The notes below the pieces were generated by a model. The model saw only the letters and a program-made list of their open reading frames with translations, was not told where the DNA came from and did not search any database. This document shows positions 1-64,000 of a stretch of DNA of 64,000 nucleotides, one piece after another. Numbering within the stretch: position 1 is the first letter of the stretch; every line of letters begins with the position of its first letter. The translations under genes and the position numbers were made by a program. The stretch comes from Flavobacteriales bacterium (GTDB lineage: Bacteria; Bacteroidota; Bacteroidia; Palsa-965): the NCBI GenBank assembly GCA_040377305.1, contig JBEIPA010000004.1:186615-250614 (forward strand), given 5' to 3'.

Positions 1-2184
1 GAATCCAACTTGTGGAACAGGGTTCACCACAATGGTAATTGATGCACTTGAAGTACATCCGTTAGCGTCTGTTCCTGTAACTGTGTAAGTTGTCGTGTTT
101 GATGGAGTCGCCTGGTTGTTTGCTGCTGTCTGAGACTGAAGCGCAATGTTTGGCGTCCAAACGTAGCTCAATCCACCAACACCGTTGATCAGTGCTGTTT
201 CACCAAGACAGATTGTGTCGTCTGGTGTACTTGCAGTAATGTTTGGCTGCTGGTTAACTGTAACGTTAATCGTGTCTGCAGAAATACAACCGTTAGCAGC
301 TATTACGTTAACTGTATAAGATGTGTTTCCTGTTGGAGCAGCAACAACCGACTGTGTGTTGGTTGCACCTATGATGCTTCCTGCAGGAGACCATGCATAC
401 GTTCCGCCCGCTACACCAACATTCAGTGTTACTTGAGTTCCACCGCAAACACTGAAGTCAGGACCTGCGTAAACTGATGGTGCCGGAGAAACGTTCACGA
501 TTACCGTGTCAGTAGTAATACAGTTGTTTGTGTTTCCTGTTACCACGTACGTTGTTGTGGTTGTCGGATTAACCGTAACAGAACTTCCTGTCATGTTGCC
601 AGGGCTCCACGAATACGATGTTGCTCCTGAAACAGAAAGCGTTGCAATACCGCCTGCGCAGAATGTAGTATCACCTAATGCGGTAATCGGTGGTGCGGTA
701 GTAACCTGAACTAATACAGAATCAACTGCAGTACATCCGAAAAGGTTTGTGGCAGTTACCGTGTATGTTGTTGTTACTGTTGGTGTAGCTGTCGGGTTTG
801 CAGTATTTGCGCCCGTGAGCGTACCCGAAGGTTGCCAGCTATACGTTTGACCTGGCTGACCAGATGCAACAAGAATCGTTGAGTTACCGTTGCAGATGCT
901 CACCGATGGGCTTGCGGTTACAACCGGCATTGAAATGTTTACTGTTACCATATCCGAATCAGAACATCCGTTCGCATCGGTTATATAGAGTGTGTACGTT
1001 GTGGTTGATGGAGGACAAACGTTTACTGTTGATCCCGACAAGTTGCCCGGCATCCAGTTGTAAGTTACGCCACCCGATCCTGTGAGGTTAGTACAACCTC
1101 CGCTGCAAACTGAAGTATTTTGTCCAGCGTCAGCAACCGGCGATTGGTTCACGGTTACCTGTACTGGTGGGGAAACAGAACTTCCGCACCCCGACCCAGG
1201 CCATCCCGTACCTGTAACAATTGCATGATAGAAAAGCGATGATGAAAGTGGTCCGGTGTTGAGTGAGTCGTTGTTTGTTCCAACATTGAACCACGTTACG
1301 GCATTGGTAGAAACCTGCCACTGAATTGTTCCGGCACTTTGTCCGGAAAGCACAACCCATGAAGATTGTCCTGAACAAAGTCCCGTTGGTGATGCTGTAG
1401 GAACACCGGCACTCGGCGGTGGTCCAATTGATACGCTTACTGTGTCGTCGTTAGAAGTGATAGTGAAGCAACCACCAGTTACTGTTACAGTGTAAATCTG
1501 AACAGCAGGAGCAGTTTGCAACGTACAAATTGGGTTCGCAATATTGGGGTTACTCAGACCTACAGTAGGAGTCCATGAATATGTGAAAGTTGCACCAGGA
1601 CATCCACCGGAAACGCTTGCGTCAAACTGGAAAAGATCGCCAGGACAACCAGAGTACTGAGGGTTTCCTGTTGAAAGGAGTTCAGATGTAGTTGAAAGAA
1701 TTGCCGAAGGAGGCAAGCCTGGAGTTGTGAAAGTAAAAGAAGCTGACCAAGGGCCCGGAGAGGTTGGGTTCTCGACGAGCTCGCGAACGCGCCAGTAGTA
1801 CTGCGTTCCAGGGCAGAGTTGGTTAAACGGAATAACGATTGGAAAATACGGCTCCACTACACAGTTTTCCGGTGCGGGTGGGTTGAGTAAACTGTGGTAC
1901 CATGGGGCTGTTCCCCAAAGAGGGCTGCTTGGAACGGGAGATGCACCAGTGAATCCGTTAGGATCACAAGTTACTTCCACTTCCATCCAATACGGTCCAC
2001 AACCGCATGTTGCTGCGTCAGAGAAACCATTGATGGTTACGTCTGCCGGATTTACTGTTTGGGAGGGGCTAACAATTGTAACACCGTGACACGCATTCGC
2101 AGATTTAACTCCAGCGAAAAGCACCACTGTTGCAATGAAAATTGCCTTGATGAATCCCTTGTACTTCGTAGAAAATTGTTTCAT
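1..2184 (-). CDS. Large secreted protein with Ig/PKD/SprB-like repeats, probable T9SS cargo; 3' end lies outside the window
   Basis: Not in the ORF track because it runs off the edge. ATG at 2184 reads MKQFSTKYKGFIKAIFIATVVLFAGVKSANACHG (signal peptide), followed by Thr/Cys/Pro-rich repeats of the YxWxP...TTYTVTxxxxNGC type. Confidence 0.8.
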   Translation of the reverse strand, partial: MKQFSTKYKGFIKAIFIATVVLFAGVKSANACHGVTIVSPSQTVNPADVTINGFSDAATCGCGPYWMEVEVTCDPNGFTGASPVPSSPLWGTAPWYHSLLNPPAPENCVVEPYFPIVIPFNQLCPGTQYYWRVRELVENPTSPGPWSASFTFTTPGLPPSAILSTTSELLSTGNPQYSGCPGDLFQFDASVSGGCPGATFTYSWTPTVGLSNPNIANPICTLQTAPAVQIYTVTVTGGCFTITSNDDTVSVSIGPPPSAGVPTASPTGLCSGQSSWVVLSGQSAGTIQWQVSTNAVTWFNVGTNNDSLNTGPLSSSLFYHAIVTGTGWPGSGCGSSVSPPVQVTVNQSPVADAGQNTSVCSGGCTNLTGSGGVTYNWMPGNLSGSTVNVCPPSTTTYTLYITDANGCSDSDMVTVNISMPVVTASPSVSICNGNSTILVASGQPGQTYSWQPSGTLTGANTANPTATPTVTTTYTVTATNLFGCTAVDSVLVQVTTAPPITALGDTTFCAGGIATLSVSGATSYSWSPGNMTGSSVTVNPTTTTTYVVTGNTNNCITTDTVIVNVSPAPSVYAGPDFSVCGGTQVTLNVGVAGGTYAWSPAGSIIGATNTQSVVAAPTGNTSYTVNVIAANGCISADTINVTVNQQPNITASTPDDTICLGETALINGVGGLSYVWTPNIALQSQTAANNQATPSNTTTYTVTGTDANGCTSSASITIVVNPVPQVGF

Positions 2185-2368
2185 GTTCTAGTTAGGTTCT
2201 CGTTCCTGATACCGGCTTGCCGACCGTATTATGTACCGAATTGCAAATCTGCAAAAAAAATCGCAGATTTTGTTAACAAAACAGGCAAAAAATGCGGTCG
2301 GATTTCGCTTATGTTTTGGGTAATTTCGACCCGGTTATCACCCCCGATCCGCCGGTGCGGAGAATTGT

Positions 2369-4738
2369 ATGGCGAGAAAAAGCAAAAAAAGCGGCTCTTA
2401 TGTGTTTGAGGACATTCTTAAACTGCTCGAAAATCATCCGGGCAAGGCCTGGAATTACAAACAGGTCGCCTCAGAACTCAGGATCCATAGTCACGAAGAT
2501 CGGGCTATGGTTCAGTTGCTGCTCGATGATCTCGTGAAGAAGGGACAGGTCGAAGAAGTAGATCGCGGCAAATTCAGGATAAAATCGGGGGATAAAATCG
2601 TTACGGGCATTCTCGACATGACCGCTTCCGGTGCTGCATATGTTAAAACGCCGGATCTGGAACAGGATGTTTTCATTGCTCCAAGAAATACGTTCGGAAG
2701 TTTTCATGGAGACACGGTAGCCGTTCAGCTGTTTCGTAAGCGAAAGCCAGGAGCTCAGGAGGAAGGTGAAGTAAAGCAGATCGTAAAGCGCGGCAGAACA
2801 GAATTTGTGGCAACACTCGAAGTTGAAAATCGTGTGGCTTTCGGAATTACTGACAATAAAAAATATCCGGACTTTATCATTCCCAAAGACAAAATCGGGA
2901 AAGCTAAAGACGGAGAGAAAGTGGTTGTGCGCTTCACAGATTGGGAAGATTATTCTGATTTACCTCGCGGGGAAGTGGCAGCTGTTCTTGGACAGCCTGG
3001 CGAGAATAACACCGAGATTCATGCGATTATGGTGGAATACGGATTACCGTATGAATTTCCACCCGACGTTGAGCGCGTTGCTTCTCTCATTCCAACCGAA
3101 ATTACGAAGGAGGAAATTGCAAAGCGACGCGATTTCCGCTCGACGCTCACATTTACAATCGATCCATTTGATGCGAAAGATTTCGATGATGCTTTGTCGA
3201 TTAAGAAGCTGGACAATGGTCATTGGGAAATCGGCGTTCACATTGCCGATGTTTCACATTATCTGCATCCCGGAACATTGCTCGACAAAGAGGCGATAAT
3301 ACGTGCAACTTCGGTTTACTTAGTTGATCGCGTTGTACCGATGTTGCCCGAAGTGCTGTCCAATTTTGTGTGCTCACTTCGTCCGAATGAAGAGAAATTA
3401 ACTTTCTCTGCTGTCTTTGAACTGGACGAAGAGGGAACTGTTCACTCCGAGTGGTTCGGAAGAACAGTAATCAATTCTGCGAGGAGATTTACTTACGAAG
3501 ATGTTCAGGAAATTCTCGAAGGAGCAGAAGGTGATCATAAAACTGAATTACACGTTCTCGATAAAATTGCGAAGCATTTACGTGCAGCGCGAATGGCAAA
3601 AGGATCACTCACATTTGATAAAGCCGAAGTGAAATTCAATCTCGACGAGAAAGGAAATCCTACGGGCGTTTATTTCAAGGTGATGAAAGATTCGAATCAG
3701 CTCATTGAGGATTTCATGTTGCTTGCGAATCGTCGCGTTGCCGAATACGTTGCACTCCAGCGCAAAGCTGGCGAAGCTCCGAAAAAACAAACTGATAATC
3801 GTCGTCCGTTTGTTTATCGAATTCACGCCACGCCAAATCCGGATAAAATTTCAGAGTTCTCGAATTTCGTTGGCACTTTCGGCTACAAGATAAATGCAGG
3901 AAGTGACGGAGCTATTGCTCAATCGCTCAACAAACTTCTGAAAGATGTTCAGGGAAAACCCGAACAGAGCATGATTGAAACACTTGCAATCCGTACAATG
4001 GCGAAAGCTATTTATTCAACCAACAACATTGGTCACTACGGATTAGGCTTTCAGTTTTATTCTCACTTCACATCACCAATTCGTCGTTACCCGGATGTAC
4101 TTGCGCATCGGTTGCTGCAATTGTATCTCGATCGCGACGCTGGAAAAACCAAAGAGCTTCCTCCGGATGTTGAATCACTTGAAGAGGAGTGTAAACATTG
4201 TTCGGAGCGAGAAAAGCTCGCAGCAGAAGCAGAGCGCGCATCTATTAAGTACAAGCAGGTTCAGTTCTTACAGGATAAAATCGGACAGATTTTCCCGGCA
4301 CTGATTTCCGGTGTAACTGAGTTCGGATTGTTTGCTGAGCTTGAAGGCAACAAGTGCGAAGGAATGGTGCATGTACGCAATATGAAAGATGACCGTTATG
4401 TATTCGAAGCGGAAAGCTACCGTATGCGCGGAATACGAACTGGTCGTTTGTTTCAGCTTGGAGATAAAGTTCACGTACGTATTAAATCTGCCGATTTGCT
4501 CAAGAAGCAAATTGATTTTGAGTTGGTAGATGGAGAGGGTGGAGAAGATCTCAAAAGGGAAACTGCCGCCGAGCGCAAAACTCGTTTCGATCGCGAAGAA
4601 GAAGAGGGAGGAAAATTTCATCCTACGAAACCGCAATTGTGGAATCCGGCAGGTGAACTAGGTACAGGCGGCGATCGCAAGCCAAAACACCGCAGCAAAG
4701 ACCAGCGCGACAACAAGGGAAAGAAAAAGAATCGTTGA
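2369..4738 (+). CDS. rnr: Ribonuclease R
   Basis: N-terminal HTH, cold-shock OB folds, RNB motifs TIDPFDAKDFDDA and HFTSPIRRYPD, S1 domain, basic tail. Confidence 0.97.
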   Translation: MARKSKKSGSYVFEDILKLLENHPGKAWNYKQVASELRIHSHEDRAMVQLLLDDLVKKGQVEEVDRGKFRIKSGDKIVTGILDMTASGAAYVKTPDLEQDVFIAPRNTFGSFHGDTVAVQLFRKRKPGAQEEGEVKQIVKRGRTEFVATLEVENRVAFGITDNKKYPDFIIPKDKIGKAKDGEKVVVRFTDWEDYSDLPRGEVAAVLGQPGENNTEIHAIMVEYGLPYEFPPDVERVASLIPTEITKEEIAKRRDFRSTLTFTIDPFDAKDFDDALSIKKLDNGHWEIGVHIADVSHYLHPGTLLDKEAIIRATSVYLVDRVVPMLPEVLSNFVCSLRPNEEKLTFSAVFELDEEGTVHSEWFGRTVINSARRFTYEDVQEILEGAEGDHKTELHVLDKIAKHLRAARMAKGSLTFDKAEVKFNLDEKGNPTGVYFKVMKDSNQLIEDFMLLANRRVAEYVALQRKAGEAPKKQTDNRRPFVYRIHATPNPDKISEFSNFVGTFGYKINAGSDGAIAQSLNKLLKDVQGKPEQSMIETLAIRTMAKAIYSTNNIGHYGLGFQFYSHFTSPIRRYPDVLAHRLLQLYLDRDAGKTKELPPDVESLEEECKHCSEREKLAAEAERASIKYKQVQFLQDKIGQIFPALISGVTEFGLFAELEGNKCEGMVHVRNMKDDRYVFEAESYRMRGIRTGRLFQLGDKVHVRIKSADLLKKQIDFELVDGEGGEDLKRETAAERKTRFDREEEEGGKFHPTKPQLWNPAGELGTGGDRKPKHRSKDQRDNKGKKKNR

Positions 4739-4804
4739 GTTTCATGTGATGTGATTGGGAAGTGTTCTATATTAGTTATGGCAACACACTTTTTCCTGAA
4801 TCAC

Positions 4805-6580
4805 ATGCGCAAACTTCTACTCTACTCCATTCTGTTTTCGTGCGGAACATCATTTGCACAATCTGCGCTTCCTGTAATTGAATGGGCGAATTACGCTACC
4901 GGAACACCCGGTGTAGCAACCTATTCCTATTCCTCGTGCTACGACAGAAACGGGAATTCATTTATACTGGGAGCTTTCAACAATCAATCGGGAACGCTCG
5001 ATATTGATCCTTCTGCCAACACATGTCTTCTGAACGACTATGTGGGTATGTTCATTGCGAAGTATGACCCAAACGGCTCTATGCTTTGGGGAAAGCAGAT
5101 AGACATCACCACGCTTCAGATGCAATCAAGTGTAACGCCTAGAAATATTGCCTGTGATGATTCCGGAAATGTTTACATCACAGGTGCGCTCACCGATGTC
5201 AATGTAGATTTCGACATGGCGAACGCCTCGAATCCTGTTCTCACCACTGCGGGTGGTTTCGATTTATTCCTCGCGAAGTATTCTCCGGTGGGAAATCTTG
5301 TCTGGGCTTTTCTTCTTGGATCAACTGCACATGAAGAAGGTTTGAGTATGGTTTCTTACGGCGACAAACTATACATCGCCGGACAATATGGTTGCTTCAC
5401 CGATTTTGATCCCGACACGGGTACGCATGTCCCTCCTATTTCACAATTCTGTGTTTCCGGATTTCTCGCTTGCTACACCACAAACGGAGATTTTGTTTGG
5501 CAGAATTCGTATTGCGGGCCTTCTCTTTCTGCTGCGGGCTATGGAATTCCGAATACGGTTCGCATGGATTCGAATTATGATCTCGTGATTTGCGGGCGAA
5601 TGGGTGGTGTGGTCGATTATAATCCGGGCGCGGGACTCGACACTCTTTCTGTTCAACCAACAGGAGGCTCTGATGGCTTCTTCGCGAAGTTTGACACAAG
5701 CGGGAATTTCATTTTCGCGAAATCGCTCGCGACCATTACTGATATGGTGTTTCCATATCTTGATGTAGATGGAAACGATAATATCATCATCGCAGGTTCT
5801 TTCAACGGTATTGTTGATTTCGATCCGTCTGCAAGTGTTTACACCGATACTGCGAGCGATTATCTGGTTTCGGGCGCCACCGATGTGTTTCTGGCGAAGT
5901 ACAACAGCAGCGGAAGTTTGCTCTGGGAAAAATCGTTCGGCAGAACCGGTTATGAAGATCTTGTTACGTTGGCTGTTGATGATGCAAACCATATTCTTCT
6001 CGGTGGACAATTCGGAGATTCGGTCGACATCGATTTTGGTTCTGGCGTCTATATGTTATACGATCCTCTTAATAACAACGGTCTCACCGATGCATTCGCA
6101 ATCAAGTACGACGAGAATGGAAATATCCTGTTTGGATTTTCAATTTCCGGTGCGTCGTATGATCGCGTGTCTAGTGTTTCATGTTATAACGAGCAATTCA
6201 TTATAAGCGGAACGCATACTGCAACGTGGGACTTTGATCCGACGTCTGGCACATATACGGTTCCTGCGCTCACAACGAATGGTCCGAATTATTTCCATGC
6301 GCAGTATTTCGATACGGCCATGGCGATTTCTGTTCCCGAGTTGTTCGTTGACAACGGTTTATTCGCATATCCGAATCCGTGCACAGAATACTTGTACGTT
6401 CCCTCTGCGAATGAATTTGAATCGTATACCATCGTTGACGCCCAGGGAAGAATAGTTGTTTCATCGAAATCCAACTCCACAATTGACGTTTCGTCGCTTG
6501 CCCCCGGAGTTTATTACCTCTCATTCTTCGCAGAAAACGCAGGAGTTGCGCGAATGTCGTTCGTAAAAACTGAACCGTAA
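4805..6580 (+). CDS. T9SS type A sorting-domain protein with beta-propeller (SBBP-like) repeats
   Basis: Signal peptide MRKLLLYSILF (start moved from 4751), repeated DxFxAKYxxxGxxxW units, C-terminal YPNP...LAPGVYYL domain. Confidence 0.85.
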   Translation: MRKLLLYSILFSCGTSFAQSALPVIEWANYATGTPGVATYSYSSCYDRNGNSFILGAFNNQSGTLDIDPSANTCLLNDYVGMFIAKYDPNGSMLWGKQIDITTLQMQSSVTPRNIACDDSGNVYITGALTDVNVDFDMANASNPVLTTAGGFDLFLAKYSPVGNLVWAFLLGSTAHEEGLSMVSYGDKLYIAGQYGCFTDFDPDTGTHVPPISQFCVSGFLACYTTNGDFVWQNSYCGPSLSAAGYGIPNTVRMDSNYDLVICGRMGGVVDYNPGAGLDTLSVQPTGGSDGFFAKFDTSGNFIFAKSLATITDMVFPYLDVDGNDNIIIAGSFNGIVDFDPSASVYTDTASDYLVSGATDVFLAKYNSSGSLLWEKSFGRTGYEDLVTLAVDDANHILLGGQFGDSVDIDFGSGVYMLYDPLNNNGLTDAFAIKYDENGNILFGFSISGASYDRVSSVSCYNEQFIISGTHTATWDFDPTSGTYTVPALTTNGPNYFHAQYFDTAMAISVPELFVDNGLFAYPNPCTEYLYVPSANEFESYTIVDAQGRIVVSSKSNSTIDVSSLAPGVYYLSFFAENAGVARMSFVKTEP

Positions 6581-6618
6581 ATCCTTTTTTATATCTTTTC
6601 TAAAGCAAACTTCTTCTC

Positions 6619-7653
6619 ATGAAAAAATATTTACTCGTAGTTTCTGCATCGTTCGTAGCTCAATTTTCTTTTGCACAGGTTGTAGTTTCTCCGTCGGGTT
6701 CGGCTGGACAAATCGCGACATTGCTCACTGGTAACGGGGTAGTAATGTCTAATGTGGTCATCACGGGCGACACGAACGCTTACGGCAACTTTACATCAGT
6801 AGGTTCTTCGCTGGGAATGAACGGCGGATTAGTAATCACTACCGGTGCTGCGTTGAATGTGGTCGGTCCTAATAATAATACCGCTCAGGGAACATGCAAT
6901 GGATCCACCTTTACCGATCCTCAGCTAACGGCAGTTGAACCAATGGCATTCAACGATGTGTGCATTATTGAAATGGATTGCGTTCCTAACGACGATACGC
7001 TCTACTTCAATTATGTTTTTGGCTCTGAGGAATATCCGGAGTTTGTCTTCGCATCATTCAATGATGCGTTCGGAATTTTCGTCGATGGGACAAATCCGGC
7101 CGGTGGAAATTACACTGGATCAAATATGACCCTGCTGCCAACCGGAGGGCCCGTTACAATCAACAATGTGAACGCTACCGTAAATAGCCAATACTACGTA
7201 ACGAACAACGATACCATGTTGCAGTATGATGGCTTAACAACCAATTTAACAGCAGTCATTCCTGTTGTTCCGGGACAGACTTATCACCTGAAAATTATTG
7301 TAGCAGATGCGGGCGATTGCATTTACGATTCCGGTGTATTTCTTCAGGCGGGAAGTTTCCGTTGTGCGGGACAACCGCTTGATGCACCAGCGCCAGTTGC
7401 GCCTAAATCAACCGTTGCGGTCTATCCGGTTCCAACATCAACAAATCTGAATTTCTCATTCTCAACATTGACGAATGAAAATGTGGATATCGTGTTCTAT
7501 TCTCTCGATGGAAAAGCTGTTTTCGCTCGCAATTCACAAGCTGTGAACAATGTTGTTTCTGTGGATGTTTCTGCGCTTGCGGAAGGAATGTACATCGCGG
7601 AAATTATACACGACGGGGTTCGCGAAACAAAACGGATTGCAATCAGCGAGTAA
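6619..7653 (+). CDS. Choice-of-anchor L domain protein with T9SS type A C-terminal domain
   Basis: Signal peptide; FNYVFGSEEYPEFV...FNDAFGIF and ADAGDCIYDSGVF motifs; VYPVP...LAEGMYI C-terminal domain. Confidence 0.85.
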   Translation: MKKYLLVVSASFVAQFSFAQVVVSPSGSAGQIATLLTGNGVVMSNVVITGDTNAYGNFTSVGSSLGMNGGLVITTGAALNVVGPNNNTAQGTCNGSTFTDPQLTAVEPMAFNDVCIIEMDCVPNDDTLYFNYVFGSEEYPEFVFASFNDAFGIFVDGTNPAGGNYTGSNMTLLPTGGPVTINNVNATVNSQYYVTNNDTMLQYDGLTTNLTAVIPVVPGQTYHLKIIVADAGDCIYDSGVFLQAGSFRCAGQPLDAPAPVAPKSTVAVYPVPTSTNLNFSFSTLTNENVDIVFYSLDGKAVFARNSQAVNNVVSVDVSALAEGMYIAEIIHDGVRETKRIAISE

Positions 7654-7660
7654 TTCTTTC

Positions 7661-7793
7661 CGCCTTCGACGGAGTTTGTGCTGAGCGCGTCCCGATAGCT
7701 AACGGGAAAAGCGCAGAGTCTGATCAGAATTAACTTTCGCGGAAGAATTTCGGGCAGCACTTTGTTTTACTCGCGTAGCGAGTCGAAAATTTT
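7661..7793. repeat. Cluster of REP-like palindromic elements
   Basis: CCTTCGAC...CTGAGCG, near-palindrome TCCCGATAGCTAACGGGA (7690-7707) and GCGTAGCGAGTCGAAA (7773-7788). Confidence 0.6.
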
Positions 7794-8285
7794 TTAACGC
7801 GCCGGCTGTTTTATCGGAATCGCTATTCCTTTCTCGTTAAGCTGCTCATCATTCACCGAATCAAGGTCGACGAATTCGAATTGCACGTGGCTGTAGTACA
7901 CTTTGCCCAGCGCTTTCCGAATGGATTCCAAATCCACTTTTGCGAAATCTCTTGATCGCAGCCCGACAAAAAAGCTGGTTTGGTCTGCGCGCTCCAGAAA
8001 TTTTATTTCTGTAATTCCCAGTGAATCGCAATCAAGTCCGGCGAATACTTTTCTGAAGTTGATAATGTCGGTTTGAAGCATGGCCGGGCCTTCAATGTGA
8101 TGTTCCTTATCTGTTTCTCTTTTTTTGAAAAACACATAAACATATCGCGCAGCCGCAAGTGCAATAATTACGACGAGGTATTTTCCGATGCCCCAGCCGG
8201 TTTCTTTCAGGAGCATGGCGCTCACGAGTAATGTTAGAAACAGGGCAACTACAAACGCGAGGGCGGCGAGAAGATATTTCAGCAT
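7794..8285 (-). CDS. Hypothetical membrane protein (two N-terminal TM helices)
   Basis: 163-aa ORF with hydrophobic N-terminus. Confidence 0.7.
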   Translation of the reverse strand: MLKYLLAALAFVVALFLTLLVSAMLLKETGWGIGKYLVVIIALAAARYVYVFFKKRETDKEHHIEGPAMLQTDIINFRKVFAGLDCDSLGITEIKFLERADQTSFFVGLRSRDFAKVDLESIRKALGKVYYSHVQFEFVDLDSVNDEQLNEKGIAIPIKQPAR

Positions 8286-8322
8286 GAGAATTTTGAAATG
8301 GAATTACCAAGCTAAGAAAACC

Positions 8323-8374
8323 CGCGGAAAAAATTCTGGTGGGTGGTTGGAATGAGCGTAGCGAGTCGAAATTT
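8323..8374. repeat. Second copy of the REP-like unit at 7738-7793
   Basis: CGCGGAA...GCGTAGCGAGTCGAAA; 16-bp identity between 8356-8371 and 7773-7788. Confidence 0.7.
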
Positions 8375-8827
8375 TTAAGACGGCGGAAGACGTTCGTCGT
8401 ATTCAAATGGGTTTCGTCCCTCTACACTTAGATCGTGCACGACCTTTGCATAAGTATAACAGCGGCTACAGAAATCATACTTCATACGTCCACGTTTCGT
8501 TGTTCTTGAGACCATGTCCTTATTGCATCGAGTACACGTGGACGCCCACGAACGAAATATTACTATACCAAGAACGAATATTGCTAACGCGCCGAAACCT
8601 AATACAAGCAGATTGAAAGATAGGAATGCAATCAGAGTGACGAACAGAAGAAGAACACCGCAAATTTTTAAAGTGTTTAATAATGCACCCGTTCGAACCG
8701 TCCTTATCCTTTCCATATTTAAGAACTCTACCTTCGCATCGTACGGTATATTGGCATTGGAAACCTCCAGAGAAGCTTTTGTCTCCAAAAGTTTTTGAAT
8801 GCGGTTTGCCGTTGATTCTATATCCAT
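8375..8827 (-). CDS. Hypothetical membrane protein with C-terminal CxxC...CxxC zinc ribbon
   Basis: Two TM helices, then CTRC...CSRC. Confidence 0.7.
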   Translation of the reverse strand: MDIESTANRIQKLLETKASLEVSNANIPYDAKVEFLNMERIRTVRTGALLNTLKICGVLLLFVTLIAFLSFNLLVLGFGALAIFVLGIVIFRSWASTCTRCNKDMVSRTTKRGRMKYDFCSRCYTYAKVVHDLSVEGRNPFEYDERLPPS

Positions 8828-8854
8828 AAAAAATCCCGGTAATTAGCCGGGATT
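8828..8854 (-). terminator. Intrinsic terminator after the LytTR regulator
   Basis: AATCCCGG/CCGGGATT stem with U-tract on the minus strand. Confidence 0.7.
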
Positions 8855-8860
8855 CCCTTT

Positions 8861-9613
8861 TTATACTTGATTGATCTTTTTCGTCAGTTCGTCTTTGTAT
8901 GAACCTCCGATCGGAATCGGTTTCTTTTCGTCTTCGAGCAGCAGGTTTGGCGACTCGATTGCAACGATCTTGTCGATACGCACAATGAACGAACGGTGAA
9001 CACGCACAAACTCGTTTGGAGAAAGTTTGCGTTCGATATCTTTCATTGTAGAGTGGATCGTGTAACGCGCATTGAGCGTATTGATCACCACGTAGTCTTT
9101 CAAAGCTTCGATGAAGTAAATATCCTTTGTGCGGACTTTCACCAAACGCGAATTTGATTTCACGAAGATGATGTCTTTGAAATCCTTGTTCTCGACAATC
9201 GAGTACAGGAAGTCGCGCTCTTTGCGGATATCAGTTTCTTTCTGGTGCTTGTATTGCGCCATCTCGATAGACGTGCGCAAATCAATTTCCTTGAAAGGCT
9301 TAATGATGTATCCGTAAGGCTCAGTAATTTTTGCTTTGCTGAGCGTGCTTTCGTCGGCGTATGCCGTGAGGTAAATGATTGGAATGTTGAAGCGGGCGCG
9401 TATTTGCTCCGCTGCTTCAATTCCGCTCATCTCGCCTTTCAGCATGATGTCCATGAGCACAAGATCAGGGGAATGTTCTTCCGCTGCACGGATTGCATCT
9501 TCACCATTGGAGCAAAGAGCGACTACGTTGTAGCCAAGCTTGCGCAACGACATCTGAATGTCTTTGGCAACGATGCTCTCATCCTCAACGATCAGGATAT
9601 TGGTTTTAGACAT
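8861..9613 (-). CDS. LytTR-family response regulator
   Basis: Receiver motifs (IVEDE, LMDIML, IIKPF) plus LytTR domain (FVRVHRSFIV). Confidence 0.95.
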   Translation of the reverse strand: MSKTNILIVEDESIVAKDIQMSLRKLGYNVVALCSNGEDAIRAAEEHSPDLVLMDIMLKGEMSGIEAAEQIRARFNIPIIYLTAYADESTLSKAKITEPYGYIIKPFKEIDLRTSIEMAQYKHQKETDIRKERDFLYSIVENKDFKDIIFVKSNSRLVKVRTKDIYFIEALKDYVVINTLNARYTIHSTMKDIERKLSPNEFVRVHRSFIVRIDKIVAIESPNLLLEDEKKPIPIGGSYKDELTKKINQV

Positions 9614-9618
9614 ATCGG

Positions 9619-12600
9619 CTATTGATTAGTCCGGGGTGGAACAAATTCGATGGTGAATTTACTTCCTTTTTTCGTTTCAAGGGCTATTTTCCCGTTGATT
9701 TGCTCCACGAGCGTGACTACAAGCTGTAATCCGAGCGATTCTGTGTTGCGGAAATCGATGTTTTCGGGCAATCCTTTTCCATTATCGGCTATTACGATTA
9801 TTAGCGTTTCTCCCGAAGTCTTAACCACTACATCGAGTCTTCCCGCTTCTTTTCCTTTGAACGCATACTTGAGCGCATTTGAAATGAGCTCGTTGATGAT
9901 GAGTCCGCATGGAATTGCCGTATCGAGATTGAGCTGGATACTTTCGAGATCCATGTTCAGCTGCGGAGGATTATCCGGGTTAGAGTACGAATGCACCAGG
10001 TTGCTGCAGATGTTCTCCACGTACGAAGAGAAATTGATGTTCGAGAAGTCTTTTGTTTGATATAGGCTCTCATGTACAAATGCCATCGACTTAATCCGGT
10101 TCTGAGATTCGAGCAACAAGTCCAGACTCTTCTTGTCTTTTACGTAGGAAGACTGGAGATTCAGGATAGAAGAAATTACCTGCAGGTTGTTTTTCACCCG
10201 GTGGTGAACTTCCTTCAGGAGCACTTCTTTTTCCTTCAGCGACTGCCGGATATTTTCTTCGGCGCCTTTCTGATCGGTGATATCGTGAGCAATGCAGGAA
10301 ACTTCAATTACGTTATCGCGCTCGTCTTTAATTGGGTTGAGAAAAACTTCCCGCCAATGAGGAACGCCTCGCTTGTTCACATACTCGGTTTCAAACTTGA
10401 TTGTCTCTCCCTTAAACGAGAGATCAATTTTTTCCCTCCAGAACGTATTGTAGCTCTCGGTCGAAACCATGCTTCCCGAAAGGAGGGGCATTCCCACGTA
10501 AGGCTTGATATCGTAATTGTCACGTAGCCATTTCGCCTGGTTGTTGTTGAATGAAACCAATTGATAGTTGTGGTCCATCGTCCAGATCATGTGCGAACTA
10601 CTCTCGAATACTGCACTGAGCTTCGCGGCCTGCAAACGGATTTGTTCTTCCGCCCTGCGCTTCGGCGTTATGTCCTCATAGACATACACAAAGTGCAAGG
10701 GTTGTCCTGCGGGATCCTTCACCAGTGAAATCGTGATATTCAGAATTACTTCACGTCCTGCTTTATCGCGATAACGTTGCTCATCGAATACGCGTTCAAA
10801 TCCGCGCTTGATGAATTCTTTACCTGACGGCAAATGAGAAAGGTCTCCTTTGAGGCGAAGTTCCTGTACGGTCATTCGCTGGAGGTCTTCCATTTCGTAA
10901 CCGAGAATGTCACACAAGCGCTGGTTGACTTCGATGAACTTTCCGTTGTCTTTGTCGACCAGTGCAATTCCGATGTAAGCCTGCGAATAAATCGCGCGGT
11001 ATTTTTCTTCGGAAAGACGCAATTCTGTTTCGGCATTTTTGATCGCAGAAATATCCCGCGATACGCCCATGGAACCAATGATATTTCCGTCCTGATCTTT
11101 CAGAATACTCGCGGAAAGAAATGCGGTGAATGATGTTCCGTTTTTCCGCTTGTTCACTACTTCGCCGGAAAAGAAACCATCCTGAATCATGAGCATTTCC
11201 ATCACTTTCATTCGCTCCTCCGGAACCTGATAAAGCATGGTGACGTGTTTGCCGATCACTTCATCGCGCGTATATCCGAAAGTTTGTGCTGCTGCCTTGT
11301 TGAATTCTGTGATGAGTCCAGAGGGATCGGAAGCACAGATCATATCGAGTGATGAGTCAACGAGCATTCGAAGATTTTTTTGCGCTGCGTTGAGCTCGCG
11401 CTCCATTGCAATTCGCTCTTCGATTTCGCGCTGGAGTTTTCGGTTAGTTTCTTCGACGAGTTGCAAGCGCAACTGCTCCGTTTCAAGTAATCGCTCTGCT
11501 GTTATATCGCGGAGAAATATTAATAGACTTTCTTCTCCCTGATATTGGTATTTCGCCGGACGCGATTCCATTTCTATCACTTCGCCTTTGGTATTCACAA
11601 GCTGAATGATTTCGAACGGCGCGTATTGTCCCTGCTTCACTTGTTGCACGCGTTGTGAAGAACGAGCCTGTTGCTCCGGAGTAAGGAACTTCATGATGTT
11701 CTGACCAACGATCTCCGATTCCTGCTCTATTCGGGTTATGCGAAGAACAGCAGGATTGATGAATACAATTTTTCCGGCATGATCGGCAATTACGATTCCT
11801 TCCGGATGTTGTTCTACAAGCGACCGATAACTTTCACGACTATCGATCAGCGCGTTCTCGGCGTGTTTACGTTGTGTGATATCGCGCGAAATTCCTTCGA
11901 TGCCCACCACTTTTCCTTCTGCATCAAAGACCGGACGATTACTGGTCTCTGTCCACACCTCTGTTCCGTCTTTCCTGAGTGATCGAAACACCAGTGGTGG
12001 TGCTTCCGGAGAAAATACTTTCGGCGAGTTCTGCATCATGAGCGCAGAAGCCGCTGCCATCTTTTCTTTATCGTCGGGATGACACACTTTGAAGCCGAGT
12101 CCTGCGTCGGCGTAATACTCTTCCTGCGTGTATCCGGTAATTTTTTCTACCGACGGGCTGATGAATTCGTATCTCGGTGCGGGATAAAATGTGAGCTTAT
12201 AAATAATGTCATTTGCGTTCTGAGCAAGTAATCGGAACCGTTCTTCACTATGCAATAGCTGAGTTCTGTTATGAACTTGTTCGGTGATGTCTCGTGCAAT
12301 GCCAATAACTTCTGTCTGATTTCCGTCCTTATCGAACGTAGGAACCACGCGTTCTTCAATCCAGATAAAAGAGTCCGTTTGCTTTTTGAAATAACGATAC
12401 AGAAAAGTTCCGGCTTGCTTTGCCTTGCGAAGAGCTTCGGCTTTTTCCTTAACACCGATGATGTCTTCCGGGTGACAGTTATTCATGAACATGTTCTGTC
12501 CCGTGGTAAACTCCTCGCGTGTGATGCCGAATATTTTTTCGATGTTGCTTCCCACAAATCGAATGCGTTCTTTCTCCGGCTTCGTTAAGTCAATGTGGTA

Positions 12601-12768
12601 AACAACTTCGTCGAGTGAATTCAAAACTCCTTCGAGCGAACTATGCCCGTTCCCGGAAAGTCCATTGCCATTTACCGCAGCGTTCAGCTTCGCGATTTCA
12701 TTCAGCAATTCATCTTTAGTAAGCTTTGAATATTCGCTGAGATCCTTTTTTGTGATTTCCTTTTTCAC
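9619..12768 (-). CDS. Soluble multi-PAS sensor histidine kinase (HisKA_2 type)
   Basis: Repeated PAS/PAC units ending in DIT; EVHHRVKNNLQ H-box; NELISNALKYAF and DNGKG boxes; no TM segment. Confidence 0.95.
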   Translation of the reverse strand: MKKEITKKDLSEYSKLTKDELLNEIAKLNAAVNGNGLSGNGHSSLEGVLNSLDEVVYHIDLTKPEKERIRFVGSNIEKIFGITREEFTTGQNMFMNNCHPEDIIGVKEKAEALRKAKQAGTFLYRYFKKQTDSFIWIEERVVPTFDKDGNQTEVIGIARDITEQVHNRTQLLHSEERFRLLAQNANDIIYKLTFYPAPRYEFISPSVEKITGYTQEEYYADAGLGFKVCHPDDKEKMAAASALMMQNSPKVFSPEAPPLVFRSLRKDGTEVWTETSNRPVFDAEGKVVGIEGISRDITQRKHAENALIDSRESYRSLVEQHPEGIVIADHAGKIVFINPAVLRITRIEQESEIVGQNIMKFLTPEQQARSSQRVQQVKQGQYAPFEIIQLVNTKGEVIEMESRPAKYQYQGEESLLIFLRDITAERLLETEQLRLQLVEETNRKLQREIEERIAMERELNAAQKNLRMLVDSSLDMICASDPSGLITEFNKAAAQTFGYTRDEVIGKHVTMLYQVPEERMKVMEMLMIQDGFFSGEVVNKRKNGTSFTAFLSASILKDQDGNIIGSMGVSRDISAIKNAETELRLSEEKYRAIYSQAYIGIALVDKDNGKFIEVNQRLCDILGYEMEDLQRMTVQELRLKGDLSHLPSGKEFIKRGFERVFDEQRYRDKAGREVILNITISLVKDPAGQPLHFVYVYEDITPKRRAEEQIRLQAAKLSAVFESSSHMIWTMDHNYQLVSFNNNQAKWLRDNYDIKPYVGMPLLSGSMVSTESYNTFWREKIDLSFKGETIKFETEYVNKRGVPHWREVFLNPIKDERDNVIEVSCIAHDITDQKGAEENIRQSLKEKEVLLKEVHHRVKNNLQVISSILNLQSSYVKDKKSLDLLLESQNRIKSMAFVHESLYQTKDFSNINFSSYVENICSNLVHSYSNPDNPPQLNMDLESIQLNLDTAIPCGLIINELISNALKYAFKGKEAGRLDVVVKTSGETLIIVIADNGKGLPENIDFRNTESLGLQLVVTLVEQINGKIALETKKGSKFTIEFVPPRTNQ

Positions 12769-14318
12769 CTTGGATCCGGATCTTCGAGTTTGATTTTTAC
12801 TCCGTCAAACTTCGTCTCAACTCCATCTTTGTAAGTAATCGTTAACAGCAGAACGCCGTCTTCTTCCTGATAATATTTCCAGTCTCCTTCTTTACGCCCG
12901 TAAATGTATTTTCCCTTTTGCCACGTCTTGCCGGTGTTGTACCAGTATATATGATCGCCGTCGGGCTGACCATTAATAAAGCTACCCTGGAAGCGAGGCT
13001 TACCTGTTGTGGTGTACGTATGTTTCCACTCGCCTTGTCTTTCTCCGGCAACGTAATTTCCTTCTTCGCGATAATCTGCAATCTGGAAAAACCAGAATCC
13101 TTCTTTCAGCCCGTCGATGTATTCTCCTTGAGTAATGACAAGTCCTGTCTCATCATATTCAACAAGAGTGCCGTTTCTTACACCGTCGGTGTATTGTTCC
13201 TCGCGAAGCAACTGTTTGTTCTCGTAATACCAGCGCCAGGTTCCAACAGGACGACCGCGTGAATCATATTTTCCTTTCTGATCTGTTGCTCCATCGGGAT
13301 AGAAAAACTGCCAGTCGCCAACACGAACGCCGTCCTTGTAGTCGCCTTCTGCTTTTAATTCTCCCGTGTCATGAAATTCTTTCCAATGACCCTGCTCTTT
13401 TCCGCCGGTATCATAAATTCCTGTGCCAACGAGTATGCCGTCTTTATAAACTTCAGCACCCGAAATTTTTCCAAGTGTGTCGTACTGACGAAATACACCT
13501 TCCGGAAATCCATCTTTGTAATTGCCAACTTCTTTTACGCGACCGTTTTCGTAATATGAAGTCACTGTTTCAATCTTCGCGAGCTCCGGAGGATTCTCAA
13601 CAAGCACTCCATTCTCCCACTTGGCAGCATTGAGTAGATTTCCTACTTCATTATATTCTTTGAAGTACCCATGCTTCTTATCATTCACATAACGGCCTTC
13701 CGACTTCACTTTTCCGTTCGGCCAGAATTCTTTGTGTAGTCCTTGCTTCAATCCATTTGCATCACGACGATTAATTCGGTCTGTGCTTTGAGTGAAGCCT
13801 GCTTTATAAGTTGTAATAGCGATGATCGTTCCGGTGGAGTCATATTCGTAACCTATACCATCTTCCCGCCCTTCCTTGAACGGAATTGACTTCTGTACTT
13901 TTCCGTTCGGATGATACTCGTACGAAAGACCATGCTTGATATTGGATGTGAAAGTTTCTTCGGTAATTAGTTTTCCGTCTTTATCATACGTCTTTAACGG
14001 TCCGTCTTTCTTTCCTTCTTTGTACGTGTACTCGAGCGTGAGTTTACCGGCTTCACTATAAAATTTCCAGGTTGAATCGAGCTGGAAGTTTTTTCTGTTC
14101 CCTTCCGATTTTATTTTCCCGTTTGTGTGATAGGTTTTCCAATATCCATCCGGCTTTCCTTCACGCAAAGGACCTTCACTGGAAATCTTTCCATTCTCAT
14201 AGAAATACTTCGTGTACACAGAAGTGTCTTCGGGAGAAGCAAAGAGCGTGCTTGTCCAAAGGAACATACCTGCGAACACTAACTGCCAGGAAAGTTTACG
14301 GTTATTCAATCTCATCAA
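12765..14318 (-). CDS. Exported MORN-variant repeat protein (YwqK-like)
   Basis: Signal peptide plus many GxWKxYxxxGxxxxEGxYxxG repeats. Confidence 0.9.
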   Translation of the reverse strand: MMRLNNRKLSWQLVFAGMFLWTSTLFASPEDTSVYTKYFYENGKISSEGPLREGKPDGYWKTYHTNGKIKSEGNRKNFQLDSTWKFYSEAGKLTLEYTYKEGKKDGPLKTYDKDGKLITEETFTSNIKHGLSYEYHPNGKVQKSIPFKEGREDGIGYEYDSTGTIIAITTYKAGFTQSTDRINRRDANGLKQGLHKEFWPNGKVKSEGRYVNDKKHGYFKEYNEVGNLLNAAKWENGVLVENPPELAKIETVTSYYENGRVKEVGNYKDGFPEGVFRQYDTLGKISGAEVYKDGILVGTGIYDTGGKEQGHWKEFHDTGELKAEGDYKDGVRVGDWQFFYPDGATDQKGKYDSRGRPVGTWRWYYENKQLLREEQYTDGVRNGTLVEYDETGLVITQGEYIDGLKEGFWFFQIADYREEGNYVAGERQGEWKHTYTTTGKPRFQGSFINGQPDGDHIYWYNTGKTWQKGKYIYGRKEGDWKYYQEEDGVLLLTITYKDGVETKFDGVKIKLEDPDPR

Positions 14319-14326
14319 AAACGCTA

Positions 14327-15316
14327 TTACATTCCAAACGAAGCAGACATTTCAAGCATACGCCTGATTGGCTTTTCTGCTGCTGCCCGAAGCGATTCCG
14401 GTAGTATGATTTCCGGCGTTTCGTGCTTCAAACAAATATACAGTTTTTCGAGGGTATTTAACTTCATGTGCGGACAGTCGTTACAAGCACAATTATTGTT
14501 GGGCGGAGCAGGAATAAATGTCTTTGCCGGCGATTCTTTCTGCATTTGATGAAGGATCCCGGTTTCAGTTCCAACTATGAATTCTGTTGCAGCATCTTTC
14601 TTAGAAAAGTTTAACAGTGCTGTTGTGGACCCAATGAAATCGGCCAATGCTAAAACCGGTTCTTCACATTCCGGATGCGCAATAAATTTTGCCTTTGGAT
14701 GCTGCGCTTTTAACCGTGTAATGCGTTCGAGAGAAAATATTTCATGCACCATGCACGAACCATTCCAAAGCAACATTTCTCTTCCTGTTTGCTGACTTAC
14801 GTAACGACCAAGATTTTTGTCGGGAGCGAAAATAATCTTCTGGTCTTTCGGTAAACTTTCTACAATTTTCACTGCATTGCTCGAGGTGCAGATTATATCA
14901 CTGAGCGCTTTGATATCTGCGGTGCAGTTGATGTAAGAAATCACAATGTGATCGGGATTTGCTGCACGGAATTTTGCGAATTCATCTGCCGGACAGGAAT
15001 CGGCAAGTGAACATCCGGCTTTCAGATCCGGTAATAAAACTTTCTTAGCCGGGTTGAGAATCTTAGCTGTTTCTGCCATGAAGTGCACTCCGGCAAAAAC
15101 AATAATATCTGCGCTGGTAGCAGCTGCTTTCTGTGCCAGGCCAAGACTGTCGCCAATGTAATCAGCAACATCCTGAATATCTCCGTCCTGGTAATAGTGG
15201 GCAAGTAGAACTGCATTTTTTTCGCGCTTGAGTTTTTTTAACTCTGCAAACATATCCAGAGTTGGATCAACTTTTACATCCAGGTATCCTCGCTCTAAAA
15301 CCTCTTTATTAATCAT
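14327..15316 (-). CDS. nadA: Quinolinate synthase A
   Basis: [33 protein letters not shown] and CPHMK motifs. Confidence 0.97.
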
Positions 15317-15817
15317 ATATCTTTCTTTTAAAAGAATCTACTACTACTACTAGCTTGTTAGTTCTGTGTAGAAATCGTTCCACATTATTTAGGTTTCTTC
15401 ACTTATGACCAGCTACTAACATGTTATTGACATACAGGTTGTCTTAAATGCTTTGATTGCCATACTTCTAAAGAAACAGTTAACAGCGTGTTAGTAACGC
15501 TATCAACCGCCAAATGTGTGTAATTGATATGCACAAAGGTCGGTATCTTTCACTGTATTTCTTCTCGCTTAGTGTTTTTCAACATCTATTGCATATTCCG
15601 ATTAATTCCACATACGGCACAGTTATTGAGACCACCAAAGATTTCTTCGCTAATGTTATCAACTGATTATATAGTTATGCACGTATCGTATGTGAATAAC
15701 GCAGGTTCTAAGTAGCTCACTTTCAGCACTGATACTTGTCAGCAACTTACCGATTGTTGGCCGACAATGACTATCGAATGCATTTGCCCTTAACTTTGAA
15801 GCTCATCACACCACAAA
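15317..15817. other. Candidate chromosomal replication origin (oriC)
   Basis: 500-bp AT-rich intergenic region between divergent genes; (CTA)5 at 15338-15352 beside an AT-rich tract; consensus DnaA box TGTGAATAA at 15691-15699 plus about ten degenerate boxes. Confidence 0.7.
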
Positions 15818-16252
15818 ATGGCATACAAAATCTCCATCGGCGCCGATCATGCAGGCTATAAACTAAAAGATACGATTAAAAAGCACCTCGAAAGTGCCGG
15901 TCACTCGGTTACTGATTATGGCACACATACGGCCGATAGCGTAGACTATCCGGACTTTGCACATCTGGTGGCAAACGATGTCGAAGGAGGGAAGGCGGAC
16001 TTTGGTGTTCTTATCTGTGGCTCGGCAAACGGCATAAGCATGGCAGCAAATAAGCACGCCGGAATACGCGCCGCTATCTGTTGGAAACCAGAAATTGCTT
16101 CTCTGGCTCGCCAACATAACAATGCAAATATTTTGTCGCTTCCGGCGCGATTCATCAGCGAAGAAGACGCAAAAGCTTGCGCAGATGTATTCTTCTCTAC
16201 CGAATTCGAAGGTGGTCACCACGCCAATCGTGTAGCGAAGATTTCCTGTTAG
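15818..16252 (+). CDS. rpiB: Ribose-5-phosphate isomerase B
   Basis: GADHAG, DYPD, CGSANG and ARQHNNAN motifs; TAACTTTG element at 15791-15798. Confidence 0.96.
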   Translation: MAYKISIGADHAGYKLKDTIKKHLESAGHSVTDYGTHTADSVDYPDFAHLVANDVEGGKADFGVLICGSANGISMAANKHAGIRAAICWKPEIASLARQHNNANILSLPARFISEEDAKACADVFFSTEFEGGHHANRVAKISC

Positions 16253-16336
16253 TGGCTCTTTTTCACGATGTGCGTGTGTATAAGTCCGCTGCTCATATAC
16301 ACTGAACACACATTGCCGTAACCTTATCTTTGTGTA

Positions 16337-17935
16337 GTGATGAAAAAGCAACACACAATCCTTCTTCTTGCTGCTACTGCGCTGATTTTTTCTGCGGCAA
16401 TGAAAAAAGGTGGACCCAACCCCACCAAATACGCAGAGTCGATAACAGCGAACGATCTTCGGACACACCTCTCCATTCTGGCTTCTGATGAATATGAAGG
16501 ACGGGAAACGGGAGAAAGAGGACAGAAGATGGCTGGAGAATACATCTCAAAGTTCTTCAGTACAATCGGAGTTCCTGCACAAAAAGACGGCAGCTGGTAC
16601 CAGGAAGTGAAGCTGGTGAAAATCTCAGGTGGAACATCATCCTTCGAGATTGTGAATAACGGAACCAGTACAAAGTTCAGTAACCAGACTGACTATTATT
16701 ATGCAGCATCCACCCCAGGTGTATCGATCACGGCGAACGAATTAGTTTTTGCCGGATTCGGGATTGACGACGAGAAATATTCCGACTACAAGCTTCATGA
16801 TTCCTCATATTACAACGGGAAGGTTGTAGTGATCCTCGACGGAGAACCTCAGAACGGCGGAGTGTTCACAATTACAGGAGAAACAAAGCCAGGCAAATGG
16901 ACAAAACAGCGCCGCTCCAAACTGGAAGCAGCAAAGAAGTACAAGGCGCGCGCTGTCATTATAGTGCCACTGGATTTTGCAAAGAGCAAGGAAATGGCTC
17001 AGCACTCCATTGACGGTTACTCGCTTCTGCTCGATGAGCCCGGAGCTGGCGCAGATCCTAATCCGCCGGTGTTTTATGTGAGTGAAGCAGCGTTGAATAC
17101 CATTCTTGCTTCTGCAGGAGAGAAACAAACGATTGCGGACCTGAAGAGCGGAATTAATTCTACGGGCAAACCTGTTGGTCTTTCCATTAAAACTACGGCG
17201 TCGATTCAGGTCACGCGCAACGAAGAAAAGATCATTACCGAAAACGTTCTAGGATTTGTAGAAGGAAGCGACCTGAAAGATGAAGTGATAGTGATAACAG
17301 CGCACTACGATCACCTTGGAAAACACGATGGTGTTGTGTTCAATGGTGCAGACGACGATGGGACAGGAACCGTGGCCGTGATGGAACTTGCCGAAGCATT
17401 CATGAAAGCAAAGCAAGACGGATTTGGTCCGCGCCGCAGCATGTTGTTCATGGCGGTGAGCGGAGAAGAAAAAGGTCTTCTCGGCTCAGCATGGTATGTA
17501 CATCATCCGGTTTACCCGCTGGAGAAAACAATGTGTGATCTGAACATTGACATGATTGGTCGCGTCGACGAAGAACACTCTGCAGACAGCAACTTTATTT
17601 ATGTGATTGGATCCGATAAAATTGCTCCTGATCTGAAGAAATGCATTGAAGCGCAGAACAAAAAGTACACGAATCTTAAGCTCGATTATCGCTTTGACGA
17701 CGAGAAAGATCCGAATATGTTCTACTATCGTTCCGATCACTACAACTTCGCGAAGAATGGAATTCCGGTTGCGTTTTTCTTCAACGGAACGCATGCAGAT
17801 TATCACAAGGAAACCGACGAAGTTTCGAAGATCAACTATAGCCTGATGCAGAAACGCACACGACTGGTGTTCTACACGGCGTGGGATTTGGCGAACAGAA
17901 ATAAAACACTCGCCCGCAAGGCAGTTAAGAAATAA
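16337..17935 (+). CDS. M28-family metallopeptidase with PA domain, exported
   Basis: AHYDHLG, GADDDGTG, GEEKGLLGS, NIDMIG, RSDH and DYH motifs. Confidence 0.93.
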   Translation: MMKKQHTILLLAATALIFSAAMKKGGPNPTKYAESITANDLRTHLSILASDEYEGRETGERGQKMAGEYISKFFSTIGVPAQKDGSWYQEVKLVKISGGTSSFEIVNNGTSTKFSNQTDYYYAASTPGVSITANELVFAGFGIDDEKYSDYKLHDSSYYNGKVVVILDGEPQNGGVFTITGETKPGKWTKQRRSKLEAAKKYKARAVIIVPLDFAKSKEMAQHSIDGYSLLLDEPGAGADPNPPVFYVSEAALNTILASAGEKQTIADLKSGINSTGKPVGLSIKTTASIQVTRNEEKIITENVLGFVEGSDLKDEVIVITAHYDHLGKHDGVVFNGADDDGTGTVAVMELAEAFMKAKQDGFGPRRSMLFMAVSGEEKGLLGSAWYVHHPVYPLEKTMCDLNIDMIGRVDEEHSADSNFIYVIGSDKIAPDLKKCIEAQNKKYTNLKLDYRFDDEKDPNMFYYRSDHYNFAKNGIPVAFFFNGTHADYHKETDEVSKINYSLMQKRTRLVFYTAWDLANRNKTLARKAVKK

Positions 17936-17937
17936 GC

Positions 17938-19320
17938 ATGGCCGATTTACTCCAGCAGTTCATTGCCGATTCAGAAAAGAAAGTTGCCGATAAAAATCAT
18001 CGCGCAACTGTGCAATTCAATATCGGAAAGTACAATGCAGCTGTTGTAGGCGGTAAAGAACAATACGCGCGACTGGACCTCGCCCGTTCGCGCGCGGCAG
18101 GATTGCGCAGCCGTGTGATTGAGAATCTCGACAAGTATCTGATTGAATTCGAAACAAACTTTCTGAAGCGGGGTGGAAAAGTAATTTGGGCGCAAGACGC
18201 AGAAGAAGCGAACAAAGAAATTCTCGCTCTACTGAAAGCCAAAGGTATTTCGGAGGTGGTGAAATCGAAATCGATGATCACTGAAGAGATTCATCTCAAT
18301 GCAGCACTGAAGAAGGAAGGAATTAATAGTGTCGAAACGGATCTCGGAGAATTTATACAGCAAACCGACGGAGAAGCGCCCTATCATATTGTAACGCCCG
18401 CGATGCACAAGTCGAAGGAGGACGTAGCGCGGTTATATGCAACGAAGCTAGGCGCACCTGCGGATATGTCGCCCGAGGAAGTTACCGGGTGGACACGCAA
18501 ACACCTGCGCGCTAAATTCAAAAAAGCAGGAGCGGGAATTACCGGAGCGAATTTTCTGGTAGCAGAAACCGGGTCAGTTGCTCTGACAGAGAACGAAGGT
18601 AACGCCTGGATGTCTATCGCAGGTCCGAAGCTTCACATTGTAGTTGCGGGGATCGAGAAGATCATTCCATCGCTTACTGATCTCGATATTTTCTGGCCAC
18701 TGCTTGCCACATTCGGCACCGGACAGAAAATCACGGCATACAACAGTATTGTTTCGGGTCCACGCAACAATGGAAGTGACAGCGGTCCCGAAGAAATGGT
18801 GATTGTGCTTGTCGATAATGGCCGTACAAATGTTCTTGCACAAACCGAGCAACGTCGTGCCTTGAGCTGCATTCGTTGTGGGGCGTGTTTAAATGCTTGT
18901 CCGGTTTATGAAGCTGTTGGCGGACACACCTACAATGCAGTTTACAGCGGACCAATTGGCTCCGTGTTGATGCAGCACATGCAACCAGATGCGGGCTTTC
19001 GTCATTTGAGCTACGCTACAACATCTTGCGGAAAATGTACCGAGAGTTGTCCGGTGAATATTGACATTCACAAACTGCTGCTCTATAACCGCAAAGACAA
19101 TGCGGCGAATGCGCCAACCAGCAAAACCGAAAACATGATGTGGTTTTTCTGGAAGGGTGCAATGATGAAGCGCAACAACATGGATAAAGGCGGAGCAAAG
19201 CTCAAGAACTTTATGTTGCGCCAATTCTTTCGCAAGTCATGGGGCGATCAACGTGAGCTTCCCGCCGTAGTCTCTAAGTCGTTCAACCAAATGTGGCGGG
19301 AACGAAAAGGGATTAAGTAG
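17938..19320 (+). CDS. lutB: LutB/LldF-family lactate-utilisation Fe-S protein
   Basis: KSKSM..EEI, ETDLGE, ENEGN and CIRCGACLNACPVY motifs. Confidence 0.9.
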   Translation: MADLLQQFIADSEKKVADKNHRATVQFNIGKYNAAVVGGKEQYARLDLARSRAAGLRSRVIENLDKYLIEFETNFLKRGGKVIWAQDAEEANKEILALLKAKGISEVVKSKSMITEEIHLNAALKKEGINSVETDLGEFIQQTDGEAPYHIVTPAMHKSKEDVARLYATKLGAPADMSPEEVTGWTRKHLRAKFKKAGAGITGANFLVAETGSVALTENEGNAWMSIAGPKLHIVVAGIEKIIPSLTDLDIFWPLLATFGTGQKITAYNSIVSGPRNNGSDSGPEEMVIVLVDNGRTNVLAQTEQRRALSCIRCGACLNACPVYEAVGGHTYNAVYSGPIGSVLMQHMQPDAGFRHLSYATTSCGKCTESCPVNIDIHKLLLYNRKDNAANAPTSKTENMMWFFWKGAMMKRNNMDKGGAKLKNFMLRQFFRKSWGDQRELPAVVSKSFNQMWRERKGIK

Positions 19321-19325
19321 TCGTC

Positions 19326-19943
19326 TTATAAAACATCGAACACTACAAGGAGCGCGAGCACAACTGCGAGCAAGCCCAAGCCGCCGATGTAGCCATATCC
19401 GAAGCCACCAAATAGGAATGTGCCTCCAATTATCCAGCAGATAAGTGTAATCCAGAACATCGACGTTACGCCTTCTTTGAGATAAACAGCAAGAGGCGGA
19501 ATCAGGATTGCAAGAATCACCAGAAGTATAAGCCGGTCGTCTGAAGCCCCGGAAGAAGGCTCACTGTTTCTCTTTGCATGTTTTGCAACCGGCGTCTGCA
19601 TTTGCTCACCTTTTGAATTTGAAACAGACTGCACTTCGTCATTCGCTGGTGCAATCGTGATTACTTCTTCTGGTGCAACTGCGGTTGGATTTTGCTCGCA
19701 GTTGTTGCAGTCAGAAAGTGCCGGAGAAACAGGAGTTGCACTCTGCTGTTCTGCTGGAGCGACTTCGACTGGCACTGTTTTTTCTTCAGACTCAGTGTGC
19801 TTTGCGGTTGCCTGAGGCTTCTGGTTGTTACCGAAGTCAACATACCAGCCTTTATTGTGGTGTCGTTTGTCAATGCGTAACGATGCGCAGGAGGAGAATC
19901 CAACAAGAGCTGCAATCGAGAGAAACAGTAGATATTTTTTCAT
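19326..19943 (-). CDS. Lipoprotein with C-terminal YqaE/Pmp3-like membrane domain
   Basis: Lipobox FSSC after MKKYLLFL (start moved from 19976); ILAILIPPLAVYL motif. Confidence 0.8.
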   Translation of the reverse strand: MKKYLLFLSIAALVGFSSCASLRIDKRHHNKGWYVDFGNNQKPQATAKHTESEEKTVPVEVAPAEQQSATPVSPALSDCNNCEQNPTAVAPEEVITIAPANDEVQSVSNSKGEQMQTPVAKHAKRNSEPSSGASDDRLILLVILAILIPPLAVYLKEGVTSMFWITLICWIIGGTFLFGGFGYGYIGGLGLLAVVLALLVVFDVL

Positions 19944-20068
19944 GTGCAATGGTTTGGTCACTTCAAAGTTCATCAAATCATTTCAATAGCGCTATCAAAT
20001 AAATCTATTATATCAACACAATCGCTGGCGGATGATAGTGTAACTTTGAGATACCTAAAAAAGAACGC

Positions 20069-20590
20069 ATGTTATCTAAAAAAATAGAAGCAGCCCTTAA
20101 CCAACAAGTGGCGCTCGAGGGAAACTCCTCACAATATTATCTCGCAATGGCATCCTGGGCGGAGACGCAAGGGATGGACGGTGTTGCAACTTTTCTGTTC
20201 GGACACTCCGACGAAGAGCGCGCGCATATGCTCAAGCTTTTGCGTTTCATAAACGAGCGTGGCGGACACGCGATCGTTCCGGCACTGGAAGAGCCACCGA
20301 AGAAGTTTAAGTCGGTACAGGCCGCGTTTGAGTTAGTATTATCGCACGAGATTCTGGTGTCTACAGAAATCAACAAGCTCGTGGAGATTTGCCTGAAGGA
20401 GCGCGACTACACCACACACAACTTCTTGCAGTGGTATGTATCGGAACAAATTGAAGAAGAAGCTCTCGCGCGCAAGGTTCTGGACAAGCTCAAGCTCATT
20501 GGCGGAGAAAAAGGCGGACTTTATTTGTTCGACCGCGATCTTTCCAGCATCCGGGCGACAGGTCCCGGCGGAACAAACGCAGCAGAATAA
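20069..20590 (+). CDS. ftnA: Non-heme ferritin
   Basis: YLAMASW, EERAH and FLQWYVSEQIEEE ferroxidase motifs; TAACTTTG element at 20041-20048. Confidence 0.93.
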   Translation: MLSKKIEAALNQQVALEGNSSQYYLAMASWAETQGMDGVATFLFGHSDEERAHMLKLLRFINERGGHAIVPALEEPPKKFKSVQAAFELVLSHEILVSTEINKLVEICLKERDYTTHNFLQWYVSEQIEEEALARKVLDKLKLIGGEKGGLYLFDRDLSSIRATGPGGTNAAE

Positions 20591-20605
20591 TAAATAAGGA
20601 GTTAT

Positions 20606-20648
20606 AAACCCGTCCCGACAGCGAAATTCTGGTCAGGACGGGTTTTTT
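20606..20648 (+). terminator. Intrinsic terminator after ferritin
   Basis: AAACCCGTCC/GGACGGGTTT stem followed by a T run. Confidence 0.8.
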
Positions 20649-20779
20649 CGTGCAAGTAATTAACAATGTGCGCCGATCGGTTAATTACTATTAACAGCTT
20701 TTGGTGTTCTGTTCATAAATGGATGCAACACGCGCAAGGTTAAACGCGTTTTAATTGAGAAATTTGAGAAAGCCCACTT

Positions 20780-21013
20780 ATGACCCGCAACGAGTTTATA
20801 CAAGTGAATGATCGTCCTTGCCGCTTCAAGTTGAAGTCGGGTAAAGAGTTCTTCGGCGTGCTTTGGCAAAATACTTCGGAAGGAGATTCTTCCTACTACT
20901 TCTCCAGCATGGGTGAACGCTTCGATCCGCGCAACACAGGTAACGTAGGTGTGCGTGTCGATCTGGACGAAATCGTAGGAGCGGAGCTCATCAACAGTTC
21001 ACTCGTAGGTTAG
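20780..21013 (+). CDS. Small hypothetical protein, possible Sm/LSm-like fold
   Basis: 77 aa; FKLKSGKEFFGVL and VRVDLDEIVGAEL resemble Sm1/Sm2 strand patterns. Confidence 0.7.
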   Translation: MTRNEFIQVNDRPCRFKLKSGKEFFGVLWQNTSEGDSSYYFSSMGERFDPRNTGNVGVRVDLDEIVGAELINSSLVG

Positions 21014-21108
21014 TCCCCCCGCTTTTCACAATATTGGTTTCATAATTTCCGCCGCGGTTCCGCGCTGCTACATCTCTGCGGTTGTATCTTGACGGATATT
21101 TTCCGCCC

Positions 21109-21657
21109 ATGAACTTTTTCGTTACCTGTCCTTGGTGTAAATCTCAATTCAGGAATTCCTACGTCTCTAATTGCGCAAACTGCGGAGGTTCTTTACCAAT
21201 CGCAGAAGGAGGAGGTCCAGGTGATCCTCCGCCACCGGCGCCACGAGAACTTACTAAGTCGTACATCAAAGCCGTGAAGTACACGAGCAATGTGTACACA
21301 ATCATCGGAATTATTTTCACTATTCCGTTTTTCTGGAGCGTGATCTTCCCGATTATCGGAATCATACTCTGGAGAAAAGGATTGCGCGACGCAAAGGCCG
21401 AATTGCAGCCTTTGCAATTTGGAGCCCACACGAAAGGCGAAATCACCAACATCACCACCGATTTCACAAAGCAGATCAACGGACGTAGGCCGAAAATTCT
21501 TGAGTTCGCTTTCATGGCGAATGGTCAGCGCTGGATTGGCACCGTTCCGAATATTATGGATCCGATTGAACACTGGAAACGTCCAGGCGATCAGATCTGG
21601 GTTGTATACCTGCAGGATAATCCACAACTCAGCAGCGCGTGGCCTCCAATGAAATAA
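21109..21657 (+). CDS. Hypothetical membrane protein with N-terminal zinc ribbon and DUF3592-like C-terminus
   Basis: CPWC...CANCG, Pro-rich linker, TM segment; start moved from TTG 21082 to ATG 21109. Confidence 0.7.
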   Translation: MNFFVTCPWCKSQFRNSYVSNCANCGGSLPIAEGGGPGDPPPPAPRELTKSYIKAVKYTSNVYTIIGIIFTIPFFWSVIFPIIGIILWRKGLRDAKAELQPLQFGAHTKGEITNITTDFTKQINGRRPKILEFAFMANGQRWIGTVPNIMDPIEHWKRPGDQIWVVYLQDNPQLSSAWPPMK

Positions 21658-21664
21658 TAAGCGA

Positions 21665-23215
21665 ATGATCGAAGCGTTCTCCGGATTACAATGGTCTTGG
21701 CTGCTCAGCGGATTTCTATTCGTTGTTGCAGCAATCATTTTATTTCAGAGAGGAAAAACAACTTTAGCGCTCATCGTTCTAACGGTCGCAGCTTTTGTGT
21801 TGCGGTTGCTGATGACCAATACAGATCCGTTTCTGTACGACTGGGACGAACAGTATCACGCGCTCGTTGCGCAGCACCTTGCATCACATCCAGGCACACC
21901 TACATTGTATGACGATCCGCAATTGCCGGTCGACATTACGCGCTGGGCGCACAATCACATCTGGCTGCACAAACCGCCACTGTTTCTTTGGTTGATCGCG
22001 ATGTCGGTGAAGATATTCGGGGCAACGCCATTCGCCGTGAAGTTGCCATCTGCAATTCTATCTGCGCTGATGGTTCCTGCTTTGTATTCAATTGTGAAGC
22101 GAACCGTTACAGAGCGTGCAGGATTTATTGCTGCGATTTTACTTGCGGTTCACTCCTACTCTGTTCAGCTCATCAGCGGATTCAGAAACACAGATCACAA
22201 CGATGTGATTTTTGCTGCATTCGTTTTGTTCTCTTTCTGGGCCTGGATTCGCTACACGGATTCCGCAAGTAAACGAAACGCAATGCTTGTCGGATTACTC
22301 GTTGGTGGTGCAGTGCTGGTGAAATGGCTTCCGGGAATTCTCGTGTTCGGTCCCTGGGGATTGTGGCTCTTTCAGAAAACACATCGGAAAGACAGGACGA
22401 AATGGATTCATCTCTCCATAGCGGCGCTTTCGGCTGCTGCAGTTGTTTTGCCATGGTACTTTTATATCTATAAAAACTTTCCTGCAGAAGCCGCTTATGA
22501 ATCGCAATACAATTGGCTGCACATGACAATCGCAATGGAGGGTCACGAAGGTCCGTGGTATTATCACTTCGATCAGTTCCGCGAGTTACTCGGCTGGACG
22601 TTCGCTATTCTTGCTGTGCCCGGAATATTATTGTTCGCAATTCAGGACACGAAACAAAAGCGCGCACTGTACATCACAGCAGGAGTTTTGTTTTTCTTCT
22701 TCTTCTATACGATCGCAAAAACGAAAATGCCGCTCTTTATGTTGCCGGTAATTCCCTTTTTGCTGGCAGGAATTGCAGTTGTACTGGATAAGCTTGGAGA
22801 TGCGATCCTCAGGAAGAAAATTCTGGCAGGAGTTGTTGTGTCTTTCGTTGCCCTGTTCGCGCTTGATGTTCCGTCTATAGTTACCAATCACAGCTCACTA
22901 TCTGAACTGGCATGGTATCGCGATGAAATGCAGGGAACGCGGAACAAAGCGGAATTCTATCTCAGGCAAAAGCAAGAAGCCGGAGAAACAAGACGCGGCG
23001 TTATCTTCAATTTTCCCGAAAACGAACGCGCTGCATTTATGTTTTATACGGGTGATATCGCGTACACGGAGACACCATCGGTTGATTCACTGCACATGAT
23101 CGAAGGAAAAGGATTTGTTGTGAGCGCCTATGAAAATCAGCTCTTACCGGCAGCTTACAAAAGCGACTCTACACTTCGCCTGTACTTTGGACATTTAACT
23201 CCGCCAGCTCAATAA
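21665..23215 (+). CDS. ArnT/PMT-family (GT-C) membrane glycosyltransferase
   Basis: DEQYHA and HKPPLFLW motifs; many TM helices. Confidence 0.88.
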
Positions 23216-23975
23216 AGTCGAACTGGTGAACATCAAACAAGTGCGAAGTATGGACGTTTGATAACGCGGTGAGCATCGTTTCTTTGCGGTTCGGATATTT
23301 CTCTTCCCACTCCTGCATCATTTTCTTCATCACTTTGCGCTGCATATTTTCCTGTGAGCCGCACAAGTTGCACGGTATTATCGGGAACTGCTTTTCTTCG
23401 GCATAAGCTGCAATATCTTCTTCTTTGCAGAATGCGAGCGGACGAATTACAATGTTGCGTTCATCATCGGTCTTGAATTTTGCGGGCATCGCTTCAAGTT
23501 TTCCTGCGAAGAATAGATTCAGGAAGAATGTTTCAAGAACATCTTCCCGATGATGTCCCAAAGCAATTTTCGTAACACCCATTTCTACAGCCGCATCATA
23601 TAGAATCCCGCGACGCAAGCGAGAGCATATCGTGCACATCGTTTTTCCTACAGGCGTTTTCTCGGTCACGATAGAATAGGTGTCGCGCTCCAGAATTCGG
23701 AACGGAACATTCTTCGACGTTAAGTATTCCGGTAAAATATGTTCCGGAAAATCCGGCTGTTTCTGATCAAGATTCACTGCAATAAGCTCAAAGGAATTAT
23801 CCATCGCACGTTGCATGTGCAATAGCATATCGAGCATCGTGTAACTGTCTTTTCCTCCGCTCAAACAAGCCATGACTTTATCGCCCGGCACAATAAGCTG
23901 GAATTTCTCCTGCACTTCCCACACGGCTTTTCGCAAACGCTTTTGCAGTAGTTCCGACTCTGAATGTATTGGCAT
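23169..23975 (-). CDS. ttcA: tRNA 2-thiocytidine(32) synthetase
   Basis: SGGKDS PP-loop, [16 protein letters not shown] and PCNLCGSQ motifs; start moved to 23975 next to a TATCTTTG element. Confidence 0.95.
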
Positions 23976-24090
23976 GCCGCAAAGATAATGGGTTGCAGCC
24001 GCAATCGATCGCCCGAACGCAGCAAAGGGTCGAATCTTCAAAACCGCATTCTGACTCCCCCGTTAAATTTGTTACATAAAATCTGGTACT

Positions 24091-24813
24091 ATGAAGCCCT
24101 TCAAAATTGTCGTCATAATTGTTTTTACTGCGCTCGCTATTGGCGGGTGCCGCAAAGACAATATCGAAAACGGGCCATTTGCCATTGAATCGAAAGACTA
24201 TCTCTCTTCAAAGAAGTATGAGAAAATGCTTGTTGAGATTTGTTACGTCGACGGATATGCTCCTGAACAAGCGTCGATCGATCATCTCAAATCGTTTCTT
24301 CAGGCACGCTGTAATAAGCCGGGCGGAATCACCTTTAATTACACGAGCATTGGATCTCCAGGAAGGAGCACATTCAACATAAGTGACCTTGATGAAATTG
24401 AGAAAGATCATCGCAAAGAGCATTCGAGAAAAGATCAGCTTGTTGTATTTGTATTCTTTGCAGATGCAGGATACAGTTCAGCGAACATCCTGGGAGTTGC
24501 TTACGGAACTACATCATGCGCGATATTTGAAAAACCCGTAAAAGATAATTCGGGCGGCATTGGTCAACCAACTCAATTTGTGCTCGAGGCTACTGTTCTC
24601 GAACATGAATTCGGTCACTTGTTAGGCTTGGTTGACAACGGAACAGACATGGTTACGGCGCATTCAGCGAACGATCGCCATTGTAACAACGAAGACTGTT
24701 TAATGTATTACGCAGTTGAAACAATGGACTTCCTTGGCAACCTTGCCGGGGGCGATATCCCGGAACTCGACGCGAATTGCATTAAAGACCTGCAGGCGAA
24801 CGGAGGAAAATAA
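24091..24813 (+). CDS. Zinc-metalloprotease-like lipoprotein
   Basis: Lipobox IGGC; HEFGHLLGL...HC...CLMY metzincin-like motif. Confidence 0.85.
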   Translation: MKPFKIVVIIVFTALAIGGCRKDNIENGPFAIESKDYLSSKKYEKMLVEICYVDGYAPEQASIDHLKSFLQARCNKPGGITFNYTSIGSPGRSTFNISDLDEIEKDHRKEHSRKDQLVVFVFFADAGYSSANILGVAYGTTSCAIFEKPVKDNSGGIGQPTQFVLEATVLEHEFGHLLGLVDNGTDMVTAHSANDRHCNNEDCLMYYAVETMDFLGNLAGGDIPELDANCIKDLQANGGK

Positions 24814-24838
24814 TTTCTCCACACGTCTTCTATATATG

Positions 24839-24873
24839 CCCCCGGACTTAAGAGGTTCGGGGGTTCCCTTTTT
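24839..24873. terminator. Hairpin between convergent genes
   Basis: CCCCCGGA/TTCGGGGG stem with downstream T run. Confidence 0.5.
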
Positions 24874-24881
24874 CAGGCAAT

Positions 24882-25820
24882 TTATTTTCGTACTGGATTA
24901 TAGTTTACCGGCTCGCCGCGACCCTTGACGGGGATTAATTCTTTTACACCTTTTCCTCTCAACAGCATGTACTGTATTCCGTCCTTCGTGGTCATGTAAA
25001 CGGTGTCACTTCCCATTCCTTCCCAGGTGAATCCTTTGCAGGTGTAATAAGGTGCGTTCAGCATAAGATCATCGTCCAGTTTGTATGTGTACGGTGGGAA
25101 AGGTTTGTATCCCGTGGTTACGCCCATGCTCCTTGACTTGTCCTTATTGTATCCTTCATCTTGAACTCCACTATGCACAAGCGGTTTTTTCCACTTAGAG
25201 CGATTTGCAGAATCCTCAACGATCACATGCTTAGATCCACCCACGTGCGGGGTTTCATCACCAAGTAAGTACGTATTGTCATGAACAAACCTTACAGCAA
25301 CTGTTTCCCGCACAGCAACTCTGCCTTCGCCCCCACTCTTGAAAATTGAATCCAGATTCGGATCAAGCATTTGTTCGTTGCAGCTGTCGATACTGTTCTC
25401 AAGTCCGCTGCTGTCGGCACTTAGTATTGCCTCTTGCTGAAAACCATCGCCATTTTCATCGTGACCTTCGGTGCTGGTGTGTTGAGTTGTGTACACGTAG
25501 ATTGCGATCGCTACCGCAATTGCAACAATTAAACTCGTTAGGGCCCACCAATATTTTTTAAAGAACGACTTCTTGTTCACTGCCGGCTCATACCTCTCTA
25601 CTTCATCAAATGCAACTCCGGCAATCGCACCGGCAATAGTTGACTTCATTACGCTGCGTCCTTGTTGTTTCATTCCGCCAAGCATTGTGTTCAGCCATTG
25701 AAATTCAGCGCGCAATTCTTCATTCGCGTTCATTCGCGATGTAAATGCACTTTTCTCTTCGGTGTTCATCTGCGAATGAAAATACCGGTCGAGATCGCTG
25801 TATGTTGATTCGTCAATCAT
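24882..25820 (-). CDS. Putative membrane-anchored anti-sigma factor
   Basis: Overlaps the ECF sigma stop; N-terminal LDRYF..M..EEK..F..RM..NEELR helical pattern, one TM helix, extracytoplasmic domain. Confidence 0.7.
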   Translation of the reverse strand: MIDESTYSDLDRYFHSQMNTEEKSAFTSRMNANEELRAEFQWLNTMLGGMKQQGRSVMKSTIAGAIAGVAFDEVERYEPAVNKKSFFKKYWWALTSLIVAIAVAIAIYVYTTQHTSTEGHDENGDGFQQEAILSADSSGLENSIDSCNEQMLDPNLDSIFKSGGEGRVAVRETVAVRFVHDNTYLLGDETPHVGGSKHVIVEDSANRSKWKKPLVHSGVQDEGYNKDKSRSMGVTTGYKPFPPYTYKLDDDLMLNAPYYTCKGFTWEGMGSDTVYMTTKDGIQYMLLRGKGVKELIPVKGRGEPVNYNPVRK

Positions 25821-26364
25821 GCGCCGTGTTTGTTGCGTACAACGCTTTTAATTTCTGAATGCATTTATACTTCTGCGCTTTCGCGTTGTCTGCGTTGGTG
25901 TAGTTCAGTTCAGTTGCTATTTCTTCCATCGATTTTTTGAAGTAATAGAACAACAGGAGAATCTTCCTGCAACCAACACCTAGCCTGCTCATGCTTGTCC
26001 GCAGCACTTCATGCTCCACTGAATTTTCTTCTTTCACTTCCTCAACGAGATCGAACTTCTCAAAATCAGTGAAGCGATAGTTTTTCTTTTTCTTCTCGAG
26101 CTGCTTCAGCCATTTGTTTCTGCAAACAGCATAAATCCACGTCTTGAGTGAAGAAGTCAATTCAAAATTCCCCTCGTTCGATTTCTCATACAACAACACC
26201 ATGGCTTCCTGAAAAATATCTTTCGCTTCGTCTTCCGTACCGCTGTTGTTGACAATCATGTAGCGCACCATGCCGAAATATTCGACATAGACTTCACGAA
26301 AAGCTTTTGAATCGCCATTGCGTATGCGTTCCAGGATATCCGTTTTCACGGCAGAATGGTCCAT
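25813..26364 (-). CDS. ECF RNA polymerase sigma-70 factor
   Basis: EAKDIFQEA and LKTWIYAVCRNKW (region 2); SMEEIATELNY (region 4). Confidence 0.93.
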   Translation of the reverse strand: MDHSAVKTDILERIRNGDSKAFREVYVEYFGMVRYMIVNNSGTEDEAKDIFQEAMVLLYEKSNEGNFELTSSLKTWIYAVCRNKWLKQLEKKKKNYRFTDFEKFDLVEEVKEENSVEHEVLRTSMSRLGVGCRKILLLFYYFKKSMEEIATELNYTNADNAKAQKYKCIQKLKALYATNTAHD

Positions 26365-26464
26365 TTGATAGTTTATTCCTCGCGAATTCTAAAGGTAACC
26401 GGAATCCCGAAGAATATTTTTGACCGCGTATGGTTACTTTTTGGCTACCAAAGCATTAAAAGAC

Positions 26465-26562
26465 AAAGCCAATCAATGGGAAAGTGTTGTGCGTATAGGA
26501 GCTACTTTTTCTGAGCGAGATTGATTGGCAGCTCCTCGTTGGCAACATCGGGGAGTTTTTTT
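26465..26562 (+). ncRNA. Candidate small structured RNA (or 12-codon sORF transcript) divergent from the ECF sigma gene
   Basis: 10-bp stem GCCAATCAAT/ATTGATTGGC, then GCAA-loop terminator hairpin and T7 tract. Confidence 0.35.
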
Positions 26563-26701
26563 GTCATGCCCGGCGACGAGCACGTTTTTCGAGAGCCTCT
26601 ATAAAAGCAAAAAGCAGTACTGCCAACCCTGATGCGCTGTAAGCGATCAGGATCCCGACTTAAACGTCGGGATTGCAATACTGCGTCCTGCCTGCTGTTT
26701 C

Positions 26702-26718
26702 GAGGTCCCGAGCGGATT
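26702..26718 (-). repeat. 17-bp duplicate of the tRNA-Cys 3' end
   Basis: GAGGTCCCGAGCGGATT identical to 26877-26893. Confidence 0.9.
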
Positions 26719-26834
26719 ACTTGCGTGATCCGCATTGGGAAGCCTAAAGTCAAAATTCAAATGCTCCGCTTCGCTACTTTTCATTTCACGTCTGGCTGCT
26801 CTGAAGCAAGCTTCTCGCACCCTTCCATAAAATG

Positions 26835-26861
26835 AAAAACCTCACGCGAAAAGCGTGAGGT
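26835..26861 (-). terminator. Intrinsic terminator of tRNA-Cys
   Basis: ACCTCACGC/GCGTGAGGT stem plus U-tract on the minus strand. Confidence 0.8.
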
Positions 26862-26877
26862 GCATTTGAATTTATTG

Positions 26878-26948
26878 AGGTCCCGAGCGGATTCGAACCG
26901 CTGTAGCAGCTTTTGCAGAGCTGAGCCTAGCCACTCGGCCACAGGACC
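26878..26948 (-). tRNA. tRNA-Cys (GCA)
   Basis: Acceptor stem GGTCCTG/CGGGACC, anticodon loop CTGCAAA, GGTTCGAATCC T-arm, U discriminator; CCA not encoded. Confidence 0.97.
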
Positions 26949-27043
26949 TTTTATTTTCTCAAACTATTACAGCCTTTGTGGAGCAGCATTATTTTGAGAG
27001 GGACACAAAAGTAATAAAAACGGGCAAACGACGGCACAATTGA

Positions 27044-28351
27044 TTAACGCACAACCGAGAATTGGCTTTTAACCCGTTGACCAGCAATCTCTGTTTCTGC
27101 GTAATAGATTCCTTCCGCAAAGCCGCCAGTTTCGATACGAACCTCGGTTGTGGTAGGAATGAATGGGTACGTGCCTTTGAGTCGCCCAAGCGCGTCGTAA
27201 ATGTGAATCTCGCCACTGTTACGCGATGGTTCCGAAAAACGGAAGGTACACCAATCTGTAGTCGGATTAGGTGCCACAGTTATTGTAACGGGATTAATTC
27301 CATACATCGCAATACCAGTGAGCACATTATCGCAGCTATCGACAGCCCAGATATTGGTATTGGTTGCCGACACACAGTTGTTGCACATAATGCGCTTGAT
27401 AAAGCAACTCGAACGTTTTATAATGCTCTGCTTCGGGTATGAACAGTGATTAACACTATTCACTACGGTATTCAGTTCTGTGCATACGCCCATGTTTGTT
27501 AGGCGAGTGTTCACCAGCTGTGATCCGTCTGCATAATAGAAGGGCTGACAAAGGCAACTAATTACCTGGCCGCTCGCGTAGGGCACAACACAGTCGAGCT
27601 GATCATGAAAACTGATCACGGGAATTGTTCCGTTGTTCATCAATGCACTATCATTTGCAATAGCACCGCAATTGTCAATGAGTCCGCGCACAACCCAGGT
27701 ATTCGGAAGAGAATTTCCAGCTGTATCAAGTGTGCCCACTGCGGCAACAGCCCATGAGCAAAATGAATTTGCTTCTGCCTGATTCCAGAATGTAGCGTGG
27801 TACGCTGTAATTGCACCTGCGCTTTCTCCGCCAATGAATAACTTGTTCGCATCCGCATTCCAAGTTGCGCAATTCGCATTGATGTAACGTAAAGCCGCGC
27901 GACCATCTTGTGCAGCTGCGTACGTCGCCGTTTTCAGATCGAGATTATTTCCCTGACAAAACACGCAGACGCCCAGCAAATCGGTAGCTGCACAATTCCA
28001 TCCAAGGCGATATTGAATGGTAGCTGCAACAAATCCACGACGTGCATATTCCATGCACTCGTAAGCCATGTCGTTGCGATTGCCCCCGAGAAATGCGCCC
28101 CCGTGAATCAGCAGAATGAATGGCCGGTTCTGCATGGTGTCTGCAGTTGCAGATGGATAATAAACATCCATCATCAGACTTTGTGTTACGCCGGTGAAAT
28201 AGTTTTTCGAAACGGCGTAAACAATATTGGAGTCTTTACGGATTTCAGAACTGTCGAACATGGGTGTTTCTGAAAATCGGCCGGGATAACAGACCTGTGC
28301 GGAAAGTTTTAGCGCGAAAAGCAGCAGCAGTGGTAGTAGGAATTTTTTCAT
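27044..28351 (-). CDS. Secreted alpha/beta-hydrolase (carboxylesterase-like) with T9SS type A C-terminal domain
   Basis: IHGGAF oxyanion motif, GESAG nucleophile elbow, VAPNP...AEGIYY C-terminal domain. Confidence 0.9.
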   Translation of the reverse strand: MKKFLLPLLLLFALKLSAQVCYPGRFSETPMFDSSEIRKDSNIVYAVSKNYFTGVTQSLMMDVYYPSATADTMQNRPFILLIHGGAFLGGNRNDMAYECMEYARRGFVAATIQYRLGWNCAATDLLGVCVFCQGNNLDLKTATYAAAQDGRAALRYINANCATWNADANKLFIGGESAGAITAYHATFWNQAEANSFCSWAVAAVGTLDTAGNSLPNTWVVRGLIDNCGAIANDSALMNNGTIPVISFHDQLDCVVPYASGQVISCLCQPFYYADGSQLVNTRLTNMGVCTELNTVVNSVNHCSYPKQSIIKRSSCFIKRIMCNNCVSATNTNIWAVDSCDNVLTGIAMYGINPVTITVAPNPTTDWCTFRFSEPSRNSGEIHIYDALGRLKGTYPFIPTTTEVRIETGGFAEGIYYAETEIAGQRVKSQFSVVR

Positions 28352-28362
28352 TTATAGGGTTA

Positions 28363-28713
28363 TTATGCAATTATCTCAACACTTACATGATCAACAGCGC
28401 CATTCATCGGCGGATTGATCTTCGTCACCCGTACCAGAAACGAACCCACTTTCGGGTAGTGCATTCTCAGATTGGTTCCTATACGGCGCGCCACATGCTC
28501 AATCAATTTCGAACGAATTGCCATTTCTGCTTTCACTGAATCGTGAATGATGCAGTAGTCAACAGTATCTGTCAGTTCATCCGATTTTTCTGCCGAGGAG
28601 AAATCCGTTTCAACACGAACATCCACAATATATTCTCCGCCGATCTTTCCCTCTTCAGGCAAACATCCGTGGTATGCGTACACTCGAATTCCGTTTACGT
28701 TTATTATGCCCAT
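28363..28713 (-). CDS. folB: Dihydroneopterin aldolase
   Basis: YAYHGCLPEE, DELTDTVDY and LIEHVA motifs. Confidence 0.95.
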   Translation of the reverse strand: MGIINVNGIRVYAYHGCLPEEGKIGGEYIVDVRVETDFSSAEKSDELTDTVDYCIIHDSVKAEMAIRSKLIEHVARRIGTNLRMHYPKVGSFLVRVTKINPPMNGAVDHVSVEIIA

Positions 28714-28734
28714 CAGCTAATCAGAAATTAGAAA

Positions 28735-30771
28735 TCAGCTAATCGAATTTACCGCGCGATCAAGTCTCTGGACAACTACATCTTTTCCCAGAAGAGCAAC
28801 CATTTCAAACAACACCGGCCCACCTCCTGCTCCACTTACACAAACACGGAACAACTGCATTACACTGCCCGGATTTGTTCCGGTTGCTTCTGCAGTATTC
28901 TTAAAAACGCCCTCAAACAAAGCAGCAGCAACTACTCGATTACCTGAATCCGGGGAGTAAATCATTTCTTTTATTTGATCATCATTCGCATCGAAAGCTG
29001 CATAAGCATCACGTAGAGCTTCAATAAACAATTTGGATGAAGGATTCCAGCGCTTCTTGATCACAGTGTCATCGTAACTGATAGGAGCCTCAAAGAAGAA
29101 TCTTCCATCTCGAATTATTTCGCTAGTGAAGGTCACCTTTTCCTTCATTAAACGACAGACTTCTTGTAAGTAGTTGATGTGTAGATTGCCTCCCTGTCGA
29201 CTACAATGAGTGGAAAATGCTTCAAAGTTTAATGCAATATTTTCTCCGGGTTCGACGACTGTTTGAAAAGACGTCTGCGCGTGAAGCATAACATTCACAG
29301 GGAACTCAACAACAGGAATTTTGGAATTAATCGAATGAACAACAGGCAAGAACACCTCTTCGGACCAAGGAGATTTGAGCGTTAATTCATTCCCAAGTTG
29401 CTTGTGTGATGAGGAATGATAGTTTAAGGCAACCAAAATACTAGGCTCAGAACGCAGCGTATTTTTAAAAGTTTCGTAACTAATTTGTGCTGACCGCTCT
29501 ACAATAACGCCTTCCGGAATACTTTCATTAGCAAAGAGACGGACGGTTTTTTTCTCAGTGGTCGGGTTGGATATCCGAAGTTGCAAATCGTAGCGCGTTC
29601 CACTTAAGGGCGTATTTTTCAAAAAAGACTCCTGATAAACTTGTGGTAAAATCTCAAATGCCAGTTCGAGATCAGTCTTCATTCTCAAATATTGTTGATT
29701 AAACCACTTTGTCTTTTCCGCATCAAACTTCGCTCCCGACTTGCTCACGCGCTCCAGTGAAAACTCCTGTATCAATTCCTCTTTCGAGAAAATCTCCTGG
29801 TTCCCGCTGCTGTGCCAGCCGAGCAAGGCAAGCATGTTGATAAACGCTTCCGGGAAATATCCGCTCTCACGATAGCCGGTGAAAATTTCCGGCTGCCCGG
29901 TTTTTACATCTGGCAACGTGCCGCTCAGCGGAAACACGGGAAATCCTAATCGATCTCCGTCGCGCTTGCTTAGCTTTCCGTTTCCATCAGGACGTAACAA
30001 CAAGGGCAAGTGAGAGAACTGCGGCATTACATCTTCCCATCCGAGAAAACGATACAGCAATACGTGCAACGGCGCAGACGGCAACCACTCTTCACCGCGA
30101 ATGACGTGCGTGATTTTCATCGAGTAATCATCCACAATATTCGCCAGGTGATACGTTGGCATTCCGTCGCTCTTGAACAAAACCTTGTCATCAAGCTGTG
30201 ATGTGTGCACGACAACCCAGCCACGAATCAAGTCATTGAAACGAACTTCTTCGTTGCGGGGAATTTTTGTACGGACTACATACGGCTCTCCGGCAGCAAT
30301 TCTGCGGTTGACTTCATCTTCAGAAAGGGTCAATGAATTCTTCAGCTCCTGACGTGTCAGACCGTTGTACGCAAACGTCTTCTTCATTTTCTCGTAACGC
30401 TCACGCTGCTCATCAAGTTCTTCTTTCGTGTCGAACGCGTAGTAAGCATTTCCGGAATCAATGAGTTTCTTCGCATACTCCTCATAAACGCCTTGTTCCT
30501 TGCGCACACTTTGCTTGTACGGCGCACAGGGGCCATCACCGAATCCAACTCCTTCGTTGGGCTCAATGCCGCACCACTTCAATGCTTCAATGATGTATTC
30601 TTCTGCTCCCGGAACAAAGCGCTCCTGGTCAGTGTCTTCGATGCGAAGAATAAAATCTCCGCCATGTTTCTTTGCAAAAAGATAATTGTACAGCGCAGTC
30701 CGCACTCCGCCCATGTGAAGCGGACCTGTTGGACTTGGCGCAAATCGTACGCGAACTCTACGGTTTTCCAT
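28735..30771 (-). CDS. gltX: Glutamate--tRNA ligase with a ~150-aa insertion
   Basis: RFAPSPTGPLHMGG (HIGH), LRIEDTD, IRGEEW and KLSKR motifs; 678 aa. Confidence 0.96.
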   Translation of the reverse strand: MENRRVRVRFAPSPTGPLHMGGVRTALYNYLFAKKHGGDFILRIEDTDQERFVPGAEEYIIEALKWCGIEPNEGVGFGDGPCAPYKQSVRKEQGVYEEYAKKLIDSGNAYYAFDTKEELDEQRERYEKMKKTFAYNGLTRQELKNSLTLSEDEVNRRIAAGEPYVVRTKIPRNEEVRFNDLIRGWVVVHTSQLDDKVLFKSDGMPTYHLANIVDDYSMKITHVIRGEEWLPSAPLHVLLYRFLGWEDVMPQFSHLPLLLRPDGNGKLSKRDGDRLGFPVFPLSGTLPDVKTGQPEIFTGYRESGYFPEAFINMLALLGWHSSGNQEIFSKEELIQEFSLERVSKSGAKFDAEKTKWFNQQYLRMKTDLELAFEILPQVYQESFLKNTPLSGTRYDLQLRISNPTTEKKTVRLFANESIPEGVIVERSAQISYETFKNTLRSEPSILVALNYHSSSHKQLGNELTLKSPWSEEVFLPVVHSINSKIPVVEFPVNVMLHAQTSFQTVVEPGENIALNFEAFSTHCSRQGGNLHINYLQEVCRLMKEKVTFTSEIIRDGRFFFEAPISYDDTVIKKRWNPSSKLFIEALRDAYAAFDANDDQIKEMIYSPDSGNRVVAAALFEGVFKNTAEATGTNPGSVMQLFRVCVSGAGGGPVLFEMVALLGKDVVVQRLDRAVNSIS

Positions 30772-30901
30772 TGGACTGCAAAGATATGCGTTTCAATAGG
30801 CAGTTGGCAGTTGTGCGGCAAGCAGAATTATAAACCGAAATAATGTTGACTGCCTACTGCACTCCTGCAAGACTGCCTTCTGTATTGCTATCTTTGCGCG
30901 A

Positions 30902-31774
30902 ATGCAACTCATCTCACCTTCCCGCTGGAAAGACTACGAACTCCTCGACTCCGGTCAGTTCGAAAAACTGGAACGTTTCGGGAAATTCATCACGATTCGT
31001 CCCGAGCCACAAGCGGTGTGGGATTCTGTTCTTCCACGCACAGATTGGTTAAAACTTGCGCACGTTGAGTTTGTTCCCAAAAGCAGCTCCGCAGGAGAAT
31101 GGAAGCAACTCAAGCGCGATGCTGTCGATCGCTGGAATATTCGTTATGCATTGCCGGGAGGAAAAGAAATTGTGATGCGATTGGCGCTCACCTCATTCAA
31201 ACACGTTGGAGTGTTTCCGGAGCAAGCAGCGAATTGGGATTATATCTACACGACTCTTCAGTCAATGAAGACAGAGAAACCAAAGTTTCTTAATCTCTTC
31301 GCATACACCGGCGGGGCAACTCTCGCGGCGCGTGCAGCTGGAGCAGATGTAACGCACGTTGATTCCATCAAACAAGTCGTAACGTGGGCGAATGAAAACA
31401 TGCAACATTCAGGCCTCGATAATATTCGCTGGATGGTTGACGACGCTCTGAAATTTGTGAAGAAAGAACAACGTCGCGGCAATACCTACAATGGAATTAT
31501 TCTCGATCCTCCTGCTTATGGCCACGGTCCTAACGGAGAAAAATGGAAACTCGAAGAGAACATCAACGAAATGGTTAAAGCTGTTGTTGATCTTCTCGAT
31601 CCGAAAGAACACTTTCTCATTCTCAACGCATACTCGCTTGGTTTTTCTGCCATGATATTGGAGAATCTTTTCCGCGACAGGAAGAAAGACCTGGAAGTCG
31701 GCGAACTCTTCCTGAATGCCAAACACGGCGGTGTTCTTCCACTGGGCGTATTTGGTAAGCTGAAGAATTTCTGA
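30902..31774 (+). CDS. Class I SAM-dependent methyltransferase (RlmI/RlmK-like)
   Basis: GVFPEQ, LNLFAYTGG and ILDPP motifs. Confidence 0.88.
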   Translation: MQLISPSRWKDYELLDSGQFEKLERFGKFITIRPEPQAVWDSVLPRTDWLKLAHVEFVPKSSSAGEWKQLKRDAVDRWNIRYALPGGKEIVMRLALTSFKHVGVFPEQAANWDYIYTTLQSMKTEKPKFLNLFAYTGGATLAARAAGADVTHVDSIKQVVTWANENMQHSGLDNIRWMVDDALKFVKKEQRRGNTYNGIILDPPAYGHGPNGEKWKLEENINEMVKAVVDLLDPKEHFLILNAYSLGFSAMILENLFRDRKKDLEVGELFLNAKHGGVLPLGVFGKLKNF

Positions 31775-31786
31775 TAGTTTTCCATT

Positions 31787-33736
31787 GTGAAAACCCATAT
31801 TCGCACCCCGTTTTTTCTTGGCATTTTTCTTATCCTGATTCAACTGACGTCTTTCGCTCAGCAGAAAGCAAAGATTGACTCTTTGCTGGAAGTAGCTGAA
31901 GATGCGGAAACAGATTCTGCTGCCGCGAACACTTACCGAAAGCTTTTCAACGCATTTGTTGTGTCGGACATGGACAGCGCAGAAATTTTTCTCGCGCTTG
32001 AGATGGAATATGCAACCAAATCGGGCAAACCCACACTGATTGCCGACGCGAATGAGGACTATGCGCGGATCGCCTGGCAGAGAAACAAAATGCCGGAAGC
32101 GCTGGGTTATCTTCAAACAACATTGAGCCTGCGGGAAAAGGTTGGCGATCAGAAATCCATTGCCAACTGCGAGAACAACATCGGCATCATTTACTGGAAC
32201 ATGAAGAACAGCGATGAGGCCCTGAAGCACTATCGCAAATCAATGGCTATGCGCATGCAATTGAATGACTCTGCAGGAATGGCCGCCTCTTACGGTAACA
32301 TGGGGTTGATTTTTCGGGAGTCAGGTAAAGCCGACAGCGCAGATCTTTATTACCGACGCTCCACGCAACTCCGGGAAATTCTAGGTGATCAGCAGGCCCT
32401 CGCAATCGCGTACAGCAACATGGCCATTCTGTACATCACAAGCGATCCCGATTCAGCTATTCTCTACACCGAGAAATCAATGGCCGCACACAAAGCGTTC
32501 AACGATATGTACGGCTATGCAGGTTGTCTGAACAACCTGGGCGTTGCTTATCGCAACAAAGGACTACTTGAGAAAGCAGAAGAGGCACAAAAAGAAGCTG
32601 CACGCCTGAGCATTGAGCTCGACAACAAAGAGGTCATGAAAAATGCATTCGGCGAACTTGCTTCTATCAATGCCGAGAAAGGAAACTACGCGGAGGCGTA
32701 TCGGTATTTCAATCTGAAAGATTCCTTAAAGGATCTTATCTATAACGAAAATATTTCACAGCAGGTAACCGAAGCCGGAGCGAAATACGAATCGGAGAAG
32801 AAGCAACACGAGAACGATCAACTCAAGGCCGATGCCGAAGAAGATGCAATGCTGAATAAATTTCTGATTGCACTCGCGTTACTTGGAGCGATCGTAACGG
32901 GATCGTTGTTCTACGCATATCGCAACAAGCGCAAATCGAATCAGCAACTCGCATTGCAGAATGCACAGATTGAATCGCAGAAGAAGGAAATTACGGACAG
33001 CATCAACTATGCACAGCGAATTCAACAGGCTATTCTTCCGCCGGAGACTACACTGAAGAAGCATTTTCCCGATTCATTCGTTTTCTACTTGCCGAAGGCA
33101 ATTGTGAGTGGCGATTTCTGGTGGATGCTTGAGAAAGACAATTATGTTTTCGTTGGTATTGCCGATTGCACGGGACACGGTGTACCGGGTGCATTCATGA
33201 GCATGCTCGGCATGGAAATGCTCAACGATATTGCACGTGAAACATCAGAGCCATCAGAAATTCTTGCGCGATTGAGTTCTGCAATCAAGCGCTCGTTGCG
33301 ACAAACCTCGGCAGAAACACAGAGCCGCGACGGAATGGACATAGCACTTCTGCGTTTTAATCTCAACACGCGCGAGCTCGTTTATGCCGGAGCAAATCGC
33401 CCGTTGTGGATTCGTAAAGCAAGTGGCGATGTGGTGGAACTCTCTGCAACGAAAGCTCCAATCGGTGGTCCCGCCGACGACTCTCAGCAATATGAATCGC
33501 ATAAAATTGCATTAGCAACGGGAGACACACTTTATGCTTTCACCGACGGATACGCAGATCAGTTCGGTGGCACAAAAGGCAAAAAACTAAAGACATCGGG
33601 AATGCGGGGGCTATTGGAACAGCACGCAATGCTACCTATGGTATTGCAGGAGCAAGAACTCTCGGCACACTTCCATCGCTGGCGCGGGAATCTCGAGCAG
33701 GTTGATGATGTGCTCGTTTGCGGAATCAGAATTTAA
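31787..33736 (+). CDS. Membrane TPR-sensor SpoIIE/PP2C-type phosphatase
   Basis: Signal peptide, TPR repeats, TM helix; SGDFWW, ADCTGHGVPGAFMS, DGMD, TDGYADQFGG and DDV motifs. Confidence 0.92.
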   Translation: MKTHIRTPFFLGIFLILIQLTSFAQQKAKIDSLLEVAEDAETDSAAANTYRKLFNAFVVSDMDSAEIFLALEMEYATKSGKPTLIADANEDYARIAWQRNKMPEALGYLQTTLSLREKVGDQKSIANCENNIGIIYWNMKNSDEALKHYRKSMAMRMQLNDSAGMAASYGNMGLIFRESGKADSADLYYRRSTQLREILGDQQALAIAYSNMAILYITSDPDSAILYTEKSMAAHKAFNDMYGYAGCLNNLGVAYRNKGLLEKAEEAQKEAARLSIELDNKEVMKNAFGELASINAEKGNYAEAYRYFNLKDSLKDLIYNENISQQVTEAGAKYESEKKQHENDQLKADAEEDAMLNKFLIALALLGAIVTGSLFYAYRNKRKSNQQLALQNAQIESQKKEITDSINYAQRIQQAILPPETTLKKHFPDSFVFYLPKAIVSGDFWWMLEKDNYVFVGIADCTGHGVPGAFMSMLGMEMLNDIARETSEPSEILARLSSAIKRSLRQTSAETQSRDGMDIALLRFNLNTRELVYAGANRPLWIRKASGDVVELSATKAPIGGPADDSQQYESHKIALATGDTLYAFTDGYADQFGGTKGKKLKTSGMRGLLEQHAMLPMVLQEQELSAHFHRWRGNLEQVDDVLVCGIRI

Positions 33737-33794
33737 CTTTCTCCAACCGCGGGATATGAACCCACGCGACGGAAGAAATTTCCCTTCACGTTTC

Positions 33795-33827
33795 GACTGC
33801 CTACTGCCCTACTGCTTACTGCCTACT
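33795..33827. repeat. Heptamer tandem repeat (CTGCCTA-like); related arrays at 30797-30878 and 53682-53726
   Basis: GACTGCCTACTGCCCTACTGCTTACTGCCTACT. Confidence 0.7.
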
Positions 33828-33990
33828 AGTATTTCTGCTTCTTCTTCCACTTCTTCGTCTTCTTTCCAAAGTCGTGATTCCCCGCAATAAGTTTCTTGTT
33901 GTTGTTCTGTGCTTTTTTGCATTGGCTCTGACAACTTCCCAGTGAGAGCGAGAGCACAAAAAATCCAGCGAGCGTGAGGTAGCGTAGCAT
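33826..33990 (-). CDS. Small basic lipoprotein (54 aa), absent from the ORF track
   Basis: MLRYLTLAGFFVLSLSLGSCQSQCKKAQNNNKKLIAGNHDFGKKTKKWKKKQKY*; lipobox LGSC. Confidence 0.7.
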   Translation of the reverse strand: MLRYLTLAGFFVLSLSLGSCQSQCKKAQNNNKKLIAGNHDFGKKTKKWKKKQKY

Positions 33991-34207
33991 TGGGGCCGCG
34001 TTTATTTTTCTAACGTAAATCTGCGAAAGAAATTGTTAAAAATGAGCTACGTATTTCAGGTGGTTTTAACATATGTAAATTGCGACTGCCTACAGTATGT
34101 GTGGAATGTTTGTGACAGAAGCATCTTTTAACAAACTTCCCTTAGTAAGACCCGTATCAGCTATAGCGAACGGCGTTATTAACACGTAAATTTGTTTGAT
34201 AGGCCCA

Positions 34208-37200
34208 ATGGAAAACAAGAGCACATACACCACACTGATTAGTAAACTTGACGAGTTCATTCGCAAGTACTACAAGAATCAACTCATTCGTGGTTCATTG
34301 TATACAGTGGCGATTGTTCTCGCAGGCTATCTAACAATTTCTCTTCTTGAATATTTCGCGCACTTCGATTCAATAGTTCGTACGGTTTTGTTCTGGTCTT
34401 TCCTTGCAGCAACAGCTTACGTGGTCGGAAAATTCATTGTGTTGCCATTGACAAAAATCAATCGCATCGGAAAAATTATTTCCCACGAACAAGCGGCAGA
34501 AATCATTGGGCGTCACTTCGGAAACGTGCAGGATAAATTGCTCAACGTTTTGCAGCTTCAGAAAACAGGAAGCGGAACCGGCGCAAGCAATGCACTTGTT
34601 GAAGCGAGCATCAATCAGCGCATCAGCGAACTCCGACCGGTTCCATTTACTTCGGCGATTGATCTTAAGCAAAACCGCAGATATGTAAAGTGGGCGTTGA
34701 TTCCGCTGCTCGCAATTGTGGTCATTGTTTTCACGAATGCAAATCTTCTCACAGAGAGTGCGAATCGTTTGGTGAACCACTCCGACTACTTCGAGGAACA
34801 AGCGCCATTCACTTTCAATATTCAAAACTCGCTTGAAGCCATTGAAAATGAGGACTTTACCCTCGACCTGAAAATGACCGGCGCCGAAGTTCCTGCGAAT
34901 GTGGTCCTGCTTGTCGATGGTAACGAGTACACCATGAGTCGTGAGAACACAATCGATTTCAGTTATGTGTTCCGCAACGTTCAGGGAGAAAAGACATTCC
35001 GCTTCTTCGCCGATGGATTTACTTCGAAAGAGTACATCCTGAAAGTTCTTCCGAATCCAATCGTACTCAACTTCGATGCGGAACTCAAGTATCCTGCTTA
35101 CACCGGGAAGAAAAACGAAACTGTTCGCAACACGGGCGATCTTGTTGTTCCTGCCGGTACTGTTATTAACTGGAATTTCTCAACGCGCTCTACCAATGCG
35201 TTTGTGATGAAATTCATTGACAGCACATACAAACTCGGTCAGGTTGGCGAAGACCGTTTTGAATTCACCAAGAAAGTACTCGAGAGCGAGCGCTACTCCT
35301 TACACACTTCAAATCAATTTCTGAAGGGGAAAGATTCAATCGACTACACCATCAGCGTTGTTCCCGATTTATATCCGGCAATTTCTGTCGAGGAGAAGAA
35401 AGATTCTATCTCCCGCCTCCGCCTCTACTTCACCGGAGAAGTAAAAGACGACTATGGTTTCTCGCGTTTGCAGTTTACTTACCGTCCGCTCAACAAGAAA
35501 GATTCTCTGGGCAACGATGTTGATCCTACCACACAATTTGTAACAATTCCTGTAAGAACAAACCTTGTACGCGACCAGTTCTATTACTTCTGGGATCTTT
35601 CTGCTCTTGGAATTGAAAGCGGAGATGAGATTGAGTACTACTTCGAAGTGTGGGACAATGATGCCGTGCACGGTGCAAAATCTACCCGTTCGCAACGGAT
35701 GATTTTCAAAGCGCCAACGGCGAAGGATCTTGCAAACATGAACGATTCTGCAAACGCGCAGATTGAAAAAGACCTGGAAGCAGCCCTCGAAGAATCGCGT
35801 ATGCTTCAGGAGGACATCGACAAGCTTCACCAGCAGATTCTCGAGAAGAAAAATGTAGGTTGGGAAGAAAAGCAAAAGCTGGATCAGCTTAAGACAAAAC
35901 AAGCCGCACTGCAACAGCGCATTGATCAGCTGAAGCAGCGCAACGCACAGAACCAACAACAACAACAGGAATTCAACCAGCAGGATCCAGAGCGCCAGCA
36001 GGAGATGGACGATCTCTTTAATCAGCTTTCTACCGAGGAAATTGAGAAGATGATTAAGAAGATGGAGGACTTGCAGAAGAATCCGAAAAAGGACGAAACG
36101 CAGAAGGCCCTCGAAGAGGCGAAGAAAGATCAGGAGAACACGGAGAAAGACCTTGATCGTACACTTGAGCAATTCCGTGAAATGCAGTTCCGCCAAAAGC
36201 TGGACGATGCAATTCAGAAACTTGATACACTGCAGAAGCAACAACAGGAACTCGCTAATCAATCGGAGCAAAAGAATCTGAGCAAGAAGGAGAAGGAGCA
36301 GATTGCAGCAAAACAAGACAGCCTGAATAAGGAGTTTAACGAATTGCGAAATGAACTCGATAAGGTTGATTCAATCAACCAGAAACTCGAAGAGCCACAC
36401 GAAATGCCGAATACGGATCTCAAGGAAATGGAGATTCAGAAAGATCAACGCGACGCCTCCAAAGAGATGAAAGACGGTGGCGATCCTAAAGAGGGCTCAG
36501 ACAAACAGCAAGACGCTTCAGATAAAATGGAGCAAATGGCTCAAAGCCTAAAGGAAGCCCAGGAAAGTATGGACAAGGAAGAGAACGCGGAAGATGTTCA
36601 GACAGTCCGCACCCTTCTCGACAATCTACTCCAGCTCTCATTTGATCAGGAAGCACTGAAGGATAAAGTGAAACAGACAGGCACGTCCGATCCGCAATAT
36701 CCTGCATTGGCACGCGAGCAAAATCGTTTACGTGATAATGCGCGCATGATCGAAGACTCATTGCTCGCTTTGACCAAGCGCAATCCACAGATCTCTCCAT
36801 TAGTAAATAAGGAAATCACGAACATCAACTTCAACATGGATCAATCCATACGGAAGTTGTCGGATCGTGAAACCGGCGAAGCGCAGAATGTTCAGCAACG
36901 TGCAATGACTTCCATCAACACACTTGCGTTGATGTTGAACGAATCGCTTGAGAACATGATGATGCAAATGAACCCGAAGAATCAGGGCGAGCCTAAAGAC
37001 TGTAAGGGAGGAAACTGCAAAAAGCCAGGCAATGGAAAGCCTAAGCCCGGATCAGGAGCTAAACCCGGAAAGCAAGGAAACAAGCCGGGCATGAGCGGCA
37101 TTCGTCAGCGTCAGGAAAAGTTGAATCAGCAAATGCGTAACGCCAAAGAGAAAGGTCAAAACGGCCAGGGTGGCGCAAGCGCGGAAGAGCTCGCGAAGAT

Positions 37201-37594
37201 GGCTGCCGAACAAGAGCAGATTCGTCGCCTAATGCAAGAGTCATTACAGGACACCGAGAACGATGGAGGCGGAACACCGGGCGGAGATGCTGCGGACAAA
37301 ATGGAAGAGACCGAAGAGGATCTCGTGAACAAGAACATCAATGCAGAAACCCTCGAGAGACAGCAACAGATTCTGGATAAGATGCTCGAGTTCGAAAAGG
37401 CAGAACAACAACGTGAGCAAGACGAACAACGTCAGGCGAACGAGGCGAAAAATTATGAATTAAGTAACCCTAACGGCTTTTCGGAGTATAACAGACAGAA
37501 ACAGCAAGAAGCTGAACTGTTGAGGACCGTTCCACCGGCGCTAGTGCCGTACTACAAGAACAAGGTCAACATGTACTTCAGCGGTGTTGAGTAA
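34208..37594 (+). CDS. DUF4175-like large membrane-anchored coiled-coil protein
   Basis: N-terminal TM helices, Ig-like middle (DDYGF, VWDND), long Q/E/K coiled coil; start moved to ATG 34208. Confidence 0.85.
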   Translation: MENKSTYTTLISKLDEFIRKYYKNQLIRGSLYTVAIVLAGYLTISLLEYFAHFDSIVRTVLFWSFLAATAYVVGKFIVLPLTKINRIGKIISHEQAAEIIGRHFGNVQDKLLNVLQLQKTGSGTGASNALVEASINQRISELRPVPFTSAIDLKQNRRYVKWALIPLLAIVVIVFTNANLLTESANRLVNHSDYFEEQAPFTFNIQNSLEAIENEDFTLDLKMTGAEVPANVVLLVDGNEYTMSRENTIDFSYVFRNVQGEKTFRFFADGFTSKEYILKVLPNPIVLNFDAELKYPAYTGKKNETVRNTGDLVVPAGTVINWNFSTRSTNAFVMKFIDSTYKLGQVGEDRFEFTKKVLESERYSLHTSNQFLKGKDSIDYTISVVPDLYPAISVEEKKDSISRLRLYFTGEVKDDYGFSRLQFTYRPLNKKDSLGNDVDPTTQFVTIPVRTNLVRDQFYYFWDLSALGIESGDEIEYYFEVWDNDAVHGAKSTRSQRMIFKAPTAKDLANMNDSANAQIEKDLEAALEESRMLQEDIDKLHQQILEKKNVGWEEKQKLDQLKTKQAALQQRIDQLKQRNAQNQQQQQEFNQQDPERQQEMDDLFNQLSTEEIEKMIKKMEDLQKNPKKDETQKALEEAKKDQENTEKDLDRTLEQFREMQFRQKLDDAIQKLDTLQKQQQELANQSEQKNLSKKEKEQIAAKQDSLNKEFNELRNELDKVDSINQKLEEPHEMPNTDLKEMEIQKDQRDASKEMKDGGDPKEGSDKQQDASDKMEQMAQSLKEAQESMDKEENAEDVQTVRTLLDNLLQLSFDQEALKDKVKQTGTSDPQYPALAREQNRLRDNARMIEDSLLALTKRNPQISPLVNKEITNINFNMDQSIRKLSDRETGEAQNVQQRAMTSINTLALMLNESLENMMMQMNPKNQGEPKDCKGGNCKKPGNGKPKPGSGAKPGKQGNKPGMSGIRQRQEKLNQQMRNAKEKGQNGQGGASAEELAKMAAEQEQIRRLMQESLQDTENDGGGTPGGDAADKMEETEEDLVNKNINAETLERQQQILDKMLEFEKAEQQREQDEQRQANEAKNYELSNPNGFSEYNRQKQQEAELLRTVPPALVPYYKNKVNMYFSGVE

Positions 37595-37595
37595 C

Positions 37596-38024
37596 ATGAC
37601 CCCCTTAGAAGAAATGATCCGGGAACAAAAAATTTCGTTTCCATCTGCGTCAGGAAATATTGTAATCGTAGAGAAGCTTATTAACGACATCTGTACTTCG
37701 TACCAGGTATCAGAAGATTACTACGGTAACATTCTGGTTGCGGTGACGGAAGCGGTTAATAACGCAATGCAACACGGCAACAAGCTTGATCCTAGCAAGA
37801 AGGTGGACGTTGAGTTTAAAGCAGGCGAAGAATCAATCACCTTCCTTGTACACGATCAAGGCGACGGCTTTGACTACAACACCCTCCCCGACCCTACCAA
37901 TCCGGAGAATCTCGAGAAGCCAAGTGGCCGTGGAGTTTTCCTGATGCGTCACCTCGCCGACAAAGTGGAATTCTCTGATGACGGCCGTACGGTGCACCTC
38001 AACTTCAGCGTATCTGCCAACTAA
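37596..38024 (+). CDS. RsbW-like anti-sigma/Ser kinase (HATPase_c_2)
   Basis: EAVNNAMQHGN, DQGDGF and GRGVFLM motifs. Confidence 0.9.
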   Translation: MTPLEEMIREQKISFPSASGNIVIVEKLINDICTSYQVSEDYYGNILVAVTEAVNNAMQHGNKLDPSKKVDVEFKAGEESITFLVHDQGDGFDYNTLPDPTNPENLEKPSGRGVFLMRHLADKVEFSDDGRTVHLNFSVSAN

Positions 38025-38027
38025 TGT

Positions 38028-38459
38028 ATGCCTACTGAAAGCATACTCTTTTTCTCAGACGGAATCCAATTCACATTACGCGACAAGGCGAAAGTGCGCT
38101 CTTGGTTAAAGCGCGTTGCTGCATCACACAAGAAGAATATTATTGAGCTGAACTACGTGTTTGTTTCGGACAGCAAACTTTATGAAATGAATCAGCAGTT
38201 TCTGTCTCACAACACCCTTACTGATATTATCACATTCCCTAATAGCGCTCCCAAAGGGTCTGTCTCTGGAGAAATTTTCATTAGCGTTGATCGTGTTAAG
38301 GACAACGCAACCGAATTCAGGCAATCATTCAAAGACGAATTGTGTCGTGTTATGGCACATGGTTTGTTGCACTTGTGCGGTTTCATAGACAAGGCGGAAA
38401 AGGATCAACGCGTCATGAGGAGCCAGGAAGAAAAAGCACTAGATTTACGTTCATTCTAA
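38028..38459 (+). CDS. ybeY: rRNA maturation endoribonuclease YbeY
   Basis: TDIITF, GEIFIS and HGLLHLCGF motifs. Confidence 0.93.
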   Translation: MPTESILFFSDGIQFTLRDKAKVRSWLKRVAASHKKNIIELNYVFVSDSKLYEMNQQFLSHNTLTDIITFPNSAPKGSVSGEIFISVDRVKDNATEFRQSFKDELCRVMAHGLLHLCGFIDKAEKDQRVMRSQEEKALDLRSF

Positions 38460-38505
38460 AAACCGCGTTGCGGTTCACGAATTCAAAAAATTAAAATAGA
38501 GACCA

Positions 38506-38970
38506 ATGAGTAAAACATTTTTAACTCTCGTTTTGTGTGCATCGCTCACGGCTGCATTTGCTCAAACTTCTAAGCCGGCCCCTGCGCCTGCTCCAGCGCC
38601 GACAACAGCTCAGTCTGCTCCTACTCTTTCAGCAAAGCAAAAGACGCTATGCAAGACGTGGAAGTTCACGGGCAGCGAATCTTTCGACCTGCCACAACCA
38701 CCCACAGAAGTTCAGAAGAATGACATCCTTAATCTCCAGGAAGGCGGGCGCTATCGTTTGATCCTTGACGGCGTTGCTGAAGGAGGAACATGGACTGTTG
38801 ATGCAAATTGTAAGTGGATCACGATGACAAGCGACGCTGGGGTAGTTAAGAAGTTCCAGGTTCTTGCTCAAACAGACGGATCATTGAAAGTGGACTACCG
38901 GGACGGTGATGGAACGCACAATGTGCTATTGTATGCTCCGGAAGGCAAAGCGGCTCCTGCAAATAAGTAA
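38506..38970 (+). CDS. Exported hypothetical protein, lipocalin-like
   Basis: Signal peptide, Pro/Ala linker, LCKTWK...GTW pattern. Confidence 0.7.
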   Translation: MSKTFLTLVLCASLTAAFAQTSKPAPAPAPAPTTAQSAPTLSAKQKTLCKTWKFTGSESFDLPQPPTEVQKNDILNLQEGGRYRLILDGVAEGGTWTVDANCKWITMTSDAGVVKKFQVLAQTDGSLKVDYRDGDGTHNVLLYAPEGKAAPANK

Positions 38971-39004
38971 ACAGAATTCGGGTTTTTACCCGCAAAGATA
39001 TCGC

Positions 39005-39043
39005 GCCCCGTCTCGTCAACATTTTGATGATACGGGGCTTTTT
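39005..39043 (+). terminator. Intrinsic terminator
   Basis: GCCCCGT/ACGGGGC stem plus T run. Confidence 0.65.
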
Positions 39044-39050
39044 CTTGTCT

Positions 39051-39066
39051 TGTTCCACGTGGAACG
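39051..39066. promoter_or_regulatory. parS-like site
   Basis: TGTTCCACGTGGAACG compared with consensus TGTTNCACGTGAAACA. Confidence 0.75.
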
Positions 39067-39157
39067 ACATGGAAGTCGCTTAGGCTTTTCCGTTATAAAG
39101 GAACCTAGTTGGGACAAGACTTGACTGGCCTACTTAGGAACTTACTACCTTTGTCAA

Positions 39158-41029
39158 ATGTCAGTGCTAGAAGATTATGATGTAATTGTGGTGGGTGCCG
39201 GTCATGCCGGTTGTGAGGCAGCTGCAGCAGCGGCGAATCTCGGATCTAAAACCCTTTTGGTAACAATGAATATGCAGACCATCGCCCAGATGAGCTGCAA
39301 TCCCGCAATGGGAGGTGTTGCCAAGGGACAAATTGTTCGGGAGATAGATGCATTGGGCGGATATTCGGGGATTGTAACAGATAAGACTGCGATTCAGTTC
39401 CGGATGCTTAACCGCTCTAAAGGTCCTGCGATGTGGAGTCCGCGTGCTCAATCAGATCGTTGGCGCTTTGCTGAAGAGTGGCGTTTAATGCTTGAGCGAA
39501 TTCCTAATTTGGATTTCTGGCAGGACATGATTTCCGGACTTCTTATTGAAGATGGCAAGTTGTGTGGTGTCGTTACCAGTATGGGGCTTGAGGTTCGGGG
39601 AAAGGCTGTGGTACTTACGAATGGAACCTTCCTGAATGGGAAGATTCATATTGGAGAGAAGAATTTTGGCGGAGGCAGAACAGGGGAGAAGGCAGCTACT
39701 GGAATTACCGAGCAACTTGTTAGTCTGGGCTTCGAAAGTGGTCGCATGAAAACCGGAACGCCGCCCCGGGTTGATGGCCGATCACTGGATTATTCTAAGA
39801 TGGAAGAGCAGCCAGGAGATGAGATCTGTGAGAAGTTTTCTTATTCTTCTGAAACCAGAAACTTAGAAAAGCAGCGCCCTTGCCATATCACTTACACGAA
39901 CGAGGCGGTGCATGAAATCCTGAAAACGGGATTCGAAAAGTCGCCTATGTATGCAGGCCGTATCGAAGGATTAGGTCCCCGATATTGCCCTTCCATTGAA
40001 GATAAGATTACACGATTTGCAGAACGAACCCGTCACCAGATTTTCGTTGAACCTGAGGGCTGGGATACGGTTGAAGTCTACGTAAATGGCTTCTCAACGT
40101 CCCTGCCTGAGGATGTCCAAATAAAGGCTTTAAAGTTGATTCCCGGTTTTGAGAATGTAAAGATGTTCCGACCTGGGTACGCGATCGAGTATGACTATTT
40201 TCCGCCTACACAATTGGACAACACGCTACAAACGAAACTAGTGAAAGGCTTGTATTTCGCTGGACAGATTAACGGAACAACGGGTTACGAAGAAGCGGCA
40301 TGTCAAGGATTGATGGCTGGCATAAATGCCCATTTGCAGGTTGCAGGACGGGCGCCTTTTACGCTTTCCCGATCTGAGGCATATATTGGGGTTCTGATTG
40401 ATGATCTTATCACAAAAGGAACTGAAGAGCCATATCGGATGTTTACGTCGCGTGCAGAATATAGAATATTGCTGCGCCAGGACAATGCCGATATCCGTTT
40501 GACTCCACTTGGACACAAACTTGGTTTGGCTTCCGATTCGCGTCTGAAACGAGTGGAGGAGAAGATTGCAAATGCGAATGCCATTATCAAATTCTTCCGC
40601 GATCAATCTGTTACTCCTGAAGAAGCAAACGGGTTTCTGAATTCAATTGATTCGGCACCAATCACACAAAAGGTAAAGCTCACATCTGTGTTGTCACGAC
40701 CGAATATTTCGATTTGGGATATGATTTCTGTTAGCCAGCCAGCTAAGGAATTCCTTTCCAAATATGGCAAGGAAGACATTGAGCAAGCTGAAATCAAGAT
40801 AAAGTACGAAGGTTATATCCAACGCGAATCTGAACTTGCAGACAAGATGCTGCGTCTGGATCACGTGGCTTTGGACGAGGACATGAACTACCATCAACTT
40901 GCTTCACTATCCAAGGAGGCAAAAGAGAAGCTTACCAGGATGCGCCCAACTTCTTTAGGACAAGCATCGCGCATCAGCGGCATTTCACCGGCTGATATTT
41001 CCGTATTGATGATTTACGTAGGCCGCTAG
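39158..41029 (+). CDS. mnmG: tRNA uridine-5-carboxymethylaminomethyl(34) synthesis enzyme MnmG/GidA
   Basis: [37 protein letters not shown] and [13 protein letters not shown] motifs. Confidence 0.98.
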
Positions 41030-41049
41030 AGCCCATTGTTGTTTTCTTG

Positions 41050-41084
41050 AAAGGGCGTTGAGTTTAGTACTCAACGCCCTTTTT
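41050..41084. terminator. Bidirectional intrinsic terminator after mnmG
   Basis: AAAGGGCGTTGAGT/ACTCAACGCCCTTT 14-bp stem. Confidence 0.85.
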
Positions 41085-41105
41085 CGGCTTTCCACTGCTC
41101 CAAAC

Positions 41106-41121
41106 TGTTTCACATGGAACA
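41106..41121. promoter_or_regulatory. parS-like site
   Basis: TGTTTCACATGGAACA. Confidence 0.7.
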
Positions 41122-41275
41122 AGTACAATCGGACTTGAGAGCTGAACTATTCTTGATTCGTGAAAACGTACACAATTCCAGAAACATATATTTAGAAATA
41201 TCGTAAACAATATGAAGCACAAATAGTTACGACTATTCGGTGGCACTTCTACAGATCATATTATGCCACAAAACA

Positions 41276-41291
41276 TGTTTCACGTGGAACA
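41276..41291. promoter_or_regulatory. parS site
   Basis: TGTTTCACGTGGAACA, followed by DnaA-box-like TGTGGAAAT and TGTGAATAA. Confidence 0.85.
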
Positions 41292-41389
41292 TGTGGAAAT
41301 TGTGAATAAAATGTGCGTCAATTGAAGCATTAATAAGTCTGTAATCGACGATAAATCAGTATACTTGTATACTAATTAAACCGTATTGT

Positions 41390-42280
41390 ATGGAATTTGG
41401 CTTCACAACCTTACAAAAGTGCCCGATATGCGATTCTGAAAAGAAATCGCCGTTTCTAACATGCATCGACAATACCGTCAGCAAAATGCCCTTCGATTTG
41501 CAGGAATGCGGCTCATGCGGATTCGTTTACACTTCGCCGCGCCCACAGAATTCAGATCTAGGCAAGTTTTATGAGTCCGACGAATACATTTCTCACTCCA
41601 ATACCAAAAAGGGAATTGTGAGCCGTTTGTATCAGTCTGTGCGAAATCGCACGTTGCGTCAGAAGCTTGAATTGATCAACACGCGCCAGGCTAAAGGCGC
41701 TTTGCTCGACATCGGATGTGGAACCGGAGAGTTTGCAAACGTGATGAAGCAAAATGGTTGGAGTGTTCGCGGAATCGAACCAGGAGATAGCGCCCGCGAA
41801 ATGGCGAAGCAGAACTACGGGCTCGATGTTCAACCTGAAGAAGCGCTCGCAAACATTGCTCCGCACAGCATGGATGTAATTACCATGTGGCATGTTCTGG
41901 AACACGTGCCCGATTTGCACGGGCGCGTTCAGGAGCTGAAGTCAATCCTGAAACAAGACGGACTTCTGATCATTGCAGTTCCAAACAGAAATTCACATGA
42001 TGCAGCACATTACGGAAAACACTGGGCAGCTTATGATGTTCCGCGCCACCTATGGCATTTCCGACCACAAGACATCCGCGCATTGTTCACGCCGCACGGA
42101 TTCGAAGTGAAAGAAGTCCTTCCGATGAAATACGATAGCTACTACGTTTCTATGCTCAGCGAGAAATATTCAACCGGAGCAGTTCGATACTTCTCCGCAT
42201 TTCGTCGCGGTTGGGCTTCCAACAGCAAAGCCGGAAAAGAAGCATGGTCGAGTCAGATTTATGTGATTCGGAAGAAATAG
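41390..42280 (+). CDS. Class I SAM-dependent methyltransferase with N-terminal Zn ribbon
   Basis: CPIC...CGSCG, LLDIGCGTG and WHVLEHV motifs. Confidence 0.9.
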   Translation: MEFGFTTLQKCPICDSEKKSPFLTCIDNTVSKMPFDLQECGSCGFVYTSPRPQNSDLGKFYESDEYISHSNTKKGIVSRLYQSVRNRTLRQKLELINTRQAKGALLDIGCGTGEFANVMKQNGWSVRGIEPGDSAREMAKQNYGLDVQPEEALANIAPHSMDVITMWHVLEHVPDLHGRVQELKSILKQDGLLIIAVPNRNSHDAAHYGKHWAAYDVPRHLWHFRPQDIRALFTPHGFEVKEVLPMKYDSYYVSMLSEKYSTGAVRYFSAFRRGWASNSKAGKEAWSSQIYVIRKK

Positions 42281-42293
42281 AACCGACAATTGC

Positions 42294-42323
42294 CGCCATC
42301 CTTCGACTACGCTCAGTATGACA
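42294..42323 (+). repeat. REP-like element
   Basis: CGCCATCCTTCGACTACGCTCAGTATGACA; near-identical reverse copy at 52635-52657. Confidence 0.75.
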
Positions 42324-42444
42324 ACGGGATAATTCCACACCAGTTCATAAAATGGCCGCAGAATATTCGGGGCGACTGATGTTAGTTTCTTTCTTTGTCA
42401 TGGTAAACTAAGAAGAACATATAGTCGCCCCATTTCCTTTTCTC

Positions 42445-43614
42445 ATGAACAACAAGCACGAACTTTCCTACATACTCAACCATCTCGGTGAGGACCGCGA
42501 GAATTACTACAACGCCGTAAGCGCGCCTATCATTCTTTCTTCGAATTTTTGTTTCGAAAGCGTGAACGACATGCGCACGAAGCTGGAGAAGGAACTCGAA
42601 ACGCCATTTTATACGCGCGGTTATAATCCGACAGTTGCTATTCTGAGAAAAAAGATTGCAGCTCTCGAGGGAGCAGAGGACGCACTCGTCTTTGCCAGCG
42701 GATCTGCAGCCATTGCAGCAGCCGTAATGTCGGTAGTCAAAGGTGGTGACCATGTAGTTTGCGTGCAGAAACCTTATAGCTGGACGAACACATTGATCTC
42801 ATCGTACCTGGCGAAATATGGCGTAGAATATACATTCGTTTCTGGTACAGATGAAAAGGAAATATTCGCAGCTGTCAAGGGTAATACGAAACTTGTTTAC
42901 CTGGAAAGCCCAAATTCTTTGACTTTTGAAATCCAGAATATAACCGCGGTTACTAATTTTTGCCGCGAGAAGAAAATCACCACAATTATCGATAACAGCT
43001 ATTGCTCACCATTGAACCAGTCCCCACTGGAAATGGGTGTTGATATTGTGGTGCATTCGGCGACGAAATACATCAACGGTCATAGCGACGTAGTTTGCGG
43101 AGTGGTCGCAACAACCAAAGCGCGCATTGACAAAATGATGGCAGAAGAGTACATGACCATCGGTGCCATCATCAGTGCACACGATGCATGGCTCATGATA
43201 CGTGGTTTACGTACGCTCGAGTTGCGCGTGAATCGTTCGTCAGCATCTGGACAAGAGATTGCTGAGTGGCTGGAGCAACATCCGAAAGTGGAGAAAGTAC
43301 TTTACCCAACATTGAAGAGCAATCCGCAATACGATCTTGCAAAGAAACAAATGAAGCAGGGAGGAGGACTACTTTCCATCTGGCTCAAAGCAAAAGATGT
43401 TTCCGAGATGGAGAAGTTCTGCGATTCGCTTAAGGCGTTTTTGATTGCAACCAGCTGGGGCGGACACGAGTCTCTGATATTGCCAATTTGCGCACTGAAA
43501 ACCTCTGTAAGTTTGAGCAGTCAGTTGCCGTGGAATATGGTGAGACTTTACATTGGACTGGAAGATCCTGAGATGCTCAAAGCCGATCTTGAAAATGCAC
43601 TTTCCAAATTCTGA
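42445..43614 (+). CDS. PLP-dependent Cys/Met trans-sulfuration enzyme (cystathionine lyase/synthase family)
   Basis: YTRGYNPT, SGSAAI, IDNSY, HSATKYINGHSD and RLYIGLED motifs. Confidence 0.92.
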   Translation: MNNKHELSYILNHLGEDRENYYNAVSAPIILSSNFCFESVNDMRTKLEKELETPFYTRGYNPTVAILRKKIAALEGAEDALVFASGSAAIAAAVMSVVKGGDHVVCVQKPYSWTNTLISSYLAKYGVEYTFVSGTDEKEIFAAVKGNTKLVYLESPNSLTFEIQNITAVTNFCREKKITTIIDNSYCSPLNQSPLEMGVDIVVHSATKYINGHSDVVCGVVATTKARIDKMMAEEYMTIGAIISAHDAWLMIRGLRTLELRVNRSSASGQEIAEWLEQHPKVEKVLYPTLKSNPQYDLAKKQMKQGGGLLSIWLKAKDVSEMEKFCDSLKAFLIATSWGGHESLILPICALKTSVSLSSQLPWNMVRLYIGLEDPEMLKADLENALSKF

Positions 43615-43637
43615 TAAAAGAAATCTAGACGGTGATT

Positions 43638-44762
43638 TTATTCAAGGACGAACGATGTCTTAGCGAGTTTTTTGCCGTTCACCTGAATTTCAATTTCGTG
43701 TGTTCCTGGGTAAAGTTTCCGTGTTGTCATATTTTCGCGGAAGACATGACGCTTACTTACCTCGGTGGTACTATTATTCTCAATGGCTAAACTGGAGAGC
43801 TTAAATACTTTCTTACTATCGAGTAGTCCACGCTTGCTTTGAAAATAAATGGTGTAATCTACAATCAGCTTCGTTCCGGGTTTAGCAGATAGCAGAAACG
43901 TAAACTCGACTGCAGAATTCATTTTTACCTTTCGCGGAATGGAGAGCTTTGAAACTTTTACGAGGGCCGATGTGGAAACTCCCAGCAACGCCATTGCCTC
44001 GGGATTACCTTGTTTCACCAGAGTACGGGTTGCGTGTTTAACGATAAACAGCATTTCATCCTTCTCTTGTTTGTTCGCTTTCTTCCATTTGACGAGTGTT
44101 GCAATAGCTAGATCTGGCCGGACCTTAGAAATATCGTTCAGATGGTTTGCGACAGAGCGAGTAACATAACGGGTTTTGTCGGCATACAGCAGATCCAGCA
44201 AAGGAAGTGCAGCTTCCGCGGGGATATTAATTTTCTGAGACCATGGCAACTTGGGCCGCGACCCTTCACTACACAACCTGCGTACATGGTAGTTTGAGTC
44301 GCCGCACCACTTCCGGAGTTGACTCATGCTTTCTACCGGGAAGGCGTTGATAAAATATCGGATCGCATCCTCCGCGGAAAACCGCATGGTTATTTGGCGT
44401 AAAGCGCGCAGCGAAGCGGACAAGTCTTTTTTGGTGCAGCCATACTTTGCAACGAACTCGGAATACGGAGCATAAATTAAATCTCCGAAATCGTTATCCG
44501 TCAGGTTTGGATTGTTCGGTTTCGGTAGGGCTTGAATTAATATGGAAAGCGCGACGCGATAATCCTCCGGCAAGTATTTTCTCAGGCATTGAGCAATCCA
44601 GGAAATGCGCGCCTTGAGTTCTAGCACGTGAAATTGCCCAACAGTTTCACGCACAAAATCGTTTTTCCGGAATTCAGGATACGCTTCAAGAATTTCAGAA
44701 GCCATCCTGGTAACCTTCGTTTTGTTGAACAAGTGATCTTTTAAAGAGAACTTTTCTTCCAT
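43638..44762 (-). CDS. AlkC-like DNA alkylation repair glycosylase
   Basis: FSAEDAIR, HVRRLCSEGSRPKLPW, SVANHLNDISK and TTRKLYPG motifs; start moved to 44762. Confidence 0.88.
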   Translation of the reverse strand: MEEKFSLKDHLFNKTKVTRMASEILEAYPEFRKNDFVRETVGQFHVLELKARISWIAQCLRKYLPEDYRVALSILIQALPKPNNPNLTDNDFGDLIYAPYSEFVAKYGCTKKDLSASLRALRQITMRFSAEDAIRYFINAFPVESMSQLRKWCGDSNYHVRRLCSEGSRPKLPWSQKINIPAEAALPLLDLLYADKTRYVTRSVANHLNDISKVRPDLAIATLVKWKKANKQEKDEMLFIVKHATRTLVKQGNPEAMALLGVSTSALVKVSKLSIPRKVKMNSAVEFTFLLSAKPGTKLIVDYTIYFQSKRGLLDSKKVFKLSSLAIENNSTTEVSKRHVFRENMTTRKLYPGTHEIEIQVNGKKLAKTSFVLE

Positions 44763-44781
44763 GCCGAATAGATTCAAATTA

Positions 44782-45510
44782 TTATCCGTTTACCCAGAAT
44801 TTGAAACCGACGATCTTGCCGGTCCGGGGGTCCAGAATGAATTTGTGAACTATCCAACCGCGTTCAACTTCTTCCGCAATTTCCGCCTCAATATAGTCTC
44901 CAGTATAGCCATCAACTGTGATGTAGCGGTAACCAATCAGCAATCTGTCGTGCAGAGTTCCTCCTAATTGATGTGCAATATCTATCGCAGTGTCCAACAC
45001 AACCAATACGCTATCTGTGACCACAGTGTCAAACAACTGACGCGTCGATTTGAAGTCACCACTGGTTGACCTCTCATCAAGAATGCCCTTCAGGAAATTC
45101 TGAACCGAGTCGATTTCAGCCAGTTCCTCAACGGTAAGTGCATACTCTTTGCTTTTAGCTTCAATTCCCTCTTCTGATTCTTCTGTTTTCGTGATAACGC
45201 CTGAGACGCCATCGTATTGCTCCAGCATTGATTTGTCAATATTCTGATAGAACGCCAATGCCACAGCAACATTTATTCGCCACTCTTCCAATTGAGAAAA
45301 CGCACCACGCACATTTACCAATTGAACAGTGACAATATTTAACGTATCGCCATTTGCAATTCGTTGGAACGGATGGATGTGGCATGTATCAGCACCGAAC
45401 TGATCCTGAACAATTTTCTCCTGTTGCTCAAACGGATTGACTTTTGGCTGGCACGAATTGAAGATCGTAACACCAATAATTAGCGCAACTAACAGATTAA
45501 GATGATTCAT
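44782..45510 (-). CDS. Hypothetical lipoprotein
   Basis: MNHLNLLVALIIGVTIFNSC lipobox; start moved from 45633. Confidence 0.7.
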   Translation of the reverse strand: MNHLNLLVALIIGVTIFNSCQPKVNPFEQQEKIVQDQFGADTCHIHPFQRIANGDTLNIVTVQLVNVRGAFSQLEEWRINVAVALAFYQNIDKSMLEQYDGVSGVITKTEESEEGIEAKSKEYALTVEELAEIDSVQNFLKGILDERSTSGDFKSTRQLFDTVVTDSVLVVLDTAIDIAHQLGGTLHDRLLIGYRYITVDGYTGDYIEAEIAEEVERGWIVHKFILDPRTGKIVGFKFWVNG

Positions 45511-45577
45511 AAGCGTGCCTAAATTAGTTGCTTTTAGTGTAGCAACACGTGGCGCTCTGCGATGACTCACTTGCAAC

Positions 45578-45605
45578 AAAAAAGGTCTTGCTTTTCGCAA
45601 GACCT
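45578..45605 (-). terminator. Intrinsic terminator of the tRNA-Arg transcript
   Basis: AGGTCTTGC/GCAAGACCT stem plus U-tract. Confidence 0.8.
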
Positions 45606-45606
45606 C

Positions 45607-45623
45607 GTGGTCCCGGAGGGATT
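45607..45623 (-). repeat. 17-bp duplicate of the tRNA-Arg 3' end
   Basis: GTGGTCCCGGAGGGATT identical to 45768-45784. Confidence 0.9.
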
Positions 45624-45768
45624 GCATATCCATCCTTACCCGTGCAGTGGATCATAACGATTACGCTGCTACGCATCGCACCCGCCAAGCTTGGTCAAAA
45701 ACGAAAAGTGAAGGACTTTTCGTTTTGCCCTTCACTTCGCGTGCTTTTTAATCGTTATGATCATCAAG

Positions 45769-45842
45769 TGGTCCCGGAGGGATTCGAACCCCCAACCAAC
45801 AGTACCGGAAACTGTCATTCTATCCAGTTGAACTACGGAACC
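45769..45842 (-). tRNA. tRNA-Arg (CCG)
   Basis: Acceptor stem GGTTCCG/CGGGACC, anticodon arm ACAGT-TTCCGGT-ACTGT, GGTTCGAATCC T-arm. Confidence 0.96.
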
Positions 45843-45874
45843 AAATAGCTCAGCATTCTTCGCGCGATTGTGGA

Positions 45875-45915
45875 TGTCAATCTATCCATCCGCCGCGGCG
45901 GAGAACTACGGAGCC
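45875..45915 (-). pseudogene. Degenerate copy of the tRNA-Arg 5' part interrupted by a 14-bp palindrome
   Basis: TGTCAATCTATCCA-[TCCGCCGCGGCGGA]-GAACTACGGAGCC versus tRNA TGTCATTCTATCCA-GTT-GAACTACGGAACC. Confidence 0.7.
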
Positions 45916-46024
45916 GTAATTGCAGGCAAAGATACTGAAGCAAGGCAGAAAAGATGGTGAGTAACACAATAAACACCCGAATTTCGAGTTATTACACGGC
46001 ACACTTTCGTTAAATTTGTCCTAC

Positions 46025-48346
46025 ATGAAACTCCGGATACGCACAACCGGCCTGCTTCTAGGTTTGTTATTTTCGTTTGCACTTGGCGCAATGCCAATCG
46101 GTTCGTGGAGCATCCACTTGCCGTATTACGAATGCAAATCAATTACGCAGAGCACGTCATTCGTTTGGACTGCAACAGACAATAGTTTGTTCCGGCTCAG
46201 CAAAGGAGATTTCTCTATTGAGAAGATCACCAAAATAGAAGGTCTATCTGATCTCGCAATCGGAACGGTTGAATACAACGCCTACAACGACGTAGTAGTT
46301 GTAGGTTACCAGAATGGAAACCTCGACATCATCAAGGGCAACAAAGTTTACAACCTGCCTGACATAAAGCGCTCACAAATTGTAGCGAACAAGTCCATCA
46401 ACCGCGTTTTCTTCATCGGTGCGATAGCATATCTTTCAACAGGCTTTGGAATTGTTGTGGTAGATACGGATCGGAACGAAATCAAAGACACATATCTGAT
46501 TGGTCCCAATGGAAATTACATTGCGGTATACGACATCACCTCGGACGGGACAAACCTATATGCAGGTACAGCGACAAGTATTTACACGGCATCACTCAGC
46601 AATCCATTTCTTGCTAACTATCAGTCATGGACCCAGATGAGCGGTTTGCCGCAGGGTCTCTACAACTGCGTGGAAGTATACAACGGGCAAATCATTGCAA
46701 GCGCTACACGGTATCCCGCATTTTTCCAGCAAGACATTGTATGGTATGCTGATCTTTCGAATCCAATTTGGGACACGATCGTAGATAGCGTTACATGCAG
46801 GGAAATTCAAGTGCAGGGTAACAACCTGTGGATTCTTGATGCATTTGGAATTCTCAAATACGATGCGGACTTTTCATTGCAAACGGTTTACTACACTTTG
46901 GGAAATAGTGTATCCCTTTTCCCAACGGACTTCGTAGTGGAAGTAGATGGCTCACCGTGGTACTCTGATCTGTTTGTGGGCTGTGTTCACATGACTCAGC
47001 CGTACACCGGAATATCTTATCGTCCAAACGGGCCCGTAAGCATAAGTGCATCTGGAATGGATTTGGAGCAAGGTCGGCTTTGTGTTGTTCCCGGCGGCAG
47101 AGATGATGCTTGGAATAATATTTACAATCGCGCTGGAATTTCTTTCTACCAGAATAATTGGTGGGACGTGATGAAGAAAGAGCAGCATCCTGCACTTGAC
47201 ACCATTGACGATATCAACTTCTGTGAAATCGATCCGAATGATAATCAACACGTGTGGTTAGGCTCCTGGGGAAAAGGATTGGTTGAAGTCCGGAATAATA
47301 CCATTGTAAACACGTATGATCATTTCAACTCTATTCTCGAGAGAAAAGTAGAATATTCATGGTGCGGTATCGGTGGCATCAGATATGATGAAGAAGGAAA
47401 TCTGTGGATGGTGAATTCGCACACGATGAAGTGTCTGAAAGTCAAAAAAGCAGACAACACCTGGGCGGAATTCGATTTTCAGGGATTGCTCACAACCGGA
47501 ACAACAGTTGGTGATTTAATGATCACTGAGAATGGATACAAGTGGATGATCGTTCCGCGAACACTCGGTATGATTGTGTTCGACGACAATGGAACGATTG
47601 ACAACACCACCGACGATCGCAAGAAGAAGTTAGGCTTCACTACCGGCACAGGCGCAATTCCCGGAACCGATGTGCTATGCATGGCTGAAGACAAAGACAA
47701 TGAAGTTTGGATTGGAACAGATAAAGGCGTTGCGGTTTTCTATTGTGCAGATAATATTTTCGCTTCTGGTGGTTGCGATGCACAACAGATTCTGATTCAA
47801 CAGGGTGAATACACCCAGATTCTCATGGAGAGCCAGGTGGTAACTGCAATTGCGGTTGACGGCGCGAACAGAAAGTGGATCGGAACAGAAAGCGGTGGAG
47901 TGTTTCTGATGTCGGAAGATGGCACAAAAGAGATTCATCATTTCACGGCAGATAATAGTCCTTTGCTGAGCGACAACGTAACCGGCATTACAATCGATAA
48001 AGAGTCGGGAGAGGTTTTCTTCTCTACCGGTAAAGGAATTGTTTCCTACAAGAGTGATGCAGTGGAAGGTGATGATGTAAACGGAGATGTCTATGCATAT
48101 CCGAATCCAGTTCGTCCGGAATACAACGGTCCGATTGCTATTCGCGGAGTAGTGCGTGACGCGGATGTAAAGATCACTGACGTTGCCGGCAATCTGATTT
48201 TCCAGACAACAGCTCTTGGCGGACAAGCCATCTGGGACGGAAAAAATTTCCAGGGCGAACGCGCAGCTTCTGGCGTGTATATTGTTTTCATCACCAATGA
48301 AGACGGCACGCAGAAGAAAGTCACCAAAATCTTATTAATGAACTAG
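46025..48346 (+). CDS. porZ: PorZ-like T9SS beta-propeller protein
   Basis: W..HLPY N-terminus, propeller repeats (DGANRKWIGT), AYPNPVRPEYNG C-terminal domain; directly upstream of recO. Confidence 0.85.
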   Translation: MKLRIRTTGLLLGLLFSFALGAMPIGSWSIHLPYYECKSITQSTSFVWTATDNSLFRLSKGDFSIEKITKIEGLSDLAIGTVEYNAYNDVVVVGYQNGNLDIIKGNKVYNLPDIKRSQIVANKSINRVFFIGAIAYLSTGFGIVVVDTDRNEIKDTYLIGPNGNYIAVYDITSDGTNLYAGTATSIYTASLSNPFLANYQSWTQMSGLPQGLYNCVEVYNGQIIASATRYPAFFQQDIVWYADLSNPIWDTIVDSVTCREIQVQGNNLWILDAFGILKYDADFSLQTVYYTLGNSVSLFPTDFVVEVDGSPWYSDLFVGCVHMTQPYTGISYRPNGPVSISASGMDLEQGRLCVVPGGRDDAWNNIYNRAGISFYQNNWWDVMKKEQHPALDTIDDINFCEIDPNDNQHVWLGSWGKGLVEVRNNTIVNTYDHFNSILERKVEYSWCGIGGIRYDEEGNLWMVNSHTMKCLKVKKADNTWAEFDFQGLLTTGTTVGDLMITENGYKWMIVPRTLGMIVFDDNGTIDNTTDDRKKKLGFTTGTGAIPGTDVLCMAEDKDNEVWIGTDKGVAVFYCADNIFASGGCDAQQILIQQGEYTQILMESQVVTAIAVDGANRKWIGTESGGVFLMSEDGTKEIHHFTADNSPLLSDNVTGITIDKESGEVFFSTGKGIVSYKSDAVEGDDVNGDVYAYPNPVRPEYNGPIAIRGVVRDADVKITDVAGNLIFQTTALGGQAIWDGKNFQGERAASGVYIVFITNEDGTQKKVTKILLMN

Positions 48347-48560
48347 AGTTGGGTGGCTTGCAGCCGGCTTATCACGGCGACTCGGTGATACGGCGCAAGT
48401 GTTCCTCGTTCTAAGCCCAACCGGAGTTTCGGAGATTGGAACTTAACAATTATACGCCGCGACCGCCGGATGGGCATTGGCTGTTCAGTCCAAAGATTTT
48501 TCGCCGAAACGCCGAAACGCCGTGGTAAGCGTCGCAGACAACCACGATCTTCGTGCAAGA

Positions 48561-49286
48561 ATGTTATACAGCACCCGCGGCATAATTTTTCACACCGTTC
48601 CTTATTCCGATAGCCGCGTCATTGCGAAAATCTATACACAGGATTTCGGATTGCTGTCGTTCATCGTGACCGTATCGCGTTCGAAAAGCGGAAAAATAAA
48701 ATCGCCTTTACTGCAAGCGCTTACGCAAGTTGATTTGCGCATAGAGAAAAAAGAAAAAAGCCATTTGCATGCGGTGCGGGATATTACACTAGCGATTCCG
48801 TATTCGCATTTGCACAACGACATTGTAAAAACAACTATCGCTCTTTTCACCGCAGAGATTTTGTACAAATCTGTTCGCGAAGAAGAAAGGAACGATGCGT
48901 TGTATACCTACATTTCGAGTTCGCTGATGGCGCTCGATGTTGCACACGATGGAGTTGCGAATTTTCACCTCGTATTTATGATGCATTTGGCGCGATTCCT
49001 GGGATTTTATCCGCTGGAGAACGAATCGGGGCCCGACAGTGTTTTCGATTTAACCAACGGCACGTTTGTGGCCTCTACGCCGAATCATTTCAACTTTCTT
49101 GATGTGGAGGAATCGCGCTTGTTCGAAGAAATCTTTCACAGCGATTTCGAGCACATGCATGAACTTAAGTTGAATGGGGAGAAGAGAAGAATTGCTGTTA
49201 ATGCGATACTACGCTATTACGAAGCGCACATTGCAGGAATGCAGAAGGTGGTTTCCCACGAAATTCTGAGCAGTATTGTTCAATGA
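48561..49286 (+). CDS. recO: DNA repair protein RecO
   Basis: TRGIIFH..PYSD...KIYT..FG OB-fold start and LGFYP motif; start moved from 48477. Confidence 0.92.
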   Translation: MLYSTRGIIFHTVPYSDSRVIAKIYTQDFGLLSFIVTVSRSKSGKIKSPLLQALTQVDLRIEKKEKSHLHAVRDITLAIPYSHLHNDIVKTTIALFTAEILYKSVREEERNDALYTYISSSLMALDVAHDGVANFHLVFMMHLARFLGFYPLENESGPDSVFDLTNGTFVASTPNHFNFLDVEESRLFEEIFHSDFEHMHELKLNGEKRRIAVNAILRYYEAHIAGMQKVVSHEILSSIVQ

Positions 49287-49301
49287 TTCCGAATTTCGAA
49301 A

Positions 49302-50810
49302 TCACGGAATCTTCACAAACTCGTACGGCATATAATCCACAAAATCTGCAACGGAAATGGTAATCGAAACTACTTTTCCATTCTCGATTTTAAACGGAGC
49401 CGCTTTCACACCCCACAGCGGAGTGTTATAAGTACACAGGAATGTTGAATCGCCCATATAATCAAGCGTGCCGAAATATTTCGGATGGTGTTCGAACATG
49501 GCAGTGATTTTGCCTTTCTGTTCTACAACGAGCATTTTGCCGTAAACCGCATTTACATAAGTCCCTGCAAAGTCTTTCGCAGCAACAGGAAGTTTCGGCG
49601 CTGATTTCACTTTGGCCTGCCACATCGCAATCTGGGTGTCTTCTTGCGCGCGTACCTGCATCACCGCAACAACATTCTGCTTGCTATAGTTGGTGTACGG
49701 CAGCTTCAGATATGCATCGATGATCATGCGGCGCAAATCGTTGTAGAGATTGTTCTGATCCGTGTTCGTGAGTACGACAATGCCGAGATTCAATTCGGGA
49801 ACAAAACAAACGGTGGTGACGAATCCGCTCGTACCTCCGTTGTGCCAGAAAGGTTGTACACCGTTGTAATCCATCGTCTGCCAGCCGAGACAGTAACTCG
49901 CAAGGTGAGATCCTTTTGTGCGGGCAGGAAGCGGAATTGCAGGCTTGCGTGTTTCAACCAGTGCTGCGTAAGGAATCACTTGTTTGCCGTTGTGTTTACC
50001 GCTGTCGAGCTGACACATTACCCATTGTGCGAGATCTTTCACACACGAGTTGATCGATCCTGCAGGACCAAGATTATTGATGTTGTCGTAAGGAACAGTT
50101 ACTTCTTTGCCGAGAAACCAGGAGTGACCGGTTGCTTTGTTTTTGTCGGTGAGCAATTCTTCGTACGTGGTGCTTGAGCGTTTCATGTCGAGCGGAACGA
50201 AAAATTTATCGTGTACGAACTGATCCCAGGTTATTCCGCTCGCCGCAAGAATGACTTCTCCGGCAGCAGCGTAACCCATGTTGCAATAACCATACGCAGC
50301 GCGGAATCCGAAAACAGGTTTGTTCTTCGCCATTTGCCCAACGATTTCTGTGCGCGTGAAGTTCGATCCCCAGTTTGCAAAATCTCCCTGAAATGTTTGC
50401 AAGCCTATGCGGTGTGTGAGCAGATCGCGCACGGTGCAATTATTCGTTGTGTAAGTTTCGTACAGTTTGAATCCCGGGATGAATTTGATCACCGAATCTT
50501 CCAGTGACAATTTCTTTTCCACGTGGAGCATTGCAACTGCAGTGGATGTAAACGCTTTCGAACACGAAGCAATCTGAAACAAAGTTTCGTCATCCACTTT
50601 GTCGGTCTTGCCTTGTTCTTTCACACCATAACCTTGCGACACGACAACTTTGCCGTCTTTCACAATAGCAACCGCAGCGCCGGGAATTGACCATGCGGCC
50701 ATTTCGCGTTGCATGAAGATGGTGAGGGAGTCGGTGACGAAGGAAGGTTGTTGGGCGAATGCTGAAAGGGAACTCAGTACGCCTAAAAGGAAGAGCGGGA
50801 ATTTCTTCAT
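49302..50810 (-). CDS. Serine hydrolase (beta-lactamase/peptidase S12 family) with DUF3471-like C-terminus
   Basis: FQIASCSKAF (SxxK), YCN and HNGG motifs; signal peptide from 50810. Confidence 0.9.
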   Translation of the reverse strand: MKKFPLFLLGVLSSLSAFAQQPSFVTDSLTIFMQREMAAWSIPGAAVAIVKDGKVVVSQGYGVKEQGKTDKVDDETLFQIASCSKAFTSTAVAMLHVEKKLSLEDSVIKFIPGFKLYETYTTNNCTVRDLLTHRIGLQTFQGDFANWGSNFTRTEIVGQMAKNKPVFGFRAAYGYCNMGYAAAGEVILAASGITWDQFVHDKFFVPLDMKRSSTTYEELLTDKNKATGHSWFLGKEVTVPYDNINNLGPAGSINSCVKDLAQWVMCQLDSGKHNGKQVIPYAALVETRKPAIPLPARTKGSHLASYCLGWQTMDYNGVQPFWHNGGTSGFVTTVCFVPELNLGIVVLTNTDQNNLYNDLRRMIIDAYLKLPYTNYSKQNVVAVMQVRAQEDTQIAMWQAKVKSAPKLPVAAKDFAGTYVNAVYGKMLVVEQKGKITAMFEHHPKYFGTLDYMGDSTFLCTYNTPLWGVKAAPFKIENGKVVSITISVADFVDYMPYEFVKIP

Positions 50811-50892
50811 GGTTTTCATGTGGCAATTTACGAGACAGAACCAATGAGGATAAACACTCAATGGTCAACGCTCAATGAACAACGTTCAACGG

Positions 50893-51549
50893 TTAAATAT
50901 AGAGATCAATGAGTTCCCGCACACAACCCTCGCCACCCTTCTTCTGCAACACCACATTCACCATGTTCTTCACATCATCCACTGCATCAGCAGGACAAGC
51001 GGAGAAACCAACAGCGTTCATGATGTCTTCATCGTTGAGGTCATCGCCGATAAAGCAAACTTGTGCAGGAGTAATGTTCAATTCTTTGCACCAATGCGCG
51101 AGGGTTTCTTTCTTCGGAACCTGAGAAACTTCAACGTGAGAGATGTGTAAGCGTTCAGCGCGACGTTTGATCAGGTTGCTGTTGTACCCGTGAGAAATGA
51201 TTCCGGTACGAATGCCGCGTTGTTCTAATCTGCGAATGGCAAGACCATCCTTCGCGTTGAATTTTTTGAATTCGTCTCCGGCTTCGGTGTAGTACATTCC
51301 CGCGTCCGTCATCACACCATCGATATCGAAGATCACCATTTTGATGTCTTTGCTGCGCGCTTCTTCACGCGTTTCGAGATCAACTTTCAGAAGTAAATCT
51401 GTTGTGAGCGAAAAGCGATTAGCGATGGACGCAATTTCATCCGGCAGCGGATGTCCAAGATTAGTAACGCCAAGCTCAGTGCTCAACGATGCTTTTTCAA
51501 GTTCGTGCTTGCGAAGTAAGAAGGAAAGGTTTGCAGCGTATTGGCTCAT
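50893..51549 (-). CDS. kdsC: KdsC-family HAD phosphatase with a degenerate N-terminal XRE-HTH-like segment
   Basis: FDIDGVMTD, KDGLAI, GDDLND and GGEGCVRE motifs; ~60-aa N-terminal extension. Confidence 0.85.
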   Translation of the reverse strand: MSQYAANLSFLLRKHELEKASLSTELGVTNLGHPLPDEIASIANRFSLTTDLLLKVDLETREEARSKDIKMVIFDIDGVMTDAGMYYTEAGDEFKKFNAKDGLAIRRLEQRGIRTGIISHGYNSNLIKRRAERLHISHVEVSQVPKKETLAHWCKELNITPAQVCFIGDDLNDEDIMNAVGFSACPADAVDDVKNMVNVVLQKKGGEGCVRELIDLYI

Positions 51550-51564
51550 CGTGTGTGCGCGTAC

Positions 51565-51597
51565 AAACCTTAAAGGTTTTTAAAACCTTTAAGGTTT
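51565..51597. repeat. Perfect nested palindrome
   Basis: AAACCTTAAAGGTTTT-T-AAAACCTTTAAGGTTT. Confidence 0.85.
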
Positions 51598-51611
51598 ACG
51601 CGAAGGTGAAG

Positions 51612-52610
51612 TTAAATTATTTTCCGGCCAATCGATTCGGCAACCGCTTTCAACGACTTCGCGAGCGCACGGAATTCATCGTGATTCAATTGCTGCGAGG
51701 CATCGCTCTTCGCCACTTTCGGATTCGGGTGAACTTCGATGAGCAATCCATCAACGCCCATAGCTGTGCATGCGCGCGCGAGATCAGGCACGCCATACGC
51801 GTAGCCGATTGCATGACTCGGATCGAGGATCACAGGCAAGTTGCTGTATTGTTTCATCCAGGCAGCACCGCAAAGGTCGAGCGTGAAGCGTGTTTTCGTT
51901 TCGAATGTTCTGATTCCGCGCTCGCACAAAATCACGTTTGGATTTCCACCGGCGAGAATGAATTCAGCGCACTGCAGAAATTCCTGCAACGTACTTCCGA
52001 ATCCGCGCTTAAGCAAAACAGGCTTCTGTGTTTTTCCGCAACGCTTCAGAATGCCATGATCGTACATAGACTTCGCACCGATCTGAATAATATCAGCATG
52101 TTCGATGATGTCTTCAATCTGAGTTGCATCACGAACTTCTGTGATGATATTGAAACCATATTTCTCACGCATTTTAGAGAGAAGCTTCAATCCATCCAGG
52201 CCCATTCCCTGGAACGTGTACGGCGATGTGCGCGGTTTGTATGCACCAGCGCGCAACGTAGAAATACCAAGCTCTTTCAGCAAGGCAGCCGATTGTTCAA
52301 TCTGCTCTTCCGATTCAACAGAACAAGGACCGGCGATCAAAGCCGTGTGACCGGTAGTGCCGCCAATCTTCACGCCGTTAATGTCGATTGTACGCGTTTC
52401 GCTTTTCCATGCACGGCTCGACAATTGCATATCGTCGGCGAGCACAGTAACGCGATCTGCTTCTGCATCATACTTCTTGTCCAGCTCTTTCACCGAGGAA
52501 GAAGTGATAATGGTATATTTTCCCAGGTAATGAATGCAAAAAGCTTTTAACTCTTTTGCGATTTCATTCGCGCGGGTTTCATTGACGGAAGATTTGAGTT
52601 CGATGATCAT
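51612..52610 (-). CDS. Type I-beta DAHP synthase-like ulosonate-phosphate synthase
   Basis: IAGPCSVE, KPRTSPY, CERGIRTFE and DPSHA motifs; IGAKSMYD in place of the usual IGARNMQN. Confidence 0.88.
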   Translation of the reverse strand: MIIELKSSVNETRANEIAKELKAFCIHYLGKYTIITSSSVKELDKKYDAEADRVTVLADDMQLSSRAWKSETRTIDINGVKIGGTTGHTALIAGPCSVESEEQIEQSAALLKELGISTLRAGAYKPRTSPYTFQGMGLDGLKLLSKMREKYGFNIITEVRDATQIEDIIEHADIIQIGAKSMYDHGILKRCGKTQKPVLLKRGFGSTLQEFLQCAEFILAGGNPNVILCERGIRTFETKTRFTLDLCGAAWMKQYSNLPVILDPSHAIGYAYGVPDLARACTAMGVDGLLIEVHPNPKVAKSDASQQLNHDEFRALAKSLKAVAESIGRKII

Positions 52611-52625
52611 ATTTTCAATTTTTGT

Positions 52626-52657
52626 CGCCTTCGACTGAGCGTAGCCGAAGGATGACG
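52626..52657 (-). repeat. REP-like element
   Basis: Minus strand CGTCATCCTTCGGCTACGCTCAGTCGAAGGCG. Confidence 0.75.
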
Positions 52658-52658
52658 A

Positions 52659-53663
52659 TCAGGCCTCGCCTTTCACGAGGTTGAAGAATGTTAATGCACC
52701 AGTTACTTTGTTTTCACTATCCACAACAGGCAAATAGGTAATGGCAAACGTTTTTGATTTGATAAGTCGGATGAGCTCAACAACAGTTGCGTCTTCGTGA
52801 ACCGTAACCGGAGTTTTGTTCGTGATATCACTTTCATGAATGTCGTTGAGCCAATTGATACGCTTCAATATGCCTTTACGCACATCTGCATTGCTGCTGA
52901 TTCCTTCGAGCTTCTCCTCGTTGTCGATGAGGATTGTGAATCCCATTTTATATTCATCAATGCTTTGCAGGATATTTTCAAAACTCCGTTGCGTGGGACG
53001 AAGCACCGGAATTTCACCGTACGTCATCATAAAATCTTTCACCTGAAAGTGCGATTCGTTCTCGTGCGTTTTCAGATTGAGCAATGCGAGCCCGAGTGTA
53101 TCTGCTTTGAACAAATACGATCCGGAAACAGATGCATAAACACCCATGTTACGCAGTATGAAGGAAACTTCTCCATTAACTCCGCCATCGACATGGATAC
53201 GTTTCGCAGGATATTTTCTGCCGAACTCACGAATCTTACGGAAGATTTCTTTGTTGAATTCTCCTCCGCTCTTTCCGGGAATCGTAGCCATCATGAGCAT
53301 GAAATCGAAACGCGATGCATATTGATGAAACACTTCGATGTCGGAAACAGCTGTTATTGCTAAACCGATTTTCCCTGTGATGGTCGAAGGAATTTCAAGT
53401 GCTCCGGGAAGATCTTCGTACTGAAACGTGACGTAATCGCACGGCGTTTTCTCAAGCAGCGGAAAATACTTCTCAGGTGTTTTCGAGATGATGTGAAGAT
53501 CAATCGGCGTTTTGCTGATGGTGCGGATTTTCGCAATATCATCAAACACTTTTGGATCGTCGTTACAATCGACATGGAACAAATCGATGCGGTGTGCATC
53601 CAATTCGCGAACAACTTCTTCCAAAGGACGGGAAGTAGAGTAGATGGATGCGGAGATTTTCAC
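52659..53663 (-). CDS. Ribulose-phosphate 3-epimerase-like domain fused to a CBS pair
   Basis: HVDCND, DLH, MATIPGKSGG, VDGGVN and SGSYLF motifs; C-terminal CBS pair; GTG start 4 nt after TATCTTTG. Confidence 0.85.
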   Translation of the reverse strand: MKISASIYSTSRPLEEVVRELDAHRIDLFHVDCNDDPKVFDDIAKIRTISKTPIDLHIISKTPEKYFPLLEKTPCDYVTFQYEDLPGALEIPSTITGKIGLAITAVSDIEVFHQYASRFDFMLMMATIPGKSGGEFNKEIFRKIREFGRKYPAKRIHVDGGVNGEVSFILRNMGVYASVSGSYLFKADTLGLALLNLKTHENESHFQVKDFMMTYGEIPVLRPTQRSFENILQSIDEYKMGFTILIDNEEKLEGISSNADVRKGILKRINWLNDIHESDITNKTPVTVHEDATVVELIRLIKSKTFAITYLPVVDSENKVTGALTFFNLVKGEA

Positions 53664-53737
53664 GGGGCAAAGATAGCTATTTCAGTAGGCAGTCCGCCGC
53701 GGCGGAGCAGTAGGGCAGCAAGCAGTCTACCGTGCCG

Positions 53738-54277
53738 TTATCGTCCTTTTGCGGTAGCTTTATCGAGCGCAACGACTAATCCTTCAATGTTGTCGACCAT
53801 GAAACTTTCTTCACTCAGACTTAGTTCCCGGGATATGATGGGCCAAGCGACTGCTTCCTGACCGGGCACGCGGTTATCGGTAAGGTTTAGGACTATGCGC
53901 CCCGAATCTGATGTTATTGCAACAACGAGATGCAGTGTTGATCCATATTTCGGACCATTGTATTTCGTGTATTGCCAATAGGTGTAATCGCCGACAACAA
54001 AATTCCGCTGGAGTTTTTTGCCTTGCACTTCTATACTCACTATTCCTTTTTCATTTTGAGTCAGAAGGAAAACCGTCGCGTTGATTTTGCCGAGAAGGCG
54101 AAATCCAAAAATTGTTGCTACTAAGGCGGCAGCATAAATCCACCAGGGTCCAACGAATTTTCCATCGACCGCGAAGCTTACAATTAGTAATGTAACGGCT
54201 ACAACCATCACGAGGATCAGCATAGGTCCAGCGAAACTGTCCTTCAGCCCTTTTGTTTCGAAAATTTGCTTATTCAT
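53738..54277 (-). CDS. Hypothetical membrane protein
   Basis: Two TM helices and a soluble beta-rich C-terminus; start moved to ATG 54277. Confidence 0.7.
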   Translation of the reverse strand: MNKQIFETKGLKDSFAGPMLILVMVVAVTLLIVSFAVDGKFVGPWWIYAAALVATIFGFRLLGKINATVFLLTQNEKGIVSIEVQGKKLQRNFVVGDYTYWQYTKYNGPKYGSTLHLVVAITSDSGRIVLNLTDNRVPGQEAVAWPIISRELSLSEESFMVDNIEGLVVALDKATAKGR

Positions 54278-54360
54278 TTCATGATCAAGGAACAAAAAAT
54301 ACCGCACACTACATACAGCTTAGTGCAGTTTTGCAAACGTTCAATTGTGGTGGTTACTCC

Positions 54361-55374
54361 TTATTGCACTGGCGCATCGTAGGTCGTGCTAATGCAATCA
54401 CCAATAGGGAAATACTCTACCAATTCGGAGATGTAGGGGTTACCGTTGAAATCGTAAAAATAGCGGACAATGTTCAACGGAGTAAAAATCGGATTGACGC
54501 GCTCGCTTTTGGTTTGGTACAATTCGAACAGTTCAACCATTCTTTTAACTCCGGCTGCATCGTGTTTCTCAAAGAAATCGCGGTTCACACTTATGAGCTC
54601 TACCGCTTCCGGAATCTGATCATATGAGATGTACCTACCCAATGATTCTACTTCCCCATCTCTAAATGGATGTGTCCAATTGGTTACTGTGTTTTCATAG
54701 AAATAAACCAGCAGGTTGTGTAATTCAACTTCTGCTTCTTCTGCAGGAGTGAGATTGTACGTTTCGTTGTGCGCAATCAGAAAATCTGCTAAGCGATAGA
54801 AATACACCTGAATATCCTGATTGGGCGCGAAGTGTTCTCGCAATTCCTCGGGTAGTCGCCATGTCGATTTCACAATAGCCAATTCACGTTCGCAGACAAT
54901 ATCTTTCATCGACACACTCTCAATGGCAAATGCGGAGTATGTTTTGAATTCACCAATGTAATTTGTGTTGTCAATAACAAGTGTGTCCAAGCGATTATGA
55001 TCGATACTATCACCATAAAATACCGTCCATTCAACATACGTACTACGGGTCGGATTGATCAGTAGATGTCGATAGTGAGATTCAAAAGACGTATCGAAAA
55101 TTTGTTTCATCGTTGAATCCAACACCCGATAGCGATGAACACCGGGATTGTGTCCGCTCTCGTACGTGATGTTTTCTGTGCCCGTGCAGATTGGCTTAAA
55201 ACCTTCGATGTACGTGTGTGCCGGAAGAGGAAGCGTGTCTTCGTCGACAATGATGAAATAATTTTCATCAGTTGGATTATCAATGCTGAGTGCATCACCA
55301 CGTTTTGGAAGTTCAGAATTGCAAGCGCAAATTAGCAGTGTGGTTGCAGCGAGGAGAATGAACGAAGATTTCAT
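54361..55374 (-). CDS. Hypothetical lipoprotein
   Basis: Lipobox ICAC; 337-aa ORF. Confidence 0.7.
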   Translation of the reverse strand: MKSSFILLAATTLLICACNSELPKRGDALSIDNPTDENYFIIVDEDTLPLPAHTYIEGFKPICTGTENITYESGHNPGVHRYRVLDSTMKQIFDTSFESHYRHLLINPTRSTYVEWTVFYGDSIDHNRLDTLVIDNTNYIGEFKTYSAFAIESVSMKDIVCERELAIVKSTWRLPEELREHFAPNQDIQVYFYRLADFLIAHNETYNLTPAEEAEVELHNLLVYFYENTVTNWTHPFRDGEVESLGRYISYDQIPEAVELISVNRDFFEKHDAAGVKRMVELFELYQTKSERVNPIFTPLNIVRYFYDFNGNPYISELVEYFPIGDCISTTYDAPVQ

Positions 55375-55380
55375 CTGGAG

Positions 55381-56637
55381 TTATCCGAAGAACAAATAGG
55401 AGACGAAAATGGCGCCGCTTATACCGACGAGGTCAACAAGCAATCCCGCACCAACGGCATAGCGTGTGTTTTTAACTCCAACAGAACCGAAGTACAATGC
55501 GACAATGTAGAAGGTAGTATCTGCAGAAGCGTAAATCACGGAAGCAAGACGACCAGCGAATGAATCAGGTCCTAGTGCTTTATTTATAAAAATCTCGTTC
55601 ACTAATCCTTCTGTGCCTCCTCCGCTGAGAGGTTTCATTAACGCAATTGGAATAGTATCAATGAAGCGAAGATCAGTTCCAATCCATGTAAAAACTACGA
55701 CCAATCCATCTTTGATGTATGTCAATGCACCGCACGTGCGAAATACGCTGATCGCTACAATCATTCCAACGAGATAAGGAACAATTCTGATCATGGTGGC
55801 GAAACCTTCTTTGGCGCCTTCAATAAATTCGCCGTAGACATTAATTTTTTTGAATAGGGCGACTCCAACAAACAACACCATGATACCGAGGAGTAGTGCG
55901 TTACCACCAACAACAGAAACCGTGGTTCGTAATTCAGGCGACATCAGCATGAATCCGCAAACTACAAGCAACATAAATACCGCAGCTGAAATCAACCACG
56001 TGGCAAGCGTACGGGTGAAAATTCGTTGACGAAGCGATACATAAGTCATTGCAAATAGCATTGTGAAGAACGAGGTGATAAGGATCGGAATGAAAACATC
56101 TGCCGGCCCGGTTGATTGTTGAGCTGCGCGCAAGCCGAGAATCGTAACTGGAATCAATGTGAATCCTGCCGTGTTGATCGCAAGAAACATGATCATTGAA
56201 TTCGATGCTTTTTCTTTGTCATCGTTTATATCTTGCAGGCTATCCATGGCTTTCAACCCAGCTGGCGTTGCGGCATTGCTTAAGCCCAACATATTCGCAG
56301 AGAAGTTGAACATGATGTGCCCGTGAGCCGCATGACCTTCCGGAACGGCAGGAAAAAGATGTTTGAAGAAAGGCCCAATCACTCTTCCGAGTAAAGCAAT
56401 CGCACCAATTTTTTCCGCAAGGCGCATGAAGCCCATCCACAATGTGAGAATACCACACAAGGGCAATGCAACATTTACAAAAGCGATTTTTGCGTAGTCG
56501 AGAGTTCCCTTCGCGACTGTTTCGAAAATCATCTGGTCTGCTTCAGCGCCTCCGCCAAAATATCCGTAAATCGTTCGGATTAGAGCGACTACGAATCCCA
56601 CTACGAAAAATCCAACCCAGATGTAATTCAGCGTCAT
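55381..56637 (-). CDS. SpmA/SpmB fused nucleoside-recognition (Gate) membrane protein
   Basis: NMLGLSNAATPAGLKAM, FIEGAKEG, KPLSG and DTTFY motifs. Confidence 0.9.
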   Translation of the reverse strand: MTLNYIWVGFFVVGFVVALIRTIYGYFGGGAEADQMIFETVAKGTLDYAKIAFVNVALPLCGILTLWMGFMRLAEKIGAIALLGRVIGPFFKHLFPAVPEGHAAHGHIMFNFSANMLGLSNAATPAGLKAMDSLQDINDDKEKASNSMIMFLAINTAGFTLIPVTILGLRAAQQSTGPADVFIPILITSFFTMLFAMTYVSLRQRIFTRTLATWLISAAVFMLLVVCGFMLMSPELRTTVSVVGGNALLLGIMVLFVGVALFKKINVYGEFIEGAKEGFATMIRIVPYLVGMIVAISVFRTCGALTYIKDGLVVVFTWIGTDLRFIDTIPIALMKPLSGGGTEGLVNEIFINKALGPDSFAGRLASVIYASADTTFYIVALYFGSVGVKNTRYAVGAGLLVDLVGISGAIFVSYLFFG

Positions 56638-56791
56638 GCTGTAAATGTAGTTTTTGATTTTCGCGGGTTATGAACTTTGACCGCTAGGTTATTAACAGAA
56701 TTGCTGTCAACAAGCCCATTCTGTCGGTGATCGGGCGAATTTATCCATTGCGTCGTATTGCGGAACTAGTTTACATTAGCGGCACCCTTAC

Positions 56792-57202
56792 ATGTTTGAC
56801 CATCCGCGGAATAATCTTAGTGAGATTCCCGGCAAAGCTGCAATCTGGTCTGATGAAGATGGATTATCCTGGATCACTTTTGAAACAGGTGCGGAAATTA
56901 CAGGAGATGATGCGGCAATGCTGCTGGAGTTTGCAAAACGCACCTCAAACGATGCGGAGTACTTCCGTGTGCTTGTAGATCTCAGAAGCAATCCGGTAAT
57001 TTCCAAAGAGGCGCGCGACTTTGCAGCAAGCGGACAAATTCAGTCTTTCATTTCAGCGTTTGCAATTCTGGCGAGTGATTTACCCATGCGACTCGTTGGA
57101 AATTTCTTCATCCACTTTCATAAACCCAATCAACCAACGAAAATATTCACAGACGAACATGAAGCGAGAACGTGGTTGTTGGAACAGCGTGAAAAAAAAT
57201 AA
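56792..57202 (+). CDS. STAS/SpoIIAA-like small protein
   Basis: LVDLR...ISKEAR...GNFFI...PTKIFTDEHEARTWL pattern. Confidence 0.75.
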   Translation: MFDHPRNNLSEIPGKAAIWSDEDGLSWITFETGAEITGDDAAMLLEFAKRTSNDAEYFRVLVDLRSNPVISKEARDFAASGQIQSFISAFAILASDLPMRLVGNFFIHFHKPNQPTKIFTDEHEARTWLLEQREKK

Positions 57203-57205
57203 ATA

Positions 57206-58177
57206 CTAAGCGCGCTTAATACGCGTAAGTCCGCGCAACACATCGGCAAACCATTTTACTTCTTCAAGCATTTCCGGATGAATCTCTTCTGTGAATTTCT
57301 TTTCCGGACACGTGCGAAGGTTGGCGCGTTCATGTCCGATCATCATGTAAATTCTTGAACGCTGAATTGAAATAGCGAATGAATTTTTCGTTGTAGAAGC
57401 GAGGTAAAGAAGAAACTCCTGCACGGAAGGAGTCAACATCCCGCGAAGCATTTCAGGTTGATCCGTATTCAGTAAAAACGCATCATCAAATTTCGTTTCA
57501 CCCAATTTTATTTTCTGGAGTTGCTGGTCTTCTACCCAATGGTGATAATTGAGTGTGTGCCAATCGTCTGATTCGCCTTCGTTGTTGCGGTAATGCATTG
57601 TGATGAAGTGAAAACCTGAAATGCGATCTACGGGTACAACGATAAACCATCCGTAGAACCGATTTGTGCCAACCGTATTTTGCATTGGACCGGCTCCGTA
57701 AGTTGCGACAGTCTGCAAGGCAACCTCGTACATGCCAAAAGATTGTTCATTAAACTTGCCCTGAATCCAATCTTCCCGGGAAATTGTTGAATACTTGTCA
57801 TAAAAAAGTCCCGCCTCAAGAAATGTTTTCATTGCAAGATCATGGCGTTTTCCTACCCGAACTTCAGTTGCACCTGCCTTGGTGAGTAATCCGGGAAGAA
57901 TAAGCTGAGCATAACTGCGCTCCACTTCAGTCAGCACGGGCAGTTTCATGAAGATTATTGCACCCACGACGAAAATTGTCACAACACAGAATGCTGCATA
58001 GGCCAGAAACAGCCACTTGATTTCCAGCGCGTAAACCAATGAAGCGCCTAGCACGAGAAATCCAAGCGCAGTGAATGCTAGCATCCCCTTTCGCTGAGCC
58101 CATTCCCGCTTTTTTTGCAGGATGTTCAATTCCGTTTCCGGGGCGATTTCCGCCGGTGTGAGATCCTCAAAATTCAT
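57206..58177 (-). CDS. DUF3137-like membrane protein
   Basis: Two N-terminal TM helices; ED.I.G, FYGWF, FDDAF and LTP motifs. Confidence 0.7.
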   Translation of the reverse strand: MNFEDLTPAEIAPETELNILQKKREWAQRKGMLAFTALGFLVLGASLVYALEIKWLFLAYAAFCVVTIFVVGAIIFMKLPVLTEVERSYAQLILPGLLTKAGATEVRVGKRHDLAMKTFLEAGLFYDKYSTISREDWIQGKFNEQSFGMYEVALQTVATYGAGPMQNTVGTNRFYGWFIVVPVDRISGFHFITMHYRNNEGESDDWHTLNYHHWVEDQQLQKIKLGETKFDDAFLLNTDQPEMLRGMLTPSVQEFLLYLASTTKNSFAISIQRSRIYMMIGHERANLRTCPEKKFTEEIHPEMLEEVKWFADVLRGLTRIKRA

Positions 58178-58321
58178 TTACCAAAAACCCTCATTTTCAT
58201 CAAGCGAAAAACGCCAAAAGATTTCAACATTACAAGTGAGTTTTCAAGGGCTTGGATAAGGTATGAACAAACTGTTAACACCAATGAAAACCAGCCTCTT
58301 CCGTGGATATATTTGATCTCT

Positions 58322-59719
58322 ATGGAGCAATTATCACTTATTCCGCCGGCGTTACGCACCTCCAGGCCCCTTCACTTCCCAAAAATTCTTCGCGAACGAT
58401 ACAATTTGCTCGTTCCGCGTCAGGAAGATGGTTTGATTGTGCTTGCTATTTTCCAGAAGGTTCGTGCCGGAATCATTGAGCGTTCTTTTCCCGAGCGCAT
58501 CATTGTCGACACAATCAAGCAAGTGCTCAACGAGCTCGGACAAGGTTCGCAGCGCGGAGAAGAAACGCAGAAGTACGATGAAACTATTCACCGTCTGCTG
58601 CGCCACTTCATTGACAAGAACATCGAAGACAAATCTTATCAGCTCAGCACGTACGGAGAGAATTTCTGCGACATGCTCGAGCGTGAAGTGCATACTGCGA
58701 TCAATCCTTCGCAGATCCAGAAAACGTTCAATGACCTCGTGATGCTTCTCGCGCTCAAGCTGGAGAGCCTCGAAGATTTTCGTCACTGGTACCTCACGCA
58801 GTTCTTCAAACACAAAGCCGACATCAGCGCACAGCTCCGCGCACTTCAGGCGCAGATTGAAGATACAGTTGACCAGCTGAATGATCTCGTGAAGAATGAG
58901 CACGACAACTTCCGCGAAATGCTGATTGGCTGTGAAGCACTTCTCGATCGCATCAAGGAGCAGGCGGATAAACTTTCAAGTGCGTTCTCTTCGAAAGACG
59001 ACATCAAGCAATTGATGGACGATGCAGATCTCGGAGTTGAATTCGAATTCCGCGAAATGAAACGTGATGTACGCGGTTACTTCAAGGATATTGAAGGCCG
59101 ACTCATCAACGTGTCACACACGATTGACCGCATCAAACCGAAAGTAAACAAGCTCTACAACGATTTCGAGAAACGCGATTACGACCGGAAAATTGAATCG
59201 TTCCTGATCTACATGCTGAAAAACTCTTCGAGCAAATTCTTTCGCACGAAGAAACTGAAAGACCGCAAAGTTCACGAAGTAGAAGTTTTTCTGCCGAAGA
59301 ACATCCGCGAGAAGGACCTGTACAGCGATCGTTCGCGTATTACGGGCATTGATTACATGCAGTTGCTCGAACCACCTCCGATAACATTGCAAACGCTCAC
59401 GTGGGATCAGGATGATCTTTCCCGTCAGGCAGATTTGCGTCGCCAGTATCTCGCGCGTGAGAAACGCATTGAAGATTGGTTCAACATTATCACGGCAGAC
59501 ATCGAGAAGAAAAAGGAGATCAACTTCTCGGATTATTACTACCAGATCATGTACAAAGACAATGATTTTGAAGAAGCAATCAAGGAAGCAACGTTAGTGC
59601 TCAAAGAGTTCACGAAGAATCCGAATTACGAAGTAACAGTTAGCGAAGAATTTAACCTTGATCCAAAACACCCGCACATCGGAATATGGAAAATGCAAGT
59701 AAAAAGTATAGCTTCCTAG
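58322..59719 (+). CDS. mksF: MukF/MksF/JetA-like kleisin subunit
   Basis: First gene of the SMC operon; N-terminal winged helix (YQLSTYG), helical middle, C-terminal domain; start moved to ATG 58322 after TATATTTG. Confidence 0.7.
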   Translation: MEQLSLIPPALRTSRPLHFPKILRERYNLLVPRQEDGLIVLAIFQKVRAGIIERSFPERIIVDTIKQVLNELGQGSQRGEETQKYDETIHRLLRHFIDKNIEDKSYQLSTYGENFCDMLEREVHTAINPSQIQKTFNDLVMLLALKLESLEDFRHWYLTQFFKHKADISAQLRALQAQIEDTVDQLNDLVKNEHDNFREMLIGCEALLDRIKEQADKLSSAFSSKDDIKQLMDDADLGVEFEFREMKRDVRGYFKDIEGRLINVSHTIDRIKPKVNKLYNDFEKRDYDRKIESFLIYMLKNSSSKFFRTKKLKDRKVHEVEVFLPKNIREKDLYSDRSRITGIDYMQLLEPPPITLQTLTWDQDDLSRQADLRRQYLAREKRIEDWFNIITADIEKKKEINFSDYYYQIMYKDNDFEEAIKEATLVLKEFTKNPNYEVTVSEEFNLDPKHPHIGIWKMQVKSIAS

Positions 59720-60384
59720 AGACAGACGAAGCAGAAGCGTTGTTCGCCGAGGTGGACTTCATGTTCAAGAGCGGCCAGCACATTCAGAATTATCCGCACC
59801 AGGTTGAGATGTTCAACTTCGTGGACAAGTTCGAGGAAGAGTTGCGTTTGTACTACCGGAATCTGTTCAAAGTGAATCTTTCCGGAAAAGGTTCCGACTA
59901 TTCGCGTTATTTCTATCTCGAGATGGACGAAGATACACGCGGAATTGTGAAGACGCGCGCGAAGAAACTGACTCCTGAGCACACGCTGCTTGGAATTCTT
60001 TTGCTGAAGATTCACCGCATCGACAAGTACTTCATCAACGATATTTATGTTCCCGATTTCATTCAGCTTCTGAAGACGAATGAAGAGTACAAGAACTTTA
60101 TCTACAATCTCTTTGCACGTCGTCGTGAGAAAGAAGCAACAGAGATTGATGAGAACACCATTGATGAATGGGTTCGCAACTCACTGAAAGAGTTTGAGCG
60201 TCTCGGATGGATTCATTTCGATCCGCGTAACAAAGAACTCTTTGAGATCATGCCTTCGATTGAGCGCCTCTTCACGATGTACTCATACGAAATTCACAAC
60301 ATCGACCGTCTCATCGATGAAACAAATTCCATCGAAGAGAAAACAGGAGGATTGTATCCTGTTGAAGAAGGCGACAGCGAATAA
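59686..60384 (+). CDS. mksE: MukE/MksE/JetB-like KITE subunit
   Basis: LFAEVDFMFKSGQHI, YFYL and VRNSLKEFERLGWI align by eye with MukE LFPALDSALRSGRHI, FFYL and VRSSLNRLRRLGMV. Confidence 0.8.
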   Translation: MENASKKYSFLETDEAEALFAEVDFMFKSGQHIQNYPHQVEMFNFVDKFEEELRLYYRNLFKVNLSGKGSDYSRYFYLEMDEDTRGIVKTRAKKLTPEHTLLGILLLKIHRIDKYFINDIYVPDFIQLLKTNEEYKNFIYNLFARRREKEATEIDENTIDEWVRNSLKEFERLGWIHFDPRNKELFEIMPSIERLFTMYSYEIHNIDRLIDETNSIEEKTGGLYPVEEGDSE

Positions 60385-60406
60385 TTCACGCATCTAGAAA
60401 AGCGAT

Positions 60407-63400
60407 ATGAAACAATACCCTAGAATATTTTCCCTTTCCACAGTTGGTGTAATTTATCACAACAACTGCGATTACCTGATGCACCCGCTTCGTACCGACT
60501 TCACTGGAGGTTCGGGTTCGGGCAAATCAGTTATCGCCGATCTTCTCCAGCTCATCTTTGTAGCGAAGAAAGAGTTCTGGGAATCGGGAACGGACGTAAT
60601 GACCACCGAGAAACGTACTGTAGAAGGCGTTGTTCTCAAGCAAGGCGGCGATCAGGGCCAAGGCTACTTCGGTTACGCATTTGCGAACGTCGAAGTGGAG
60701 AAAGGCAAATACATCATCGTTGGAACACACATTCAGACAAATGCACGTTCGGTGTTTCCTTTCATCATTCAGAAAGGACACAACTTTGAGTCGGAGCAGG
60801 AAATGAATCTCGAACCTTGCGACAGCTTCCTGTTGTACCGCGATTTTCTTCCAGGCAATCAGATTCTTCCAATCGATAAGATGCGTGAGAATTTCGAGAA
60901 GCGTGGTTACATCATGAAACAGTACAACCAACGTACTGCTGAGTTCCACCGCATTCTGTATAACAACCAGATTCTGTCAACGGATTTCAGTAACGACGAT
61001 AAGAAGCTGAAGACGTTTGCACAGATTCTCCAGTCATTCGCTCGTGGTAAGGGTGTTGGTGCGAAATCAGAAGACCTGAAAAACTTCTTGTTCGCAAATG
61101 ACGATGACCAGAACAAAGAGTACGAAAAGCGCAAGAAAGAAATCGAAGAAGCTCACGAAGAATACAAGCGTCGTGCGCGCGTGTATGAAACAGTGAAGCT
61201 GAAAAAAGATCGCCTCTTGTCGTTGCTCGAAGACAAAAAGAAACGCGACACAGCATTACACCGCGCATTGCTGACAGAAACCGGCTGGGCATTCCAGCAA
61301 CGTGAAGTGATCGGAAAAGATCTCATTCGCACGCAGAAGGAAACGGCTCACGTGAATTTGCAGCAGATCCAGTTGGAGACTCGTGTGAATGATCTCAACA
61401 TGGAAGCCGTAGAGCGTGAGCTTGATAGTATAACCGGGGAGCGTGAACGTCTCGAAACAGAATTAGAGAACCGCAAAAAGCAGCGCGACTTCGCTGAGAA
61501 GAACCGTTCAAGTTATGAGAAGGCATACACCATTTCACAGAACGACTACGACGATGCAAGCGCGAAGTGGAGCAAAGTGCGTGCAGCTGAATTGTGGATC
61601 AAAGCCTACAAGACGGTTGATTTACTGAAGGAAGAATTCCGCAAGCAGGATGGAATGCTGAAAGAGCGCCAGAAACTTCGCGAGTTTGTTGACTTCATGA
61701 CGCGTAAGCATATCACGGAGCAGTTCGAAACTTCTTCCTGGTCGCGCGACTACAGAATGGCGCAAGCTGAGTATGACGGAATCATGGATCAATTGGATTC
61801 ACAGATTACGCGTCTCGAAGAAATCATGCCGTTGTTCGATAAAGACAACAAAGATTCAGTAGTTCAGTGGGCGATTCGCAATGCAGGAAAGCTTTCGAAG
61901 GAAGAAGAATCTGTTCTCATGCATTTCAAAACTCTGGGCACGAAAAAGCCGGGAGAGAAATCAGACGGCGAGCGATACATTCCTGATCCGGAAGCAGTTT
62001 ACAAAAACCTGAAGCCGGTCGACAAAGACACCAAAGGATTCTGGGTGAACATGGGCGGCGTTATGGAGTACGTAACGTACGTTCAGAAGCAGATGTTCAA
62101 CAATCCGGACACGATTGAGAAAGAGTTGCAGAAGTACGGCAACACGATTGAGATTGAGCTGAAGAAATTACATGCTGATCGTTTTGAGCAGCGCATGCTT
62201 CGCGATCACCTCATGGAGTTTGGATTCAACACTTCTGTATCTGATGCATGGCTGAAGCGGGAAGAGCTGGAGGCGTTTGTGCCGGATGATTCATTGGTGA
62301 TGTCGAAGGACGAGTTTGAAATGATTCTCGATTTGTATTCGAACCCGAAGAGCAATCTGCGTGTTCAGTACGACGAAGCGAAGAAGAACTGGGAAGACGC
62401 ATTGCAAAAGCTTCGTGAGGCAGATGATATCATCTCGAACTCTCAAGGCGGATTGCTTGCGATTGAAGGACAAATCAAACAGCTTGATACTACACAGCTT
62501 CCGGAGAAGGAACGCGAACTCAAAAATTTCCAGGCTACACGCAAAGGTCTCGAAGAACGATTCGCTGACTGGAAGAAGGACGTTGCAACATATCTGAAAG
62601 AAGACGAAGGCGAGAAGTCGCTCGAGAAAGTGAACAAAGAAATTCGCGAGATCGAGAAAGAACACGGTTCGAGCACGAAGATGCTGTACAACGCATTTAC
62701 ACAGCGCTTGCAGGACATTTCACGTCGCCAGGGATCGCTTGAACAGCGTTTGATCGGATTGATGGAACAGATGCCTGCGTTGGAGAATCGTTACCAGGAA
62801 GTGCTCGCACGTTATACACAAGTGATCGGCGAATTCAAGCCGGATGAAATTGTGGACAACGTTGAAGAATCGCAGGTAAACAAACTGAAGGTAACAGTGA
62901 TCACTACTCAGAAATCTTTCGAGTCGAACTTCGAAGGAATTCTGAAAGACGAGAAGTTCAACATTGATGATGAGCGATTGAAAGGAAATCACAAATACGA
63001 TTTCCAGACACTTGCAGAAGTTATGTTGCCGAAGATCATTGTGAATCCGGATCGCGTAGAAGAAGATCTTGCGAGTGATATCGAAGAACATCTGAAGAGT
63101 ATCAACCAGAAGATGAACGAGATCAACGATCACAAGCTCAAGATCATCAATGGTATCTTCTCGAAAATTGAAGAAGTATACACGGAGTACCGCGATCGTA
63201 TCGACGACATGCGCGAGTTCTTCCGTTCGAATAAGATTTCCGGTGGGCACTATGTAGAGATCAACTTCGATCCGTCGAAGTCGTATCCAATCAGCTGGAT
63301 CCGTTCACTGAACAAACAGATTGCGGCGAAAGCGCAGAACATTGGATTGTTCAAGATGTTTGAAAACGAAGGAGAAGGTGCAGATGCAATTATCCTGAAA

Positions 63401-63901
63401 GCGTTCCTCGAGCATAGTGATGGCAAAAACGTGAAGCCCGATATCCGCAAGCTCACGAATCCGAAATCATACTTCGATCTTTCAATCAGCCTCAAAACTC
63501 CGAAAGGAGAAGATGCTCCGGGATCGAACGGTCAGAACTACACGATGCTTGCGCTTCTGTGTATTGCACGACTCTCAATCATCGACAGCGATCGTTTGAG
63601 CCGCAAAGACAGAAAGATCCGCAAAGGTGTTCGCTTCATGACCATCGATGAGGTAGCGGGTCTTGGTGAAAACTTCGACATGCTGTACGAGCTCGCCAAG
63701 AATTACGATTACCAGATTCTCACGATGACGATCGATCCGATTGGTCGTTTCGAAGAGGGCAAGCAGAATATCTACACGTTGCGTAAGAACAACAATCCGG
63801 AGTTCCACAATATCAATCCAACTCCTCTTGCACAGTTCAGTTACGACAACATTGTAGAGCATCTTGACGATTATATTCATGCGCTTCAAACGCAGAATTA
63901 A
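60407..63901 (+). CDS. mksB: MukB/MksB/JetC-like SMC ATPase
   Basis: N-terminal Walker A GGSGSGKS, two long coiled coils around a central hinge-like region, signature GSNGQ, Walker B FMTIDE. Confidence 0.88.
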   Translation: MKQYPRIFSLSTVGVIYHNNCDYLMHPLRTDFTGGSGSGKSVIADLLQLIFVAKKEFWESGTDVMTTEKRTVEGVVLKQGGDQGQGYFGYAFANVEVEKGKYIIVGTHIQTNARSVFPFIIQKGHNFESEQEMNLEPCDSFLLYRDFLPGNQILPIDKMRENFEKRGYIMKQYNQRTAEFHRILYNNQILSTDFSNDDKKLKTFAQILQSFARGKGVGAKSEDLKNFLFANDDDQNKEYEKRKKEIEEAHEEYKRRARVYETVKLKKDRLLSLLEDKKKRDTALHRALLTETGWAFQQREVIGKDLIRTQKETAHVNLQQIQLETRVNDLNMEAVERELDSITGERERLETELENRKKQRDFAEKNRSSYEKAYTISQNDYDDASAKWSKVRAAELWIKAYKTVDLLKEEFRKQDGMLKERQKLREFVDFMTRKHITEQFETSSWSRDYRMAQAEYDGIMDQLDSQITRLEEIMPLFDKDNKDSVVQWAIRNAGKLSKEEESVLMHFKTLGTKKPGEKSDGERYIPDPEAVYKNLKPVDKDTKGFWVNMGGVMEYVTYVQKQMFNNPDTIEKELQKYGNTIEIELKKLHADRFEQRMLRDHLMEFGFNTSVSDAWLKREELEAFVPDDSLVMSKDEFEMILDLYSNPKSNLRVQYDEAKKNWEDALQKLREADDIISNSQGGLLAIEGQIKQLDTTQLPEKERELKNFQATRKGLEERFADWKKDVATYLKEDEGEKSLEKVNKEIREIEKEHGSSTKMLYNAFTQRLQDISRRQGSLEQRLIGLMEQMPALENRYQEVLARYTQVIGEFKPDEIVDNVEESQVNKLKVTVITTQKSFESNFEGILKDEKFNIDDERLKGNHKYDFQTLAEVMLPKIIVNPDRVEEDLASDIEEHLKSINQKMNEINDHKLKIINGIFSKIEEVYTEYRDRIDDMREFFRSNKISGGHYVEINFDPSKSYPISWIRSLNKQIAAKAQNIGLFKMFENEGEGADAIILKAFLEHSDGKNVKPDIRKLTNPKSYFDLSISLKTPKGEDAPGSNGQNYTMLALLCIARLSIIDSDRLSRKDRKIRKGVRFMTIDEVAGLGENFDMLYELAKNYDYQILTMTIDPIGRFEEGKQNIYTLRKNNNPEFHNINPTPLAQFSYDNIVEHLDDYIHALQTQN

Positions 63902-63943
63902 GAGTGCGTAGTTTCCGTGTAATAGCGGAAGGTTTAAGTTGCG

Positions 63944-63980
63944 AAAGTCGGGTGTTGTGACCCGGCTTTTTTTTTTTTTT
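63944..63980 (+). terminator. Intrinsic terminator after the SMC gene
   Basis: AAAGTCGGGT/ACCCGGCTTT stem plus long T run. Confidence 0.75.
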
Positions 63981-64000
63981 AGGGGCGGGAAAAAAAAAAA

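Follow-up and report, generated by a model that had tools for sequence, protein, structure and literature searches.

A cluster of three genes (hereafter, the trio; Table 1) is likely to act as a substitute for kdsD and kdsA in Bacteroidia that keep the enzymes attaching Kdo. Because kdsD and kdsA are excluded from trio genomes, kdsB and waaA are retained and the chromosomal slot of kdsD is occupied, the trio very probably feeds KdsB and WaaA. Its product is predicted, with a probability of about 0.5, to be 3-deoxy-D-lyxo-heptulosonate, a seven-carbon analog of Kdo.

Table 1. Features of the trio locus, in positions of the 64-kb window.
Feature	Position	Strand	Description
Gene 1	52659..53663	-	334 aa, GTG start; RPE-fold barrel (aa 1-200) and CBS pair (aa ~205-334)
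Gene 2	51612..52610	-	332 aa; type I-beta DAHP-synthase paralog, predicted 3-deoxy-ulosonate phosphate synthase
Gene 3	50893..51549	-	218 aa; C0-type HAD phosphatase, KdsC/KDN-9-P phosphatase group
Candidate promoter element TATCTTTG	53668..53675	-	4 nt before the gene 1 GTG

Locus architecture and gene products

Open reading frame calls in the window, the whole 64-kb stretch of DNA analyzed, placed three co-oriented frames of 334, 332 and 218 aa on the minus strand, with intergenic gaps of 48 nt (genes 1 and 2) and 62 nt (genes 2 and 3). The original prediction had set these genes behind a single promoter element, TATCTTTG; their co-orientation was borne out, and the element lies just before gene 1, as a candidate promoter for all three. 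The element, which we take to be a Bacteroidota promoter motif of the -7 type, would give gene 1 a near-leaderless transcript; as a raw count without a shuffled background, 77 of the 143 loci have TAnnTTTG no more than 60 nt ahead of gene 1, with a mode of 5-7 nt. Gene 2 adjoins gene 1 in 69 of 79 loci, eight of the ten loci missing it being cut by contig ends, and gene 3 lies near gene 1 in 57 of the 79. The clustering of the three genes is hence not due to chance, and the cluster is conserved. The GC3 content of the trio (0.48-0.53) is inside the range of its genome (0.46 +/- 0.05), which rules out a recent import, and a search of plasmids gave no full-length gene 1.

The N-terminal domain of gene 1 matches PF00834 (E 9e-21) in a profile search and is followed by the CBS pair. 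The RPE metal ligands, initially read as intact, align with H30, D32, H57 and D159 and are almost invariant in 99 family representatives (97, 98, 99 and 98, respectively), as are G160 (99) and G181 (98); S132 is newly fixed (96/99). Gene 1 shares with RPE (2FLI, 3OVQ, 7B1W) and AlsE (3CT7) the fold, the HxD/DxH/DGG ligands, the third active-site Met, the PG loop and the GS phosphate motif. It differs from them in its low identity (~24%), the CBS fusion, the change of PGFGG to PGxSG, the replacement of the HxE His mostly by Gln, and the loss of the MDGxFVPN loop and of two of the three active-site Met, which Bacteroidia RPEs keep in 15 of 15 cases. The score of gene 1 is far under the RPE equivalog cut-off (TIGR01163, 68 < 213 bits). 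Its beta-8 phosphate loop is of RPE length (GSY-LF versus GTSGLF in E. coli AlsE) and does not contain the one-residue AlsE insertion, which we take as a test for hexulose-6-phosphate specificity. The RPE positions that presumably face C1 (L12, DxM, HLM and the FVPN loop) are altered, and no new conserved acid or base was found at the C1 end in the family alignment. For this reason the initial suggestion that the RPE fold replaces the SIS isomerase on ribulose 5-phosphate is the less supported chemistry. Gene 1 is predicted to be an aldose-phosphate 2-epimerase.

A SIS catalytic domain is absent from gene 1, only positions 156-267 of the KdsD profile, its CBS region, being matched. The likeness of the CBS pair to that of KdsD/GutQ, first proposed by eye, is reflected in its best matches, which are KdsD pairs in both the PDB (4O9K) and NCBIfam (kpsF); IMPDH pairs, however, scored equal to Bacteroidia KdsD pairs, and a KdsD-type assignment is only suggestive.

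Gene 2 exceeds the cut-offs for type I-beta DAHP synthase (NF006421, 375 > 335; TIGR01361, 330 > 268 bits) and falls below that for KdsA (TIGR01362, 124 < 314 bits). The KANRS and PAFL motifs and the extended L7 loop of KdsA are absent from it, with KPRTS and GAK present instead, so that profiles and motifs agree with the DAHP-type reading made at the outset; KPRT is kept in 193 of 195 gene 2 sequences. In a quick tree, gene 2 forms its own clade (SH-aLRT 95) apart from KdsA. It superposes better on DAHP synthases (E 1e-38, barrel rmsd 1.5-1.8) than on KdsA (E 1e-22, rmsd ~3.3), and shows 39-50% identity with the enzymes of T. maritima (1RZM), Pyrococcus furiosus (1ZCO) and Aeropyrum pernix (1VS1). 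The C96/H266/E292/D303 metal site, R120, K125, KPRTS, K201 and R231 are common to gene 2 and I-beta DAHP synthases, and the regulatory-type N-terminal domain is homologous to its 1RZM counterpart, although shortened by 8 residues. Three substitutions set gene 2 apart, R186 to K, NxQN to [AS]MYD and GRR to GY.Y, giving the motifs GAK[AS]MYD (from GAR) and DPSHA[MI]GY.YG. The first, at a position where the aligned PDB DAHP synthases carry R, is found in 195 of 197 distinct sequences (T. maritima numbering), the remaining two being ordinary DAHP synthases; this Arg, part of the GARN.QN motif, presumably bridges the phosphates in the type I-beta enzyme. The context also differs, since I-beta DAHP synthases lie with aro/trp genes and gene 2 with an epimerase and a phosphatase.

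Gene 3 has the DxDG and GDDxND motifs and passes the YrbI/KdsC subfamily model (TIGR01670, 135 > 107), in partial agreement with its first description as KdsC, but it is under the equivalog cut-offs of both KdsC (124 < 208) and KDN-9-P phosphatase (141 < 180), the latter model scoring it slightly higher. Where KdsC of gammaproteobacteria reads IIT[AG]R, gene 3 has a loop of the IIS[HS]G[YF] type that is longer by one inserted residue. An N-terminal extension of ~60 aa had been missed at first; among relatives this extension matches a Cro/C1-type HTH profile above cut-off in one of five and below cut-off in two more, and no HTH profile match was obtained for the extension in the window.

Distribution across genomes and synteny

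The source genome, which is 99.99% complete, has kdsB, waaA and canonical rpe. No kdsA was found in it, PF00793 occurring only in gene 2 and in an AroF-chorismate mutase fusion, nor any kdsD or SIS-only isomerase. Its SIS proteins were considered as KdsD candidates and rejected, being by sequence GlmS-like, MurQ-like, GmhA(-like) or PGI/PMI-like, and none was matched by four KdsD/API queries at E 1e-3. The expected absence of kdsA and kdsD, alongside a separate rpe and a second DAHP-synthase-family gene, therefore holds in this genome. The absence of kdsA and kdsD extends to nearly all carriers, as 50 genomes with gene 1 include none with kdsD, one with kdsA and 47 with waaA. For kdsD, a TIGR00393 threshold of 1e-22 was used, which would catch SIS-only isomerases, as these score 1e-43 to 1e-48. 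kdsB is present in 32 of 34 carriers. In a same-class sample of 54 genomes compared for kdsA and gene 1, kdsA is found in 51, and the three without it are the three with gene 1. Within the family of the source genome, 20 of 23 members have gene 1 and no kdsA, two lack gene 1 but have kdsA and kdsD, and in the remaining one gene 2 sits at the end of a contig. Exceptions are one genome with the trio plus kdsA (G262) and one whose gene 2 is interrupted by a frameshift or stop (G269).

Gene 2 was identified in 86 of 401 Bacteroidia genomes and in all 52 genomes with gene 1. Gene 1 accompanies it in 81 of the 86, one is unscorable, and the four without gene 1, from four families, all have both kdsD and kdsA. 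Of 124 columns fixed in the family, these orphan copies depart from 14, 7, 2 and 1, whereas paired copies depart from 0.8 on average and from 9 at most; two of the four orphans are inside the paired drift range. Stand-alone hybrids, that is, gene 1 with kdsA or kdsD with gene 2, were not seen in the 52 and 86 genomes, which are overlapping sets; the comparison comes down to four genomes, and kdsD and kdsA often travel together.

Synteny points the same way. All eight gammaproteobacterial-type loci that show both flanks have yrbG on one side of the trio and kdsB/kdsC-lptCAB on the other, and no kdsD; E. coli has kdsD at that yrbG-kdsC/lptCAB slot. Behind the same two genes, one genome has gene 1-gene 2 (G268), another kdsA-kdsD-gene 2 (G118) and a third kdsA-kdsD (G074), which is an in-place swap. 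Gene 3 is present as a dedicated phosphatase even beside native kdsC, which is missing in loci L153-L156.

The same genes could instead serve ordinary metabolism, as an extra RPE and an aromatic DAHP synthase, with Kdo obtained by uptake or an unrelated route and the anticorrelation reflecting shared ancestry. Automated annotation gives the genes those names, and in 5 of the 52 carriers gene 2 is the sole PF00793 gene. Several families that belong to other classes of this phylum have neither kdsA nor gene 1, so that loss of kdsA does not always depend on the trio. The shikimate pathway, however, has no need of a phosphatase, and a separate DAHP-synthase-family gene and rpe are usually present, as anticipated (a further PF00793 gene in 47 of 52 carriers, canonical rpe in 29 of 33). 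The swap, moreover, recurs inside no fewer than six families, as well as next to kdsB at the gammaproteobacterial kdsD position. Taken together, this makes ordinary metabolism a most improbable explanation.

Identity of the product

The original prediction had left two options, a non-orthologous route to Kdo and a different ulosonic acid for surface glycans. The genomic evidence sustains this pair, with the different ulosonate now slightly favored, and ties the trio to the LPS machinery, through the retained kdsB and waaA, instead of to surface glycans at large. A seven-carbon sugar is preferred because gene 1 keeps the RPE epimerase core and phosphate spacing, gene 2 keeps KPRT and superposes better on DAHP synthases, and hybrids were not found. 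KPRT versus KANRS, together with the beta-8 loop, we take to be rulers of substrate length.

In the proposed route, gene 1 would rely on the RPE metal and a pair of aspartates for inversion at C2 of D-erythrose 4-phosphate, which is ribulose 5-phosphate minus its C1, forming D-threose 4-phosphate. Gene 2 would condense this with PEP into a sugar with the ring stereochemistry of Kdo at C4-C6 and a side chain one carbon shorter, and, following removal of the phosphate by gene 3, KdsB would form the CMP-sugar for transfer by WaaA. The CBS pair of gene 1 may sense the CMP-sugar, on the model of the KdsD pair, for which we assume such a role. There is an even chance, on this reading of the sequences, that these bacteria make a Kdo-free LPS through an erythrose-4-phosphate 2-epimerase that would be the first of its kind, together with a DAHP synthase put to a new use, with repeated swaps between eight- and seven-carbon linkers.

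KdsB was compared between 30 trio genomes, 30 kdsA genomes and 12 metagenome copies. The residues that presumably contact the sugar (R157, H181, Y185, E210 and Q211 in E. coli numbering) are kept in 30/30 Bacteroidia and 12/12 metagenome copies of trio genomes, and no column but a trivial one separates trio from kdsA genomes in these sets. Trio status is scattered on a quick KdsB tree (nine changes, at least three of them forced). The lack of a distinguishing change in KdsB speaks against the heptulosonate, and repeated plug-in swaps are most simply explained by Kdo itself as the product. Authentic Kdo is a less probable outcome that still deserves weight: gene 1, acting either on ribose 5-phosphate as a 2-epimerase or on ribulose 5-phosphate as an isomerase, would form arabinose 5-phosphate, and gene 2 would be a DAHP synthase re-evolved into a Kdo-8-P synthase. 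All distribution and synteny evidence fits, I-beta DAHP synthases also slowly turn over arabinose 5-phosphate, the Arg lost from gene 2 is also missing in KdsA, and the newly fixed residues (S132 in gene 1, MYD in gene 2) could allow a longer substrate to be placed differently. This outcome is harder to reconcile with a gene 1 without AlsE-type insertion or new C1 base, a gene 2 without KANRS and the long L7 loop, the lack of either hybrid in the genomes surveyed, and a phosphatase of its own carried even with native kdsC.

It is also conceivable, but improbable, that another ulosonate is made for lipid A or another surface glycan, either 3-deoxy-D-arabino-heptulosonate formed from erythrose 4-phosphate, gene 1 merely boosting supply, or a lyxo sugar oxidized to Dha. 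Some activity on erythrose 4-phosphate is plausible, since the DAHP-synthase architecture is complete in gene 2 and three genomes (G118, G603 and G270) have no other family member besides KdsA. Against these variants, most carriers keep canonical rpe and residues fixed in RPE are lost from gene 1, the C5 configuration of the arabino sugar would be wrong for the Kdo site, and no recurrent oxidase gene was found in the neighborhoods of trio loci.

Relation to known systems

The trio parallels the canonical Kdo pathway, KdsD (SIS with or without CBS; KpsF/GutQ)-KdsA-KdsC-KdsB-WaaA, in its logic: an aldose-phosphate maker with a CBS pair, a PEP-condensing I-beta barrel and a C0 HAD phosphatase, with the same downstream genes and, in one gammaproteobacterial lineage, the same chromosomal slot. 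It differs in using an RPE barrel in place of SIS, a DAHP-branch synthase in place of KdsA, and a phosphatase below the KdsC equivalog cut-off. We know of no heptulosonate linking lipid A, and no report of one was found in the literature covered, which was mostly open-access; nor was a description of the trio system found there. PMC6650799 presents Kdo, made by KdsD and KdsA, as the sugar that universally joins lipid A to the LPS core.

The predicted product has the carbon skeleton and configuration of Dha (3-deoxy-D-lyxo-heptulosaric acid) of plant rhamnogalacturonan-II; Dha, unlike it, carries an oxidized C7 and occurs as a side-chain sugar. PMC12168206 and PMC3522684 list Dha biosynthesis as unknown, and a heptulosonate-forming trio would be the first route to the Dha skeleton known at the level of genes and a testable lead for its biosynthesis.

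For a large share of environmental Bacteroidia, the trio would fill a pathway hole with genes that annotation currently names rpe and aroF. New enzymology would follow in both cases: Kdo would imply that Kdo-8-P synthase arose a second time, from a DAHP synthase, and that arabinose 5-phosphate has an RPE-fold source, and the seven-carbon sugar would imply a Kdo-free LPS. Kdo assays, Kdo-azide labeling and inhibitors of KdsA or KdsD are predicted to have blind spots in such organisms, and the trio offers a natural experiment on four- versus five-carbon specificity in the DAHP-synthase/KdsA family.

The three genes and their genome

The three open reading frames, their motifs and the promoter-like octamer were all confirmed in the window at the positions given by the original prediction. 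A profile search assigned PF00834 and CBS domains to gene 1, whose predicted structure (pLDDT 91) has RPEs as its top structural matches; among its CBS-pair matches, the KdsD pair 4O9K came first. Profile, sequence and fold all place gene 2 among the type I-beta DAHP synthases, and gene 3 was typed as a KdsC/KDN-9-P-type phosphatase scoring under both equivalog cut-offs. In some relatives (e.g. locus L169:9976-10680) the N-terminal extension of gene 3 forms a Cro/C1-type HTH, above cut-off in 1/5; gammaproteobacterial copies lack the extension, which could possibly serve autoregulation. The trio follows the same logic as KdsD-KdsA-KdsC, but gene 1 falls outside KdsD, its SIS domain being absent, and gene 2 falls outside KdsA. 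The trio is real and widespread and very probably stands in for the opening steps of Kdo synthesis; literature searches found no published description of it, so this replacement is apparently undescribed.

Trio and flanking genes in the window
Feature	Position	Strand	Remark
Gene 1	52659-53663	-	RPE-fold barrel + CBS pair
Gene 2	51612-52610	-	type I-beta DAHP-synthase paralogue
Gene 3	50893-51549	-	HAD phosphatase
Gene 3 extension	51352-51549	-	N-terminal
PorZ-like gene	46016-48346	+	trio flank, unrelated housekeeping
recO	48477-49286	+	trio flank, unrelated housekeeping
Serine hydrolase with DUF3471	49302-50861	-	trio flank, unrelated housekeeping

The genome containing the window (Bacteroidota, 5.18 Mb, 60 contigs, 99.99% complete) has canonical rpe, kdsB, waaA and aroB, and two further KdsC-like genes. 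Its TIGR00393 matches are confined to CBS regions, none being kdsD, and four KdsD or SIS-only queries gave zero matches. It lacks kdsA, since its two PF00793 members are gene 2 and an AroF-chorismate mutase fusion. A surface-glycan cluster (G000:C14:71383-90668; loci L009, L015) holds a separate nonulosonate-type module with a NeuB-like synthase, a cytidylyltransferase-like gene, a KDN-9-P-phosphatase-like gene and a GmhA-like SIS protein.

Distribution and mutual exclusion with kdsD and kdsA

The GTDB search gave 79 loci for gene 1, labelled Bacteroidota almost throughout; gene 2 is its neighbour at 69 of them and gene 3 at 57. Metagenomes added 80 loci, and the protein search returned 2663 matches, ordinary RPE and CBS proteins among them. 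Of 401 genomes of the class, 86 (43 of 202 genera) have gene 2 at E <= 1e-100. A phylum-wide draw of 220 genomes, 54 from the window's class, had gene 1 in only 3, so the measured frequency varies with sampling. Flanking genes differ from lineage to lineage. Locus L380 (G272:C23:113900-115560) has two ORFs between genes 1 and 2, by eye methylase-like and restriction-endonuclease-like; at L062 and L067 the phosphatase is joined directly to gene 1, and G270 (L062) has gene 2 on a separate contig. At L094 (G269:C2:30363-31359) a frameshift or stop, which may be a sequencing error, splits gene 2 in the assembly. A distant tier of RPE-CBS fusions (P0186-P0270; 22-32% identity; one named Elusimicrobiota) retains the catalytic core, often with a KdsD-like GIITDGDIRR.

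Among 50 carrier genomes (of unstated completeness) taken from those of the 79 loci, kdsA was present in 1, kdsD in 0 and waaA in 47. Carriers also retain kdsB (32/34), canonical rpe (29/33) and a PF00793 gene besides gene 2 (47/52). In the same class (n=54), kdsA was found in 51 genomes, the remaining 3 being exactly those with gene 1. Within the window's family (n=23), 20 genomes have gene 1 and none of these kdsA, one genus (2 genomes) has kdsA and kdsD without genes 1 and 2, and in the 23rd genome gene 2 lies at the end of a contig. These sets overlap and related genomes are non-independent; the counts include two genomes flagged as unpublished, G227 (carriers) and G276 (family), and the conclusions are the same without both. 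The main weight of the exclusion evidence lies in repeated within-family swaps in f1, f8, f12, f52, f53 and f61. Genome G262 is an exception, carrying the trio plus a kdsA in another cassette. Neither kdsA nor gene 1 is present in several families from the phylum's other classes (f16, f21, f24, f25, f26 (36 genomes), f28), which counts against exclusion.

The same two homologous flanking genes precede gene 1-gene 2 in G268, kdsA-kdsD-gene 2 in G118 and kdsA-kdsD in G074, and in G603 kdsD-kdsA occupies the gene 1 position of its relatives. Neighbours are gammaproteobacterial-type (lptCAB, rpoN, yrbG, mla, kdsC, kdsB) at 17 of the 80 metagenome loci, a label based on the NCBI names of P0115 and P0117 and on gene order. 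At all 8 loci with both flanks visible, an inverted trio lies between yrbG and kdsB/kdsC-lptC and kdsD is absent there; the E. coli order is yrbG-kdsD-kdsC-lptC-lptA-lptB-rpoN. In a quick tree, gene 2 from these loci nests within Bacteroidia sequences, which suggests acquisition by transfer.

Gene chemistry and the possible product

Across 99 gene 1 representatives (22-62% identity), the residues that serve RPE in metal binding and acid/base catalysis hardly vary, and nor do its phosphate motifs. Changes affect L12, the methionines of DxM and HLM, and the FVPN loop, all fixed in 15/15 Bacteroidia RPEs, and no conserved acid/base is gained at these sites; residue functions are those assigned in structural papers. 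The kept core, altered C1-side residues and lack of a new acid/base therefore favour an epimerase whose C1 end has changed over an isomerase. In length the beta-8 loop agrees with RPE and not with AlsE, which presumably places the phosphate three carbons from the carbonyl and so would make erythrose 4-phosphate the aldose substrate.

Gene 2 retains KPRT and a short L7 loop and has, family-wide, Lys in place of the Arg of GAR; PMC6650799 links A5P binding by KdsA to an extended L7 loop. Gene 1 is always accompanied by gene 2 (52/52 genomes, one copy split), and the 86 gene 2 genomes comprise 81 with gene 1, 1 unscorable and 4 without it. All four carry both kdsD and kdsA, with gene 2 drift clear in two (14 and 7 changes) and not in two (2 and 1). 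Stand-alone hybrids of trio and canonical genes were absent from the 52 gene 1 and 86 gene 2 genomes; were A5P common to both systems, they would be expected as stable end points. In G118:C6, G603:C112 and G270:C74, gene 2 is the sole non-KdsA PF00793 member found; it may double as DAHP synthase, or the genomes may be auxotrophic or incomplete.

Condensation of PEP with threose 4-phosphate would yield a lyxo-heptulosonate, whose ring, on stereochemical grounds, would match that of Kdo. We put the probability of such a C7 product at about one half, and no higher because KdsB is the same at every sugar contact in trio genomes, the swaps occur often, the sample is small and DAHP synthases are promiscuous. 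That the trio makes Kdo itself is a less probable alternative, with the unchanged KdsB for it and the missing hybrids against it. Another ulosonate as the product is improbable, and a role of the trio in unrelated metabolism very improbable. PMC12168206 and PMC3522684 give Dha biosynthesis as unknown, and a DMB-MS survey (PMC8157484) handles C7 ulosonates as shikimate intermediates.

At L107/L126 (G262:C146), L129 (G290:C68) and G289:C104, a transaldolase/fructose-6-phosphate-aldolase fold is joined to a similar CBS pair (338-344 aa), its gene standing between a variant kdsA (KDNRS, PAYLCMQ) and kdsC-like and kdsB genes. The ESM Atlas holds a cluster of 57 such proteins, and the fusion may be a third way of supplying the aldose phosphate.

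Follow-up and report, generated by a model that had tools for sequence, protein, structure and literature searches.

What is the function of an SMC operon that resembles MukBEF, lies in the genome of a Flavobacteriales bacterium and carries no nuclease gene? The operon occupies the end of the window, the 64,000-nucleotide stretch of DNA that was analysed. We propose, with moderate confidence, that it encodes a nuclease-free MukBEF-like SMC complex, likely derived from a mobile four-gene defence system of the Wadjet group and likely serving as the chromosome-folding motor of its lineage. The first-pass annotation had cast the operon as possibly a domesticated Wadjet relative acting as the lineage's condensin. 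A nuclease-free relative, fixed in its order in genomes without Smc, stands; a simple exchange for Smc does not.

Gene order, signals and subunit identities

Three plus-strand ORFs follow one another in kleisin-KITE-SMC order without a nuclease gene: a MukF/MksF-like kleisin (58322..59719, 465 aa), an MksE/MukE-like KITE protein (59686..60384, 232 aa) and a MukB/MksB-like SMC ATPase (60407..63901, 1164 aa). This layout, like the signals, codon usage and upstream neighbour described next, agrees with the first-pass annotation. Fourteen nucleotides before the kleisin ATG lies TAnnTTTG (TATATTTG, 58308..58315, plus strand), which we take to be a Bacteroidota-type −7 promoter element; it is kept in 19/19 close loci, and the operon transcript is predicted to be leaderless or near-leaderless. 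An intrinsic terminator (63943..63970, plus strand) has its stem 41 bp past the SMC stop, where four-gene relatives start a nuclease gene, and most close loci show, when read by eye, a hairpin and T-run after their SMC stop. The upstream neighbour is a divergent DUF3137 gene, not a Toprim nuclease. The window ends where its contig ends, just past the operon. The end of that contig (C30) and the start of another from the same genome (C46) align to abutting positions in the close relative L020, and C46 opens with the usual downstream genes of close loci; thus no gene is hidden in the gap. Codon use is native-like, with the operon genes at the 88–94th percentile of CAI and the 97–99th percentile of GC3 among 835 genes.

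The kleisin has no Pfam match over the cut-off, and the first match of its predicted structure (pLDDT 71) is MukF, both with Foldseek (9gm7_C, E 3.1e-8) and with VIA (3rpu_A, Z 15.4, rmsd 15.0, 269 aligned). The KITE protein matches MksE PF21980 (64 bits, E 2.8e-17, cut-off 27) and MukE PF04288 (28.2 bits, E 1.1e-6, cut-off 25), which confirms the MukE-like middle gene of the earlier reading. The SMC carries Walker A GGSGSGKS at residue 34, the previously noted signature GSNGQ at 1039 and Walker B TIDE at 1079. Its family profile finds the MukB head 3euj as its best solved-structure match (E 2.1e-6), and PF04310 (MukB) is assigned to 20–42% of members in the SMC's Atlas clusters. The signature reads SNGQN in 11/11 SMCs of the operon clade and STGQT in 25/47 four-gene relatives.

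Nuclease-bearing relatives and a probable loss of the nuclease

A divergent JetD/MksG is the fourth gene in 53/57 distant loci versus 0/23 close loci. The remaining four distant loci break off within the SMC gene, and in 20 of the 23 close loci 2.7 kb or more of downstream DNA is free of MksG. The fourth gene is homologous to the JetD/MksG of other Wadjet types: its fold resembles MksG (8b7f, E 2.2e-5) and JetD (7til), and the Toprim E and DxD residues are invariant in 48/48 aligned sequences. These four-gene relatives are located in defence islands or in conjugative transposons, where they adjoin Avs3/4, SIR2-HerA, Gabija, Tiamat, type I Wadjet, Tra/Mob genes and transposases, and copies occur in the cultured genera Pedobacter, Chitinophaga, Flavobacterium and Marivirga. 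In the four-gene relative L349, the three motor genes also have no PADLOC Jet match. Since the family is missed by the PADLOC Jet models and by the cut-off of Pfam JetD_C, defence surveys probably count too few four-gene loci.

Could a nuclease act from elsewhere in the genome? JetD_C is absent from the window's genome (G000). JetD_C scores the family nucleases under its cut-off, so we rejected it as a sufficient test of absence and used a profile of the family nuclease, which found no match in any of the 26 genomes of the order (positive control 2/5). A Toprim DxD motif that catches 53/53 family nucleases has five matches in G000, none of which is scored by the family profile. Thus a jetD/mksG gene just beyond the window or elsewhere, which the first-pass annotation had named as the finding that would overturn its reading, did not appear.

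These results bear on the possibility that the operon still serves defence or plasmid control, with the motor sensing or sequestering small circular DNA without cutting it, or acting with an unrelated effector elsewhere. Direct descent from a defence-island family speaks for such a role, and the genome-wide searches comprised the family profile, JetD_C and the DxD motif, leaving room for type II and III JetD models. The three nuclease searches all argue against it, as does the fact that no neighbour is common to all close loci. Moreover, in the available text of PMC10123090, C. glutamicum loses the plasmid effect when mksG is deleted; MksG is needed there.

In the best tree the operon clade is nested among nuclease-bearing groups, and its sister is a set of eight nuclease-bearing loci (99*). 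Together with the mobile four-gene relatives, this placement upholds the description of the operon as a nuclease-free Wadjet relative. A second nuclease-free clade is separate from the operon clade, and a single origin of all nuclease-free forms was rejected (p-AU 3.9e-10). We consider it highly improbable that the three-gene form is the older one, an old MukBEF-like condensin whose mobile relatives gained or regained a nuclease. A root on the operon clade with E. coli MukB as outgroup is not rejected (p-AU 0.43 and 0.41), so that the MukB-rooted tree alone cannot fix the direction of nuclease loss for this clade, and by structure the closest matches are to MukF and MukB, not to JetA and JetC. 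However, the nested position of the clade, the separate second clade and the homology of the fourth gene to the nucleases of other Wadjet types all run against a three-gene ancestor. The same is true of the distribution, as the operon clade is confined to two genera and one distant genome whereas four-gene forms span many families.

The operon genes are under strong purifying selection, with dN/dS of 0.03–0.07. The contrast with four-gene pairs is confounded because dS is lower in those pairs whose dN/dS is higher, and one four-gene pair reaches an equally low value (0.064). The SMC and RpoB trees have six supported splits in common and one conflicting taxon; the operon genes mostly track the species tree.

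Distribution and a proposed chromosome role

The SMC motor is present in 25 of the 26 genomes of the window's order, fixed and not in the patchy, island-like pattern that would have spoken against a housekeeping role. True loss in the twenty-sixth (G023) was rejected, as the kleisin is cut at a contig edge by an assembly gap. No genome of the order has Smc over the cut-off (0/26), versus 258/301 in a phylum sample. ScpA, ScpB and other Mks clades were not found in G000, which is 99.99% complete and is the genome that the ScpA/ScpB search covered. The intact smc-scpAB that would have undercut the first-pass annotation is thus not seen, and the operon is the only condensin-type complex found in this genome. 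All hosts of the close clade are uncultured genomes, and a tblastn search of a plasmid collection with the SMC head gave no match. From fixation without Smc or the family's nuclease, we infer a likely housekeeping role on the chromosome. Fixation and slow evolution are also unlike the patchy four-gene forms, and we regard a continuing defence function as unlikely.

The operon did not directly replace Smc. The lineage already falls within a starred RpoB clade of 52 genomes that lack Smc, and Smc was lost far earlier than the motor arrived. In a class sample, 129 of 206 Smc-less genomes have no MksE match; with the early loss of Smc, this means that there was no simple swap and that the motor may not be essential. 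No condensin was found in two Bacteroidetes (PMC10197239), and together with the class sample this indicates that Smc-less lineages get by with no detectable motor. A chromosome role is therefore not obligatory, a point in favour of the defence reading. The operon bears on this reported condensin gap, though its family was not found in the large Smc-less family f12 (0/22). As a universal missing condensin of Bacteroidota it was rejected, real matches numbering 3/301 in the phylum genomes and 29/260 in a family-balanced class sample.

Does the surrounding DNA tie the operon to the origin region? The genome has six parS matches within three mismatches versus 0.62 expected. Four of the six lie at window positions 33229–41291, and the nearest (sites at 41106..41291, no strand assigned) is 17 kb upstream of the operon, as the first-pass annotation had stated. 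In five of five relatives tested, parS shares a contig with the operon, the nearest site being about 12–82 kb away; in five of five A2-type genomes the main parS clusters are on other contigs. The candidate oriC at about 15.3–15.8 kb was not confirmed: although AT-rich (63.5%), this gap contains one canonical DnaA box, a gap at 41030–41389 is equally AT-rich (63.9%), and the region shows a flat GC skew. The dnaA gene is on another contig.

Upstream of the promoter is a putative regulator site in which two DnaA-box-like 9-mers form a direct tandem repeat, 2 nt apart (58261..58280, plus strand). The repeat is found in 19/19 close loci with enough upstream DNA; it is absent from 33/33 four-gene loci and from 8/8 nuclease-bearing sister loci, and neither the basal member G428 nor the DNA upstream of dnaA has it. 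No regulon was found for it, the genome-wide count (19 matches) being near that of shuffled sequence (15 and 14). The boxes are putative DnaA sites.

Boxes of this kind would suit any replication-linked role; the operon might have a housekeeping job other than that of a condensin, such as replication restart, repair or decatenase recruitment, and be dispensable for bulk chromosome folding. Some relatives are auto-annotated as SbcC/Rad50, and motor-less lineages exist. We nevertheless think this rather improbable given that the SMC is partnered by a kleisin of MukF fold and a KITE protein of MukE type, not by SbcD, and that no CxxC hook was seen in its translation, read by eye.

We favour the chromosome-folding motor, and propose the following course of events. 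An ancestor long without Smc-ScpAB would have acquired an F-E-B-G system; G would then have been lost, with the terminator now ending the transcript. Dimerised through its kleisin, the motor would load irrespective of sequence and extrude chromosomal loops, and loop extrusion would aid compaction and segregation, as with MukBEF and P. aeruginosa MksBEF. The motor probably took the place of a different nuclease-free motor (type A2), which sister genera still keep. Finally, in what is the weakest step, the tandem boxes may couple expression of the operon to DnaA and to the replication cycle. More broadly, and only tentatively, Smc-less Bacteroidia may have repeatedly and independently made anti-plasmid Wadjet-group motors into condensins (at least two losses in the operon family, plus other Mks clades), the motors displacing one another so that each lineage keeps one. 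Here, DnaA control through the tandem box at a leaderless promoter would replay the proposed origin of MukBEF with armed relatives still alive.

Relation to known systems

No description of this lineage was found in the open-access literature. New here are the order-wide fixation without Smc, the nuclease-bearing sister loci and, at the promoter, the kept DnaA-box-like repeat. That Wadjet-group operons can lose their nuclease has been published before, and the available text of that paper (Bürmann 2025, PMC7617805) defines FEB operons as co-directional, consecutive mksF, mksE and mksB with no MksG directly adjoining, MksB exceeding 890 aa with Walker motifs, MksF of 400–1200 aa and MksE of 150–800 aa; it does not treat fixation or Smc absence. 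The operon has this order, these sizes (1164, 465 and 232 aa), the Walker motifs and no MksG. Among the organisms classed as FEB, 'Bacteroides pectinophilus' is a Firmicute. The sole true Bacteroidota FEB row by name in Bürmann Data S1 is that of Chitinophaga dinghuensis, whose sizes are type-I-like. The window's lineage is named in none of the 93 FEB rows, and the four-gene relatives appear there as FEBG (for example contig MKSF01000026.1, our L056, with its fourth gene called MksG).

The operon belongs to the same superfamily as Wadjet JetABCD/MksBEFG types I–III, in which its relatives with a JetD-fold fourth gene populate defence islands. It differs in being without a nuclease, in being fixed among housekeeping genes and in that its proteins have no match to the PADLOC JetA, JetB and JetC models at E up to 1. 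It is not a member of Smc-ScpAB (19.9 bits against the Smc model TIGR02168, cut-off 567) nor, by the company of its SMC, of SbcCD/Rad50-Mre11. P. aeruginosa MksBEF backs up Smc-ScpAB (available text of bioRxiv 2025.03.10.642339), whereas no Smc was found in the operon's order; the operon proteins also have no DUF3584 match. The idea that MukBEF and MksBEF are domesticated descendants of Wadjet has been stated as a still open hypothesis, as far as the available texts of PMC10586767 and the same preprint go.

The operon is like MukBEF in gene order, MukF fold, MukE-type KITE protein, MukB-type head and lack of a nuclease, and in being the sole condensin-type complex found in a genome without Smc-ScpAB. 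It is unlike MukBEF in its phylum, in the length of its SMC (1164 aa versus 1486 for MukB), in its signature (SNGQN versus STGEA) and in its KITE protein, which falls far under the NCBIfam MukE cut-off (30.7 bits versus 250). MukBEF has AcpP, MatP/matS and Topo IV as partners. While MukBEF's own armed ancestors are too distant for comparison, nuclease-bearing relatives of the operon survive at up to 36–44% identity. Because armed and disarmed forms of one family coexist here, the armed ones in cultured genera, it becomes possible to map, and to test directly, which changes convert a plasmid sensor into an organiser of the chromosome.

Operon layout and identity of its proteins

The three genes of the operon (kleisin, KITE and SMC; window 58322-63901, forward strand), their motifs, the promoter element and the terminator all lie where the first-pass annotation placed them. 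The window reaches the end of contig C30 of the source genome (G000). That end aligns in a relative's locus, L020, up to position 7870, while the start of contig C46 aligns from position 7849 and opens with genes that relatives carry after the operon. Because the contigs adjoin in L020 and C46 begins with the usual downstream genes, no gene is hidden 3' of the operon, and the claim that it lacks a nuclease gene holds just beyond the window as well. The assembly break was probably caused by the long runs of T and A found at the two contig ends (window 63960-64000 and C46 1-120).

To which group does the complex belong? The KITE protein matches MksE and MukE. The kleisin matched no sequence family, and MukF is the first match of its model (pLDDT 71) in two structure searches. 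For a 73-sequence SMC profile, the best match among solved structures is the MukB head (E 2.1e-6), and the PADLOC Jet models match none of the operon's proteins. From these matches, and the lack of a PADLOC Jet match, the complex belongs to the MukBEF-like side of the Wadjet/Mks group and is not MukBEF itself.

Fixation in an Smc-less order

The order holding this operon comprises one family and three genera, sampled here as 26 genomes at least 85% complete, including the unpublished G012. The SMC profile matches 25 of the 26 (24 of 25 without G012); in the 26th the kleisin gene is cut at a contig edge. The patchy, island-like spread that the annotation raised as a possible objection is not seen within the order. 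Neither is a nuclease of the family elsewhere in the genome: the family's nuclease profile, run with a positive control, matches 0/26 order genomes (0/25 without G012). An intact smc-scpAB was likewise not found: Smc scores above the cut-off in none of the 26 (0/25 without G012), as against 258 of 301 genomes in the phylum sample, and searches of G000 found no ScpA, ScpB, JetD_C or other Mks clades.

Compared with four close relatives, dN/dS is 0.03-0.07. Among the five measurable pairs of four-gene loci, distant relatives bearing a JetD/MksG-type nuclease gene, the SMC value is 0.14-0.16 in four and 0.064 in one, with dS mostly lower; two further pairs are saturated and give no measurable value. 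SMC and RpoB trees of 18 genomes have six supported splits in common (of 11 and 9, respectively), with one taxon in conflict. Some other housekeeping role is a rival reading that we consider improbable for a complex with MukE- and MukF-like partners.

Armed relatives and probable loss of the nuclease gene

Among the best 80 of 128 relatives in the species-genome scan, the 23 close loci, at 71-91% identity, consist of three genes amid shared housekeeping neighbours, and 53 of the 57 distant loci (22-44% identity) carry a fourth gene, which encodes 277-357 aa and begins at most 150 bp from the SMC stop in 52 of the 53; in the remaining four distant loci the sequence is cut inside SMC. The fourth gene has invariant Toprim residues, weak JetD matches and a model (pLDDT 92.6) nearest to MksG 8b7f and JetD 7til. 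One such contig of this family is entered as FEBG by Bürmann et al. (PMC7617805).

Defence models match 11 of 28 recurrent neighbour proteins scanned at four-gene loci (Avs3/4, SIR2-HerA, AbiL, Gabija, Tiamat, type I Wadjet); other recurrent neighbours are Tra/Mob proteins and a recombinase or transposase. Descent from such a family would suit a defence role for our operon too, either nuclease-independent or armed in trans, which we think rather unlikely given the order's lack of matches to the family's nuclease. In C. glutamicum, the plasmid effect disappears when mksG is deleted (PMC10123090). In Hymenobacter L083 and L088, type I Wadjet divergently adjoins the four-gene system, and in L070, L078 and L215 several unrelated ORFs lie between the KITE and SMC genes. 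SMC frames are broken or split in six four-gene loci and one locus of the A2 clade described below (L046, L054, L067, L070, L076, L079, L140), and in 0/23 close loci.

Head-domain trees (71 rows; in a second tree 65, minus 14 long-branch or near-duplicate rows and plus 8 metagenome loci) contain two nuclease-free clades. A1, which holds the window operon, comprises genera g1 and g160 and G428, a genome of a distant family; A2 comprises genus g159, of the same family as A1, and families f5, f7, f8, f85 and f86. A single origin for both was rejected by a tree test. The sister of A1 is a set of eight nuclease-bearing loci from a targeted metagenome scan. That the three-gene state is ancestral, for which the root of the tree leaves some room (MukB is too distant an outgroup to fix it) and with which the armed sister sits poorly, strikes us as very unlikely.

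The A1-type system of G428 occupies two contigs, kleisin-KITE at L320 7282-9338 and SMC at L321 1503-5024, both mid-contig, which reflects either a real split of the operon or an artefact of binning. Walker B reads IIEE, not IDE, in A2-type SMCs and their nuclease-bearing sisters (L139, L141-L143, L235-L237, L240-L241), with EE in 12/12 A2 rows.

In the class sample the family is present in 29 of 260 genomes (23 without nuclease, 6 with), none of them among the 54 Smc-bearing genomes, which include the unpublished G477. In the RpoB tree, the hosts of A1 and A2 fall in a starred 52-genome clade without Smc, together with carriers of other Mks clades and genomes that have none; Smc was therefore lost before the A1 operon arrived. 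The nearest host relatives of A1 carry A2, which suggests displacement of one motor type by another. MksE matches occur in 77 of 206 Smc-less versus 6 of 54 Smc-bearing genomes of this sample, kin not being independent; the other 129 Smc-less genomes have none, which speaks against an essential role or else hints at motors that escaped detection. For two Bacteroidetes, PMC10197239 likewise reports that no condensin was found.

A compact Mks clade with gene order SMC (about 885 aa)-kleisin-KITE (L205-L212, L218-L224, L229-L232) occurs in f4, f9, f67, f91, f65, f74, f73, f78, f86 and f25, with no common fourth gene within the stretches examined; MksE matches, all in Smc-less genomes, number 6/6 in f4, 7/8 in f9 and 8/8 in f67. 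The DUF3584-type F-E-B operons of f87 (L213-L215, L244) have no fourth gene and are likely a third case of loss; a 284-aa fourth gene is present in the DUF3584-type L225 (as DUF7281), L226 and L228.

Chromosomal setting and comparison with known systems

In 19/19 close loci, the annotated start is preceded at a distance of 9-15 nt by TAnnTTTG. A tandem 9-mer repeat stands 46-47 nt upstream of it, also in 19/19, a count that is partly circular because the pattern was derived from the same loci. The repeat recurs in five further A1 loci and in two of the 11 A2 loci, one of which carries an exact TTATCCACA; it was found in neither set of four-gene loci (0/33 and 0/8) nor in G428, and shows no genome-wide enrichment. 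Some copies are one base off the DnaA box, and putative DnaA binding here is a lead only.

The reported closeness to parS is real: parS shares the operon's contig in 5/5 relatives with the A1 type, and the main parS clusters are off the operon's contig in 5/5 genomes with the A2 type. The proposed oriC is no better supported than an equally AT-rich gap at 41030-41389, preceded by a gene that, from its start, we take to be mnmG. In a Flavobacteriaceae strain, a figure legend marks oriC at mnmG (PMC12843772). Another intergenic stretch, G000 C4:66917-67210, is where the relaxed 9-mer clusters most densely (seven copies); it also has one tandem hit and is not an obvious origin.

The observation of a nuclease-free operon fixed in this order is well supported, with its architecture, the absences, the fixation and the selection all shown by the analysis. 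Nuclease loss across the Wadjet group is already in print (PMC7617805, whose Data S1 has 93 nuclease-less FEB operons among 869 rows), as is the domestication hypothesis (PMC10586767; bioRxiv 10.1101/2025.03.10.642339); we found no description of this lineage in the open-access literature. The case is of more than routine interest because this operon encodes the only condensin-type complex detected in an order that lacks Smc, where it is fixed, and because nuclease-bearing sister loci still exist. We favour, with some reservation, a disarmed Wadjet-group motor kept for loop extrusion on the chromosome. Without its nuclease such a motor would extrude chromosomal loops, and by analogy with MukBEF and MksBEF it may serve segregation and be under DnaA control.
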